In this document: in pieces, positions 1 to 64,000 of the stretch
How positions within the stretch are numbered: the stretch's first letter is position 1
How the letters are laid out: the number at the start of each line of letters is the position of its first letter
Assembly (NCBI GenBank): GCA_038087875.1
Contig: CM075989.1
Span: forward strand, 24,492,001-24,556,000
Direction: 5' to 3'
Source of the DNA: Malacoraja senta
Lineage: Eukaryota
Length of the DNA stretch: 64,000 bases
Translations under genes and position numbers: made by a program
Notes under the pieces: generated by a model
What the model was told of the DNA's origin: nothing
The model's database searches: none
Seen by the model: only the letters and a program-made list of their open reading frames with translations

Positions 1-2875
1 AACGCAATGTTAGGGTGTGATGATATTGAGGTGAATGCTCTGTACCAAATTATCCATAATACAGTAGACAGGCTTTTTGAATCATTGAGTTTTTGCTCAA
101 CAAAACTTTTTTTCAGAATGCAATCCATTAGTAAATCAAGGAATACCTGTATCTACTAGAGAAAGAAATGTGCCACCTCTGTCTCTTCTACCTATATTTG
201 ACCACATGCCTACAACATTGTGGTTCACTCTTAATTGTCTTCTCAAATGGTGCAGCAAGCCATTGGGGATGGGTGGTATGACACTCATGAATCTGTGTTT
301 AAACTATAAACTGTTTGCATAAAGACTTTATGTAAATAATATTTGATGGCCATAGAATCATAAAGTCACACAGTGTGGAAATAGGCCCTTCGGCCCAACT
401 TGCCCGTGCAGATCGAGATGCCCCATCAACGCTAGTCCCACCTGCCTGCATTTGGCCCATATCCCTCTAAAGAAGGATCTCGACCCGAAACGTCACCCAT
501 TTCTTTTCTCCAGCGATGCTGAGTTACTCCCGCTGAGTTACTCCAGCTTTTTGTGTCAATCTTCGGTTTAAACCAGCATCTGCAGTTTCTTCTTACATAT
601 TCCCTCTAGACCTTTCCTGTCCATGTACCTGTCCAAATGTTTTTTTAAATATTGTATAGATGGGGTGGTGATGTTAACTAATGGTGATGAAAGCATTGAT
701 TTAAATGTGCTGTTTTATATACAGTTGATTTTTTTATTCATAAAGTATATATTGAAATTAGTAAAGCACTGGGCGGTTCATAACGACTTGGCCATTATGC
801 CTACATCTTGTGAACAAAGGCAAAAAGCTGTTTTAGTTTCAGGTTAGCATTCAAAACAGAATGCTCTGCAAAGAGCAGGTCAGGCAGCAGCATGTAGAGC
901 AAAACAGACTTGATATTTAAGGTTAATGATCTATTGACGAGTCCAACCCTTTATCTGTCCACGAGTGCTGTCTAAGCTGCTGAATGTACCCAGCAATTTC
1001 TGTTTTCATGTCCATAGATTTCCAGAATTCGCATAATTTTCTTTATCTCTCCAAATTAGATTAACGTATTGTGTTAAGACTGTAAATTCAATGGTATAAA
1101 TTTAGATATTTGTTCCTTTTGAAACTTTTGATCATCCTGTTTTGGCTGTTGATTTACTTTCCATGTAAAGTTATTTGAGGTAACTTACTATTTAATGGAG
1201 ACTGCACATCGTTTTCCAACATAAAACAAATATTGTTTAACTGGCGCAGCTGAACTCTCTGGTGGCCCTGGACTTCCTATGTGTTGACCTAGCCTGTTGT
1301 CAAGCTTTTCTGCTTTGTTGAACTCCATGTTTGGCCTACTCCCAGTATTTGTTGTCTAGTATGTGCTAAAGTACCTTGTTGACATGAACATTACACATTT
1401 TCACCAAACATGTAAGCCGGTTTAGAAGGAATTAGTTTTCCTAATGAGTTGTGTTGTTTTAACAAACGCTGAATACAGATTTGACACAAGGAACTGCAGA
1501 TGCAGGTTTACAAAAGAAGACGCAAAATGCTGGAGTAGCTCAGCGGGTCAGCGGCATCTCTGGAGAACAGGGATAGGTGACGTTTCAGGTCGGGACCCTT
1601 CTTCAGTCTAAAGAAGAGTCCCGACTGGACAGATCACCTATCCCATGTTCTCTAGAGAGGCTGCCTGACCCGCTGAATTACTCCAGCACTTGACTGAATA
1701 AAGATTTTTTTTGTGAAATATAAATGCCTTATACTGTCATTTTAACATGTAGTGAAATATAATACAATCCTGATATTCCTATAAGAATAATAGTATTATG
1801 ATAAGAGGGGATTTCAACTCCCCTGTATTAATCAACATTGTTTTCGTGTGAAAGGCTTAATGGGAGAGAAAGGTTTTGTGTATCCAAAACAGTTTTTTCA
1901 AGTCCCAATAGAGTCAGGGTGGTACTGGACAATCCTAGTAGCTGGAGAAGCAGTGGGATAGCTTTGTAGAGATATTGACTACATTTCAAGGCAGTTATGA
2001 ATAGGAATTAAGGGTGGACTGGAAACTGAAGCCGAAATTGGGGGAAGCCCAACTTCAATATTATAACACAGGTCTAACAGGAGTGTAGAAAGTATAGATT
2101 ATGATTATTATAGAAGGGTACAGAGATGCTACCTGTCCCGCTGAGTTACTCCAGCTTTTTGTGTCTATCTGGATTAACTAGGTTTGTTGTTCTCAGAACA
2201 GAGCAGGTTGAGGGGGGACCTGATTAAGTTGAAACAAATAATGTAGGGCATAGAAAGAGTAGCTATGAAGAAACGTTTCTCTGTAGCAGAGATGCCCGGT
2301 GCTTGATGGTCTATGTTTAGGGGAAGGGACTGGAGATTTGGAGAGAATCCAAAGAACTCTTTCACCTGAGGATAGTTAGATTCTGGATCGCATGACAAGG
2401 GGTTGATGGAGACGGAGATTTGCATGATATTTGCAAAGTATTTTCAGAAGTATTTGAATATTCATAGGGAAAAGGGGCTGCGAGTACTCGCTGGTTAGAT
2501 CGGACACAATGGATCGAAGCATCTGATCCTATGCTTTATATGCACTAAATGTTATTCCCTTATCATGTACCTATGCACCGTAAATGGCACGACTGTAATC
2601 ATGTATTGTCTTTCCGCTGACTGGTTAGCACGCAACAAAAGCTTTTCACTGAACCTCTTCTTCAGACTTAAGAAGGGTTTCGACCCGAAACGTTGCCTAT
2701 TCCTTCGCTTCCATAGATGCTGCCTCACCGCTGAGTTTCTCCAGCATTTTTGTCTACCTTCAATAAATTAATATCAATACTAGTGCAAAAACCCGAAGTC
2801 CATAGTAGTTACTTAATAAAAGACATTAGATGAATTCTTATGTAAATGATTGCTTTCTCTGTGCTTATTTTGAAG

Positions 2876-3019
2876 GCCCTTGACTCAGGAGAAATAGGTC
2901 AGAGACGGGAGCAGGCCAGGGAGAGACTTGCCGAGAAACTTGCCAATCAGGGAAAGCAGATGGGAGAAAACTCAGAGATCCCTGCAGCCAATGCAAGCAC
3001 GAGAGATGAGGTCTCATTG
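2876..3019 (+). CDS. EFL1: EFL1 internal coding exon (R|PLTQ[E]EIGQRREQARERLAEKLANQG...), with an apparent 1-nt deletion near 2889; donor position uncertain
   Basis: A pyrimidine tract and AG precede 2876. The translation matches vertebrate EFL1 '[23 protein letters not shown]' as I recall it, if one base is added at ~2890. Candidate GT donors are at 3011 and 3020. Confidence 0.85.
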
Positions 3020-5781
3020 GTGTTTAAGCTGTTAAAAGATCATTGTTTTCTCATGATGTGAAATTTTAATAACAGACTTTGGTGATTTTTTGGGGGTTTC
3101 TTTTGCCTCGTGAAAATCGTGCAAAGAGGGGTGTTGGTTGATTAGGTTAGGGTTGGGGTCAGAACATAGTTGTTAGCATTTTAAATATGTTTATAATCAC
3201 GTAGATGCCTGCCAAGTTGTGCACACTATCAAAGGAAATTGAGTTTTATGATGAATAGGATATTTTAATATTTCTTTATGACAGATTGCAAGGCCATTTG
3301 TTCCATTGGATCTGTGTCCGCTGTCAGAGCGACCCCATTTGCCCATTACCCCTCTAACCTCTTCTCTCATATACCTGCAACCCTCGGATAATTCTTCAAT
3401 CAGACAACTACTCGAGGGGTAATGCACAGTAGCCAATTAACTATGGTCCAATACTTATTTTTGATGTGGGATGAAACCAGGGCACCCAGTGGAAACCCAC
3501 ATGGTCAAAAATAAAACGTGCTGGATTGTGGTAAAAATCTATCTTGTTCGCTGATGCTTTTAAGTGGAAGGTAGACAAAAATGCTGGAGAAACTGGAGGC
3601 AGCATCTATGGAGAGAAGGAATAGGCGACGTGTCGGGTTCGAGACCCTTCTTCAGACCTGACTCGAAACGTTGCCTATTCCTTCTGTCCATAAATGCAGC
3701 TTCACCCGCTGAGTTTCTCCAGCATTTTTGTCTACCTTCGATTTTTCCAGCATCTGCAGTTCTTTCTAAACATTTAAATGAAAGGGTCCTGCTTGCTGCT
3801 CATCTCAGTTTGCTTACAGGTTACCCTATATGTTGTGTTATTGGGCAAGTGTGTGAACAGGACATGGGGAACTAAGTGGGGCAAGGGCTGATGAGGACCG
3901 CTTTGACAATTGACATAAACCACAGAACTGTTTTAATGTTTCCATTTGGCCGTCTGCCAGTTGTCCCTTGATCTCTGCTTTGTTACACTAGCACTTTGCT
4001 ACTCAACCCAATGACCATGTATTGATTGCGTGATTATTTAATTATCTTGAATTGCCTCGTGTGCTCTTCCCCATATTTACAGCTTTGACATTTTTGTGCT
4101 TTATTTTGATTTCAGTTTGGGGCAAGATGTTTTTTTTAGTGTTGGTTTTCAGCAGAATAGGTAATTTCAACAATTAAAAGACTTATGTCAAGAGTTACAT
4201 CACCTTTCAGTCTCTACATATGCCAATATGTAGATCGTTTAAAACATGTTTCCCGTGCTGAAGACAGATATTTGCATCCCTGCACTCTATTCCTCCCACT
4301 ATCATTCTTGTCACAGAAATAAAAATAAAGTTTCAGTTGGTTAATCAGGCATCATAGGGCTTTTATATCAATAGTAACAGCACTTTGGTTTATTATTGTT
4401 TGCCATGCAAAACACTGCAAATAATTTTCAAAAATTGCTGGCAAAGTGGCAGCATTCTTGTTGCGAGTTTTATTGCGAACCATCTGACAAAGGGGTTTTC
4501 TTTGCTTGAGTCAGTGTTCACGTCACTCTCTCTCCACTCTTTTTGCCACCATTACACAACAGACCTACACATCACAAAGGGACTTGGTCATCACTTCATA
4601 TTTGCCTTTGGGGAGGTCTTTGTGGTATTCTGAAAGGGAACACTTACTGCAAGGATGTCATTTATCATCCGACTATTCGGGCAATTTTTTTTTCTTTCGT
4701 TAAAACAAAAGAATTCAAGCCCAAAATATATTCAATGTACATTTAGCTTTTGAGAGCTGAATTATTCACACAGTTCAATTTGTAGGTTCAATCTGAAGAA
4801 GGGTCTCGACCCAAAACCTCACCCATTGTGTTCTCCAGAGATTCTGCCTGTCCCACTGAGTTACTCCAGCTTTTTGTGTCTATCTTCAATTTGAAGGTTA
4901 CTGCTGAATGATTGGGATGTCGCAGCCTGTTGTTAAAAATAAATCATGCATTGCTTCCATATTTAATAAGAAACTTGCATTTATATTGTGTCTCTTGTTC
5001 CCTTTGCAGAAAGTTGCAAAGCATATTAGCTGAAGTGTAGGCATTATTGTAATCTGTAAAAATAGAACAATATTCATTAGGGAACAGACAATTGATCCTG
5101 AATTTCATCCATTGACGACCAATAAAAGCTGTAATAGTTTATGTAATTATCTGCAGTTTACACGCTAACCTGCAAAACCTTAGACTACTTTTCTTTATAA
5201 CATTGTCTCTAAAATTGAATGGAGTACTGTTTGCAAAATAATACTTTATATCTGATAATAAGTTTCTGTAAAGTTGGAACAAGAGCTCCAAGAGGTTGGA
5301 ATCATGTCTAGTCTTTCACTGACTACCTTGGTACGCGACAATAAAGTAAACTGAACTAAGCTAAGAGGAGGAATTAACTTTGTTAAACTGCTGGTGATTG
5401 AGTTCACTTATGTTTGGTACAACAGTGCTTGCAATGCTAGTGTTGAGCAACGGTATACAAAATTAAATGGTAAGTGATCATCAAAATATGCAGTACTGGG
5501 TTACTTTTAACATTCTTTTACTTTATTCGTTATTTTTGTTTAGCCAGTCTATTGGAAAGACTTATCTTAGGCATATCATATAATGTGGTATAATTAATGT
5601 GTAAATCTGTCTCATTTGAAAAATCACTGAAGCAATATATTTGTCGTGATAATCAATCGTCGTTACATTTTAGAATGTTTGTCCCCCCCCCCCAATTTAT
5701 ATTTCATAATGTTTACATTTATTATTATCGTAGGACAGGGATTTACATAACCGTACATCTTCATTTTTCATTCCTCTGAAG

Positions 5782-5953
5782 GTGACCAGGTACCAAGTCA
5801 GATGGAGCAGGCAGCTATGAATGCTTCCCAACAGGAAAGTGAACAGAGAGACCACTTCATTGCATTTGCCAGGGTTTATAGTGGAACAGTCCGCAGAGGA
5901 CAGAAATTGTTTGTGCTGAGCCCAAAATATATCCTTCGGAGGCTTTAGCCAAG
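5782..5953 (+). CDS. EFL1: EFL1 internal coding exon (G|DQVPSQ...[27 protein letters not shown][x]PSEALAK), with an apparent 1-nt deletion at ~5931
   Basis: Acceptor ttcctctgaag| and donor AAG|gtgcgt. [10 protein letters not shown]...VLxPKY is the EF-2/EFL1 domain II motif. Confidence 0.92.
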
Positions 5954-8437
5954 GTGCGTAATATGCTTGCTTTTCCATACTGGAGGATTGGCTCCCTGAT
6001 ATCCAAATGTTCTGTTTAAAGTGATTCAGAATGGATGCTGTGTTGGTGTAGTGCCTCTCAGTAATTTTTAATGTTTGAAACAGGATTGAGTTACCCTTTA
6101 TTGTAAAGTGCAGCAGGAGAGGATTAAAGGAGGAAAATCTTGATGCACAAAAGTACGATGAGGGCAAAAGCCCTCACAATATCGAAAAATGCTTCATGAG
6201 TGAGTGCCTGCAGGTTAATGGGCCTATTGATAGAGTCGTGGTTAAGGTTAATCTATTGACTTAGACTGGCCACGGATATGATGGGCTAAATGGCCTCCTC
6301 CATTGATTTTGAATCCTTGTGAAGCTTTCTAAGTGCAATGCATCACCTATTAGTTATTGTATCAATCCACATAAGCATGCCATGATAGCTCTATTAAATG
6401 TTGTTCTTGTAGAAATGGAGAAAAAAAATCTAAAACCACAAAACCCTTTCATTTTAGAAATTGCAATATGTTTTTCTTGAGATGCTCCATGTGCTTTCAT
6501 TAATGAATGTGCCAGATGTTTGAGGTTATGTTATAAGAAGCCAAACTTAAGGCTTTTTAATGTCATCTTAACATCTCAAAGTATTCTCTTCTCTAAACCT
6601 GCTCCAGTGTGTGGAAGTCTGTGAGGCACACAAGGAATTGGTCTGGGTACTCTGGCCTATTAGTGGATGATCAGTGGAATAGGGTGAAGGGACAGTTGGC
6701 CTTGTGTTCTTATGTTTCTTGTGCTCCTATGTTCTGGTAAGATACAACATATTCAGCAGAATAAACAAGGATTTATACATTGTCGAAACAGGCCCTTCAG
6801 ACCAATTTGCCCATGCCAACCAAGGTCTCTACCTGAACTAATCCCATTTGCCTGCATTTGGCCCATTTCCCACTAAATCTTTCCATGTGCTGTCCAAATG
6901 TCTTTTAGACGTTGTAATTGTAACATATCTTCAGGCAGGTGAGGCATATTATTAATTATATTATTGAACATGCATCTCGTTGCACAAGATTTTGTCCCAA
7001 ATACTTCTGCAAGTCGTTCCATAACTAAATTTATAATGCACGGATTTTTTCTAAAACGTACATTTCTGAAAACACAACTTTTGTTTCTCTATAAATAACA
7101 GTTAAAAGTGCACTTCCATTTGCTTCATGAGACATTTCTCATTTCGCTGCCACAATATCGACATGGAACAAAACAAATAATTCATGTAAGTAGTCGACCA
7201 TAAGACCAAACACAACAGCAATAGTCGTCTGTCAGTCAGATCAAGGCTGACAAAAATGCTGGAGAAACTCAGCGGGTGAGGCAGCATCTATGGAGCGAAG
7301 GAATATGTGATGTTTCGGTCATAGAAACATAGAAAATAGGTGCAGGAGGGGGCCATTCAGCCCTTCGAGCGAGCACCGCCATTCATTGTGATCATGGCTG
7401 ATCGTCCCCAATTAATAACCCGTGTCTGCCTTCTCCCCATATCCCTTGATACCACTAGCCCCTAGATCTTTATCTAACTCTCTCTTAAATCCATCCAGTG
7501 ATTTGCCTCCACTGCCCTCCGTGGCAGGGAATTCCACAAGTTCACAACTCTCTGGGTGAAAAACCTTTTTCTCACCTCAGTCTTAAATGGCCTCCCCTTT
7601 ATTCAGACTGAAGAAGGGTCTCGACCCGAAACGTCACCTATTCCTTCGCTCCATAGATGCTGCCTCAACCCGCTGAGTTTCTCCAGCATTTTTGTCTACC
7701 TTAGATTTTTCCAGCATCTGCAGTTCTTTCTTAAACAGTCATATCAAGGCTAATCATTTACCTCAGTAAAACCATACATGAACAACCCATTCTGAAGATA
7801 GACACAAAATGTTGGAGTAACTCAGCAGGACAGGCTTAAGAAGGGTCTCAACCTGAAACGCCACCAATTCCTTCTCAGCCTGTCCCGCTGAGTTACTCCA
7901 GCATTTTGTGTCTATCTTCGTTTTAAACCAGTATCTGCATTTTGCTTCCTATACAAACAACCATTCCTCATGAATTCCTAAATATTCAAAATTCTATGAA
8001 CCTCTGCCTGAAAGTATTCAGCGCCTGAACTTTCCACAGCCCTATTCACACTTCCCTATTCTCCTGGTGAGGGGAATTTGTTCTTGTCTCTGTAACAGCA
8101 GAATTTTAGCTAAAGCTACTACTCTTGGATTTGGTCATCGCAGGGTTCCTCTATGAGCAGGCATTGAAGATGGGCCGAATGGTGGCCTCCTGTGTTGGCA
8201 GAGTAGACTCGATGGGCAGAGTGGCCTAATTCTGCTCCTATATCTTGTGTTGCAAAAAATATAGAATTAATATATGTTATTTGACAGCTGTAAGATTATG
8301 TAATGTGATTTCATTAACACAGTATGAATTTATATTTATCATTTATCAATAGATGTATTTTATCCCGAATGTATGCAATGGTCTGCTTTACAGAAGGTGG
8401 ATTGCTCATTTGTGTTCATTGATATTTTTCTGTTCAG

Positions 8438-8570
8438 TTGCCTGAAAATTATTCGCCTGATGATGACCTATTGATTCCACACCTGAGTTCTTGTACGGTG
8501 CAGGACTTGTATCTGCTAATGGGTAAAGAATTGGAAGATGTACAAGAAGTACCTGTTGGCAATGTGCTAG
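8438..8570 (+). CDS. EFL1: EFL1 internal coding exon (LPENY...VQDLYLLMGKELEDVQEVPVGNVL|G)
   Basis: Acceptor ttctgttcag| and donor G|gtaaga. Contains the LYLLMG.ELE...EVP.GNV motif. 133 nt, and the phase is compatible with the next exon. Confidence 0.96.
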
Positions 8571-10327
8571 GTAAGATTTTATTATTAAGTATCTGCTGTG
8601 ATATTGTTTTTTTACAGGATTTGCAAAAGGATGGCAAACTTTTTCCTTATATAATTTCAGTCTAGGTTTGTCATAAGTTGTAGGAGAAGAATTCGGCCAT
8701 TCGGCCCATCATGTCTACTCCACCATTAAACCCCATTCTTTCCCTCTCAACCCCATTCTCCTGTAGTCTTCCCTAACCCCTAACGCCCTCATTAATCTAG
8801 AATCTATCAATCTCCACCTTAAAAATATCCATTGACTTGGTCACCACAGCCGCCTGTGGCAATGAATTCCACAGATTCACCATCCTCTGACTCAAGACAT
8901 TCCTCCTCATCTCTTTTCTAAAGGTACATGGCCTCTGGTCCTAGACTCTCCCACTGGTGGAAATGTCCTCTCCACATCCACTCTATATGCAGGCCTTTGT
9001 TTCCAGAGTGTGGACCTTGCCCCCACGAAATAAAAACTTAAATGCTGTAGATATGGGAAAACTGCAATAAGAGTGTAAGTCATCAGTGGTATATAGCAGG
9101 TCAGACAGCAACTGTGTTGAGTTAAGTAGACCAAGCAACAGTCAATGGGCACTCGGAAACAAAGGTACATTTGATGTTTGAGAGATTGAGTCCCGCACTT
9201 GCACCTGTTCCACTTGGCTAAACACCAGTGGCTCTGTTACAACTGCTAGCATTGTCAAGGAGTTCCAGCCCAACCTCTAACACGATAGAGAAATCTTGGA
9301 CAGTAGAGCATTTGTTCTGGGGTGGAACCTGAACACAACATTTTTGACTCGGGGCAAGACCCTCGGCTGACACAAGGAACCAAACAGAATTCCGGTTGAG
9401 TTAAGCAACTGAGTCTTTCCCTACACCACTGGAGGATTTTCCAATTACGAAAAAACACTTGCATTTGTTTAAACCAAGTCCATTTTTTTCAATAACTTCA
9501 TGATTTCTTGACTGTTTCTTTCATGTACTACCAAAAGCAACAGACAAGTTACTTTATAACACTAGAAACACGACATAATCACAAAAATGCTACAGTCAGG
9601 GCTCTTCCAATAATAAAGTGCTATCCTACAAGTTTAAACAGTTGGTCTGTAAGGCGATCATGCGAATGTTTCACAAAGAAAAGTGCAGCCAAGGAAGACA
9701 AGAGACATTTATTGTCACATGCACCAATTGGTACCGTGAAATTTGTGGTCACCATACAGCCATACGAATGCCTGGATGTTTATGGTCCCTCCATAGATCA
9801 TGGGGGACCCCTTCCACCCCAGCAACAGACTGTTCCAGCTGCTATGGTCAGGCAAACGCCTCCGTTGCCATGCTGTGAAAACAGAGGAAGGGAAGGAGTT
9901 TCTTCCCAGAGGCCATTAGGACTGTAAACTCCTATCTCACCAGGGACTAACTTACTGTACCAATTTACTGTTGTGTGGTGTCTTTTTAAATAGCTGTTTC
10001 TTCCTTCTTTTTTTCTCCCACAAATATGTAATTCCATTCTGTTTTGTAGTCTTTTTGCACAATCCGCAAGCATTGCCACCTTTCATTTCACTACACATCT
10101 CGTATGCGTATGTGACAAATAGACTTGACGACCTCAGAGAATACCTTCTCTGCCTGGTCCCAGGGATAAACAGGTTTTTCTGGATTTTGCATCCTGGAAT
10201 CAGAACTCCTTATTCAATTAAAAAGGTTCACACTGCATATGTCTGAATATAAAGGCAAGCTACAATTGATTGTTTTCTTCAAAGTGCCTGTAATTTAAAA
10301 GTTCAGTAACATTAAATTTGTCTCTTA

Positions 10328-10553
10328 AGGGCCTGTCCCACTTGGCCATTTTTTCGGCGACTGCCAGTGTCATATCAATGTCGCCAAAAGATTTTGAACA
10401 TTTCAAAATCCAGCGGCAACAAAAAAAATGTTGCGACACTTGAAAGCGTCACACGTCATCACGCCGCGTGACAACGCAACATTTTCGGTGACCTGATACG
10501 TCAGTCAATGATGCCGGCAGTCGCTGAAAAAATCGCCAAGTGGGACAGGCCCT
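10328..10553. mobile_element. PIF/Harbinger-type MITE
   Basis: TIRs agggcctgtcccacttggc / gccaagtgggacaggccct, with a TTA duplication on both sides. Confidence 0.85.
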
Positions 10554-11225
10554 TTACTCCTTATTCCACAGTTCAAATGTCTTGCACTTTGATGTTTATA
10601 TTCTGTATTATTGGCCATTCAAATCTTTTCCTGGTTCTCTTGGAGGAGATTGTTTCACCTCCGCAACTTAGTCTTATATTTGATGAGATTAATTTTACTT
10701 TTATTTTTAATATCATAATCCAGATTGAAATGCCAATTCTTGGTGTCTTCCATTCAGTACAACTGTCCAATTCAGTGTCATGACAGATAAAAAGCTGTCG
10801 CTGTTTCTTGCTTTTGGTGGCTAGTTTGTTTACCTTGATTGGGTTCTGATTCGATATATTTGAAAGTGACGTATTTTTCTAATTCTATTGACGCACAAAA
10901 CGCAGAGAACATTGGTTGACACCAATGTTAATAGAACTCAGAAACAAATAACACAATAACAAAGTCTGAAGCAGAAAGAGAATGCTAGAAATATCCCACA
11001 GGTCATCAGCATCTTTGGAGGGTGAATTTGAATTAATATTTGAGGTCAATATTAATGCCTGACTTGATTATTTACAGTATATTCTAATTTAATTTCAAAA
11101 GCAGATAAGTACATGGGCTGGACTACACATTTCTCTGGTCTCCGTCTCATAAAAAGGATATATTAATTTTACTGGAAGTGCCTAAAGATTTACAAGCATG
11201 ATAACCAGAGCTCCCATGATAACAT

Positions 11226-11529
11226 GGGTGGCAGAGTGCACAGCGGTAAAGTTGCTGCCTTACAGCGCCAGAGATCCGGGTTCAATCCTGACTACGGGTG
11301 TGGTCTGTATGGAGTTTGTACGTTCTCCCCGTGACCTGCGTGAGTTTCTCTGAGATCTTTGGTTTCCTCCCACACTCCAAAGACATACAGGTTTGTAGGC
11401 TAATTGGCTTGGTATAATTGTAAATTATCCCTGGTGTGTGTAGGATAGTGTTAGTGTGCGGGGATCGCGCGGATTCATTGGGCCAAAGGGACTGTTTCCG
11501 CGCTGTATCTCTAAACTAAACTAAACTAA
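11226..11529 (+). mobile_element. tRNA-derived V-SINE (HE1-like); other copies at ~23478-23806, 25858-26147, 48428-48712, 53183-53400, 56098-56416 (-) and 45815-46007, 51755-52035, 52369-52590 (+)
   Basis: tRNA-like head with B box gggttcaatcc, central ggagtttgtacgttctccccgtg...ggtttcctcccaca domain, and (CTAAA)n tail. Confidence 0.85.
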
Positions 11530-12027
11530 GCTGAGAAGTTCCAACCATCAGGAAAGATTAAATAAAGTAGAGCTGTTTCGTGAAAATGATAGTTTATAAA
11601 GTAACCAGATGAGTTAATTTGGGTGGTGGTAGGGACTTCATCTGCAGTTAAGTCTAAAACTGAGGATATATAAATATGAAAGATTCACTGATAAATCCAT
11701 TGGGAACTCGGGAGATACTCCTTAATTTAGAATCAGGAACCTACTACCTCGTATGGTAATTAGGGGAAATAACAGAGATATGTGTATATATGGAATCCTG
11801 ATAAATAAATATTGAAAAAGAATGACAGAATATGTTGATGTCACGTAAAGTAAGGTTGAAGGATGCTTATGGTATAAAGAGGTCGCATCCTCTATTATTT
11901 TTACTGTCATTTCTGTGTAATCAATAAAGTGTTTTTGGTGATGCTGACACTGTATTATCAGCCAGTTTGCCAGCTCTGGTGGACATTTTCCCATTGCAGT
12001 ATTGGAAGTACAGTATTTATGTTCTTT

Positions 12028-12860
12028 TATTATTGTCATGTGTATTCAGATACAGTGAAAAGCTTTTGTTGTGTGCTAACAAGTGGAAAAACCTTGTTTT
12101 GTATTCTATTGAAGCAAATCATAGCATACATGAGCACACCAGGTAATGGAAAAGAAACAGAGTCCAGAATATTGTGGTACAGCTACAGAGAAAGTGCAGA
12201 TATAAAAAAGTGCAAGAGTGCCCTGAGGGTGATTGGAAGATCCAAAATTTATTGTTTGCATTTGACAGGTCCTTTCAAGAGTCTAATAACAGTGGGGAAG
12301 AAACTGTTCTTGAGACAGAGAGTGCTTTCATGTTTTTGTATCTTCTGGCCGACAGGGGAAGGGGGAAGATGGAATGACCAGGGTGAAATTGGTCCTTGAT
12401 TATGCTGGCTGCTTTCCCAGAGCAATGTGAAGTGTAGATTGAGGCCATGGAGGGGGAAGGGGGCAAGGACTGGGACGCACTGGTCTGCGTTCACAACTTT
12501 CTGCAATTTCTTGCAGTCTTGAGCAGAGCAATTATCAAACCAAGTTGTGATGCATCCAGATAGGATGGTTTCTGTGGTGCATCTGTAGAAATTGGTATGA
12601 GTTGTTGGAGCCATGCTGAAATTCCTTGGTCATATGAGGTAGTCGAGGTGTTTGTGTGCTGTCTTGGCCACAGCATCAGTGTGTTTGGACCAGAGCAAAC
12701 GATTGGATATTGACAGCAAGGAACTTGAAGCTCCTGACCTCTTCAGCACCATTCACACAGACTGGGCATCTCCACTCCTCTTCCTGAAGTTTGATGATCA
12801 GCTCCCTTGTTTTGCTGACATTGAGGGAGAGGCTATTGTCTTGACGCAGGTGATCACTCC
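12028..12860 (-). mobile_element. Rex1/Babar-like LINE 3' fragment, decayed
   Basis: Motifs NSLSLNVSKTRELII, FKFL and NFYRCTTETILSGCITTWF..CSAQDCKKLQKVV. Confidence 0.75.
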
Positions 12861-14677
12861 TATGTCCTGACAACATTAATCAATATTGAAAAAAACATAT
12901 ATTTGTATATTTTTCAATTAACGTCTTTTGGTACAATTATTTTTCCTCTTACATTTTGATAAACAAACCATTTCAAATGCTACGTTTAGAGTGAACCATT
13001 CATTATTTGTATTCGGTCTGTGATAAACTTGCATGGTTTAATGGCTGTGCAGTTTTGAGGCACTAGTTTTAGGGTCTATAATGTGTTTGTTTGGCTGTCT
13101 TAAAACCTGCTTTGGCAGCAATTGCTCAATAAGAGAGGATCAGAAGTGCCAAAAGAGACTTAAATTCTCTTGAATAATGTGTTGCTTCTCTACAAAAGCA
13201 GGGCGGACAATGTTTACCATATGCTATATAGCTGAATGTTGTAGCCTGGCGTGAGGCTATTTGGCAGGTTTAGCCCGTGTTAATGCCAGCTCTTTAAGAA
13301 TTGTAGCATCATTAAATAGAGTTATTTTCTCTAATCTCTTTTCCCTGGTCAAATACTTATCCAATTCAACTTAACCGATTTTCATACTCCCAGATATTTT
13401 ATATTATGGTATGTACAGAAAAGTTCCACTTTTGTTTTACCTTTCAATCTTTATATTTAAGAATAATGTTTGTATTCCCAGTTTATTCTAATCTATCTTC
13501 ATTATGTTCTTTCTGGCTCTTTAATCTACGTCATGGAGTGTTTACGATTTATACTGTTCTCCAATTATCACCAAAAATGGTGACTTTTTCAACATTAAGC
13601 ATAGCCTTTTGTTTTAAGTATTTAAAATGTATACATAATACTCATGATGAGAAGGGTTTCGGCCCGAAACGTTACCTATTTCCTTCGCTCCATAGATGCT
13701 GCTGCACCCGCTGAGTTTCTCCAGCATTTTTGTGTACCTTCCATACTCATGATGTTGTTAGTTTATGCTTTGTTTTAATTATGTTCCCAATATTAAATAT
13801 CTACTTCATTTGATATATGAAACTCCTGTTCAGGATGAATTTCCTTTCGTTTTTTATTACCTCAAAATGTGCAACCACGTTTGCCTTTAATTTCTCACCT
13901 AAACTGGTCATTGTACCTTAATTGTCAGTTTGTTGTTTTCATATATTCAAGCATATTTCATTTTTATTCAAATATCATAGAAATCTAAACTGCAAAAGTT
14001 GATAACTGCAAAATTGCATTCGGTATTGTGATATCCTTAAAATGTTCAATTAGCTAAGCACAATCCATGCCGGTTTAATTTCAGCCCTCATTATGGATAA
14101 CCACAGTAAGACAAAGGGCTTTTCTTTACTTTACTCTTGGGGAATACTATATTTGTTCATGCATTCACGGTACTGTAGCTCATTAATTTATTAACTTAAA
14201 ATGGCCATTCTTCACAACTAAGCCTCCATAATAGAGTCAGCATATTCAAATAGGTGGTAGGACATGGAAATCCAAGCCCAGCGTGATTTGCCATCTTCTA
14301 GTACCCACTGACAAATGCTTCCTATCACGAGTTGCAAGATAGAAATTAAAACCACAAGTCAAATTGGTTCCATTGCACCTCCTCACTTCGGCTTGTCTCC
14401 TGCTCACCATGCTGCTCTTGGGTCGAAATAAACCAACTTAGGGCAGTCCACAGGTTAAATCTGGCCCTTATTATGGGCCAGCACCACATTACCTACCCTG
14501 CTACTGAGGAAATAATATGTATGTATTAGTATTAGGTTATCCATCTGCACTCTGAGGATCAAAGAAGGTGTGTAATTATTTGCTGGTGAATTCTGCAAAT
14601 GCTGCATTTTTTTTTCTCTCAGGGACTGTTGTCAGGACCATGTATTACACGATTTAGAGATGATGTATTATGTTTAT

Positions 14678-14854
14678 CCTGTGTATGTGTATGCATGTAG
14701 TTTGTGTGTGTGGCTCTGTGTGTGTGTCTTTGTATGTTTGTGTGTGTGTTTGTATATGTGTGAGTGTGTGTCTGTGTGTTTGTGTCTGTGTTTGTGTCTG
14801 AGTGTGTGTGTCTGTATGTCTCCGTGTGTGTGTGCACGTGTGTGAGTGCACGTG
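14678..14854. repeat. Degenerate (TG)n microsatellite
   Basis: Seen directly in the sequence. Confidence 0.95.
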
Positions 14855-17800
14855 TTGGTGGGTGGGGTGATAAGATGGAATTTAACACTGAAGTTTTTAT
14901 TATCATGTTTGCTTTGATGTGTAAAACTGTGATAAATGTGTGTTTTCATTTCCTGAAGCTTATTCAATTAGGATATAAAATTCAAAGTTAGTTCTATTTC
15001 AGATTTGTGGGGGGGGGGGGGGAAGCAACTAGTTTGTGAGATTGGGAAATGATAATCAGTTGTTAATGGAAATTTCAATATGCTCTTATCACTGAATGAG
15101 CCATAAACACAAGCATGATAAACCCAAGTAAATACTAATGAGCCAGTGCTAGGGAAAATAGATTGTCATTATTCGATTAGCCAGAAAATATGGCATAAAT
15201 TGAAAGATATTTATATATTTAATATCCTGCCTCATGTGAACCAGTTCTAAATATTTAATTGCAAAATGTTACATTATGTAATGTATCCTTGAAGTAATTT
15301 TTAGAAGGGAAATGTTACTGCATTGGCACCAGCGAGGCCACATCTAGAGTATTGTGAGAAGTTTGGGCCCCTAACTATGGAAGGATTCATTATCATTGCA
15401 TGCAGTTCAAAAAGATTCATTAGGATGATTTTGGGGTATGAAGGGATTGTAAGGTGGAATAGATCAGCTCTGTACAGACAAAATGTGTAGGAAGGAACTG
15501 CAGATGCTGGTTTAAACCGAAGATAGACACAAAATGCTGGAGTATTTCAGCGGGACAGGCAGAATCTCCGGAGAGAAGGAATGGGTGACGTTTTGTTTCA
15601 TGTCGAGACCCTTCTTCAGACTACTCAGGGGAAAGGGAAACAAGAGATATAGACAGTGATGAAGAGAGATATAGAACAAATGAATTAATATTTATTTCTC
15701 AGGTAGACAAACATGCTGGAGAATCTCAGCGGGTGAGGCAGCTTCTATGGAGAGAAGGAATAGGCGACGTTTCGGGTTGAGACCTTTCTTCAGAAGGACC
15801 CTAAACGTTGCCTATTCCTTCTCTCCATAGAACCCGCTGAGTTTCTCCAGCATTTTTGTCTACCTTCGATTTTTCCAGCATCTGCAGTTCTTTCTTAAAA
15901 AAATATTTATTTCTCAAACTTCAAGTAACCCCTGCATTCCCTCTCTCTCCATCCCCCCACCCAAGTCACACCAGGTTCCCGTTCTCACACAACAAACGGC
16001 TAACAATAGCCTATTTCCTTAATCATCATTACTTTTTTGCATATCTTTAATTCATTTGTTCTATATCTCTCTACATCACTGTCTATTTCTCTCGTTTCCC
16101 TTTCCCCTGACTAGCTATGAAGAAGGGCCTCGACCTGAAACATCATCCATTCCTTCTCTCCAGAGATTCTGCCTGTCCCGCTGAGTTACTCCAGCATTTT
16201 GTTTTTTCTAGCCCTGTACAGATGCTGCCTGACAATAAAGTTATCATCGAGAACAAGGAAGGAGTAGGAATATGGTGTTGGGCAAAGGGTCAACTGCTGA
16301 ATGGCAGAGCAGGTTGAAAGAATGTAATTACCTTCTTCTGTTCCTATTTTCTATTTCTGTGTTATGCAGAAGAATAGCAAAATATTATTTATTCGTTTTT
16401 ATATGGGTCCACACTCTTATTGTCCTTTTGAGGCTTTTTCTTGGCTAGTGTTTTACTATTTTATTTCATCCAGTAGCTTTTCTCTACCTCTGCCACAATG
16501 TTGGTCCTTATGTGAAAAAGTGCTCTCATGTGAATGAGTCTATTAAGAACCAATGACGTCCGTTATTAGTACAACTTAACATTCTTGCAAGCACCCGACT
16601 CGTGTTAAAGAGAGTTGAGAATGAAACAATATATAACTTAAAGTAAATAATTTATAATTTATATTATAAAGAGAAACATTTATCTGTCACAAAGTTAATA
16701 CTTAAATTGTAAGTCACTGAATTGCTTCCCTTAAATCAGTTATTGAATCATAAAAAATACACGAAGCACTTCAACCAATCTGGCCCGTTGTAGATTTTAC
16801 AAGGATGATCTAAGCTAATTTAATTTCAGTCATTTTTATGTAATGCAAATCAAAAAAGCTGCAAATGTAGGAAGCATGTCATTTTTATCTACACGGCTCT
16901 TGAAAGATGCAAGAGTTCTCAAATCACTTCATAAATCTGCTGGTAGACAAAACTTGATATAAAACCTCAAAAGGCATATGGCTTAAATAGGGAGGTTTTA
17001 AATATTTAAATATTTTAAAGAAGAAATTGGAGAGAGCGGGAGTGGGGTGGGTAAAATTGCCTGTGTTCAGGATCGTAGTAATTATATGTTGCAAACTTCC
17101 AGGTGCAGGAAAGGAGTGATTAATTTCTATGGTTATCCAAGGTCTGGAATTGGAGGACAGCATTTGTCTCATTGTGTTTTAGGGATGAAGTTCATTGCTG
17201 AGGTCCCAGATATCTCAGTGAGCACAAGGTTGATGGATGAATAGGACTGGGGCAATTTACACATGACAGCGGAGTTATCCATAACCAGGTTTACAGATGG
17301 TAGGAGGGAAAGGCCAACCAGGAATGCATTTGAGTAGTTAAGCCAAGATAGAATAATGGCGTGGTTGATATTTTTTCAGGTTTCCTCTGTAGTGTCTTTA
17401 ATGTTAAAACTCAACAAAGATTTAGTTATGTTTGAACCCCTTTAATAAACAAAGCTAATTTTGTAGGATGAGCCTTTTCCCCAGATTTCTGATGAAAAAC
17501 ATTTGATACGTTCAGTTCCTTTAAGTGTGTGCACTTTTTTCACGTATTTAAGTACCATAGCCGTTCGGTGTGGTTCAGCTTTATGGAAAATTCTCTTGGT
17601 TTGGTCACTAGGAGATGCTGTATGCATAGACATTTCTCCCTACTCCGTATAGTGTGAACACCAGATGACCTAACAAGCTTCAAAATTAAACTCTGTGAAA
17701 TCTGGGTACATCTGTCAGCAAAAGACAAATTCATATGCGACTCCTCCAGTTCACGGCACTGTTTTCAGTCAAAACAGTTACCTGGGAGACTTGTTGGTAG

Positions 17801-18636
17801 AGGACATTCATGTTGCTCTTTGAAAGAGAAACCAAAGTTCGACTTGCAACCTCTATTGATATGGTAATGTTTCTGATAACGATGCTTCTTCTCTGTACTA
17901 TTTGTCACCATGTTAAAAAGTTATTCTTACACGTGCTTTGCATTCCTTTTATATTTGTTCTTCCTTATGCTACCGTACCGCACTAGCCACCAGCAACAGC
18001 TCCACTTACTCTGAATTCACCAAACTGTGCATTTACCTTTTGACTCAAGGCAGTCTACAAACAAACGGCTGAGCAAATAGCACACATCGCTAATAACGGA
18101 GCGCCAAATGCTTTAACTCTACCAGTTCAGGAAAATAGCTCATGAAGTTAATAACCTTCACTAGTACAACTAAATAGCTCATTATTATCGATCTTGAATG
18201 AAGGTTTTACAGTTCTGTTAGTTACTGAATAATTTCTAGTAATTTCAGATACTTTGGTCATTTTTTGATGAGCAGGCCTGAGAAATTGTTCTTCAAGGAA
18301 ACCTAAAAGGATGTGTAAGAAGGAACTGCAGATTCTGGTTTACACCAAAGATAGACTGGAGTAACTCAAGAATAGTTGACGTTTCGGGTCAAGGAAGGAT
18401 CTGAAACGTCACCTATTCCTTTTCTCCAGAGATGCTGCCTGACCAGCTGAGTTACTCCAGTTTTTTGTGTCTACAACCTAAAATAATGTGTTGCAGCAGC
18501 CACTGCAACAACAACATAATCTTCATCTTTGGAAGGTGTGCCAACACTGAAGATAAAGGCAAAGAGGTTGTTAGAGAAGACAACAAAAACTTGGACAAAG
18601 AGATAGATTTAAACAAAAATACTTTAAAGAATACTT

Positions 18637-19709
18637 TACTGCCTCCCAACTCCACCCTGGCCCCACTACCTCCCAACTCCACCCTGGCCCCACTACCTCC
18701 CAACTCCACCCTGGCCCCACTACCTCCCAACTCCACCCTGGCCCTACTGCCTCCCAACTCCACTCTGGCCCTACTACCTCCCAACTCCACCCTGGCCCTA
18801 CTGCCTCCCAACTCCACCCTGTCCCTATTGCCTCCCAACTCCACCCTGGCCCTACTGCCTCCCAACTCCACCCTGGCCCTACTACCTCCCAACTCCACCC
18901 TGGCCCTACTACCTTCCAACTCCACCCTGGCCCTACTACCTCCCAACTCCACCCTGGCCCTACTGCCTCCCAACTCCACCCTGGCCCTACTGCCTCCCAA
19001 CTCCACCCTGGCCCTACTACCTCCCAACTCCACCCTGGCCCTACTGCCTCCCAACTCCACCCTGTCCATATTGCCTCCCAACTCCACCCTGGCCCTACTG
19101 CCTCCCAACTCCACCCTGGCCCTACTACCTCCCAACTCCACCCTGGCCCTACTACCTCCCAACTCCACCCTGGCCCTACTACCTCCCAACTCCACCCTGG
19201 CCCTACTGCCTCCCAACTCCACCCTGGCCCCACTACCTCCCAACTCCACCCTGGCCCTACTATCTCCCAACTCCACCCTGGCCCTCCTGCCTCCCAACTC
19301 CACCCTGGCCCTACTACCTCCCAACTCCACCCTGGCCCTACTATCTCCCAACTCCACCCTGGCCCTATTGCCTCCCAACTCCACCCTGGCCCTACTGCCT
19401 CCCAACTCCACCCTGGCCCTACTGCCTCCCAACTCCACCCTGGCCCTATTGCCTCCCAACTCCACCCTGGCCCTACTGCCTCCCAACTCCACCCTGGCCC
19501 TATTGCCTCCCAACTCCACCCTGGCCCTACTGCCTCCCAACTCCACCCTGGCCCTACTGCCTCCCAACTCCACCCTGGCCCTATTGCCTCCCAACTCCAC
19601 CCTGGCCCTACTGCCTCCCAACTCCACCCTGGCCCTATTGCCTCCCAACTCCACCCTGGCCCTACTGTCTCCCAACTCCACCCTGGCCCTACTGCCTCCC
19701 AACTCCACC
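18637..19709. repeat. 27-bp minisatellite, about 40 copies (cctcccaactccaccctggccctactg)
   Basis: Direct tandem periodicity. It explains the PPNSTLALL, VELGGSRAR and GPGWSWEAV pseudo-ORFs. Confidence 0.98.
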
Positions 19710-21044
19710 AGGGGTGACTTAGAGGAAACCAGAGCACCGAGGGGAAATCAAAATAATTAAAGGCAAGTTCCACAAAGACAGGAGGTCTGCGTTGAACTTG
19801 GGACCCAGTAAATGGACAAGAGCTATTCAGGAACCCAAGCTCTAATGGCAATGAGCATCTTGTTTAAATATTAATAACGATGAAGAAATAGAGAAATTAA
19901 AGAGCCTAATCTGCTGGTAATGATGGCCAGCACCCTAAGCCACGAGAAGAGATAATTGTGAAGGATATGGATGCATTAGAGCTGATCTTTGTAATATATT
20001 GTGGAACAGACCCAACCAATGAGGAATAGTAAACATGTCTACATTTTACTAGCATTGGTTCACTATTGTCACCTGTACCAAGATGCAGCAAAAAGCTTTT
20101 GTTAATGCACTACCCAGATAAATCATATTATACATGAGTATAATCCAGCCATACACATGTACACAAGTCGTACAAGAAGAAAAATACCAAAATGCAGAAT
20201 ATAGTTTTACAGTATTATTGTGTTTGTTACTGGGCAATGTTTGCCTATAGCCTCCCAATGCCCTTTACTCTCAATTATCAGCATTTTGTAAGCTGAAATG
20301 CTTGAAGCTATACCTGTAGATTTTCTAGGTATGTAGCAGTAAATAGTGATTTTCTATTCCTATAGCAATACTGATTACTCAATACTGATCTTTAAGGATC
20401 ACCGTTGGAAGGTTCCCTCCAGACTGAGAAGTCTGCTCATTACTACATTTGGCATTCTGTACCTTGGTCATTTTTGTAGCCAAGCATCATAACTTATAAT
20501 TCTTCAGTCTGAAGAAGGGTTTCGGCCTGAAACGTTGCCTATTTCCTTCGCTCCATAGATGCTGCCGCACCCGCTGAGTTTCTCCAGCAATTTTGTCAAA
20601 CTTATAATTTCATGCTCTTCAATTTTAATAATAAATCTATTACGTGGTACTCAAATTAGAAAACCCAAATGCACATCAGTCACTGCATCCTTTTATGTAC
20701 TCTTTGTGACTTCATCAAATATCGTTAGTCAAACACAATATTCAGTTAACAAATCCATACTTACAGTTTATTAACTAATATTTGTCCAAGCTTCTGAAGA
20801 AGGGTCTTGACCCGAAACATTGCCTATTTCCTTCGCTCCATAGATGCTGCCTCACCCGCTGAGTTTCTCCAGCATTTTTGTGTACCTTTGTCCAAGCTTC
20901 AATTGATTTTGTCTTGGGTTATGTGCAACTGACATGAAGCTTTACTTTTTATAAAGGGTTCTAACATTTATTATCCTTTAGCTCTTCAGCTACCTATTGG
21001 TTCAAGGATTGCAAGATTATAGCCAAATCCTCAGAAATATCTAG

Positions 21045-21270
21045 TGTGTAGGAAGGAACTGCAGATGCTGGTTTCCATCGAAGATAGACACAAAAAGCTG
21101 GAGTAACTCAGCGGGACAGGCAGCATCTTTGAAGAGAAGGAATGGGTAACATTTTGGGTTGAGTCGGGTCAGGTTCTAAAGAAGGGTCTCTACCCGAAAC
21201 GTTACCCATTCCTTCTCTCCCGAGATGCTGCCTGACCCGCTGAGTTACTCCAGCATTTTGTGTTTACCTA
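21045..21270. mobile_element. Inverted pair of the dominant ~130-bp repeat, a probable Penelope-like terminal repeat; more than 30 copies or fragments in the window
   Basis: Consensus ctgaagaagggtctcgacccgaaacgtcacc...gatgctgcc...gctgagttactccagc...catctgcagttcc. Inverted pairs also occur at ~1486-1690, 3566-3771, 7794-7954, 15484-16205, 27566-27812, 34465-34702, 58765-58921 and 61192-61367. Confidence 0.7.
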
Positions 21271-22210
21271 AGGGATATGGGGAGAAAGCAGGAACGGGTT
21301 ACTGATTTTGGATGATTCGCCATGATCATATTGAATGGCGGTGCTGGCTCAAAGGGCCGAATGGCCTACTCCTGCACCTATTTTCTTTGTAATCCCAATT
21401 TCTATACCATCCTTCATAAATATGTTTAACCAGGAATATTGTGTATCCCTTGTTTTAGTTATATCTGAATTACAGTTGTATTATATTGTCCCTTCTTGTA
21501 CTTGCAGATAGTCAAGCTTACAATGTTTAAACCCTACAATGTTTCATCTCTGTGTCAGAAATTCACTGACCCTGAAATTTCTGGTCAGTGCGTTGGCTGG
21601 AGTATTTCAGTCAGACCACATTACTAAGAAGATATTGCACTCTACTCTTCTACAAATATATTAATGAGCAGTATTAAAGATGGCTTTTGTATGTCTGTGT
21701 CACCGTAATTATCCCTATTCATGCGATCAATATTTCTGCTTTAAATTCCTTTGTTCATTTTGTTGCTTGTAATTGCAGGTCCACGCAAGTGGTGGCACTG
21801 TTGCCCTGTATCTTCACAATTCTAATCTCCCCTCTACTACAGGGATCTCCCTCACTCTCTGCTCATCTGATTCCTAAATCGTGACAGCACGGTCTGAGAA
21901 CCTTTTTAAAATTCAGGACATGTTTCTTTTTTTGAAGAAAGAAAATGGAAAATGGTGCACCTTTCCATTTACCGTATGGTTTTTTAAAATCCATTCAGAA
22001 TAAATGTCCACAAACACATTCTTATCAGCGGTTGAACACAAAACTTAGATTAAAGATGGGAGATATTTCACTTTCCATAATACAAACAAGTAAAACCTCA
22101 AATTTATTGAACCGTAAAAATTTCAAGCTAACATTAAAGTAATTTGCAAAATTAATTTATTTGCATTAAACAGTGATGACAATTGGGTTTTTTTAAAAAC
22201 CTCTTAAATG

Positions 22211-22806
22211 CATATAACCATATAACCATATAACCATAACAGCATGGAAACAGGCCATCTCGGCCCTTCAAGTCCGTGCCGAACATTAAAAAAAAATTTT
22301 TTTTAAATTAAAAATAAATACTTTTTCCTAGTCCCATCTACCTGCATTCAGACCATAACCCTCCATTCCTTTCCCGTCCATATACCCATCCAATCTATTT
22401 TTAAAGGATAACATCGAACCTGCCTCCACCACTTCCACTGGAAGCTCATTCCACACAGCTACCACTCTCTGAGTAAAGAAGTTCCCCCTAATGTTCCCCC
22501 TAAACTTCTGTCCCTTAATTCTCAAGTCATGTCCCCTTGTTTGAATCTTCCCTACTCTCAATGGGAAAAGCTTATCCACGTCCACTCTGTCTAACCCGCT
22601 CATAATTTTAAAGACCTCTATCAAGTCCCCTCTTAACCTTCTGCGCTCCAAAGAATAAAGACCTAACTTGTTCAACCTTTCTCTGTAACTTAGTTGCTGA
22701 AACCCAGGCAACATTCTAGTAAATCTCCTCTGTACTCTCTCTATTTTGTTGACATCCTTCCTATAATTAGGCGACCAAAATTGTACTCCATACTCAAGAA
22801 TTGGCC
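22211..22806 (-). mobile_element. CR1-type LINE 3' fragment, relatively young
   Basis: ORF ...LEYGVQFWSPNYRKDVNKIERVQRRFTRMLPG...SLERRRLRGDLIEVFKI...TRGH..FFTQRVV, followed by an 8-bp (TTATATGG)n tail. Confidence 0.92.
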
Positions 22807-23139
22807 AGAATATAGAAAATTGATTCGCCCTTGTTAGGCTAACTTGTGATCCATTCCCCAATTCCCGGTCCTAACCTGAATTTATTTCTACACATTTTTC
22901 AGCCCAATTTCATGGATGGAGTAAAAAAAAGCTTTCAGCATTTTTCATGCACATATCCTGCAATCCATATTAGTTTTGAAGACAAAACATGGTTGTGCCG
23001 GTCCTTTAGTTGCCAATATTATTGCAACCATGCCGCTTGAGAGGAACTGCCATGTGGTTTGGTAAGGCAAGCCGTGTGATGTTACGTTGTACACTCAGCC
23101 ACATGTCAGATGTAAATACAACTCAGAGCAATGCATCAA

Positions 23140-23472
23140 AGTATTCTCAACGTGTACAAAATCATGAGAGGAATAGAGCTGGTAAACACACTGAGTCTGT
23201 TTCCCGGAGTAGGGGAATCGAGAGCCAGAGGACATAGGTTTAAGGTGAGGAGGGAAAGATTTAATAGGAACCTGAGGGGTAACTTTTGTACACAAAGGGT
23301 GGTGGGTGTATGGACCAAACTGCTGGCGGAGGTAAGTACTATCGCAACATTTAAGAAACATGGAGACAGGTACATGGATGGGATATGGGCCAAACGCAGA
23401 CAGGTGGGACTAGTGACATGTTGGTCACTGTGGGCAAGTTAGGCCAAAGGGCCTGTTTGCACACTCTATGAC
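23140..23472 (+). mobile_element. CR1 3' fragment; similar copies at ~24385-24735, 36020-36370, 39100-39510, 41187-41527 (+) and 49890-50345, 30065-30312 (-)
   Basis: YKIMRGI...GESRARGHRFKVR...RGNFCTQRVVGVW followed by the shared 3' UTR. Confidence 0.85.
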
Positions 23473-26400
23473 TGGTAGTTTAATTTAGTTTAGTTTAGAG
23501 ATACAGTGTGGTAATAGGCCCTTCGACCCAACAGGTTCACGCTGACCATCGATCACCTGTACTAGGTCTATGTTATCCCACTTTTACATCCAGTCCATGT
23601 GGCCTTGGAACAGTTTACCAAAGGCCAATCAATCTACAAACCTGCGTGTGCTTGAAATATGGGAAGAAACTGGAGCGCCTGCAGAAACGTCACACTGTCA
23701 CAGGGAGAACTTACAAACTCTGTACAGACAGCACCCATAGTCAGGATCAAACTCATGTCTCTGGCGCTGTAAGGCAGCAACTCTATCGCTGCCCCACTAG
23801 GCTGCCCCAGTAAACTAAGGTCAACAGAATTGGAGTATTTTTCAAGCATTTCCCTTTAAAAAAATATTTTATCTTAATGTTTGGGGTAAATAATTGTACA
23901 ATGGTGTATTTAATCATGCAAAGTTAAGTGTACAAACTTGAAGGCTAATGAAATGGAGGAGGACTAACAATGTTTGTGAGGGGCTTACATTTTGGTCAGA
24001 AGAATGAGGAGATGGAAAACAAACTGAAGGCACAGTTTGAAAATGAGTAAAATACAGAGGTCTGGGATACAGGTTGATGCTTCATTGAGAGTGGCAGGCG
24101 GGTTGAGAAAGTAATTGAAAAGCCGAACAGTATCCTATGCTCTGTTTATAAACCATCGGGGTAGCAGTGTCATGATGAAGCATTGTAAAATATCAGAAGG
24201 TAGACAAAAATGCTGGAGAAACTCAGCGGGTGCAGCAGCATCTATGGAGCGAAGGAAATAGGGAACGTTTCGGGCCAAAACCCTTCTTCGGATATTGTAA
24301 AATATCATCTTGGCCACAAATGGATTATTGTGAACAGTTCCGGGTGCCACTCTTTTGAGAATGTTTGCACACTTGTTTTCTTTTAGATGTGTATAAGATC
24401 TTCAGTGGAATAGATAGGATGTATACACAGGTTGGTTTTTTTTAAAGGGTAGGGGAATCAAGAACCAAAGGACATAGTTTTAAGGTGAGAGGGGAAAGAT
24501 TTAATAGGAATCTGAGGGGCATCTTTTTCATACAGAGGGTGGTGGGTGTATGGAACGAGCTGCCAGAGGAAGTAGTTGAGGCAGGAACTATAACAACATT
24601 TAGGAGACAAGGTTTAGAGGGATATGGGCAAAATGCAGACAGGTGGGACTAGTGTAGTTGGGGCACCTTGGTCAGCATGGGCAAGTTGGGCCAAAGGATC
24701 TGTTTCCATAGTATATGATGCTATATCTCTATGACATTGGAGAGAATGCGGAAGAGATTTATGCTTCCAAGCATGAAAGACCTTCGCAATATAAATATAC
24801 TAAAGACATTGAGGTTATTCTATTTGGAAAATTTACAAACTAATCTGCAATCGTTAATAGTATCGATAGAGTAGGTAAATAGAAACATTCCATTGGCAGA
24901 AAGTTTCAACAACCATGGGGCATGGAGTGAAGGTGATTGGCAAACAAATCCGAGGTTGCATGAAGAATATAGTTTTGCATCTTGGGTGGGTCAGGTCTGC
25001 AGGTGTAGTAATGGATGCAGCTTTAATCCTGGCATTCGAAAGGAAGCTCGGCAAGTATTCCACAATACGTGGTTTGCAATGGTGTGGAGACGGGTATGGG
25101 ACTGCAACAACTGGTTGCCAGCTCTTGTGTATGGCCCACATGGCCACCTGTGATTGAGTCATACTGTAAACTTCTAGAATTGTCAGTTGACGTACGTACG
25201 TCTCTGATAGTATTATTTATATATTTTATAAGTCGTCATCATTTATGAATGGTGTTAAACAAAGTGCATGAGTAACTGAATTAAACAATATATTGATTTA
25301 ACCATTAATCATTTACACAAACGGCAGAGTTTTTAAACAGCTAGATTTTGGTTTGCTTTCTAGATAACGGATTAATAAAGTTTATTTAGAAATAATGCCA
25401 CAGTATGCATGAAACTTCCTGAGTATATGTTTCTCCCTCAGCATGGTATTTTTCTCAGTAAATGCCCATTTATTTGAGCTTGATGCTAAATAGTCTGATA
25501 CAGTTGCCTACTTGTTTTGTTTTCCTCCTTGCCATGAGATTAGTCTGCATTTAAAGCAAAAGATCATTCTCATTGTGTGCAACAAAACAAAACTAGAATT
25601 ATAGTGAGATGTCAGACGAGCTCTTTGTAGGGAGGATCTTCATCAGCAGTCAGTACGTTGTGCCAAAGGCAGTGGATTGCATGAACTATTTATATGCTAG
25701 CTGAGTGGTTTCCCAGGACACCATTAACTATTGACAGTGCCTCCTGCTGTGAAAAACTAAAACTTCCACAGAGGCATCAGGCATTCATCACTATGCAAAC
25801 ATTCGATGGACACATTTGGCTTCTTGCATTGACAACATTGTTAAGGCAATGATCTGATTTTAGTTTAGTTCATTTTAGAGATACAGTGTGGAAAGAGGCC
25901 CTTCGGCCCACCGAGTCCACACCGACCAGCGATCCCTGCACGTTAACACTATCCTACGCACACAAGGAACAATTTACAAATTACCTACAAATGTGTACGT
26001 CTTGCGGGAGGAAACCAGAGATCCCGTGGAAAACCCACGCAGGTCATGGGGAGAATGTACAAACTCCGTACAGATAAGCACCCATAGTCGGGTTCGAGCC
26101 CGGGTCTCTGGCACCATAAGGCAGCAATTCTACCGCTGCGCCACCGTGTTTCTGATGACCAGAACTGTCAGGTGTTGCAACTTGTTCTCTCTGTTCCAAA
26201 GAAAGGCATGTTGTATCCTGAAACTATGAACATATTTGTTAAGGTTTTTTTTTTTACCTACAGGAACATAGTCTAATCCTGATAATTTAAGGGTTTAGAA
26301 AAAAAGTTTAATATGTCTTAGATACATTTTTTGAAAGCAATTCAAATTATGTGACTGTGTAGAATTAGTTATTAAAGCAAACAAATCATTTTAATTGAAC

Positions 26401-27030
26401 TGGCTAAATCAAACAAGTAAAAACATTGGGTCACTGTGTTAAGATATTTGAAAGCGATTTTGATTGAAAAAAAGCAAAACAAAAGTAAATGTTAATCAAG
26501 GACTGATCAAGAAAACGCCAGCTGGTTGACAAATAGATCATATCTTTAAGTAGCAAGCATCTGCTTTCAATTAACATCAATTACAGGTACTTTCTATATT
26601 TTCTGCTGGACATTGGAGTAAATACTGTGAAAATCTTTCATCAAACGATTCTTGTAGCAGAAATAAAAAGAGAGATGCTCTCATTGCAGTTCAGCTTATG
26701 AAAACGAGAGCTTTATGTTTCAGTCAAACAGCCCACAGAGTTTGCTGTCAACTATATAGAAGCAGAGCAATGTGTACAATAGGATGTAGATACAAGGAAC
26801 TGCAGATGTTGGTTTATAAAAAAAAACAAAGCGCTGGAGTAACTCAGCTGGGCAGTCAGCGTATCTGGAATACGTGGATAGGCACAAAATGCTGGAGTAA
26901 CTCAGCAGGACAGGCAGCGTCTCTGGAGAGAAGGAATGGGTGAGACATTTCAGGTCAAGACGTGGATAGGCGATGTTTCCAGTCAAGATCCTTCTTCAGA
27001 CTAATTGTAGTAATGGTGGAGAAAGGCGGA

Positions 27031-27166
27031 TCTTCTTGCGTGTGGCGTGCACAGCCTAAAGTTGTAGGACAACTTGTTCTATTTGATCTTACTTGATTGT
27101 GCACGCCAGGTTGATTGCATTCGTCGAAACAGGGCGGACCACGTGAAGGTTGCAATCTCCCACCCC
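27031..27166 (-). mobile_element. Short non-autonomous retroelement with a ribozyme head, a 3' stem-loop and an AAGAAGA tail; likely Vingi/Ingi-dependent
   Basis: Flanked by the direct repeat gagaaaggYgg (27019-27029 and 27167-27177). The 3' half has the stem TGGCGTGCACA/TGTGCACGCCA. It ends CACACGCAAGAAGA. No Pol III A/B boxes are apparent. Confidence 0.8.
27113..27166 (-). ncRNA. Minimal HDV/CPEB3-like self-cleaving ribozyme (54 nt)
   Basis: The minus strand reads GGGGUGG-GA-GAUUGCA-ACC-UUCACGU-GGU-CCGCCCU-GUUUCGA-CGAA-UGCAAUC. This gives P1 (7 bp, starting with a G.U wobble), P2 (7 bp), P3 (3 bp), L3 UUCACGU, a minimal P4 and J4/2 CGAA. Confidence 0.88.
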
Positions 27167-28547
27167 GAGAAAGGTGGGTTACCCTGTGGGACAAGAACCA
27201 CCAACCAGTGGTTCTGGGACAATCAGTGGTCTGGGACACAGCTATAGGATGACTTGCACCAAAGCCTGGTGATTTTCTGACGCAGTAACTCTTGGGCTGA
27301 GGCAGCTGAAGGCATCTTGTACATTTTGATGTTTCAGACTACTTTGATTGCTATTTTTTCTGCTGGAGAAGGTTATTTCCCCTCATCCATGTCGGCTTGA
27401 GAGTGACAAACCATTTCTTTAAGGAATAAAAAGGTGCAAAGTGTACTAGAAGGAGAGGCAGAGCTGTAGTGCTGGAAATATTAAAGAAAAACAGAATTGT
27501 ACAAATTCACAATCGGGCTTTCTGCAGATGAAATATCTCCATCCACAACTGCAGTGTTAACCCAATGTGTAGGAAGGAAATGCAGATGCTGGTTTACACC
27601 GAAGATGGACACAAAATACTGGAGTAACTCAGTGGGACAGTCAGTGTGTCTGGATAGAAGGTATGAGTGACGTTTTGGGTTGAGACCTTTCTTCAGACAA
27701 GACACTTCTTCACCACAGTCTGAAGAAGGGTCTTGACCCAAAACGTCACCCATTCCCTCTATCCAGAGATGTTGCCTGTTCTGCTGAGTTACTGCAGCAC
27801 TTTATGTCTATCTGCTGTGTTAACCCATCTCTTCATTTCAGTTTTTGATGAGGGCATGGTGGGAGTTTTGAAATTACTAATATTCACTTTCTTATTTATT
27901 ACTTAGATACGGGTTTACTTTTCACAATGGGGATATGGCTACATTGCAAAGGTTTCTCAGCCCTTTTCAGTTTAAGTAATGTAACTTCATCCTTACATGG
28001 AGCACATGGGTAGGAAATGTTGAGTAAACCTCACACCATATCAGATTTAGCCTCTTCCAGTCGATTGGCAGCTGAGGCTTGTGGGTGAAACAACATTTGA
28101 CATGTGGGCTCCTTTTTAAGAGAGTTAGCAAGAGTTCAGGGACAGCATGTTCTGGTAAAAGTGAAAGGATAAGATGGGCAAGATTAAGGAATCTGGGAAG
28201 TCAACGTTTATTGAAGGTTTAAAAGAAAAGAAGTGTATGACAGGTCTGTGCCCCAACAATTAAGCGAGTCCTTTGAGAATATGAAAGGTGAAGGAGAGTA
28301 GGTAAGAAGGAAATCAGGAGTGTAAAATGAGGTGGTGACATATTCTTGGCGGGTTAGTTTAAGGGGAATCTTGACATTCTATGAGTATATTAGGAGCAAG
28401 AATGTAGCTAAAGAAAGGACTTTTAAGGCTGAATATGGCTGAATACTTCTTATTGGTTGTCACCAAGGAGAAGGACCTGGAAGAAGCTGCTCTGTAGCAC
28501 AACATTGGATTGACTAGTTCACTCTTAAGGGAGCAACTAACATTTCT

Positions 28548-28866
28548 GAGTAACTCAGCGGGTCAGGCAGCATCTCTGGAGAACATGGATAGGTGACGTT
28601 TCACAGAGTGCTGGAGTAACTCAGCGGGTCAGGCAGCATCTCTGGAGAACATGGATAGGTGACGTTTCACAGAGTGCTGGAGTAACTCAGCGGGTCAGGC
28701 AGCATCTGTGGAGAACATGGATAGGTGACGTTTCACAGAGTGCTGGAGTAACTCAGCGGGTCAGGCAGCATCTGTGGAGAACATGGATAGGTGACGTTTC
28801 ACAGAGTGCTGGAGTAACTCAGCGGGTCAGGCAGCATCTCTGGAGAACATGGATAGGTGACGTTTT
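28548..28866. repeat. 66-bp tandem array, about 5 copies, derived from part of the Penelope-like repeat
   Basis: gagtaactcagcgggtcagg recurs at 28548, 28614, 28680, 28746 and 28812. Reverse-orientation arrays lie at ~61445-61640 and ~60500-60630. Confidence 0.93.
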
Positions 28867-31179
28867 GGGTGTGGACCCTTCTTTAGACTAAAGGTGATGA
28901 CCCGAGACATCACCTATCCATGTCCTACAGAGATGGTGCCTGACCCACTGATTTACTCCAGCAAATAGACATAAAATGTTGGGGTAATTCAGCAGGACAA
29001 GCTGCATCTTTCGGGGGAAGGAATGATAACGTTTTGGGTCGAGACCTTTCTTTACTCCAGCACTGTGTTCTACAAAAGATTCCAGCCTCTGCAGCTCCTT
29101 GCATCACTCTTTGAGAAACTCTGATCTCTTTATGGGGAAAAAATCAATGGCAAGATGGACAGAATGCCGAGTCCAGACAAAAAGAGAAATATCAACAGAT
29201 GCTTAACCTCTTAATGATAGATTTCCTAGTGATTGAATAATCCTAGATTTGAAACATCTCCTTCCCTCATTTGAGTTTAAAAAAATGAAGAATGGCATCT
29301 TGTGATAAATATTATACTTTTTTGTGGGGAACGGGTTATTTTAAATTGCAAATTGACTGGATTTTGATACAGATAATGCTGTGATGATGTTGCACTTCCA
29401 TTACATAACCGCTTGCAGAAAGGCTACGTTAATTAAAAATCAATGGTTGAAAAGAGAGAAAAAATCAGAAAGCAATTTATGCCGAGCCAGCTCGACCATT
29501 TTCTGCAAACTGATTTTTATTTTGATATGACAACAGAAAGTCTTTTTACCCAAAATCTACTTGCAAGTCATAAAATTTAATTTCATGCTCTTCCCTATTT
29601 AAGACAGGATAATTATAGATAGCCTGAGAGGAAATAGTGTGTTTTGTAGTATGTCTGGAAAGAATTGATGCAGAATTTTTGATTTGTACATTGTCTGCCT
29701 TACAATGTAGTAAGTGCCTCCTCCACGGCCAGTTCTTGTGCAATATTGTATAAAATTTAGCATTTATATAATCTCTTTAATATAGGAAAATATCACAAAG
29801 CACTTAACAGCGGAACAACTGGACAAAAAATTGACAGGCAAAGAAGTGGTTAAGAAAGCTGATCATATCTCAGTCAAAAGATTGATTTTATTGAGACCAT
29901 TCAATAAGGAGAAGGAGACACTGAGGTTTAGAATGATATCCGACAGACGAGAGTGATGTCTGCTGCAGGAATGGCCGCTGTAGAGGGTGAAGATTGTAGT
30001 GGGAATCGGGGTCAGGATTACAGGTTACATTTCTCACAGATGACCAAAGGAGATTTTGAAACATTTAGAGTCATAGAGAGTGAGAGAGTCGTAGAGAGTC
30101 ATATGCCCATCTACACTAGTCCCACTAGTTGGCGCATATCCCTCTAAACCTATCCTATCCATGTATGTACCTGTTCAAATATCTTTGAGACGTTGTGATA
30201 GTACCTGCCGCAATTACCTCCTCCCAGCAGCTCCTTTCACATACCTGCCACCCTTTGTGTAAAAAAAGGTTGCTGCCCCAGTTCCTATTAAATCTTTCCC
30301 CCCTCACCTTAAATCAATTTGATGTGAATTTCTAAACAAAGATGACGAAGACATTGTGTGCAATAAGGTATGGTGAGGAGAGTTTTTGATGAGTTGAAGA
30401 AAGTTGGGAAATGAAAGTGGAAGACCATCTGGCAGAGCATTAGTTCATAAGTTCAAAGGTTATTGGAGTAGAATGAGGCCATTCAGTCCATCATGTCTAC
30501 TCCGCCATTCAATCATGGCTGATGTATCTACTAGAACTGTCGTGTGTGAAGATAACACAGACAAATATCAGCAAATGAGTTGGGGGAGGAAGGATCTGGT
30601 AATGGAAATAGGTGAGGTTGGGATGGAAAGAGTGAGTATCCTCCAGTCTGGTGGAAACTAGGGAGGAGGATGAGGTGACAATCTCAGCAGGTTGAGAAGT
30701 ATCTATGGGCAGGGGGTGAATTATGTAGTGAAGGGATGGAATGATAGATGTGGTGTCATCTATCACTCAGTGAGTGCTGGACCTGTAATAGGTCTCCATA
30801 ATTTGAAGGATCGATTAGGAAGTACTTGCCACAGTCAGTATGAGTTGGTCCATGGAATGAATTTACTGAGGCGAGGGGTTAGGGGGCATGAAAGAATCTT
30901 GAGGGATCTCCAATGATGATGGTGCAAGAATTGAATCATTGCATGTTTGTCAAATCTTTCCAGTGTCTGGACTATCGGAACCAATTTGATTTTGGAATAA
31001 CGGCATCTCAGATCATCCTATAAAGTGATGCTTTTTGGAACATCTGGATAAGGGACTGTATCAATGAATGGCAGTGTCATTATTGAGCAATGAGGGTCGT
31101 GCCAGCAACCTTGGACACTGCTTTGTGCTACTGGCTTGGAAATCAGGAAAAAGGAAAACATTTTTATGTGTGTCACAAC

Positions 31180-31500
31180 ATCAATTTCAAAGCAATTTAC
31201 AGCCATTGAAGTACTTTTGAAGAGTCATCATTTTTGTCTTCTGGGTAATGCAGCAGCCAACTTGAGGACAAACAGAAATAAAAAATAGCCACGTAATTTG
31301 TTTTGATGTTATCTGAGGAATAGCTAGTGACAGGTGATTGGCGTAACTCCCATGCTTCCCCAAAGTAACGCCGTAGCGGGCAAACACTGGTTGAACGTTT
31401 CATCTGAAAGATGACACCTCCAGCAGTGTTGCACCAGAGAACCTGCTTGGACCATACGTTCAGTGAGACGTGAGCCCCCCCAACTTTATGATCAGAGATA
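31180..31500 (-). mobile_element. Ancient Deu-domain SINE-like relic
   Basis: ggttgaacgtttcatctgaaagatgacacctccagcagtg resembles the reverse complement of the DeuSINE core, recognised from memory. Confidence 0.4.
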
Positions 31501-33760
31501 ATTCAAATAAGTTAGTGGTCAATTTGTCATTAAGGAATGTACCAAGCGAGAAGTGTGTTTGCAGTTAATCTGCATGACAATAGCTTGCACATTAACGAGT
31601 GAAACATTGTGCATCTTTTCATCATCTCCAGATTTGGAGGTTTGCTACGCAATAATATAAACGGAAGCAGTAAAATTTAAAAATAGTTTGTGTATAGATA
31701 TGACGCTGTGATAAAGAGCTTTAGGCTCCAAGAGATGAGAAATCATTAAAAGAAACAGAGTAGTGTGAGGGAAGAAACTGTCAAACACAAGAGTAAAAAA
31801 TTGCACTTAGTATTATTTGTAAAACAGCCAGCACTTGGTGGTTTGAATAAATATTTCTTAGCTTATATCACCACCAATACAGGATGATGCTGAGTTTAGA
31901 AAAATGCATTACTTGCCTTTCTCCCACTTGTGGTTTCATACAAATGTAATTCTTTGCAGTTAAATTGCTTATTATATCAGACGCTGAGACATATGGTCCA
32001 CAGTTCTGTCCAGAACCCTGCTTCATGAATGCCCTGACTATTCAATTTACACAAGATGTTCTTGGAGCAGAAATTAAACCAGATTCCTTTTACCTTTTAA
32101 TTCAAGGCAAATTTAAATCTCTTGTGTGGAAATGGGCATTTATGCACAGTCAGCAACCAAGCATCATCTACATTAATTCCATTTCTTTTCTTTGAGCATT
32201 CTCATCAATCCCCCCCCCCCACCCCCCCACCCCAACCAATTCCTCTGCCACCTATGTACTCATAAACCTAGCGTGGCTTCAGCATGTGGGATGGAATTGG
32301 AACACCCAGGGAAACCCACAACAGTCATCGTATGAACATGCAAACTCCGCACAGACAGCTGGAGTTGTGGAGAGGCAGCATCAACTGTTGACCCTCCCTA
32401 CCACTCTTCTTGCTTTGGGTGATACAGTGGCACGGCTGGCAGTGGCATGGGTGCCTCCATATCACCAATGTCCTAGGTTCATCCTGACCTTGGGTGCTGT
32501 CTGAGTGGCACTTGTACATTGTCAGTGTTGGTCTCCTGCCAGTGCTCTAGTTTTCTCCAACATTAGAGAGATTAGAGATTAGAGATTAGAGATTCCTTTA
32601 TTTGTCATCCTGAAGATGTTCCAGTTAGTAGGTGAATTACACCTCGTGTGAAGGTAATTGTGGAATGTAGGGAGATGTGGGTGGGAATATGAGGAAAGTA
32701 ACAAATGTGTTTAATGTGGGATGCTTTGGACTCTGGGCTGGAATATCATTGCCTAAAATTAATTGGTTTAAAAGTTTTACCTCTGCATTCCCTGGACCGG
32801 CTTCATTCCACTTTTGATGTCACCATGCCAGTGTTATCCATGTCCCATGAACATTTACAATTCAACCTTATATTTGGAATGTGTGCCACATGTAAGCAGA
32901 CTGGGTGAGAATATCCAGTGGAGAGCATTACTAGGTTAGTGGAACTTGGAGCAGTTGGTCACGACCATTTATCAATAAGTAATTAAATGAACAGGTTCCA
33001 GTTTGGGATTTGAAGTAATTCATTGCATGCATAACCCAATTTGTTGATGAATAATTTAACAGACAGAAGTATGACATCTGTTGACCATTTTGTTGTGTTT
33101 TAACAATAGGCACAGAGTGATTTAATTTATAATAATTCAGGTTAATAAGTTTAACAATATTTGAAGTCGGAAGAATGGTCCCGACCCAAAATGTCACCTA
33201 TCCATTTTTTCCAGAATTGTTGCCTGACCCACTGAGTTACTCCAGCATTTTGTGTCTATCGAAGGTTAACAGAATTTGTTCTCATTTAATTAAGCTCAGC
33301 ATATTGTTGTCAAATGACCATCCAGTGACAAAGAACAGGCCATGTTCCTGAAGACCTGATGAGTTTTGCAGGTTGCTGTACAAAACACACTAAAGCAGTA
33401 ATCTGTGGATCTGTGGATCGTGAAGACTGCAACTGCCTAACCCACTGAGTTACTCCAGCATTTTGTGTCTTTCTTGGGTAGACCAGCATCTGCAGTTCCT
33501 TGTTATTACAAGAAAATATTAGGCCATTGTAGCTGTAGCCGGCCATTCTAGCTGGATATGACGTTCAATATGATCACAGCCGATCTATGCTGGCCCCAAC
33601 GTTCTCTGTCTATGCCAGTTCCCCATATGCCCAAATTCTTTAATCTTTCAAATATGTATTTATCTCCACCTTAAATGTAAGTAATGATCCACCATTCTCC
33701 GGGGCAAAGGATTCCAGAGATTCACTACCCCCTGAGAGAAGAAATGGATGAAGAAATAGT

Positions 33761-33854
33761 CTGAAGAAGGGTTTCGACCCGAAAGGTTGCCTATTTCCTT
33801 CGCTCCATAGATGCTGCCGCACCCGCTGAGTTTCTCCAGCATTTTTGTCTACCT
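33761..33854 (+). mobile_element. Single copy of the Penelope-like repeat with a clear target-site duplication
   Basis: Flanked by tggatgaagaaatagt at 33745-33760 and 33855-33870. Other copies have 12-15 bp duplications, e.g. tttgtccaagcttc at 20781 and 20887. Confidence 0.75.
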
Positions 33855-34944
33855 TGGATGAAGAAATAGTTGTTTAGTCAGAGTTCAGAGCTTGCACCGT
33901 ACAGGATGATGCAGACACCGCACTGGATGCAGATGCTAAACTTATTGCAAGTACCAATGTTGCTGGAGCTGATTTAGAACCTTTTGCAATAATGTTGCCA
34001 TGTACAATTTATCATGATAAGTCCAAATGAAGGAAGGAATGCTGAAAGTTAATAAGATGAGCTTAAATCAAATAAGCCAGGGACATTATGATTGCATATA
34101 CCTTGCTGAGACAAGGCCTTCCACATTAAACTGGGATTATTCATAGAATCTTGTACAATTGAACCATTGCTGTTTGTGCATGACATTCAAAGTGAGAAAA
34201 AGAATATCAATGAGTTTATAAAATATATTTTTAATGAAAATCAAGATTGACTTTTAAATAAATCTTAAGTTTCCTTTGCCAAAAATATTTAATCAGAACA
34301 TAGTATTCATTGCAATGGAAACTTGCCTTTGTTCAAGATTGCAGCACCTGCAGTTTAGAGTTTGGAGATGCAGCTTGGAAACTGGCCTTCAAGTGGTGTG
34401 GTCAGGAGAAATGGGGTAGGGGGTAATTAGGAGGTTGCAAAGGATGCCTGTGGAGTCCTGGAAGGATGCTGGTTTAAACTGAGGATAGACACAAAAAGCT
34501 GAAGTAACTCAGCAGGACAGGTAGCATCCCTGGAGAGAAGGAATGGGTGACGTTTTGGGTCGAGACCCTTCCTTCCGTCATGGGAAAGGGAAACCCTTCT
34601 TCCCTTTCTTGTGACTTTCAGTCTGAAGAAGGGTCTCGATCCGACACGTCACCAGAGATGCTGCCTGTCCCGCTGAGTTACTCCAGATTTTTGTGTCTAT
34701 CCTTGAAGGATGGAGTTGAGGGTTGATGATAATATGTTGAGGCTTGGAACAAGGCATCTTGTTCATTTCATGAAATCAATGTTTATTTTAAGCCAGTTAT
34801 AGGTCAATGTAAATGTATTTCTCTCTTTGATTTTCTCTCGCACCTTTTGCTATCATTCAATTACAACTAATGTTCTTCCTGTCGTCTGAGTTGTTCCCTT
34901 TACAGATGGTTTTTGAGAATCTTTCCCTCCTCAAGATATTAGGG

Positions 34945-35143
34945 CCGGGGTTCCCAACCTTTTTCCACCCGTTTACCCCTGGCAACTTTAATAGCACATA
35001 ACAATGTTATTTCACTTATTTAAGAGCAACTAATGATACCAGAACCAAACACAGTCAGTCAATGAGAACAAATATGTACAAATCCACAATCAACAAATTT
35101 ACCCCCTGGGTAGGCAAAATTTACCCCAGAGTGGGAACCCTTG
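34945..35143. mobile_element. hAT-like MITE
   Basis: Termini ccggggttccca / tgggaacccttg resemble hAT CAGGGG ends. The TSD is only partly preserved. Confidence 0.5.
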
Positions 35144-38100
35144 TATTTCAGGTGATTCTTGTGCTTTTTACTTCTCCTTTCAATTGTCCATTAGAAAATA
35201 TTAACAGAGCATTTTATGTTTAGGTTTTTGTGTTTTGCAAAAGATTGAAGGAAATTAATTACCTTACCAATAATTATGATATGAAATTTGAACATGCCAT
35301 ATTTATTATGTTTGTTTAACTGGGTTAATAAAGACATTATAAAACTGCACAGAGGAATTTCATTTGAATGTGGTAATATAAATGTTGCTGGAAGTAATTT
35401 CAGCCTTTAAATGCATGAAGGGTTTTCTTAATTACAATAGAATTAATTCTTTCCCTCTGCTGAAATCTTTCTACTATACTCTTCTTTACTAAAGAATAGG
35501 AACAGTGCGGAAAAGATAAATAACTGAACTAATTATTTTTTGTTGTGGAGGGGGAGCCGGCTTTTCCCAAAGGACAGTGGAGATAACATTGAATGACAGT
35601 CCATGTCAACTGCAGTGTCGTCAGAATTGTTTGGATTTCTTGAAGTGGGTGAAGGTGGACATGAGGAGGAATTTCTTTAGCCGCAGGGTGGTGAATCTGT
35701 GGAATTCTTTGCCAAGGATGGTGGTGGAGACCATACTTGGGTATTAAAGTGGAGATTAACAGGTTCATCATTAGTAAGGGCGTCAAAGGTTACGGGGAAA
35801 AGGCAGGAGAATGGGGTTGAGAGGAAAAATCTATCAACCACGATTGATTGGCAGATAGACACAAAATGCTAGAGTAACTCAGTGGGACAGGCAGCATCTC
35901 TGGAGGGAAGGAATGGGTGACCTTTCGGGTCGAGACCCTTCTTCAGAATGACATTGAATGGCAGAGTAGACTTGATGGACTGAATGGCCTAATTCTGCTC
36001 TTTATGTTTTATGGTTTTATAAAATCATGAGGGAGATAGGGTGAGTGCACAGAGTGTTTTACCCTGAGTTGGGGCATCAGAACCAGAGGACATAGGTTTA
36101 AGGCAAGATGAGAAAAAATCAATCGGAATGTGAGGGGCAACTTTTTCACACAGAGCATGGTGGGTGCATGGAATGAGCTGCTAAAGGAGGTCTTTTAGAC
36201 AGACACTATAACAACATTGGAAAGAAATCTAGACATGTACATGTATAGGAAAGGTTTAGAGGTCTATGTGCCCAATACAAGCAGGTGGGACTATTGTAGA
36301 TGGGGCATCTTGGTCGACGTGAATAAGTGGGGCCAATGGGCCAGCTTCATGCTGTATGTCTCTCTGACTCCATGTCCATGTCGATGACCAGCTCTTTGCT
36401 GACTTAAGGAATAGGTTGTTGTCTTGACACCATCATACTAGGCTTTCTGAATGGAGTGAGTCGAATGCAGCTATGATCAGAAAAATCAGAATTAAAGTTT
36501 CAGGTTATTAAAACTGGAAAAATTAGAAATGGAAGATGTATAACATTGTAGGTAAACAATGAAGGGCTGGAGAGAACAAAAGGAAAGGTGTGTGATTGAG
36601 TGAGATATTGAATGATGAGATATTGAATGACATAACTAGTGGAGGTAACAGTACTGACTGAATGTGGTGGGAGAGGCTGGAGATAAACAAGGGAAACAGA
36701 ATGCCCAGTATAGGGATGAATGGGAGGATGCTCATGGTGAATGAGTTATTGATTTGCCACAAGCTCACCCTATTTTGTCAAACAGTGATGTGTACTTGAA
36801 TATAGGTTAATACACAACAGCTTGCATTTATTTAGCATGTTTAACCTTGTTACATGTTTCAGGGCCCTGAAGCGATCAATTTGCCCACAGTATTTGACAG
36901 ACTTTCAAAAGAGAGCTTGGTCAAAACAGTCAAACTTTAAAGAGTTTCTTAAAGTGCATAAGTTTATAAGTGATAGGAGCAGAATTAGGCCATTTGGCCC
37001 ATCAAGTCTACTCCACCATTCAATCATGGCTGATCTATCTTTCCTTCAACCCCATTCTCCTGTCTTCTCCTCATAACCTCTGACACCTGTACCAATCTAT
37101 CTATCTCTGCCTTAAAAATATCCATTGACTTGGCCTCCACAGCCTTCTGTGGTTGTTATGTTTAAGGAGGAACATAATGCTGTGGGGGTTTATAGAGGGA
37201 ATTCCAATGTGCAGCTGCCATTAGTGGATCATTGAAATGTAGTCACTAAACAATGAAGGTGGTGCAGGTATCTTCCAGAGCTGGGTGGCTGGAACAGATT
37301 GCATGGGTAGGAGGAAGTCCTTCAGCAAACCCACTGATTATGGATGAACAGTACTGGATGTGATGTAGGTAGCAGCATTTTGAATTATATCAAGTGTGAG
37401 AAGCCTCATAATATTTTAACTGTGAACCTTTTAATTTAACGGTATTCAAAAGGGTGATGAGAAAACATTGCAGTCGACCCCGATTCCTAGTCTTGGCAAT
37501 AAGCCTTCTTTAACTGGATGGGGATGCAATATGAAACCCTGGTTTATTGTACACTGGCCATCTTTTGTTTACAGCCCATGACTTCTCTGGGCAATGTTAC
37601 TCAGAAGTCAGGACAAATTGTAAGAGTATTGGGCTTTCTGGGACGAGTGGGTCTGCAGTGCAGGAACGTCTGGGAGGGGGCCACTTGGCAGGATGGGGGC
37701 ACTGGGATGTTGTACTTTTCAGTGAGCCCCGGCTGATTTTACTGCCCAGATTCTAAAGCGACAGTGAACGTTCTTATCCAATTTGTTCTATATTTCCGAC
37801 TGGCTGGAATAGAATCCACTAATTCCAGTTTATTGGAGTTGTGGAGTTGTGTTCTTAAAGGCAAGAATTATAGATGCTTGACATTGTACCTTCTTCATTT
37901 ATAATTTGATAAATGGCCATGTAAGCCAATATTACCTAGTGCACAATTGCAGAACAGACCAAAATTAACATGACTTGCAATTCTGTGGATCAGGTTTTTC
38001 TTTTCTTTTCACTTATTTTACCCAGTGCACTCAACATGTTTCACCATATTTTAGTTCATTTTGTTAATTGTTGAACTTTTTGCTGAAGATTGAGTCTAAA

Positions 38101-40236
38101 TTCCAAATTGCTGGAAAAGTGAAGTGTAATTGATTATCAGTTTTTTATTGTAGCTGTGCTATTTCAGATCCGTGTCGTCCCGGTTTCATTATCGGTAGCC
38201 AAGATTCTTCATCTGCTTGAAGCATAAGAGACTAGAGAACCAGGAAGTCGGACATGGTTGTGTTTTATTTTGAAGCCTTTTGCAAAGGAAAGTGAATTTA
38301 TGCATGCATCTCCTCCATCCTGGAGTGTCAAGCCATGTTTATTGTGGCTTCAGGTTACTGATCCAGTGGATGGTCAAGGTCACATTGAGCTGGAAACATA
38401 AAGCTTGCATAAAGAAGTGCCATTAGCAAAGCTAGCGAAGGAATAGAACCTGTGTATAATTATTGATCAATTCATTGAGTGTTTCCAGTTAATGTAAAGC
38501 CCTTTTTATTGATGCTAAGGAGACATTGATGCACTTGGACTGCAAGTCAAATGAGGTTGCCCTGACCTTGTAACTGTTGAGGTGAACTGGCCGATTATGC
38601 AGTGTCCAGCACAGCATTAATCTCAACACTTACTCATTACCACCCCCATCCGCCAAAGAATTCCCGTCATTCCCTATCATTTAGTTCTTGATTCCTTCTT
38701 GGGATGTTGTTGGGACTCTGAAGTAGCTAACTTGTTGACTTCATGTTCAATTTATTCTCACATGTACCAAGGTTCAGTGGAATTCTATTTTGGCGCCAAG
38801 TCCAAGCTGCAGCTGGCTATAAAAGCCCATCCAGATAGTCAAGCGATCCGTTGTCCCTCTCCTCACTCGCCCACGATATTTGGCATCTCTGACTTTCTTG
38901 CTTTCTTCCATGATTTTGGAACAGTGGAGACTATTTGTTTGAGATTATTGCTGCTCATGTAAGTTAACCTGATGGGGACTGAGTTTAAACTGTGAAAACT
39001 CAGAAGTTTGTATAGCTCATCTGCTCATCATGGCTTGCAATCATTGAACCATTGGGAGAGCTAAGAAGGATATTTGCTTAACTTCATTACTTGTACAGAA
39101 ATGTAGTTGGATTGGTGATGACACCCAAACTGGAGGAGTTACAGACAGTGGGTAATGCTATCTGAGGGATATTGACCAGCTGTAGAAATGGATGGAGAAA
39201 TGGCAGATGGAGGTTAACCCAAAAGAAAATGGCAGAGATAGGTAGGGTAAGGGAGAGATAGAGATAGGGTAGACAGTCAGAACCATTTCCCCTGGGTGGA
39301 AATGTCCAACACCAGAGGTCATTGCTAAAAGGTGAGGAGGAAAGTTTAATGGTGATGTGCGGGGCAAGGGTTTTACACAGAGAGTGGTGGTAGCCTGGAA
39401 CACACCGCCAGGCATGGTGGTAGAGATACAGGAAAATTAGATCAGTTTAACTTGACATCATGTTCAGCACTAACATTGTGGCCGAAGGGGCCCGTTACTG
39501 TACCGTGTGGTTCTATATTCAAAAGCACTTTGGAATATAGAAATGGGGACAGAAAAGAGCAACGGATGATTCTGCTGCAAAGATGTGATGAAAGGCTTGA
39601 TTTTTTTGACAAAGAAAAGTAATTGTTGAAGAAAGTTAGTTGCTGTGTTGAGTTGATTTATACTTACAGATACCTCTCTACCAAGACTACGGGTTTTTTT
39701 GTTGTACATGTTAAAAAGTAATAACTGAATTGGATTTAAGGAAAGAGTATCTGATATTGGGGGGTTTTAAGTAGTACATAAATGTTTGAAAAGGAACAGA
39801 ATTGAAATCGGAAGTGATTCATGTATTAACGTTAATCAAGCACTCCATGGGAAAGATTATTCCAGCTTGCAGGAGTACATGACGGAATGATTGAATATAG
39901 GATCAGTACTATTATTCTATATATTAAAGCTCACCTTCCATTTGGGGGAATAATGACTGGTCTGCATTTAATCGCGTTTCCATAAATATTGATATGTTTT
40001 CCCTAAGAAAAAAAGTACTGTGCCCAATCTTCAATATTTTAATTGAACACTCGGTCATTTGTGGTCACAGGGTCCCAATTTCCATTAGCTTTTTTGTTTC
40101 TTGATTTCATACCTAAATAACTTAGGTTAACAATTTTGGAAACACTCAGCAGGTCAGGCAGCGTAAGTGGAAAGGGAATTATAATTAGTATTTCATGTCT
40201 AAGACCCTTTGTCAGAACAGTAAGAAGGAACAATAA

Positions 40237-40450
40237 AAGGCCTGTCCCACTTGGGCATCATTTGCGCGTCATTTACGCGACATCCTAAAAATTGGTTGGC
40301 ACATGGTGACGCGCGCATGGCGCGTGGTGAGGTGTGGTGGTGTATGCAGTGACGTGCGGTAGAGCGCGGCGCCCCAGGATTTGGGGATGCTCAAAATCCT
40401 TGCGCGCCACCTGCGTGACGCGCAAATGACGCCCAAGTGAGACAGGCCCT
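40237..40450. mobile_element. PIF/Harbinger-type MITE
   Basis: TIRs aaggcctgtcccacttgggc / gcccaagtgagacaggccct, a TAA duplication and a palindromic CpG-rich interior. Confidence 0.85.
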
Positions 40451-41714
40451 TAAGAAGGCCTTGGGTAAGAAGGAACTGCAGATGCTGGTTTACACCAAAG
40501 ATAGATACAAATGCTGGATTAACTCAGCGGGTCAGGCAGCATTTCTGGAGAAAAGGAAGAGGTGACGTTTTGGTTCGAGACCCTTCTTCCGTAATTAGCC
40601 TTGGATTCTCTTATTCCGCTGTTCACTACCAGAGAAAATAGCTTTTATGTTTCTGCCATATCAAATCCTATAAACATTTCAAATAGTTGATTTAATTATA
40701 CTCTGATGATCTAAACCCGAGGATCATAACCCAACTAGGTGCATTCTATCCTCAATGAAATTTCTTGTTGCTTTGCATGGGTAAGTACCAGCAGGAACGG
40801 TGCAGACTAGCTGCATTGTGAGGTTGGTTGGTGGATTGCAAGCTGAGAGCTGCAATGTGCCTCATGAATGCCCCTCAGTGCTCACATAATGTGCAAGACA
40901 TTAACGCCACGTTTTCATTAAAACATGCTTTCATTGGATCCTTTAATTATCTTACAGATGACAAAACTGTAGACAGAACTTCATCAAATATTAGTTAGGC
41001 AGCATCAATACCAGTAGCACACAGACTGTTCAAGGAAGGTTGGAGCCCCTGTCACCTGAAGCATCTGTACAGCTAGCTTAGAAGTTTCACTCAATGGTAC
41101 AGTCCATGCATCACTAACGTTGCTGTTGTACCCGGAGTGGTTTCCTGGGACAGGAAAGCTCTGCCCATGTGGAAACAAACAAATTAAACTGGAGGAGTGT
41201 AGGACTTCATTTCTCGGAGCACAGAAGGCTGAGGGGTGACCTTAAGAGGTTCTTTAAAATCATGATGGGAGCAGATAGGTTGAATGCATAGAGTATTGTT
41301 CCCAGGGTGAAGGAATTAAGAACCAGAGGACATAGTTTTAAGTTGATAGGGGAAAGATTTAATAGTTACCTGAGGGGCCACATTTTTCATGCAGAGGGCG
41401 ATGAGCATATGGAATTAGCTACCAGAGGAAGTAGTGGAGAGCCGATACAATAACAACATTTAAAAGACATTTGGACAATTACATGGATAGGAAACGTTGA
41501 GAGGAATAATGCCAAATGTGGGGAAATAGAAGATAGAGACAACGTGCTGGAGTAACTCAACGGGAAACATTACTGGATAACATGGATGGGTGATATTTCA
41601 GGTCAGGACTCTTCTTCAGACTGATTGTAGTAAGAGAGAGAACGCTGGAAGAGAGGTGAGGGCAGGATAAACCTGGCAAGTGATAGGTGGATCCAGGTGA
41701 GAGGGGGTATTATT

Positions 41715-43545
41715 AGCAATGTTACAAAATTTTGAGATTTTAAAAATAAAGTCTGTAATTTATCCCATCAGATAAAGCATAAAAATAAGTTTAATTTGAC
41801 ACCTAATTCACTTTCATATCTTGATTTTTTAAAAAGTTATGGCCATTTTCATACTCGGAAATTAGCATCTTGTTCCCTATTGCTTTTTCATTGACTTAAC
41901 ACAAAAGCTGTGATCGAGGACAGTCAAAAGCCCATAACTTTCTTAAAAATTAAGAGAACTGAAAGAAATTTTCAGTTATTATAGATTGAAGCATTCTGAA
42001 ACAAATATGAAACAATCTTACTTAGATAGCCAGTTCATTGGTTATATTTAAGAGGGAGTTAAAGGCCTGTCTCACGAGTCTGCGGGCAATGGCGGCGAAA
42101 CAGGAAGAATCTACCGCTCCTGGGCCGCCATAGACCGCGCACTCGGTCAAACGCACAATTCCGGGGCCGTGCGGCGTTGTTCCAAACACCACACGGTGCT
42201 AAAATAAAACCAACACTGTTCAAAAACCTTTTCCTACCGCACAGCCGCCGCCAGTGTGGCACGAGTGCAGCACGGCCGCCGCCAGTGTGGCACGAGCGCC
42301 GTGCGTCGAACTTGCACCGCCACAGCCTCCGCCAGTGAGGCACGACCGCCGCCACAGCCTCCGCCAGTGAGGCACGTGTGCGGCACAGCCGCCACCACAG
42401 CGCCGCGATCAGCACGGCCGCCGCCACAGCCCCGCAGATCCTAAATGACGTCATCGCAGTCGGCCCGCCCTTTTTTTTTACTTACCGCAAGCTCGTGGGA
42501 CCAGCCGTATTTAATCACTCGGCCCCCTCGCAGCACCCGTGCGGCGCTCCCGCGGCATAGGCTCGGCGCTCTCGCCGTTGCCGTGCGGTCCCCTCTACCG
42601 GCGACGCCGTGCTTCACTGCCGATGACCACAACACCGTGAGACAGAGCCTTTAGATGTGGCCCTTGTGGCTAAAGGGATCAGGGGGTATGGAGAGAAGGC
42701 AGGTACGGGATACTGAGTTGGATGATCAGCCATGATCATATTGAATGGCGGTGCAGGCTCGAAGGGCTGAATGGCCTACTCCTGCACCTATTTTCTATGT
42801 ATCTATGTATCTATGACATGAAATTAAAGCATATAATTAGTTAGTTACTTAATTGTAGCTAATTACAAAATTCAATTACTAGATCTAAACATCTATCAAT
42901 TTCTTAAGAATAGATTAACATTTTTAAATAGCCTAAGTGTCCAAATAACATTCACACAAGAATTCACAATATAACATAATTTTTTTATCTCATTGTCATG
43001 GATTTACAGTCCAAATGGAAAGAATTTAATGTTTAATACCTGTAAATTAATGGGCATTTAAATCATCTTGCGAGTGGGGTTTTCTGGAACGCGATCATTT
43101 GGAACGTTGATTTGCAGTGAATTTAACCCCGTATCGGCATGAAAAATTCTGCCGTTCGGGGAAAAGAATCACCGTTTCGCATTAAAAAATGTGAATTAAA
43201 GGCCTCTTAAGAAGCACTTTTATACATAAAAATGAACTGCTTTCGTTTACCTGTCCCGTGCGTGAAATCCGTCCCCGTTGTCGGCGTTGACGGCTTTCGA
43301 AGCTGATTTTAAAAATAACTCCAGCGCTGACATTGTCGATTGAATAAAAATAAAAAATACACAAAACGCCCGTCGGAACGATTTTTCAGCAAACGCTTGC
43401 ACTCCAACGAAATATAATTCAGGACAAGGTAGGAGAAACCCGCGTTTTATCCCCGCCCCCCCCCCCCCTCAAAGGCACCAAAATCGCGCACACGGCCAGT
43501 GGCAGAATTGCAGCGCCGCTGAAGGTAAGTATTGTAACATACCTT
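41715..43545. mobile_element. Non-autonomous DNA transposon, superfamily uncertain, carrying nested insertions
   Basis: Imperfect TIRs agcaatgttacaa / ttgtaacatacct, with the flanking direct repeat gtattatt (41707-41714 and 43546-43553). Confidence 0.65.
42062..42650. mobile_element. GC-rich Harbinger-type non-autonomous element
   Basis: Imperfect TIRs aaggcctgtctcacg / cgtgagacagagcct and a TTA duplication. It interrupts a CR1 3' end (gagggagtta|gatgtggccc) and contains internal ccgccagtg repeats. Confidence 0.75.
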
Positions 43546-43789
43546 GTATTATTGGCAGAACTGGCTTGGATGGAGCATCTTGGTCAACATGTGTAAATTA
43601 GGGGTGAAGGGCCTATTTCTGTGTTGCATGAATCTATGGCTTCATCACTCTAACCCAGTGCTGAATGAGAATTGTACATTCCTCCCTGCTGGAATAATAC
43701 CATCTGTCATCCAAAAAGTAGTAAACTGGAAACGCTCAGCAAATCAGGCAGTTGAGGACGACTTGACTCGATTCTAGTTCTATAGGTTA

Positions 43790-44311
43790 CTAGTCCAAGT
43801 GCAGACCCGTTGGGTCTGGACACTGAACGTGCTTCAGACCCCGGGGTGAAAATCATTAGCGAAAAAAAACCAGAACATGTTTCAGACCCCGGGGTGAAAA
43901 TTCAGAACGTGCTTCAGACCCCTGGACACTGAACGTGCTTCAGAACCGGGGGTTTTAGAGTCCGAACGTGATTCATACACCGGGGTGAAAATCGCTAGCG
44001 AAAAAAAGATGGCGTCGTTTTCGGAGCACAGGCGGTCGACAGCAGCCGTTATGGTGGCTGACCAGCAGGAGGAGACAAAATGAGTGAGTGGGGGGGTGGG
44101 GGGTGGTGGATTTTATTTAAAAATGTGTACATAAATACGAGGAAATGTGATCAGGAGTGGCTAATCGTAAAGAAAAATGAAATCTCTACCGAAATGGAAA
44201 AAATCTCGGCGTTTCTGCGTGCGGTGTTGGCGTAGCGCGGTATCAAAGGGGCTGGCTGGCACAAGTCAAGCAGACACAAACACACAGAGTTTTAATATTA
44301 TAATATATAGA
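43790..44311 (-). mobile_element. Non-autonomous Helitron
   Basis: On the minus strand it begins TC(TATATATT) and ends CTAG, and it sits between A and T with no TSD. A subterminal hairpin CAGACCC-aac-GGGTCTG lies ~12 nt from the 3' end. Internal repeats of gaacgtgcttcagacccc are present. Confidence 0.85.
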
Positions 44312-44450
44312 TAAGGAGGTGCTCAAACTTGGATCCATAGGTTCTAACACAGGTGAGGCTGGAGGTTCTTGATGAATGGGTGAGTTGTCTCAGAGGTACA
44401 GTGCCACATACAATGGGCTTCCATGTGCTCTGGGCAAAAGGCTCAAAGAA

Positions 44451-44850
44451 CTTCTTCTTCTGTTGTATGTCTTTTAGACCTGCAGCTCTGTTGAGGCGAG
44501 CCAGGCCAACGTGTCATCGTCCAGGTCAATCAGACCTCGTTCACCATTCGGTGGCCGGTGTTTGGGGCAACTGGTGGCTATGTGCTCCACTGTCTGTGTT
44601 GGGTCCCCACACTCGCAGGAGGCGCTGTCCACGAGGCCCCACCTCTTCATCGCTATTCCATAGCGTCCGATGCCTGTCCTCAAGCGGTTGAGGGTTGTCC
44701 ACTGCTTTCGGGGCAGGTCCTGGCCAAGGACGTCCATGGGGTCATTGATGTACTGGTGTAGCCTAGATGGTTCCGCTTACTTCCACTGGTCTCTCCATCT
44801 CGTCTTGACCCAGGCGGCCTTAGAAGCGTCAGCCGGTGTTGTGCAGAGCA
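44451..44850 (-). mobile_element. 5'-truncated Vingi/Ingi-like LINE 3' end
   Basis: Encodes ...WTTLNRLRTGIGR...WGLVDSASCECGDPTQTVEHIATSCP, a C-terminal CCHC knuckle. A very short 3' UTR and a (GAA)n tail follow. There is one in-frame stop upstream. Confidence 0.75.
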
Positions 44851-47129
44851 CTCAGTGCCTTCTTGAAAGCTCCTCTTCCACTGGCCAGGCATCCCATGAG
44901 TTGGTGACAAGGAAGCTTTGCGTAAATCCTTGAAGAGTTTCCATAGCCCTGGTCATTGTTTCCCATGACGCAGCTTGGAAGAAAGTGCGTGTTTTGGTAG
45001 TTTGGTTTCAAACAATATGGCCCACCCATCAGAGCTGGCTGAATATAGTCAAGTCCTCAATGCTAGTGATGTTGCCCTGGGGCAGGAAGCTGGCGTCGGT
45101 GTGCCTATGCAGGATGTGAAGCAATTTTAGAAGCATCATTGGTGGCACCGTTACATTTCTTTGTGGATCCTCCTTAACCCACCTGAACATTGGTGTCCAT
45201 GCCCTGTTAAATCTACACCTGAGAGCTTGTTGATGATCAGCCCTCCCATGGTGGTACAGTACTCCAATTTTTGCATCATGTTTCCACCATCTGGATTCCA
45301 CCTCCTGAAGGATTGTGAGTAATGTCCCTGGGCAGGATGCAAGTGGTTACATGTTCAGGTTACATCTCCACTGTCATCCCAAAGTGCCATGTGCTGCGGT
45401 TCTCCAAATTGCCGGCACACGCTCAATAATGAAAGGGTAACATTTGTTCTTTCACATCTTTTTTCATATTTTGTAATCAGTGGTGATTAACATTTTCAAT
45501 TCTGTAATGTTTGAGAAAGAACTGCAAATGCTGAAAAAATCAAAGGTGGACAAAAATGCTGGAGAAACTCAGCAGGTGAGGCGAAACGTCACCTATACCT
45601 TCGCTCCATAGATGCTGCCTCACCCGCTGAGTTTCTCCAGCATTTTTGTCTTCAATTCTGTAGTTAAGTGTTTTGCCTAGCAATCGAATCTTTATAGTGC
45701 CTATATTTTATCTGCAAATCAAACAGATTGTGTTAAAGATCATTTCTGGAAGTTGGGCAGAGTGCTATTCACTTCAGTGATCCTCATAGTTCTTCTGGCT
45801 TTGGGCATTCATCGAGTGGGTTATCTCCAGGTGCTCCAGTTTCCTCCCACATTCCAAAGACATGCGGGTTTGTAGGTTAATTAGCTTCTGTAAATTGACC
45901 CTAGTGTGTAGGATGGAACTAGTGTATGGGTGATCGCTGGTCAGCGCAGACTCAGTGGGCCAAAGGGCCTGTTTCCACGCTGTATCTGTAAACTAAACTA
46001 AACTAAATGAATATGGATTCTCACATCTGGAGGGGACAACTATAACCACCTCTGCACTTCCTGCTAGGCTCTTCCTATAATGGTCCCAACAGGTCTATGA
46101 GCACACTGGAGATATTGCCAGTTGTGTTCCACTAAACCAAAGGGCCATCCTCCTCTCCCAACTTCTTTCTCCTCCATGGCAGCTACTGTGTATGTCGATG
46201 GCAATGGATGGCAAGCCTTCAAGGATGAGTGCAAACTGATGACAGGTACTCATTACAGTCAATGCTGTTGCATTAGGAACAGTAGACACAAAATGCTGGA
46301 GTAACTCAGCGGGTTAGCATCTCTGGAGAGAAGGAATGGGCGACGTTTTGGGTCGAGACCCTTCTTCAGCATTAGGAAGAGTGTTAATCCTATATTGGCA
46401 TATGATTATTTGTGCAAAGTATGAAGGTTTCAATCAAACATATTTTCGGTTATATTTTTGCAGAGTTGCAAACCAGCATGCTTAACAGAACCAATAAGGA
46501 TGAAATCCAATTTTTAAGCATTCCTTTCTTGCGTGGCATTAAAGTGAAATACGCATTTGGGGAAAGAATGTTCCATGCGCTTAGCAAGCAGTAATATTGC
46601 AAAGCCTCTGCTAGTCACTGGAAGAATGCAAACGTTGAATGTTTTCCCAATTAGGTTTATTAAACCCCAAAGTCGAGTTTTGGAATTGGTGATGCAACAC
46701 AGCTTTTAGATTGGAATATCAGTTTTTTACGCACTCCATGGAGGCTACTTTAAATCTTGCTGAGAAAATGCACACTGATGCGTTATTATTCAATGAATTT
46801 GAGACCCATTATTTAAACACACAAAACAACGCAGGCAGGATGATTTATTGGTATGTAAAGTTTTTAAATTGCTTCCAGAAGATCCATATGTAATTCTTCC
46901 TTTTTCCACACAATAGCTCTCTCACTGTCTGCTTGGTTATGGCATTTATTGTGTTCATTGACACTTGTATGTCGCATCAAAACGATTTCAATACAAGCTA
47001 CTGATTGGTACTGAACTGCACAAATGTATGGAAGTTTGAAAGCTTGAGAGAAGAGTTGGTTATGGTACATTGTGAGGCAATGGGTAGGCAGTGGTTAGAA
47101 TCTAAAGAAATGTTGCGAATTATATGTAT

Positions 47130-49180
47130 TCCTTTAGGCTGCAGAAAACTAACAGGAAAAGCGATTCATCCGTGGCTGACCAGAGAAATTAAGGAAGGTA
47201 GTAAATCCAAGGAAGAGGCTCATGATGTTGCCAGAAATAGCAGTAGCCTGAGGATTGGGAACATTTTAGAACTCAGCAAAGGTGGACCAAGACATTGATA
47301 AAGAAAGGCAAAGCAGAATATGAGAGTAGATTGCAAGAAGCATTTTGGTACCAAAAAGGAAAAGATTTTGAGAGGGCAAGTGTGGCCCCATCCAGAGAAA
47401 TGCAAGAGGATTTATGTCGGAGAACAAGGGAAATGACAGAGGAATTAACCAATTACTTTGTATCTGTCTTCACAAACGAAGACACAAAAAACCTGCCAGA
47501 TATATGGAGAATGGTTCTTTGTGAGAAATAGAGCCAAGATTGAGAGAATCCAGTGAGCTTGAGTCTGAGAGAATGATACAGCATGGAATCAGGCCATTGG
47601 CCCATTGAATGGGCACTGGCAATCACCCGCTATTAGCACTAGTTCTACACTGATCCCATTAAATCCCTGAGACCCGATGAATTGCATCCCAATATTCTGA
47701 AGGAGGCAGCTTTAAAGAAAGTGAATGCTTTGCTTATAGATACATAGATACATAGAAAATAGGTGCAGGAGTAGGCCATTCGGCCCTTCGAGCCTGCACC
47801 GCCATTCAATATGATCATGGCTGATCATCCAACTCAGTATCCCGTACCTGCCTTCTCTCCATACCCCCTGATCCCTTTAATCAATTATCATCTTCTGAAG
47901 TTCTATTGATTCTGCAAATGTTCCTGTGGATTGGAGTGTAGCAAAGTGGCCACACTATTTAAGAATGGAGGGAGAGAGAGGATTAATAACATTGAAAGCT
48001 TAATGTCTGTGGAAATAAAAATGCCAGAAATTGTAATGAGGGATGTAATAACACAACATATTGACAAAAATATTAGGATTCAGCAGAGTCAGGATGGATT
48101 TATGAATATGAAATCAGGTTTAACTAATCAGTTTTAGTTTTTTGAGGATGAAACAAGTAGAATAGATAAGGGGACTTTTGATAGGTTCTGCAAAGGAAGT
48201 TGATCAGAAAAGTTAAAGCACAGAATTAGATATAATATACTGGCGTTAATTGAAGATTTCCACTTTGGTGAACATAACAGAAAAGCAAAGTATTTATTAT
48301 TGCGCAGGAAATTGGGTGTTTAGGGGCGAGAAAATGGAGATATTAGCTTTTTTTATGGGAGGGTGTGAAATACAAGAGCAAGGACTCTTTTAATGCAATT
48401 GTAGAGAGCCATGGTGGACCAAACTTGAGTTTAGTTTAGAGATACAGAACGGACACCAAGTCTGCACCGACCAGCGGTCCTCGTACACGAGCACTACACA
48501 CGAGGGAACAATTTATCATTTTTACCAAACCCAATTAACCTTCGAGCCTATCATCCTTTGGAGTGTGGAAGAGATCCAGAGTTCCCGGGGAAAACCCACG
48601 CGGTCACAGGGAGAACGTATAAACTCCGTACAGACATTGCCTGTGGTCAGGATCTAACCCAGGTCTCTAGTGCGTGAGGCAGCAACTCTACCGCTGCACC
48701 ACTGGGCTGCCCATGGCAGTATTATGAACAGTTTTGGCCTGACAGCCGAAGAAAGTCTACAGTAGCCAAAGATAGAGTGGGGTGACATCCATAAAACTGG
48801 TTCCAGAGATCGCAGGTTTAGCCATGACACTTGAGTTTTCTCGCATGTTTGGAAGAATGAGTAGCGATCTCATTGAAAGCTAAAATTCTTAGGACTTGTG
48901 AGGCTAGATGCAGAGATGTTGTTCCTGGCTGGGGAGTCTCAGGGGGCTCCAGAGGAAAGGAGGTCCTGTTAGGACAATGATCTGGAGAAATGTTTCTAGG
49001 ACAGTGAATCTTTGGAATTCTCTATGCCTCAATTGTCATGTCAAGACACAGATGGATACATTTCATGTCATTAAGGTAATCTCTTTAGTGAGGTTGCTGG
49101 GAACTGGCACAGCAGCGGAAGATCAGCTATGGTGTTACTGAATGGTGGACCATGCTCTAAGGGTCTGCTCTCATTTCTTA
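47130..49180 (+). mobile_element. Old, fragmented CR1 LINE interrupted by a younger CR1 tail (~47735-47880) and a V-SINE (~48428-48712)
   Basis: Degenerate CR1 ORF2 motifs: PWLTREIK, LTNYFVSVFT, LFKNGGRE, SQDGF, VNLWNSL. Confidence 0.7.
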
Positions 49181-49287
49181 GGTTGAGTCAGAAGGATGCA
49201 TATAACTGTTCATGTTACTGCAATAATCAGAATATTCTGCACACTTATTCATGTTTAACTCCTTTGGTTTTTATTTGTCGACTTTAG

Positions 49288-49419
49288 GTATTGGTGGCTT
49301 AGAAGATCACGTCTTAAAGTCTGCCACGTTGTCAACCTCTCCGTTATGCCCTCCTTTTACGCCCTTGAACCTTGAAGCAACTCCTATTGTACGAGTCGCA
49401 GTGGAACCCAAACATCCAA
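49288..49419 (+). CDS. EFL1: EFL1 internal coding exon ([45 protein letters not shown])
   Basis: Acceptor actttag| and donor A|gtatgt. 132 nt. [10 protein letters not shown] marks the start of EF-2-family domain III. Confidence 0.97.
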
Positions 49420-50493
49420 GTATGTGGGTAACATTCTGTATTTGGCAATACTCAAGCTGCTGTTTATTCCCACTGTTTAATATATATGTTTGGAGTTCAT
49501 CCAAAACTCTCCTGCCATGGCACCAAGATTACACCAAGCCCGTTTCCCTCATTACTCCTGTACTTGTTGATCTGCACCAGATTTTTGTCCAACAATGATT
49601 TGAATTTTAAACCCCAACTTTGGTTGAGCGCTTTTTAAACTGTAAACTCCTGCCTTGCATTTCTACTTTCTATCCACTCTTGTCTCCTGCCCAACCCAAA
49701 TTTTCATCGCCCATCAGCTGCCTGGTACTTTATTCTAAATCCTTCAAAGTACATAGAACAGTCTGAAGAAGGGTTTCGGCCCGAAACGTTGCCTATTTCC
49801 TTCGCTCTATAGATGCTGATGGACCCGCTGAGTTTCTCCAGCACTTTTGTCTACCTTCGATTTTCCAGCATCTGCAGTTCCTTCTTAAACACATAGAACA
49901 GTACAGCACAGGAACAGGCCCTTTAGCTCACAATGTCTGTGCCAAACATGATGCCAAGACCTACTCTTATCTTCCTGCACATAATTAATAAACCTCCACT
50001 CCCTGCATATCCATGTGCCTCTTTAAAAGTCTTGGAAATGCCATCATATCTGCCTCCACTCACCCCCGGCATCACATTCCAGGCACTCACCACCCTCTGT
50101 GTACAAAAAAATCTTGCCTCGCCACCATCTCCTTTAAACTTTGCCCCTCTCATCTTAAAGCTATGCTCTCTAGTATTTGATATTTCCATCCAGGGAGAAA
50201 GGTTCTGACTGTCTACCCTATCTATGTCTCTCATAATTTAATATACTTCTCTCGGGTCTCTCTGCAACTTCCAGCATTCCAGAGAAAACAATCCAAGTCT
50301 GTCTAGCCTCCCCCTGTCTCTAATACCCCATAATCCAGGCATCAACCCTACCTTTCCTGATTTTAATATATTTCATTAAACCTTTCCCTTTGGCAGTATT
50401 TTTGGGTTATTCGTCCTAATGTCTCTGAAGGTTTTGTTGTCAAAATGCTATTTGATGACCCTTTTGGGAAGCAGCTTGTGGTATATTTCATTC

Positions 50494-50496
<3 letters not shown>

Positions 50497-50530
<34 letters not shown>
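50497..50530. repeat. (TA)n microsatellite
   Basis: Seen directly in the sequence. Confidence 0.95.
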
Positions 50531-50533
<3 letters not shown>

Positions 50534-51288
50534 TGTTTCGTTTGAGTTTTGTTTTTAGTGTTTTTTTAACGGGGTATGTGTGGGGGGCGGGGGGCGGGGG
50601 GTAGGGAGGGGGAAACTTTTAAAATCTTTTCCCTGCACGGGAGAACCGACCTTTCTCTGTCGGGTCTCCGTTGTCGTTGGGACCTAGCACCGTGGAGCGG
50701 CCTCCAACCAGAACGACCTGGGGCTCCAGTCGCGGAGCCTGCGGACTACTCACCATCGTGGAGCTGGCCGACTTCGGAGCGGGAGGGGCTGTGGTGGCGC
50801 GCGGCTGCGACCCGACCCCGGAGATTCGGAGGCTTCAGCCGCAGGTCTGGTGGACGGTAATATCGGGAGCCCGCGGGTCCATGGTGGGAGACCGCTTTTC
50901 GGGGCTCCCGCAACGGCAACTACTCCCGCCCGAGTTGCGGGGTTGAAGATGACCTGGAGCGGGGTCTGGCATCGCCCGGTGCGGCATTGGTGGCCGTGAG
51001 ACTTGCTGGCGCTACCAGGGGCTACAACATCAAGACCCGGAGCGGGGTCTGGCATCGCCCGGCGCGGCTTTGGTGGCCGCCTCTGACATCGGGAGGAAAA
51101 TGGAGTGCAGGGGAGAGATAAGACTTTGCCTTCCATCACAGTGAGGAGGAGACTCACTGTGATGGATGTTTGTGTAAATTGTGTTGTGTCTTTTTTAATT
51201 GTTTGTATGACTGCAGAAACAGAATTTCGTTTGAACTTAGGTTCAAACGACAACAAATAAATATCTAAATCTAAATCTAAATCTAAAT
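50531..51288 (+). mobile_element. GC-rich non-autonomous retroelement with a Rex/L2-like 3' end and a (TCTAAA)n tail
   Basis: 3' hairpin cgtttgaac-ttag-gttcaaacg, then aataaa and the microsatellite tail. Internal duplication of ggagcggggtctggcatcgcccgg. CpG-rich. Confidence 0.6.
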
Positions 51289-54200
51289 TATAACTAGCAT
51301 CTGATTCCACAAAACACTGTTGTCATATTTGGACTTACGGAAGCGTCATTGTCCCATGTATATTTACCATGGAGATGCTACAAATTCTGCACCAGAGCAA
51401 TTTAGAACGAATATTGACCAGGACCCATGTCATATTTTACACCTCCTGAGCCCAATCCTAGATGTGGAAAATATCAGGAGTTGGTTGGATTGGGAAATCA
51501 TTTCCAGCACTGCAGGAGGAATTAAAGCAACGAACCAATTTACAGACTGAAGAGGGGTCTTGACCCGAAACGTCACCCATTCCTTCTCTCCAGAGATGCT
51601 GCCTGTCCTGCTTTTTGTGTCTTTTTTCAGTTTAAACCAGTTCCTTCCTACACCTTTTTTTAAATCACCTTGTTATCAAGTTGAAATGGAACTTAGCGCC
51701 ACCAGTCCAATTGGGGCATGTATCGAACATTTGAGCAAAACAAACAGGCAACACAATGATGCAGTGGTAGATTTGCTGCCTTACAGCGCCAGAGACCCGG
51801 TTCCATCGTAACTACGACTGCTGTCTGTACGGATTTTGTACGTTATTTCTGTGACCTGCGTGGATTTTCTCCAGTGGCTCTGGTTTCCTCCCACATTCCA
51901 AAGACATTTAGGTTTGTAGGTTAATTGGCTTTGGTAAGTTGTAAAATTGTCCCTTTGTGTGTGTGTGTGTAGGTTAGGGTACGGGATGATCATTGGTCGG
52001 CATGGGCTCAGTGGACAAAGGGCCTGTATCTCTAAAGGAAAGTGTAAAGTAACAAAGAAGGAAAGATCTCTGTCCCATCCTGCCTTGCCAATGTATTTTT
52101 AATGCCTTGCATATCACAGTATATTCACCCCACCCAGTATCCAAAACCATTTGCTCTTCTGGGAAAAACGAAAAAGCTCGGTTGAAAATTCAGGAAAAAC
52201 CTGTGTAATTCATCTCTGATCCCCAGTGAAATTGAAACTAGGCATCATTCCAGCGCCGGTAATTCTATTCAGATGCTCACGGAATTACATCATTCAATCC
52301 TTTAAGAGCATTGCCTGAGAAATCTGGTCATTTTTTTCTTGTCATTGTACAGTCTCAGAATACTCCCAGGGGCGGCACAGTGATACAGCGGTAGAGTTGC
52401 TGCCTCACAGCCCCACAGACCCGGGTTCCATCCTGACGCCGGGTGCTGTCTGTACAGAGTTTGTACCTTCTCCCCATGACCGCGTGGGTTTTCTCCTTTA
52501 TCCCAAATTTGTTGGTTAATTGGTCTCTGTAAATTGCCCCTATTAGGTCGGGAGTAGGGAGTGCATGAGACCATGGGCATGGAACTAGTGACACAATGGT
52601 GTGAGGGTTACAACACAGGGATGTCGTACTAGTCAATACAGTTCTCTTCCAGAGATACTCCTTGAGTTCTCGCTCTACAGCCCTTCCTCGACGCTTGCAG
52701 TTTTCTTCACTATATAGTTATCTGATTCACTCTGATAAGCCAAAGTAAACCAGCCTCCACCATAAATTACTCCACCAAGTCTGAATCAGAGCATTCCAAA
52801 TCAAATCATCTATATCGTATAAATATAGTACAGTTTCCCATTCTGCCCAGACCCCTATCATTTTAAATAACTTATTACATCCCTGCTCAAGCTAATGAAA
52901 ACAATCCCAGACTCTCTAGACTCCCCTTGTAATGAGTCCCTCATCCCAGAGACCCTTCTTGCAATTATTTTCTGGACCCTCTCAGATCACTTCACATCCC
53001 ACCTATAATGGGGCAACCAGAACTGTACATATGACTCCATTTAAGGACAGACCAAAATGTTTTATAAAAAATAATCATTCCTGTCCATTTTTATATTCTA
53101 TCCCTCTATTAATTATGCTTACAATAGTTTATGTCATATTAATTGGTTTCTCAACCTGCCTCATCATTTTCAATCCATTTAATTTAAGTTTAGAGATACA
53201 GCATGGAAACTGGCCCTGTACACTACTTCTATCCTACACAATAGGGACAATTTACAGAAATCAATTAACCTCCAAACCTGTATGTCTTTGAAGATTGGGA
53301 GGAAACCGGAGCACCCAGAGAAAACCCACGCTGTCACCGGGAGAACGTGCAAACTCCATACAGACAGCACCCATAGTCAGGATCGAACCCGGGTCTCTGG
53401 TTTACACGCATATCCCAGGTCTTTCTGTTAGGGCAGCCCTTTCAGAACTCTATGCTTTATTCAATAAAAAAAATTCTACCAAATGCATCACCCGATTTAC
53501 ATGAATTATCATCAAAAAGGTACCTTGAAAAGCTTCTGCATTGCAAGACCTCCTTGTCAGGGCTAGATGCTTCATTAGTAGTGCTGAGACCTCTCCCCCC
53601 CAGCAACTCTACCGCTATCCAGCCTTGTGTAAGTTTATCTCTTGAAGTTGAAGGGTCAATGGGAACATGCCACACATTTTAGCAAAGGTTTTTTTCACCC
53701 GTAACTTGCTTGGTGTGGATTATTAGGATTCACATTTTAACTTGTACTTCCCCAGAGGTGCAGCTGTTGTGAGAATTGTTAAATGGTAGCTTTTTTCAGG
53801 TAAGCTTTGAAAATAGACAGGATTGTGAAACTGAAGGGTTTGCGGACACAGGTAGAACAGCCCATAGACAACAGAAGAAATGCTGGAGGAACTCAGTGGT
53901 TCAGGCAACATCTCTGGTGAAAAAGGATAGGTGACGTTTCCTTCTTCAGACTGATTGTGGTGGGGGGAATCAAATGACTTTGTGAAGGTTGTTGAACTTA
54001 TCGTGATGCTGTAAATTAGTGGCCACGCTAATAATTGAGCAATAGCCAGCCCTGTTGAAACTCACTGCTGGGCCGTCAGTGTGGGACTGGTTACATGGTT
54101 CATCAATAGAGTTGCATTAACACCTGGAGTTAGTTTTAACATCATCATCACCAACAATCGCTGTAGTTGTAAACAGATGAGTATTGGTTGAATCAGTATT

Positions 54201-54560
54201 TGCTAATGCTTTTAGATCAAATGCAAGCAAGGATAGCATATAAAGTTTTATACCTACACATTTTAGATCTAGCCCCAAGGGACCTCTTAGGCAGTTGCAT
54301 GTAATGGGCAATAATGCACTAAAGGTTTTTAAGATGTTTCCACGACCACACAAGAAATGTAGAATGAGGCTGGTGAGGAAATGCCGTTTCAGTAAGAATT
54401 CCGTAAGATGTGAATCTCCAGGATCAAAGTTTTGTGGATGGAGTCAGTTCCAACTGACACTATTTATTGAGGATCATCGTTTGTATTGTTGTGTTTGTCG
54501 GGTTACCTTCTAAGGCTGCAGCGTACTTAATGTTTGCATTTGTTTCCTTTGCTCATGCAG

Positions 54561-54708
54561 GTGAAATGCCACAGCTGGTGAGGGGGATGAAGCTACTTAA
54601 CCAAGCGGACCCATGTGTGGAGGTGCTAGTCCAGGAGACGGGAGAACACGTATTGATAACTGCTGGAGAAGTCCACCTCCAACGTTGCCTAGATGACCTC
54701 CGTGAAAG
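54561..54708 (+). CDS. EFL1: EFL1 internal coding exon ([50 protein letters not shown])
   Basis: Acceptor catgcag| and donor AG|gttaga. 148 nt. Carries the [19 protein letters not shown] signature. Confidence 0.98.
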
Positions 54709-57385
54709 GTTAGAGAGTAAACAGCAAAAACACAGCCCAGTGCCTTCAATACATTTCCTTTAGTGATTAGTAGCGGCCACTACAATGAACAAATTCTTCA
54801 GGATGTGGCTCTCAAACGTATCCCTGGGTATTTACTCATAAAATACATCCACGTGTGAATGTTTAACCTAACAACATTTTCTAATTAGAAGCATTTTAAG
54901 ATCTCTCCAGGCATTGACTGTGGTCCTGGTGGGAAGCACCAACTTAATGACAATCCAACAAGGCTAAATTAAACTTGATGTTGCTTTGTTTGACTTTAGA
55001 ACTTAGGTTCTCTTTCCAGCTGATTAAATCAGCAACAGACAATGGTGGTAAGTGAAGAAACATGTTTATAATGAGCCTTAGATTCTGGACAGGGGCCAGA
55101 CACCACATAGAGAAGCAAACCTCTTTATCACAACATATCTAGCCTTGTATGTAATGTGCTTAATATGTTATGGATGGCCACCAATACCATGTCGTACATG
55201 CCATACATATTATTACAGATCCAAAGTTTTTGGCATATAGCCAGAAATTATAAGTTTAAAGTCAGCTTCTGATCAACTCCAGTAACGACTTGTAGTTACA
55301 TATTTAGAGTAGAGATGATGAAAGCCGCTTCATAGTATGAACTGAACTCCATCCCAATAAAACACATTGACAAGAAACCAGGGGGTCCAGGGTATACATA
55401 TGAAAATAATTTCAATGGATAACCTGATTTTGTTTCTGATGGGATATTCAAGAATAGTATTCTATGACAAGTTGGTTCAAGGCTGGTAAGAGTGATTTGT
55501 TTTGGCAGAAGATGTTGATTTAGTGACAGCATGAGAATAGATTTCAGAGACTTTGAAAGTTAGATGCATTCCGGAATAGTCAGTCTCTTCACAACAAGGA
55601 GGGAACGTGAAGATATTTGAACTAAAAGTCGTGAGAGGTGTTGAACGATAGATGGGAGGTAAATCAATAAGGAGAAGGGACAGATACCAGGAGAAAGTTT
55701 AGTTTAGTTTATTATCACGTGTACCAAGGTACGGTGACAAGCTTTTTGATGCGTGCTATCCAGCCAGTGGAAAGACTATACATGATTACAATCGAGCCAA
55801 CCACAGTGTTCAGATACAGGATAAAGGGAGGAAGAGAGAGCAGGGTGAGATGAAAATAATGCTCCAGCTGATACGGGCAATGTGTTGTGATGGGGGCCAT
55901 GTACTTCAGCATGAGAAATTCTTACTGGTGACAGAAATAATGATCAACAACGATTGGCATTTTTACACTTTGATAAAACCCCAAGGACATTAATAGCCAC
56001 CTCTATAATGGACAGGGCAACACAAAAAGAACACTATAGTATGTTGTAGGCATTCATCAGATTGGGCCAGATCTTGCTAAGGTGTCCGTGAGCAATGGTT
56101 TAGCTTAGTTTAGAGATACAGCATGGAAACAGGTCCTTCGCTCCACCGAGTCCACGCAGACCATCGATCACCCGTACACTAGTTCTATGTTATCCCTGTT
56201 TAACATCCTACGCACTAGGAGCAATTTACAGAGGCCAATTAACCTACAAACCCGCACATCTTTGGAGTGTGGGAGGAAACCGGAGCACCTGGAGATAACC
56301 CACACGGTCAGCCGAGAGAACGTACAAATCCCGTACAGACAGCACCCTTAAGTCAGGATCAAACTGGGGTCTCTGGTGCTGTGAGGCAGCAACTCTACCG
56401 CTGTGCCACTGTGCCATAGCGTGTGAGCACAAAAATAAAATTTGCGGCTTCAATGAATGGAAGGCTCACATGCTGAGAAAATCAAACGTAGGCAACAAAA
56501 GGTAAATGTAACCTGTATAAACCTATTCACAATTGGGGACCTGTAGAAGTGAAATTGAAGTATTTAAACACCTTCTGGGTAAAAAGAATTGGATTTGCAA
56601 TTATTATGCCATTAAAAAGGCACTAAGACTGTTAATTACTCAACTTTCCATGGTTGGTTTAATGAACAATAGTGGTGCAAATCTTGCAGGTTCTTTAAAA
56701 GAACAGAAGGCTGTGCAAGGAAATTCAAATGATGCAGGATAAATGATGCAAGTTAAGGGAATTCACAACTAGCAGAATAACTCCCAAGCTGCTGGCTATC
56801 TTGATATAACATCATGCACGCTAATATGTCGCTACTCTCACTGCAGTGATATAAATAAAATATCTGAGCAAGCATTGCTGGTAGACACGGGGCCTGAGAT
56901 TCTGATTAGCACAGTGTTTATGCACTCTACTTGAAGGAATGTAATCATAATCCCATTGCATTAATTATTGCTAACTTTGTACTGTAAGATGAGCACATCC
57001 ACTGTACGAGTCTGAAGAAGGGTCTCGACCCGAAACATCACCCATTCCTCCTCTGCAGAGATGCTGCCTGTCTCTCTGAGTTACTCCAACGTTTTGTGTC
57101 TATCTTTGGTTTAAACCAGCATCTGCAGTTCCTTCCTACACATCCACTGTACGACTTGATATGTGCAGCAACCTCAAAAAGGCATAAGACATGTTTTCAA
57201 CCGGGGGCAAACATTCAGGTTGGCTCCATACGAGCAGTCCAGAACATGTACTTGCAGACGGTTCATACTATAGCAGCCATTTGAAATATACTGTAAGTGA
57301 AACCGACTGCTACGTGACTGAAAGAAGTCCTGCCTTATCTGGTCTTCAGCTTTGGAATTCCATGCATGGATCCTTAAGTTGGTGC

Positions 57386-58310
57386 CACCGCAGCTATTTA
57401 CAATATACATTCATGATTTAGATGAAGGGATTAAAAAGTATCATTAGCAAATTTGCAGATGACACAAAGCTGGATGGCAGTGTGAACTGTGAGGAGGATG
57501 CTATGAGGATTCAGGGTGACTTGGACAGGTTGGGTGAGTGGGCAGATGCATGGCAGATGCAGTTTAATGTGGATAAATGTGAGGTTATCCACTTTGGTGG
57601 CAAAAACAGGAAGGCAGATTATTATTTGAATGGTGTCAGGTTGTGAAAAGGGGAAGTACAACGAGATCTGGGGGTCCTTGTTCATCAGTCACTGAAAGTA
57701 AGCATGCAGGTACAGCAGTCAGTGAAGAAAGCTAATGGCATGTTGACCTTCATAACAAGAGGAGTTGAGTATAGGAGCAAAGAGGTCCTTCTGCAGTTGT
57801 GCAGGGCCCTGGTGAGACCACACCTGGAATATTGTGTGCAGTTCTGGTCTCCAAATTTGAAGAAGGACATTCTTGCTGTTGAGGAAGTGCAGCATAGGTT
57901 CACGAGGTTAATTCCCGGGATGGAGGGACTGTCATATGTTGATAGAAAGGAGTCACTGGGCTTGTATACAATGGAATTTAGAAAGATGAGAGAGGATCTT
58001 ATTGAAACATATAAGATTATTAAGGGATTGGACACGCTAGAGGCAGGAAACATGTTCCCAATTTTGGGGGAATCCAGAACCAGGGGCCACCGTTTAAGAA
58101 TAAGGGGTAGGCCATTTAGAACGGAGATGAGGAAAAACTATTTCACCCAGAGAGTTGTGAATCTGTGGAATTCTCTGTCTCAGAAGGCAGTGGAGGCCGT
58201 CTCTGGATGCTTTCAAGAGAGTAACGGGGCACTGATTGTGGATGATCAGCTATGATCACAGCGAATGGCCGTGCTGGCTCGAGGGGCCAAATGCACCTAT
58301 TGTCTATTAT
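57386..58310 (+). mobile_element. CR1-type LINE 3' fragment with part of the reverse transcriptase, decayed
   Basis: Motifs SKFADDTKL, WQMQFNVDKC and LVRPHLEYCVQFWSP, with an in-frame stop at ~57644. Confidence 0.92.
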
Positions 58311-61300
58311 CTTGCTGTTGCCCTGTCCACACTCTGCCCCAATTCCCTGAGCTTTTGACCTCGTATCCTCAGTCAAATACAATCGTCTGCAACCAATTTC
58401 AACTCTAACACCTCTCCTAGCTGAACATAAACACAAGCCTCGCTGCTAATTACAACACCACTTATGCCGTAACCCAAACAAAGCCTTAAGGTTCCAGTTT
58501 TTGTTGTACCCTTCCATAACGCAAGTGGCAACTATCCTTACTTTTCTCCAGCCCCTAACACAGGCCCCAGCTGCCAGCATCCTCTCTTCCCCCACTCACC
58601 CTCCTTCACCTACTCCACCTCCTCCATTATGATCTAACAACATTCTTCCACTAATTTCACATACCTTGGGAGCCATGTAGAATGGCCATTTTATTCTGAG
58701 TCCTTGGAAAGTGCTGGCTTATCTGATCAGTGTGTAAAAGCACTGAGACACAGGACAGATGTTACAAAATGCTGGAGTAACTCAGCAGGACAGGCTTCTG
58801 AAGAAGGGTCTCAACCAAAAACATCATCCACTCCTTCTATCCAGAGATGCTGCCTGTCCCGCTGAGTTACTTCAGCATTTTGTATCTAGGGTTTAAACCA
58901 GCATCTGCAGTTCCTTCCTACGCATTTTGAACGGCTCTGTTACGTGATTTTTAATTAATTATGAATGTTATTCGAACAGTTATGGATAACAACAAGGGAA
59001 GGATTTATCTCTGAAAGAGCAAAAACAAGTGTGGGTGAAGCAAAGCCACCAAGTTGTAAATTGTTCATATGCCACAACAGCCGTGTTATAACACTACAAA
59101 CAGCAGTGAAGTATTAATTAAACCAGTGCCCCTTGTCTTTCATTTGAAGTGCTTTGAGCTCCATCCAAACCTCAGAGCTCCTAATCCTACATATCCGCAG
59201 TGTTGCTCTCCATTTCAAGCTGTGCATGTGTTAGATTCTACAAATATGCCTTACAGACATGCCATTTTAATCCTTTCCCAAATCAGCTAGATCCTGGCGG
59301 TGTGGGGCGGAGCAAGGAGGAAGCTAGAGTTTAAACAAGGTGAACTAGCTGCCTGCTCATGATCCCGTGTCCTGCCTCTAGACTGTAATCACATCTTTCA
59401 GCTTTCTCCTTTCCTTGGTGAAAACATACATGCTTATTCTCACAATCCAATCTTTCCATCCCAAATCATTTTACTTGTTCCCTGCTGTAGCTTTTCAATG
59501 GATACAGTGTTATTCTTGTGGCTTTACAGATTATTTGCGAAATGGCTGTATAATCTCATGGCTTTGGCTCATCATTGAATGTTTAATACATCACAATAAT
59601 GGACATTCTTTATTCACTGCCACTGAATATTGTTGTGATGGCTTCTGTTTATCGTCAGTTAACTCTGCCATGTTCATTATCTTTCTGTTTATGTAATAAT
59701 CACACCCGTACTTTGGAAATTCACTACAACAAATTCCCTACATCCTTTTGTCAGCCAACTTTTAAGTATTTTAAAATATTCTAAAGCTCAACATTCAGCT
59801 CTGGATTCTATCCACTTCATTAGCATATGTGCTCGTGACTTCTAGCTATGATCATTTCAACTGCATTTAATAAAAAGTTTCAGAACAGACTCGTGTAATT
59901 CCACTGGTAACAAACACTGTGCCAAGCTGAGACAGAATTTTATGGGTTAACATAATGTGGATCCATTTCCACTTGATTCCCACCAGAAAATTGATTAGTT
60001 CAGGTGTTGGGGTTATGGGGAGAAAGCAGGAGAATGGGGTTGAGAGGGAAAAAATAGATCAGCCATGATTGAATGGTGGAGTAGACTCGATGGGCCGAAT
60101 GGCCTAATTCTGCTGCTAGAATTTATGAACAATTTAATTGTTTGAAACACATCATTTTTGGATGCAAGAAATTAACTTCAGCAGATTGCGCTCCTGATAC
60201 TTGGTGCCGCATCTGATGATGGCTGTCTTTCTTTCTCTCTGTCACTTTCCAACATATTAGTGATTACAGTAGAAACTTTCAGCCATTCAGAATAACTAGG
60301 ATTCAATTATTAATGTCAATAGTTATACTTGACAATAATCATATACTTCACAATAAAACATAATCATACTGTACAAGGATTTTGAGGATATTCAAAATAT
60401 GCTTGTTGTAATTGGTGAACCAGGTCTTCAGAATCGGGTATCTATTCCAACGCCCGCTATTGGAAGAAACACCTCTGTCTGAAGAAGGGTCTCGACCCGA
60501 AACGTCACCCATTCCTATTCTCCAGAGATGCTGCCTGACCCGCTGTTACTGCAGCACTCTGTGAAACATTACCTATCCATGTTCTCCACAGATGCTGCCT
60601 GACCCACTGAGTTACTCCAGCTTTTTGTGTCCCTCTATTGATATCCTTCTCAACCACACACTTAGCACTTTGCATCCTCTGTATCCTCACATACTGTTAA
60701 ATCTTGATTCGTAGGACCTAGACTCATTAACTCAATACAGTGACCCAACTTTTCTCACGCAGGTTCTCTTTCTTTCAAGATTTAACTGGGAAATAAATAA
60801 TCTCTGACTGATCTGTGTGTAGTTATTAATTAAAGTTTTACGGCTGGAGTGTTTTTCACTTAGGTTGATTTTCTTATGTGTGACTGCTGTGGCTTTTCAT
60901 TAGTTCCCTATTAAAACAAAACAAATCTGTACTATTAATAATTCACCCAGCTCAGCTTTTAAGAGAACGACTCTTTTTCTTCACATTGAAATGCTTCTAC
61001 TCTTATATATTCCATTGACTTGCATAATCTGTTTTCTACTTCTATCATTCTTTTTTCAGCCATCTTATCTCAACCTCCTACAGTAGAAACAAAGACCTGT
61101 AGATGCTTGTTAATACGCAAAAGGACACAGAGTGCTGGAGTTACTCAGCGGGTCAGGCAGCATCTGTGGAGAACATGGATAGGTGATGTGTTAAAGAAGG
61201 AACTGCAGATGCTGGAAAATCGAAGGTACACAAAAATGCTGGAGAAACTCAGCGGGTGCAGCAGCATCTATGGAGCGAAGAAGGGTTTCGGCCCGAAACG

Positions 61301-61910
61301 ATGCCTATTTCCTTCGCTCCATAGATGCTGCTGCACCCGCTGAGTTTCTCCAGCATTTTTGTGTACCATGGATAGGTGATGTCTGTCTGAGGAGAGAGAG
61401 CCTAAGAGTCTTCAGACAGAAGTCTGAAGAAGGGTCTCAACCTGAAACGTCACCTATCCAATTCTCCAGAGATGCTGCCTGACCCGCTGAGTTAGTACAG
61501 TACTCTGCGAAACGTCACTTATCCATGTTCTCCAGAGATGCTGCCTGACCCGCTGAGTTACTCCAGCACTCTGTGAAACGTCACCTATCCATGTTCTCCA
61601 CAGATGCTGCCTGACCCGCTGAGTTACTCCAGCACTGTGTCCTTTCAGCTTCTGATAGTATTGTATAGTGGAATTAAGTTGTGCATCTTTAAGAAATAGT
61701 GTGTGTTTTCTGTAAATCTTTGCTCATAATGTTTTCACTTTGATAAATTGATGTGATCATTTCCATCTTACAAAGGATTTTGGGATTGTATTTTTGTTTA
61801 AATGCTGGATATTTAGATCAATATTTAGCCCCCTGGGTCTCCTGGCAGCTCTGGACCTCCTGGTGGTGGTGAGAGGGATGCATCATGGACTGTCAGCAGT
61901 GTCGGCAGGC

Positions 61911-62410
61911 AGTTTAGTTTATTGTCACGTGTACCGAGGTACTGTGAAAAGTTTTTATTGCCTGCCATCCAGTAAGCGGAAAGACAGTACATTATTACAA
62001 TCAAGTCATTTACAGTACATGATAAGGGAATAACGTTTAGTGCAAGGTAAAGCAAGTAAAGTCTGATCAAGGATAGTTCGAGGGTCACCAATGAGGTAGA
62101 TTGTACTTCAGGACTGCTCTCTTGTGGTAGGATGATTCAGTTGCCTGATAACAGCTGGGAAGAAACTGTCCCTGAATTTGGAGGTGTGCATTTTCACACT
62201 TCTATATCTTTTACCTGATGGGAGAGGGAAGAAGAGGGAGTGGCCGGGGTGCGACTCGTCCTTGATTATGCTGCTGGCCTTGCCGAGGCAATGGAAGGGA
62301 GATTAGTTTGTGTGATGTTCTGGGCTGCGTCCACAATTCGCTGCAACTTCTTGCGGTCTTGGATGGAGCTGTTCACAAACCAAGCTGTGATACATCCTGA
62401 TAAAATGCTA
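61911..62410 (-). mobile_element. Rex1/Babar-like LINE 3' fragment; a related + strand piece lies at ~9870-10130
   Basis: Similar in sequence to 12028-12860. Ends ...cacgtgacaataaactaaact on the minus strand. Confidence 0.65.
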
Positions 62411-63132
62411 TGGTGTCTCTCTGGGCATGTGGGACGTTGTTGTAATCACAGCATCTCCCGCGGGGAGAGGCCAGTGGCACCCAGGTGAAAGGTCAGTCAT
62501 GATGATCTTATTGAATTGCAGCGCAAGCTCAAGGGTCTGTGTGTCCTCTGCCTCCTCCAGTATCTGATACTCTTGAATAGATCTTATGCTCAGGACCTTT
62601 CATCTTGTTAAACCAATATCTTATCTAAGCTCCACACACATTTATGAAACCAGTTTTGAGTAGCAACACATGGGAAGGATTAACATTAATTAAGTTACAA
62701 GCCATTTTTACATGAATGTACCATGTAAAGTGATGCTCATGTACACTAATAATCTTGGGTGTCATTCTCTAATTTCATGGATTACCCATCTTGAATGATG
62801 AATACTGCAATTCTATCACAGCACAAATAACATTAAAGTTGTTTCGCTGGCAGTTCTCAACCTGAACAAAGTTTAGTATGATTTGCACAATGTGGCCTCG
62901 ACACATTCATTTAGCTTGCTAGTAAAGATTCATATAGAGAAACACCCCAATCTCCAAACCCCTCGAGACACCAGTTGTGACCATTCTTCAAACATTGACA
63001 TCCTTCCCACCAGTCTTTATTCCATCTGCTACGTGAGCATGAATGCCTAATTTATAGTGAAGCTTATTGTGTGTTATCTTCACAAAAGTTATGATTGATA
63101 TTACATCTCCCCGTCGTCTTTTCTCGTTGTAG

Positions 63133-64000
63133 ATTTGCAAAGATTGAAATCAGTTCATCAGCGCCAATTGTTCCATTCAGAGAGACCATCATCCGACCAC
63201 CAAAGGTGGACATGGTGAATGAAGACATCGGCACTCAGCAAAAGGTGGCTGTCATTCACCAAAAGAAGGTAGACCAGAGTAAATATCCTGAAGGTTTTGG
63301 TGTGGATTCTGATGGACTTGTCACTTTGAATACTCCCAACAAGTTGGCGGCTATCAGCGTGAGGGCCTTACCACTTCCTGAAGTGGCAACTCAGTTACTT
63401 GAAGAAAATTGTGATCTGATTCGTGCAATGGAACAGTTCAACCTATCGGTCAAAGAAGGCAGAGAAGTTCAAGAAATGAACTCGACAACTCTTGAAGCGA
63501 TCAAGATGTTTAAGCAAAAGCTGGAGGAGAATTTAGTTGGCCGGAAATGGAGAAATGCAGTGAGCCAAATTTCATCATTTGGACCACGGCGTAATGGTCC
63601 CAACATTTTACTGAATGGGTTAAAAGACTATGAAAGGCCGTCGATGTGGCAGTGCCTTGACAAAAGCAGCAGGGATTTAGGAGCCTACAGGGACTTTGAC
63701 AACAGTATAGTCAGTGGGTTTCAATTGGCGGCTCTTTCAGGCCCTATCTGTGAAGAGCCTCTCATGGGCGTTTGTTTCATCTTAGAAAAATGGGACATGA
63801 GTTATAAAGTGCAGCAGTTTGTTCAAACTCACCATCATTCTCCCACCGAAGGACAGACATCTAAAACTGAAGTGTGTCAGGAGATAACCTCAAAAGAAAA
63901 TAGCCTATCTAACTTGAACCCCATGTTGGAAAGTTCAGAAGCTCAACATGGTCAGATTGAGAGCAACGAGACTCCGCCCAAGAGTTCAGAGGCTGGACAG
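63133..64000 (+). CDS. EFL1: EFL1 large coding exon, runs off the window ([31 protein letters not shown]...[10 protein letters not shown]...[31 protein letters not shown]...)
   Basis: Acceptor ttttctcgttgtag|. The frame is open to the window end and contains the domain IV motifs PFRETI, FGP...GPN and SGFQLA..SGP.CEEP. Confidence 0.98.

What the first reader, a model, noticed from the sequence alone, without database searches (positions are those of the whole stretch)
27031..27166. Ribozyme-headed mini-retroelement with a complete minimal HDV/CPEB3-like ribozyme at its exact 5' end
Seen: minus strand 27166 to 27113 reads GGGGUGG GA GAUUGCA ACC UUCACGU GGU CCGCCCU GUUUCGA CGAA UGCAAUC. Every element of the nested double pseudoknot is present in order: P1 GGGGUGG/CCGCCCU opening with G1.U, P2 GAUUGCA/UGCAAUC, P3 ACC/GGU, L3 UUCACGU, and the catalytic C in CGAA. 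P4 is shrunk to a UUCG mini-loop. G1 directly abuts the target-site duplication (gagaaaggYgg), so the element starts exactly at the predicted cleavage site. The remaining ~80 nt form a long stem-loop and an AAGAAGA tail. Known: the mammalian CPEB3 ribozyme has, as I recall it, the same L3 (UUCACGU), GU after P1 and CGAA. HDV-like ribozymes process the 5' ends of R2, RTE and Ingi/L1Tc retrotransposons. Inference: this is a SINE-like family that cuts itself out of host read-through transcripts instead of using a Pol III promoter. At 54 nt it would be a very compact natural HDV-like ribozyme. It is antisense to EFL1, so it would not cut that pre-mRNA. I cannot tell whether the family is already catalogued.
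Basis: partly seen in the sequence, partly recalled or inferred. Interest (0 to 1): 0.92.

Follow-up and report, generated by a model that had tools for sequence, protein, structure and literature searches.

The report
Ribozyme-headed mini retroelement in a skate
A 136-base jumping element, present in well over a thousand near-identical copies in a skate genome, begins exactly at the predicted cut site of a very small HDV/CPEB3-type self-cutting RNA fold that it inherited from a parent LINE, and sister elements in the same genome look so much like the mammalian CPEB3 ribozyme that they may show where that ribozyme came from.

Summary
Minus strand 27166..27113 reads as written and folds as a P4-less HDV-like double pseudoknot. 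The 136-nt element (27166..27031) is a young retroelement family with at least 1,516 seed-exact copies. Copies start at G1, end in (AAG)n and carry 10-15 nt target-site duplications that abut G1.

The fold is not chance. A generic descriptor hits random sequence about 5e-7 per position. A covariance model built only from other ribozyme families of this genome finds it end to end (27.5 bits, E about 6e-5). Across these families, 18 of 26 pairs show compensatory changes.

The element is not a classic SINE. It is an internal-deletion derivative of a roughly 3.1-kb APE-RT LINE (RTE-like layout) that carries the same ribozyme at its own 5' end. It shares that LINE's last codons, short 3' UTR and tail.

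Self-cleavage is inferred, not shown; no RNA data were usable.

The kind is known: HDV-like ribozymes head RTE, R2 and L1Tc elements and their deletion derivatives. Three things look new: the vertebrate host, the P4-less form (so far assigned to phages), and the CPEB3 link. In this genome, 39 of 60 listed matches pass Rfam's cut-off for the 'mammalian' CPEB3 ribozyme, up to 64 bits.

The parts
27113..27166 (-). 54-nt P4-less HDV/CPEB3-like ribozyme. G1 is at 27166, which is the predicted cleavage site and the first base of the element.
   Evidence: model R1: 27.5 bits, E 6.1e-5, end to end.
27160..27166 (-). P1 5' strand GGGGUGG. It pairs with 27131-27137.
   Evidence: the MFE fold contains P1; helix 1 is 94% paired and 3 of its 7 pairs show double changes.
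27151..27157 (-). P2 5' strand GAUUGCA. It pairs with 27113-27119 (pseudoknot).
   Evidence: helix 2 is 92.9% paired and 6 of its 7 pairs are compensatory. P2 is not part of the Rfam or R1 models.
27138..27150 (-). P3 (ACC/GGU) enclosing L3 UUCACGU. C22 (27145) pairs with G37 (27130) as P1.1.
   Evidence: the L3 letters T20, T21, C22, C24 and T26 and the C22-G37 pair are invariant in 8 of 8 rows.
27131..27137 (-). P1 3' strand CCGCCCU.
   Evidence: the only common variant here is G32>A, which turns U.G into U-A.
27124..27128 (-). 5-nt linker UUCGA in place of P4.
   Evidence: the alignments delete P4. G42>A is tolerated.
27120..27123 (-). J4/2 CGAA. C44 (27123) sits at the position of the catalytic cytosine.
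   Evidence: no variant of 5% or more at C44, A46 or A47, while G45 varies to U or A.
27113..27119 (-). P2 3' strand UGCAAUC.
27065..27112 (-). Variable middle region, derived from the parent LINE's 5' UTR. It holds the 5' arm of the long stem (27098-27108).
   Evidence: it differs between subfamilies and matches the L082 5' UTR. for the stem.
27031..27064 (-). Module shared with the parent LINE's 3' end: its last codons, the TAG stop, a short 3' UTR (3' stem arm at 27043-27053) and the start of the (AAG)n tail.
27167..27177 (-). 5' copy of the target-site duplication.
27019..27029 (-). 3' copy of the target-site duplication (10 of 11 identical).
8432..8572 (+). EFL1 exon upstream of the host intron.
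   Evidence: tblastn with P0001, 94% identity.
49278..49421 (+). EFL1 exon downstream of the host intron.

Best explanation
The element is a non-autonomous, internally deleted derivative of a roughly 3.1-kb APE-RT LINE with an RTE-like layout. It keeps two working ends of its parent.

The 5' end is a 54-nt P4-less HDV-like ribozyme. When the element is transcribed as part of a longer host or read-through transcript, the ribozyme is expected to fold co-transcriptionally and cut just 5' of G1. That would release an RNA whose first base is G1, with a 5'-OH.

The 3' end (last LINE codons, short 3' UTR stem and (AAG)n tail) is expected to be recognised by the LINE's reverse transcriptase. Target-primed reverse transcription to the RNA's 5' end then gives full-length copies that start at G1 and are flanked by 10-15 nt target-site duplications.

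Shown here: the anatomy, the sharp shared ends, the kinship with the LINE, and the comparative support for the fold. Inferred: catalysis, read-through transcription and mobilisation in trans.
For: Family and ends
- all 39 non-self matches scored are 97-99% identical. They begin at query positions 7-17 (19 of them exactly at G1, position 15) and end at 149-152 (the element's end is 150).
- the body seed has 1,516 exact matches against 0 for the control pattern; only 27 such places lack the ribozyme's usual 3' end just upstream, and all 27 look like small indels.
- of 44 copies with an intact core in the DNA I fetched, 38 start GGGGTGG, and 27 have a 10-15 nt target-site duplication (at most 1 mismatch) that abuts G1 and follows the tail.
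- in contigs of 4 runs from 4 other organism labels, the element again stops at 27166 and 27031, next to unrelated flanks.

Fold
- the descriptor hits the real window once and hits shuffles 18 times in 299.
- the MFE fold of the 54 nt is exactly P1 plus P3, which leaves both P2 strands free.
- the only two Rfam matches are HDV-F-prausnitzii (27113-27166, whole model) and CPEB3.
- a model built from 12 ribozymes of other families, with this one left out, finds 27113-27166 end to end (27.5 bits, E 6.1e-5). It is the only match with E below 0.7 in the 64 kb.
- 91.7% of cells pair, against 76.2% in shuffles (0 of 500 reach it). 18 of 26 pairs have changes on both sides, against 0-5 in slid controls.
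- within the ribozyme the only variants at 5% or more are G32>A (keeps the pair), G42>A (linker) and G45>U/A (the variable J4/2 position). The 82-nt body has at least 12 variable sites.

Parent LINE
- L082 carries the same ribozyme, then a 5' UTR that matches the element subfamilies, then an ATG.
- An APE domain follows (Exo_endo_phos_2, 34.6 bits), and related copies carry RT.
- the ORF's stop codon lies inside the 3' module that the element shares.

Precedent (passages read): PMC6765202 and PMC3774820 on 5' HDV-like ribozymes of RTE, R2, R4 and L1Tc; PMC10879173 on active P4-less forms.
Against: - No cleavage assay and no RNA 5'-end data exist for this element. All runs found were contigs of unrecorded library type.
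- The element scores below the Rfam cut-offs: 14.4 against 44 bits and 11 against 35 bits. It was not found at all in a 2.5-kb scan.
- I wrote the descriptor after seeing the candidate. I also chose the structure and the rows used.
- Most copies are 97-100% identical, so within-family variation says little.
- The three tolerated variants are all G positions of CpG dinucleotides.
- This particular copy is antisense in its host intron, and nothing shows it is transcribed.
- The single near-full-length LINE copy I read has a 50-nt insertion inside its P1-J1/2 region and is decayed.
Confidence: 0.8

Rival explanations
1. The 5' 54 nt keep an HDV-like fold but no longer cleave. In this reading the fold serves as a binding site for the LINE protein, as a translation or stability element, or (at the DNA level) as an internal promoter, and transcription initiation sets the 5' end at G1.
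For: L1Tc's first 77 nt are both a promoter and a ribozyme (PMC3383444, abstract seen in the listing). R2 protein binds its 5' pseudoknot and an IRES-like role has been proposed (PMC6765202, passages). P4 is missing and the Rfam scores are low. No RNA data exist.
Against: The catalytic-position C44, the L3 core and the P1.1 pair show no common variants. Upstream flanks are unrelated, so any promoter would have to lie inside a 54-nt ribozyme-shaped sequence. P4-less forms are active in vitro elsewhere (PMC10879173, passages).
Confidence: 0.13
2. It is an ordinary Pol III SINE, and its head only happens to fit an HDV-like descriptor.
For: It is short, abundant, nearly always full length and has a LINE-type tail.
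Against: There is no tRNA, 5S or 7SL match in 26000-28500 at E up to 10. The head is shared with the parent LINE's own 5' end. It belongs by covariance model and covariation to a ribozyme family. The chance rate is about 5e-7 per position.
Confidence: 0.03
3. It is a chance resemblance in a repeat with no RNA-level function at its 5' end.
For: The loose descriptor would hit a 1.9-Gb genome on the order of a thousand times by chance (extrapolated).
Against: The hit coincides with the element's first base. The ribozyme module is the same across element subfamilies whose middle regions differ. There is compensatory change across families.
Confidence: 0.02

Closest known systems
HDV-like ribozymes at the 5' ends of non-LTR retrotransposons (RTE, R2, R4/Dong, Baggins, L1Tc)
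   Same: The nested double-pseudoknot ribozyme is the first thing in the element. The predicted cut falls at the 5' junction. The elements lack an evident promoter of their own and often sit in introns. (PMC6765202 and PMC3774820, passages read.)
   Different: The host is a cartilaginous fish. The ribozyme lacks P4. Its core letters are those of the mammalian CPEB3 ribozyme. RTE-clade membership of the parent LINE rests on its layout only and was not tested by phylogeny. I could not read Ruminski et al. 2011 (not held), so I cannot say which vertebrate cases it lists.
Non-autonomous deletion derivatives that keep the parent's ribozyme: R2 SIDEs and trypanosome NARTc
   Same: The parent LINE's 5' ribozyme is joined directly to the parent's 3' recognition end, and the element is mobilised in trans (PMC3414825 and PMC3383444, abstracts seen in the listing).
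   Different: Insertion here is genome-wide with 10-15 nt target-site duplications rather than rDNA-specific. The element is far smaller (136 nt) and far more abundant (at least 1,516 copies).
Mammalian CPEB3 ribozyme (Rfam RF00622)
   Same: L3 UUCACGU, CCCUGU and CGAAU are identical to the Rfam consensus, and the G1.U start and topology are the same. Sister families in this genome score 35-64 bits against a cut-off of 35.
   Different: This element scores only 11 bits, has no P4, has different P1, P2 and P3 letters, is multi-copy, and is not in a CPEB gene. The CPEB ZZ exons lie on other contigs.
Minimal P4-less HDV-like ribozymes (drz-Mtgn, theta ribozymes)
   Same: P4 is replaced by a few nucleotides and the size is similar. 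Such forms self-cleave in vitro (PMC10879173, passages).
   Different: Those were traced to gut bacteriophages, often next to tRNA genes. This one heads a vertebrate retrotransposon. No sequence kinship was tested.
Hammerhead- or twister-bearing short retroelements (schistosome SINE-like elements, retrozymes)
   Same: A small self-cleaving ribozyme sits within a short non-autonomous retroelement (PMC6765202 passages; PMC8501958 and PMC7229834 abstracts in listings).
   Different: The ribozyme class differs. Those elements work through tandem or circular RNA forms, whereas copies here are dispersed single units.

Membership tests
HDV-like self-cleaving ribozymes | Nested double pseudoknot: P1, P2, P3 and P1.1 in the canonical order. 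| tested here: met
   All helices are present, and 91.7% of cells pair across 8 related sequences.
HDV-like self-cleaving ribozymes | Helices supported by compensatory change. | tested here: met
   18 of 26 pairs have changes on both sides, 0 of 500 shuffles reach this, and slid controls give 0-5. I chose the rows and the structure.
HDV-like self-cleaving ribozymes | Conserved core: a G at +1 opening P1, a C in L3 pairing with the G after P1, and a catalytic C opening J4/2. | tested here: met
   G1.U36, C22-G37 and C44 are in place; no variant of 5% or more at these sites.
HDV-like self-cleaving ribozymes | Scores above the curated Rfam cut-off of an HDV-like model. | tested here: not met
   RF02682 gives 14.4 against 44 bits and RF00622 gives 11 against 35 bits. 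Both models count on a P4 that is absent, and neither models P2.
HDV-like self-cleaving ribozymes | Divalent-metal-dependent self-scission 5' of G1, leaving a 5'-OH. | not testable with these tools
   This needs in vitro transcription and end-mapping.
Mammalian CPEB3 ribozyme (RF00622) | Single-copy and located in an intron of CPEB3. | tested here: not met
   The element is multi-copy. This copy is in EFL1. The CPEB ZZ exons lie on C2259, C2128, C15 and C17.
Mammalian CPEB3 ribozyme (RF00622) | Passes the family's gathering score. | tested here: not met
   This element scores 11 bits. Other retroelement ribozymes of the same genome do pass: 39 of 60 listed matches.
Minimal (P4-less) HDV-like ribozymes | The P4 domain is replaced by a short linker while the rest of the fold is kept. 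| tested here: met
   A second P4-less family is seen in L089, L090 and L060.
RTE-clade LINE (parent element) | One ORF with an N-terminal AP endonuclease and RT, about 3.2 kb in length, very short UTRs and a simple-repeat tail. | tested here: inconclusive
   APE, RT, stop codon about 30 nt from the (AAG)n tail, and a span of about 3.1 kb in C1:194.04 Mb. All copies read are decayed, and no RT phylogeny was made.
SINE in the strict sense | A head with an internal Pol III promoter derived from tRNA, 5S or 7SL. | tested here: not met
   no such Rfam match. The head is the LINE's own ribozyme.
SIDE-like internal-deletion derivative of a LINE | Both ends are collinear with the parent LINE's 5' and 3' ends and the coding region is missing. 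| tested here: met
   Element subfamilies carry different lengths of the L082 5' UTR, joined to the LINE's last codons.

The most novel reading that the evidence does not exclude
The mammalian CPEB3 ribozyme is a domesticated 5' ribozyme of this retrotransposon lineage.

A skate genome holds several LINE and mini-element families whose 5'-terminal ribozymes pass Rfam's CPEB3 model. One decayed family (L088, L091, L092, L098, L101) shares with the Rfam consensus not only the catalytic core but also the letters of P1 (GGGGGCC), most of P2 and the functionally unconstrained P4 stem (CAGAUUCU...GAAUCUG).

These families would be the outgroups that a 2021 study said do not exist. The P4-less 54-nt form in the window would be the most reduced living member of the same lineage, and the first minimal HDV-like ribozyme with a clear eukaryotic job.
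Probability: 0.45. Interest if true: 0.85.

Novelty: new variant of a known kind. Interest (0 to 1): 0.66.

Why it matters
HDV-like ribozymes that trim retrotransposon 5' ends are established, so the mechanism here is not new. Three points are worth a specialist's time.

1. This is a very young and very abundant vertebrate family, 97-100% identical over at least 1,516 copies. 5' processing by a ribozyme could be tested on natural, probably still active material.

2. It places P4-less 'minimal' HDV-like ribozymes, so far traced to gut phages, at the head of a eukaryotic retroelement. Full-size sisters in the same genome show how P4 was lost.

3. The same genome carries retroelement ribozymes that pass the curated model of the mammalian CPEB3 ribozyme. 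A 2021 paper states that this RNA had not been found outside mammals (PMC8233481, passage read). That makes the origin of a ribozyme tied to memory phenotypes directly testable by comparative genomics.

Tried and rejected
- **RNA evidence.** No RNA holder was listed. The four runs laid are contigs of unrecorded library type, so they say nothing about expression, RNA 5' ends or cleavage.
- **Ribozyme followed by something other than the element body (65 hits).** These were element subfamilies, internal deletions and one chimera, not the LINE. That chimera, L049/L061, is a ribozyme joined to an antisense tRNA-SINE piece, with an unrelated L1-like APE/RT element with poly-A further downstream.
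- One search was mis-set by one base, so it served only as a copy count. One search is the corrected version.
- **Same P3-L3 with a different P2.** The search gave 32 hits, all damaged copies of this family.
- **LINE copies L079, L080 and L081.** These were 5'-truncated or rearranged. L081 has head-to-head ribozyme fragments at its break.
- **L088, which looks most like true CPEB3.** I asked whether it is an orthologue inside a CPEB gene. No CPEB ZZ exon lies on its contig, and its P1 5' strand is missing. I rejected the idea.
- **Protein atlas.** It returned only generic RVT_1 clusters and was no help with LINE clade.
- **Earlier findings of this scan.** Nothing was returned.
- **Papers.** Ruminski 2011 and Webb 2009 are not held. 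A search for 'CPEB3-like' with 'ribozyme' and one for 'CPEB3_ribozyme' found no report of such elements. The shark/skate search was badly posed and uninformative. A claim of 'not in print' therefore rests only and the passages read, and supplements were not examined.

Full report
**What is there**

Numbering from G1 = 27166:
- P1 is 1-7 with 30-36. It opens with G1.U36 and holds one U.G pair.
- P2 is 10-16 with 48-54, seven Watson-Crick pairs.
- P3 is 17-19 with 27-29, and L3 is UUCACGU.
- G37 can pair with C22 (P1.1).
- A 5-nt linker stands where P4 would be.
- J4/2 reads CGAA, with C44 at the position of the catalytic cytosine.

A nested-only fold of the 54 nt returns exactly P1 plus P3 and leaves both P2 strands free. 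The remaining 82 nt form a long stem-loop (z -3.24, 0 of 200 shuffles as stable) and end in AAGAAGA. An 11-nt target-site duplication (10 of 11 identical) flanks the element, and its 5' copy touches G1.

The window's EFL1 exons lie on the + strand. The element sits antisense in the 40.7-kb intron between the exons at 8432-8572 and 49278-49421. By the names sources attach to the best EFL1 matches, the genome is a skate: 95% identity to a thorny-skate protein, 91% to another skate, about 85% to other rays and about 80% to sharks.

**It is a large, young retroelement family with a razor-sharp 5' end**

- All 39 non-self matches scored in the window's own 1.94-Gb assembly are 97-99% identical. They start within a few bases of G1 (19 exactly at it; the rest extend or fall short by chance-matching flank bases) and end at the element's last base.
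- A 25-base seed from the body occurs 1,516 times, against 0 for the reversed control (a mis-set pattern that served as a count).
- Only 27 such places lack the ribozyme's usual 3' end just upstream, and all 27 look like small indels. 5' truncation, the rule for LINEs, is therefore almost absent.
- Of 44 copies with an intact core in the DNA I fetched, 38 begin GGGGTGG. In 27 of them a 10-15 nt duplication (at most one mismatch) abuts G1 and follows an (AAG)n tail.
- In contigs of four public runs carrying four other organism labels, the element again ends at 27166 and 27031 against unrelated flanks.

**The fold is not chance and belongs to a ribozyme family**

A generic HDV-like descriptor was used: 7-bp P1 starting with G, P2 of at least 5 bp, 3-bp P3, L3 of 7-8 nt with its C, a G after P1, 3-60 nt in place of P4, and C-N-R-A. 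I wrote it from general knowledge after seeing the candidate. It hits the real window once, at 27166 minus. It hits 299 dinucleotide shuffles 18 times, about 4.7e-7 per position. That rate is not rare genome-wide, but it is very unlikely to fall on the first base of a retroelement.

Of 4,227 Rfam families, only two touch the 76-nt stretch, and both are HDV-like. HDV-F-prausnitzii spans exactly 27113-27166 over the whole model (14.4 bits). CPEB3 scores 11 bits. Both are far below their cut-offs, and a 2.5-kb scan found neither. These models expect P4 and cannot represent P2.

The stronger test came from the genome itself. Searching it with RF00622 uncovered other ribozyme families (see the CPEB3 section below). 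A covariance model built from 12 of those, with the window's element left out, finds 27113-27166 end to end at 27.5 bits, E about 6e-5. It is the only match below E 0.7 in the 64 kb.

I then aligned eight sequences from five or six families and counted pairs:
- The double pseudoknot is 91.7% paired, against 76.2% in shuffles (0 of 500 reach it).
- 18 of 26 pairs show changes on both sides, against 0-5 when partners are slid.
- P2, which no search model used, has compensatory changes in 6 of 7 pairs.

I chose the rows and wrote the structure, so this count leans my way.

Across the four other organisms' copies, the only ribozyme variants at 5% or more are these:
- G32>A, which turns U.G into U-A.
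- G42>A, in the linker.
- G45>U/A, the second position of J4/2. Rfam's F. prausnitzii consensus has U at this position.

The 82-nt body shows at least 12 variable sites plus indels. All three ribozyme sites are G positions of CpG dinucleotides. The CpG inside L3 and the C positions of those same dinucleotides do not vary at that level, which fits filtering in source copies better than plain decay.

**Where it comes from**

Copies whose middle region differs showed that only two modules are constant: the ribozyme and the last 34 nt or so.

The 3' module is the end of a LINE. In L076, L078, L080 and L081 an ORF runs into it and stops at the TAG inside CAACTT-TAG-G, about 30 nt before the (AAG)n tail. 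That LINE is abundant and old, at 74-100% amino-acid identity over 150 listed matches with 3,937 candidates. It carries RT and is mostly 5'-truncated.

One long copy, L082, reaches the 5' end. It has the same ribozyme, interrupted after GGGGTGGG by a 50-nt fragment of a tRNA-type SINE. It carries the CCACCC and CUAA variants, which are also seen in L079 and L081. After the ribozyme comes a leader that matches the mini-element subfamilies, then an ATG, then an AP-endonuclease domain.

The window's element is therefore an internal-deletion derivative: 5' ribozyme plus part of the 5' UTR, joined to the last codons, 3' UTR and tail. The LINE's layout (one APE-RT ORF, about 3.1 kb, tiny UTRs, simple-repeat tail) is RTE-like. 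I did not test clade by phylogeny.

**How it most likely works**

- Shown: the anatomy, the shared exact ends, the parentage, and the comparative support for the fold.
- Inferred: the element has no promoter of its own and no Pol III-type head. It would be transcribed within longer RNAs, the ribozyme would cut 5' of G1, and the LINE's protein would recognise the shared 3' end and copy the RNA to its 5'-OH end. That would explain why nearly every copy is full length and starts at G1.
- The window's own copy is antisense in its intron and need not be a source copy.

**Against what is known**

HDV-like ribozymes at the 5' junction are described for R2, R4, L1Tc, Baggins and RTE elements. A review states that some non-autonomous SINEs use them too (PMC6765202 and PMC3774820, passages read). 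R2 SIDEs and NARTc are deletion derivatives that keep the ribozyme (abstracts only). P4-less 'minimal' forms self-cleave in vitro but were traced to gut phages (PMC10879173, passages). So this is a new variant of a known kind.

**The CPEB3 link**

RF00622 is titled 'Mammalian CPEB3 ribozyme'. It matched the skate genome above its cut-off at 39 of 60 listed places, up to 64.2 bits, full length. None of 14 control genomes was over the cut-off, and the candidate count of 102,231 is rough. A full Rfam scan of nine such loci returned only this family.

- *A LINE family.* One group (L083-L086) is the first 73 nt of another LINE. Flanks differ up to the GGGG, and an ORF with an APE N-terminus follows about 30 nt later.
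- *A second mini-element.* Another group (L089, L090, L060) is a second P4-less mini-element with its own target-site duplications.
- *A decayed family.* This group (L088, L091, L092, L098, L101) shares with the Rfam consensus the P1 and P4 stem letters as well as the core.

[quoted passage not shown] My searches found no report of these elements. I could not read the key 2009-2011 papers or any supplements, and Dfam/Repbase cannot be consulted here. L088 is not in a CPEB gene. I hold the domestication reading at about 0.45.

Noticed in passing
G000, many contigs; loci L083-L110: Rfam's 'Mammalian CPEB3 ribozyme' model matches this skate genome above its cut-off at 39 of 60 listed places, up to 64.2 bits. 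The matches fall into several retroelement families whose flanks diverge right at the ribozyme's first G.
   Followed up: partly
L060:1221-1400; L089; L090; L103-L107: A second ribozyme-headed mini-element family of about 190 nt. It has a P4-less ribozyme with J4/2 CCAA, a GATAAGAAG-type tail and 11-12 nt target-site duplications that abut its first G. It starts one base later in the P1 register than the window's element.
   Followed up: partly
window 4442-4465 and 4513-4526 (+): Two weak partial matches to the ribozyme model, covering the P3-L3 core (E 0.7-0.9). They are probably remains of decayed copies, in sense orientation within the EFL1 intron.
   Followed up: no
L061:59-6750 (G000:C5:52393258 onward): A ribozyme head is joined after AAC to the antisense 3' part of an abundant tRNA-type SINE (at least 2,575 candidates). 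An L1-like element with ORF1, APE-RT ORF2 and poly-A follows. This is probably a template-switch or nested-insertion chimera.
   Followed up: partly
L081:2770-2860: At the broken 5' end of a LINE copy, two ribozyme fragments lie head to head, and one is fused directly to the LINE interior. This looks like a rearranged or twin-primed insertion.
   Followed up: no
window 18502-19600: A tandem array of a 27-nt unit, about 40 copies at 93-97% identity.
   Followed up: no
window 27565-27839 and about 20 other places in the window: An abundant hairpin-forming repeat (families D2-D12, inverted pair I15). It draws weak miRNA-precursor Rfam matches at 27664-27752, far below cut-off.
   Followed up: no
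G000:C20:6844480-6860550; C6:67237182 and 67242719 (L023/L024): Element copies recur at 3.1-kb spacing on C20 (4 copies), and two copies 5.5 kb apart on C6 have the same flanks. These look like local segmental or tandem duplications that carry the element.
   Followed up: no
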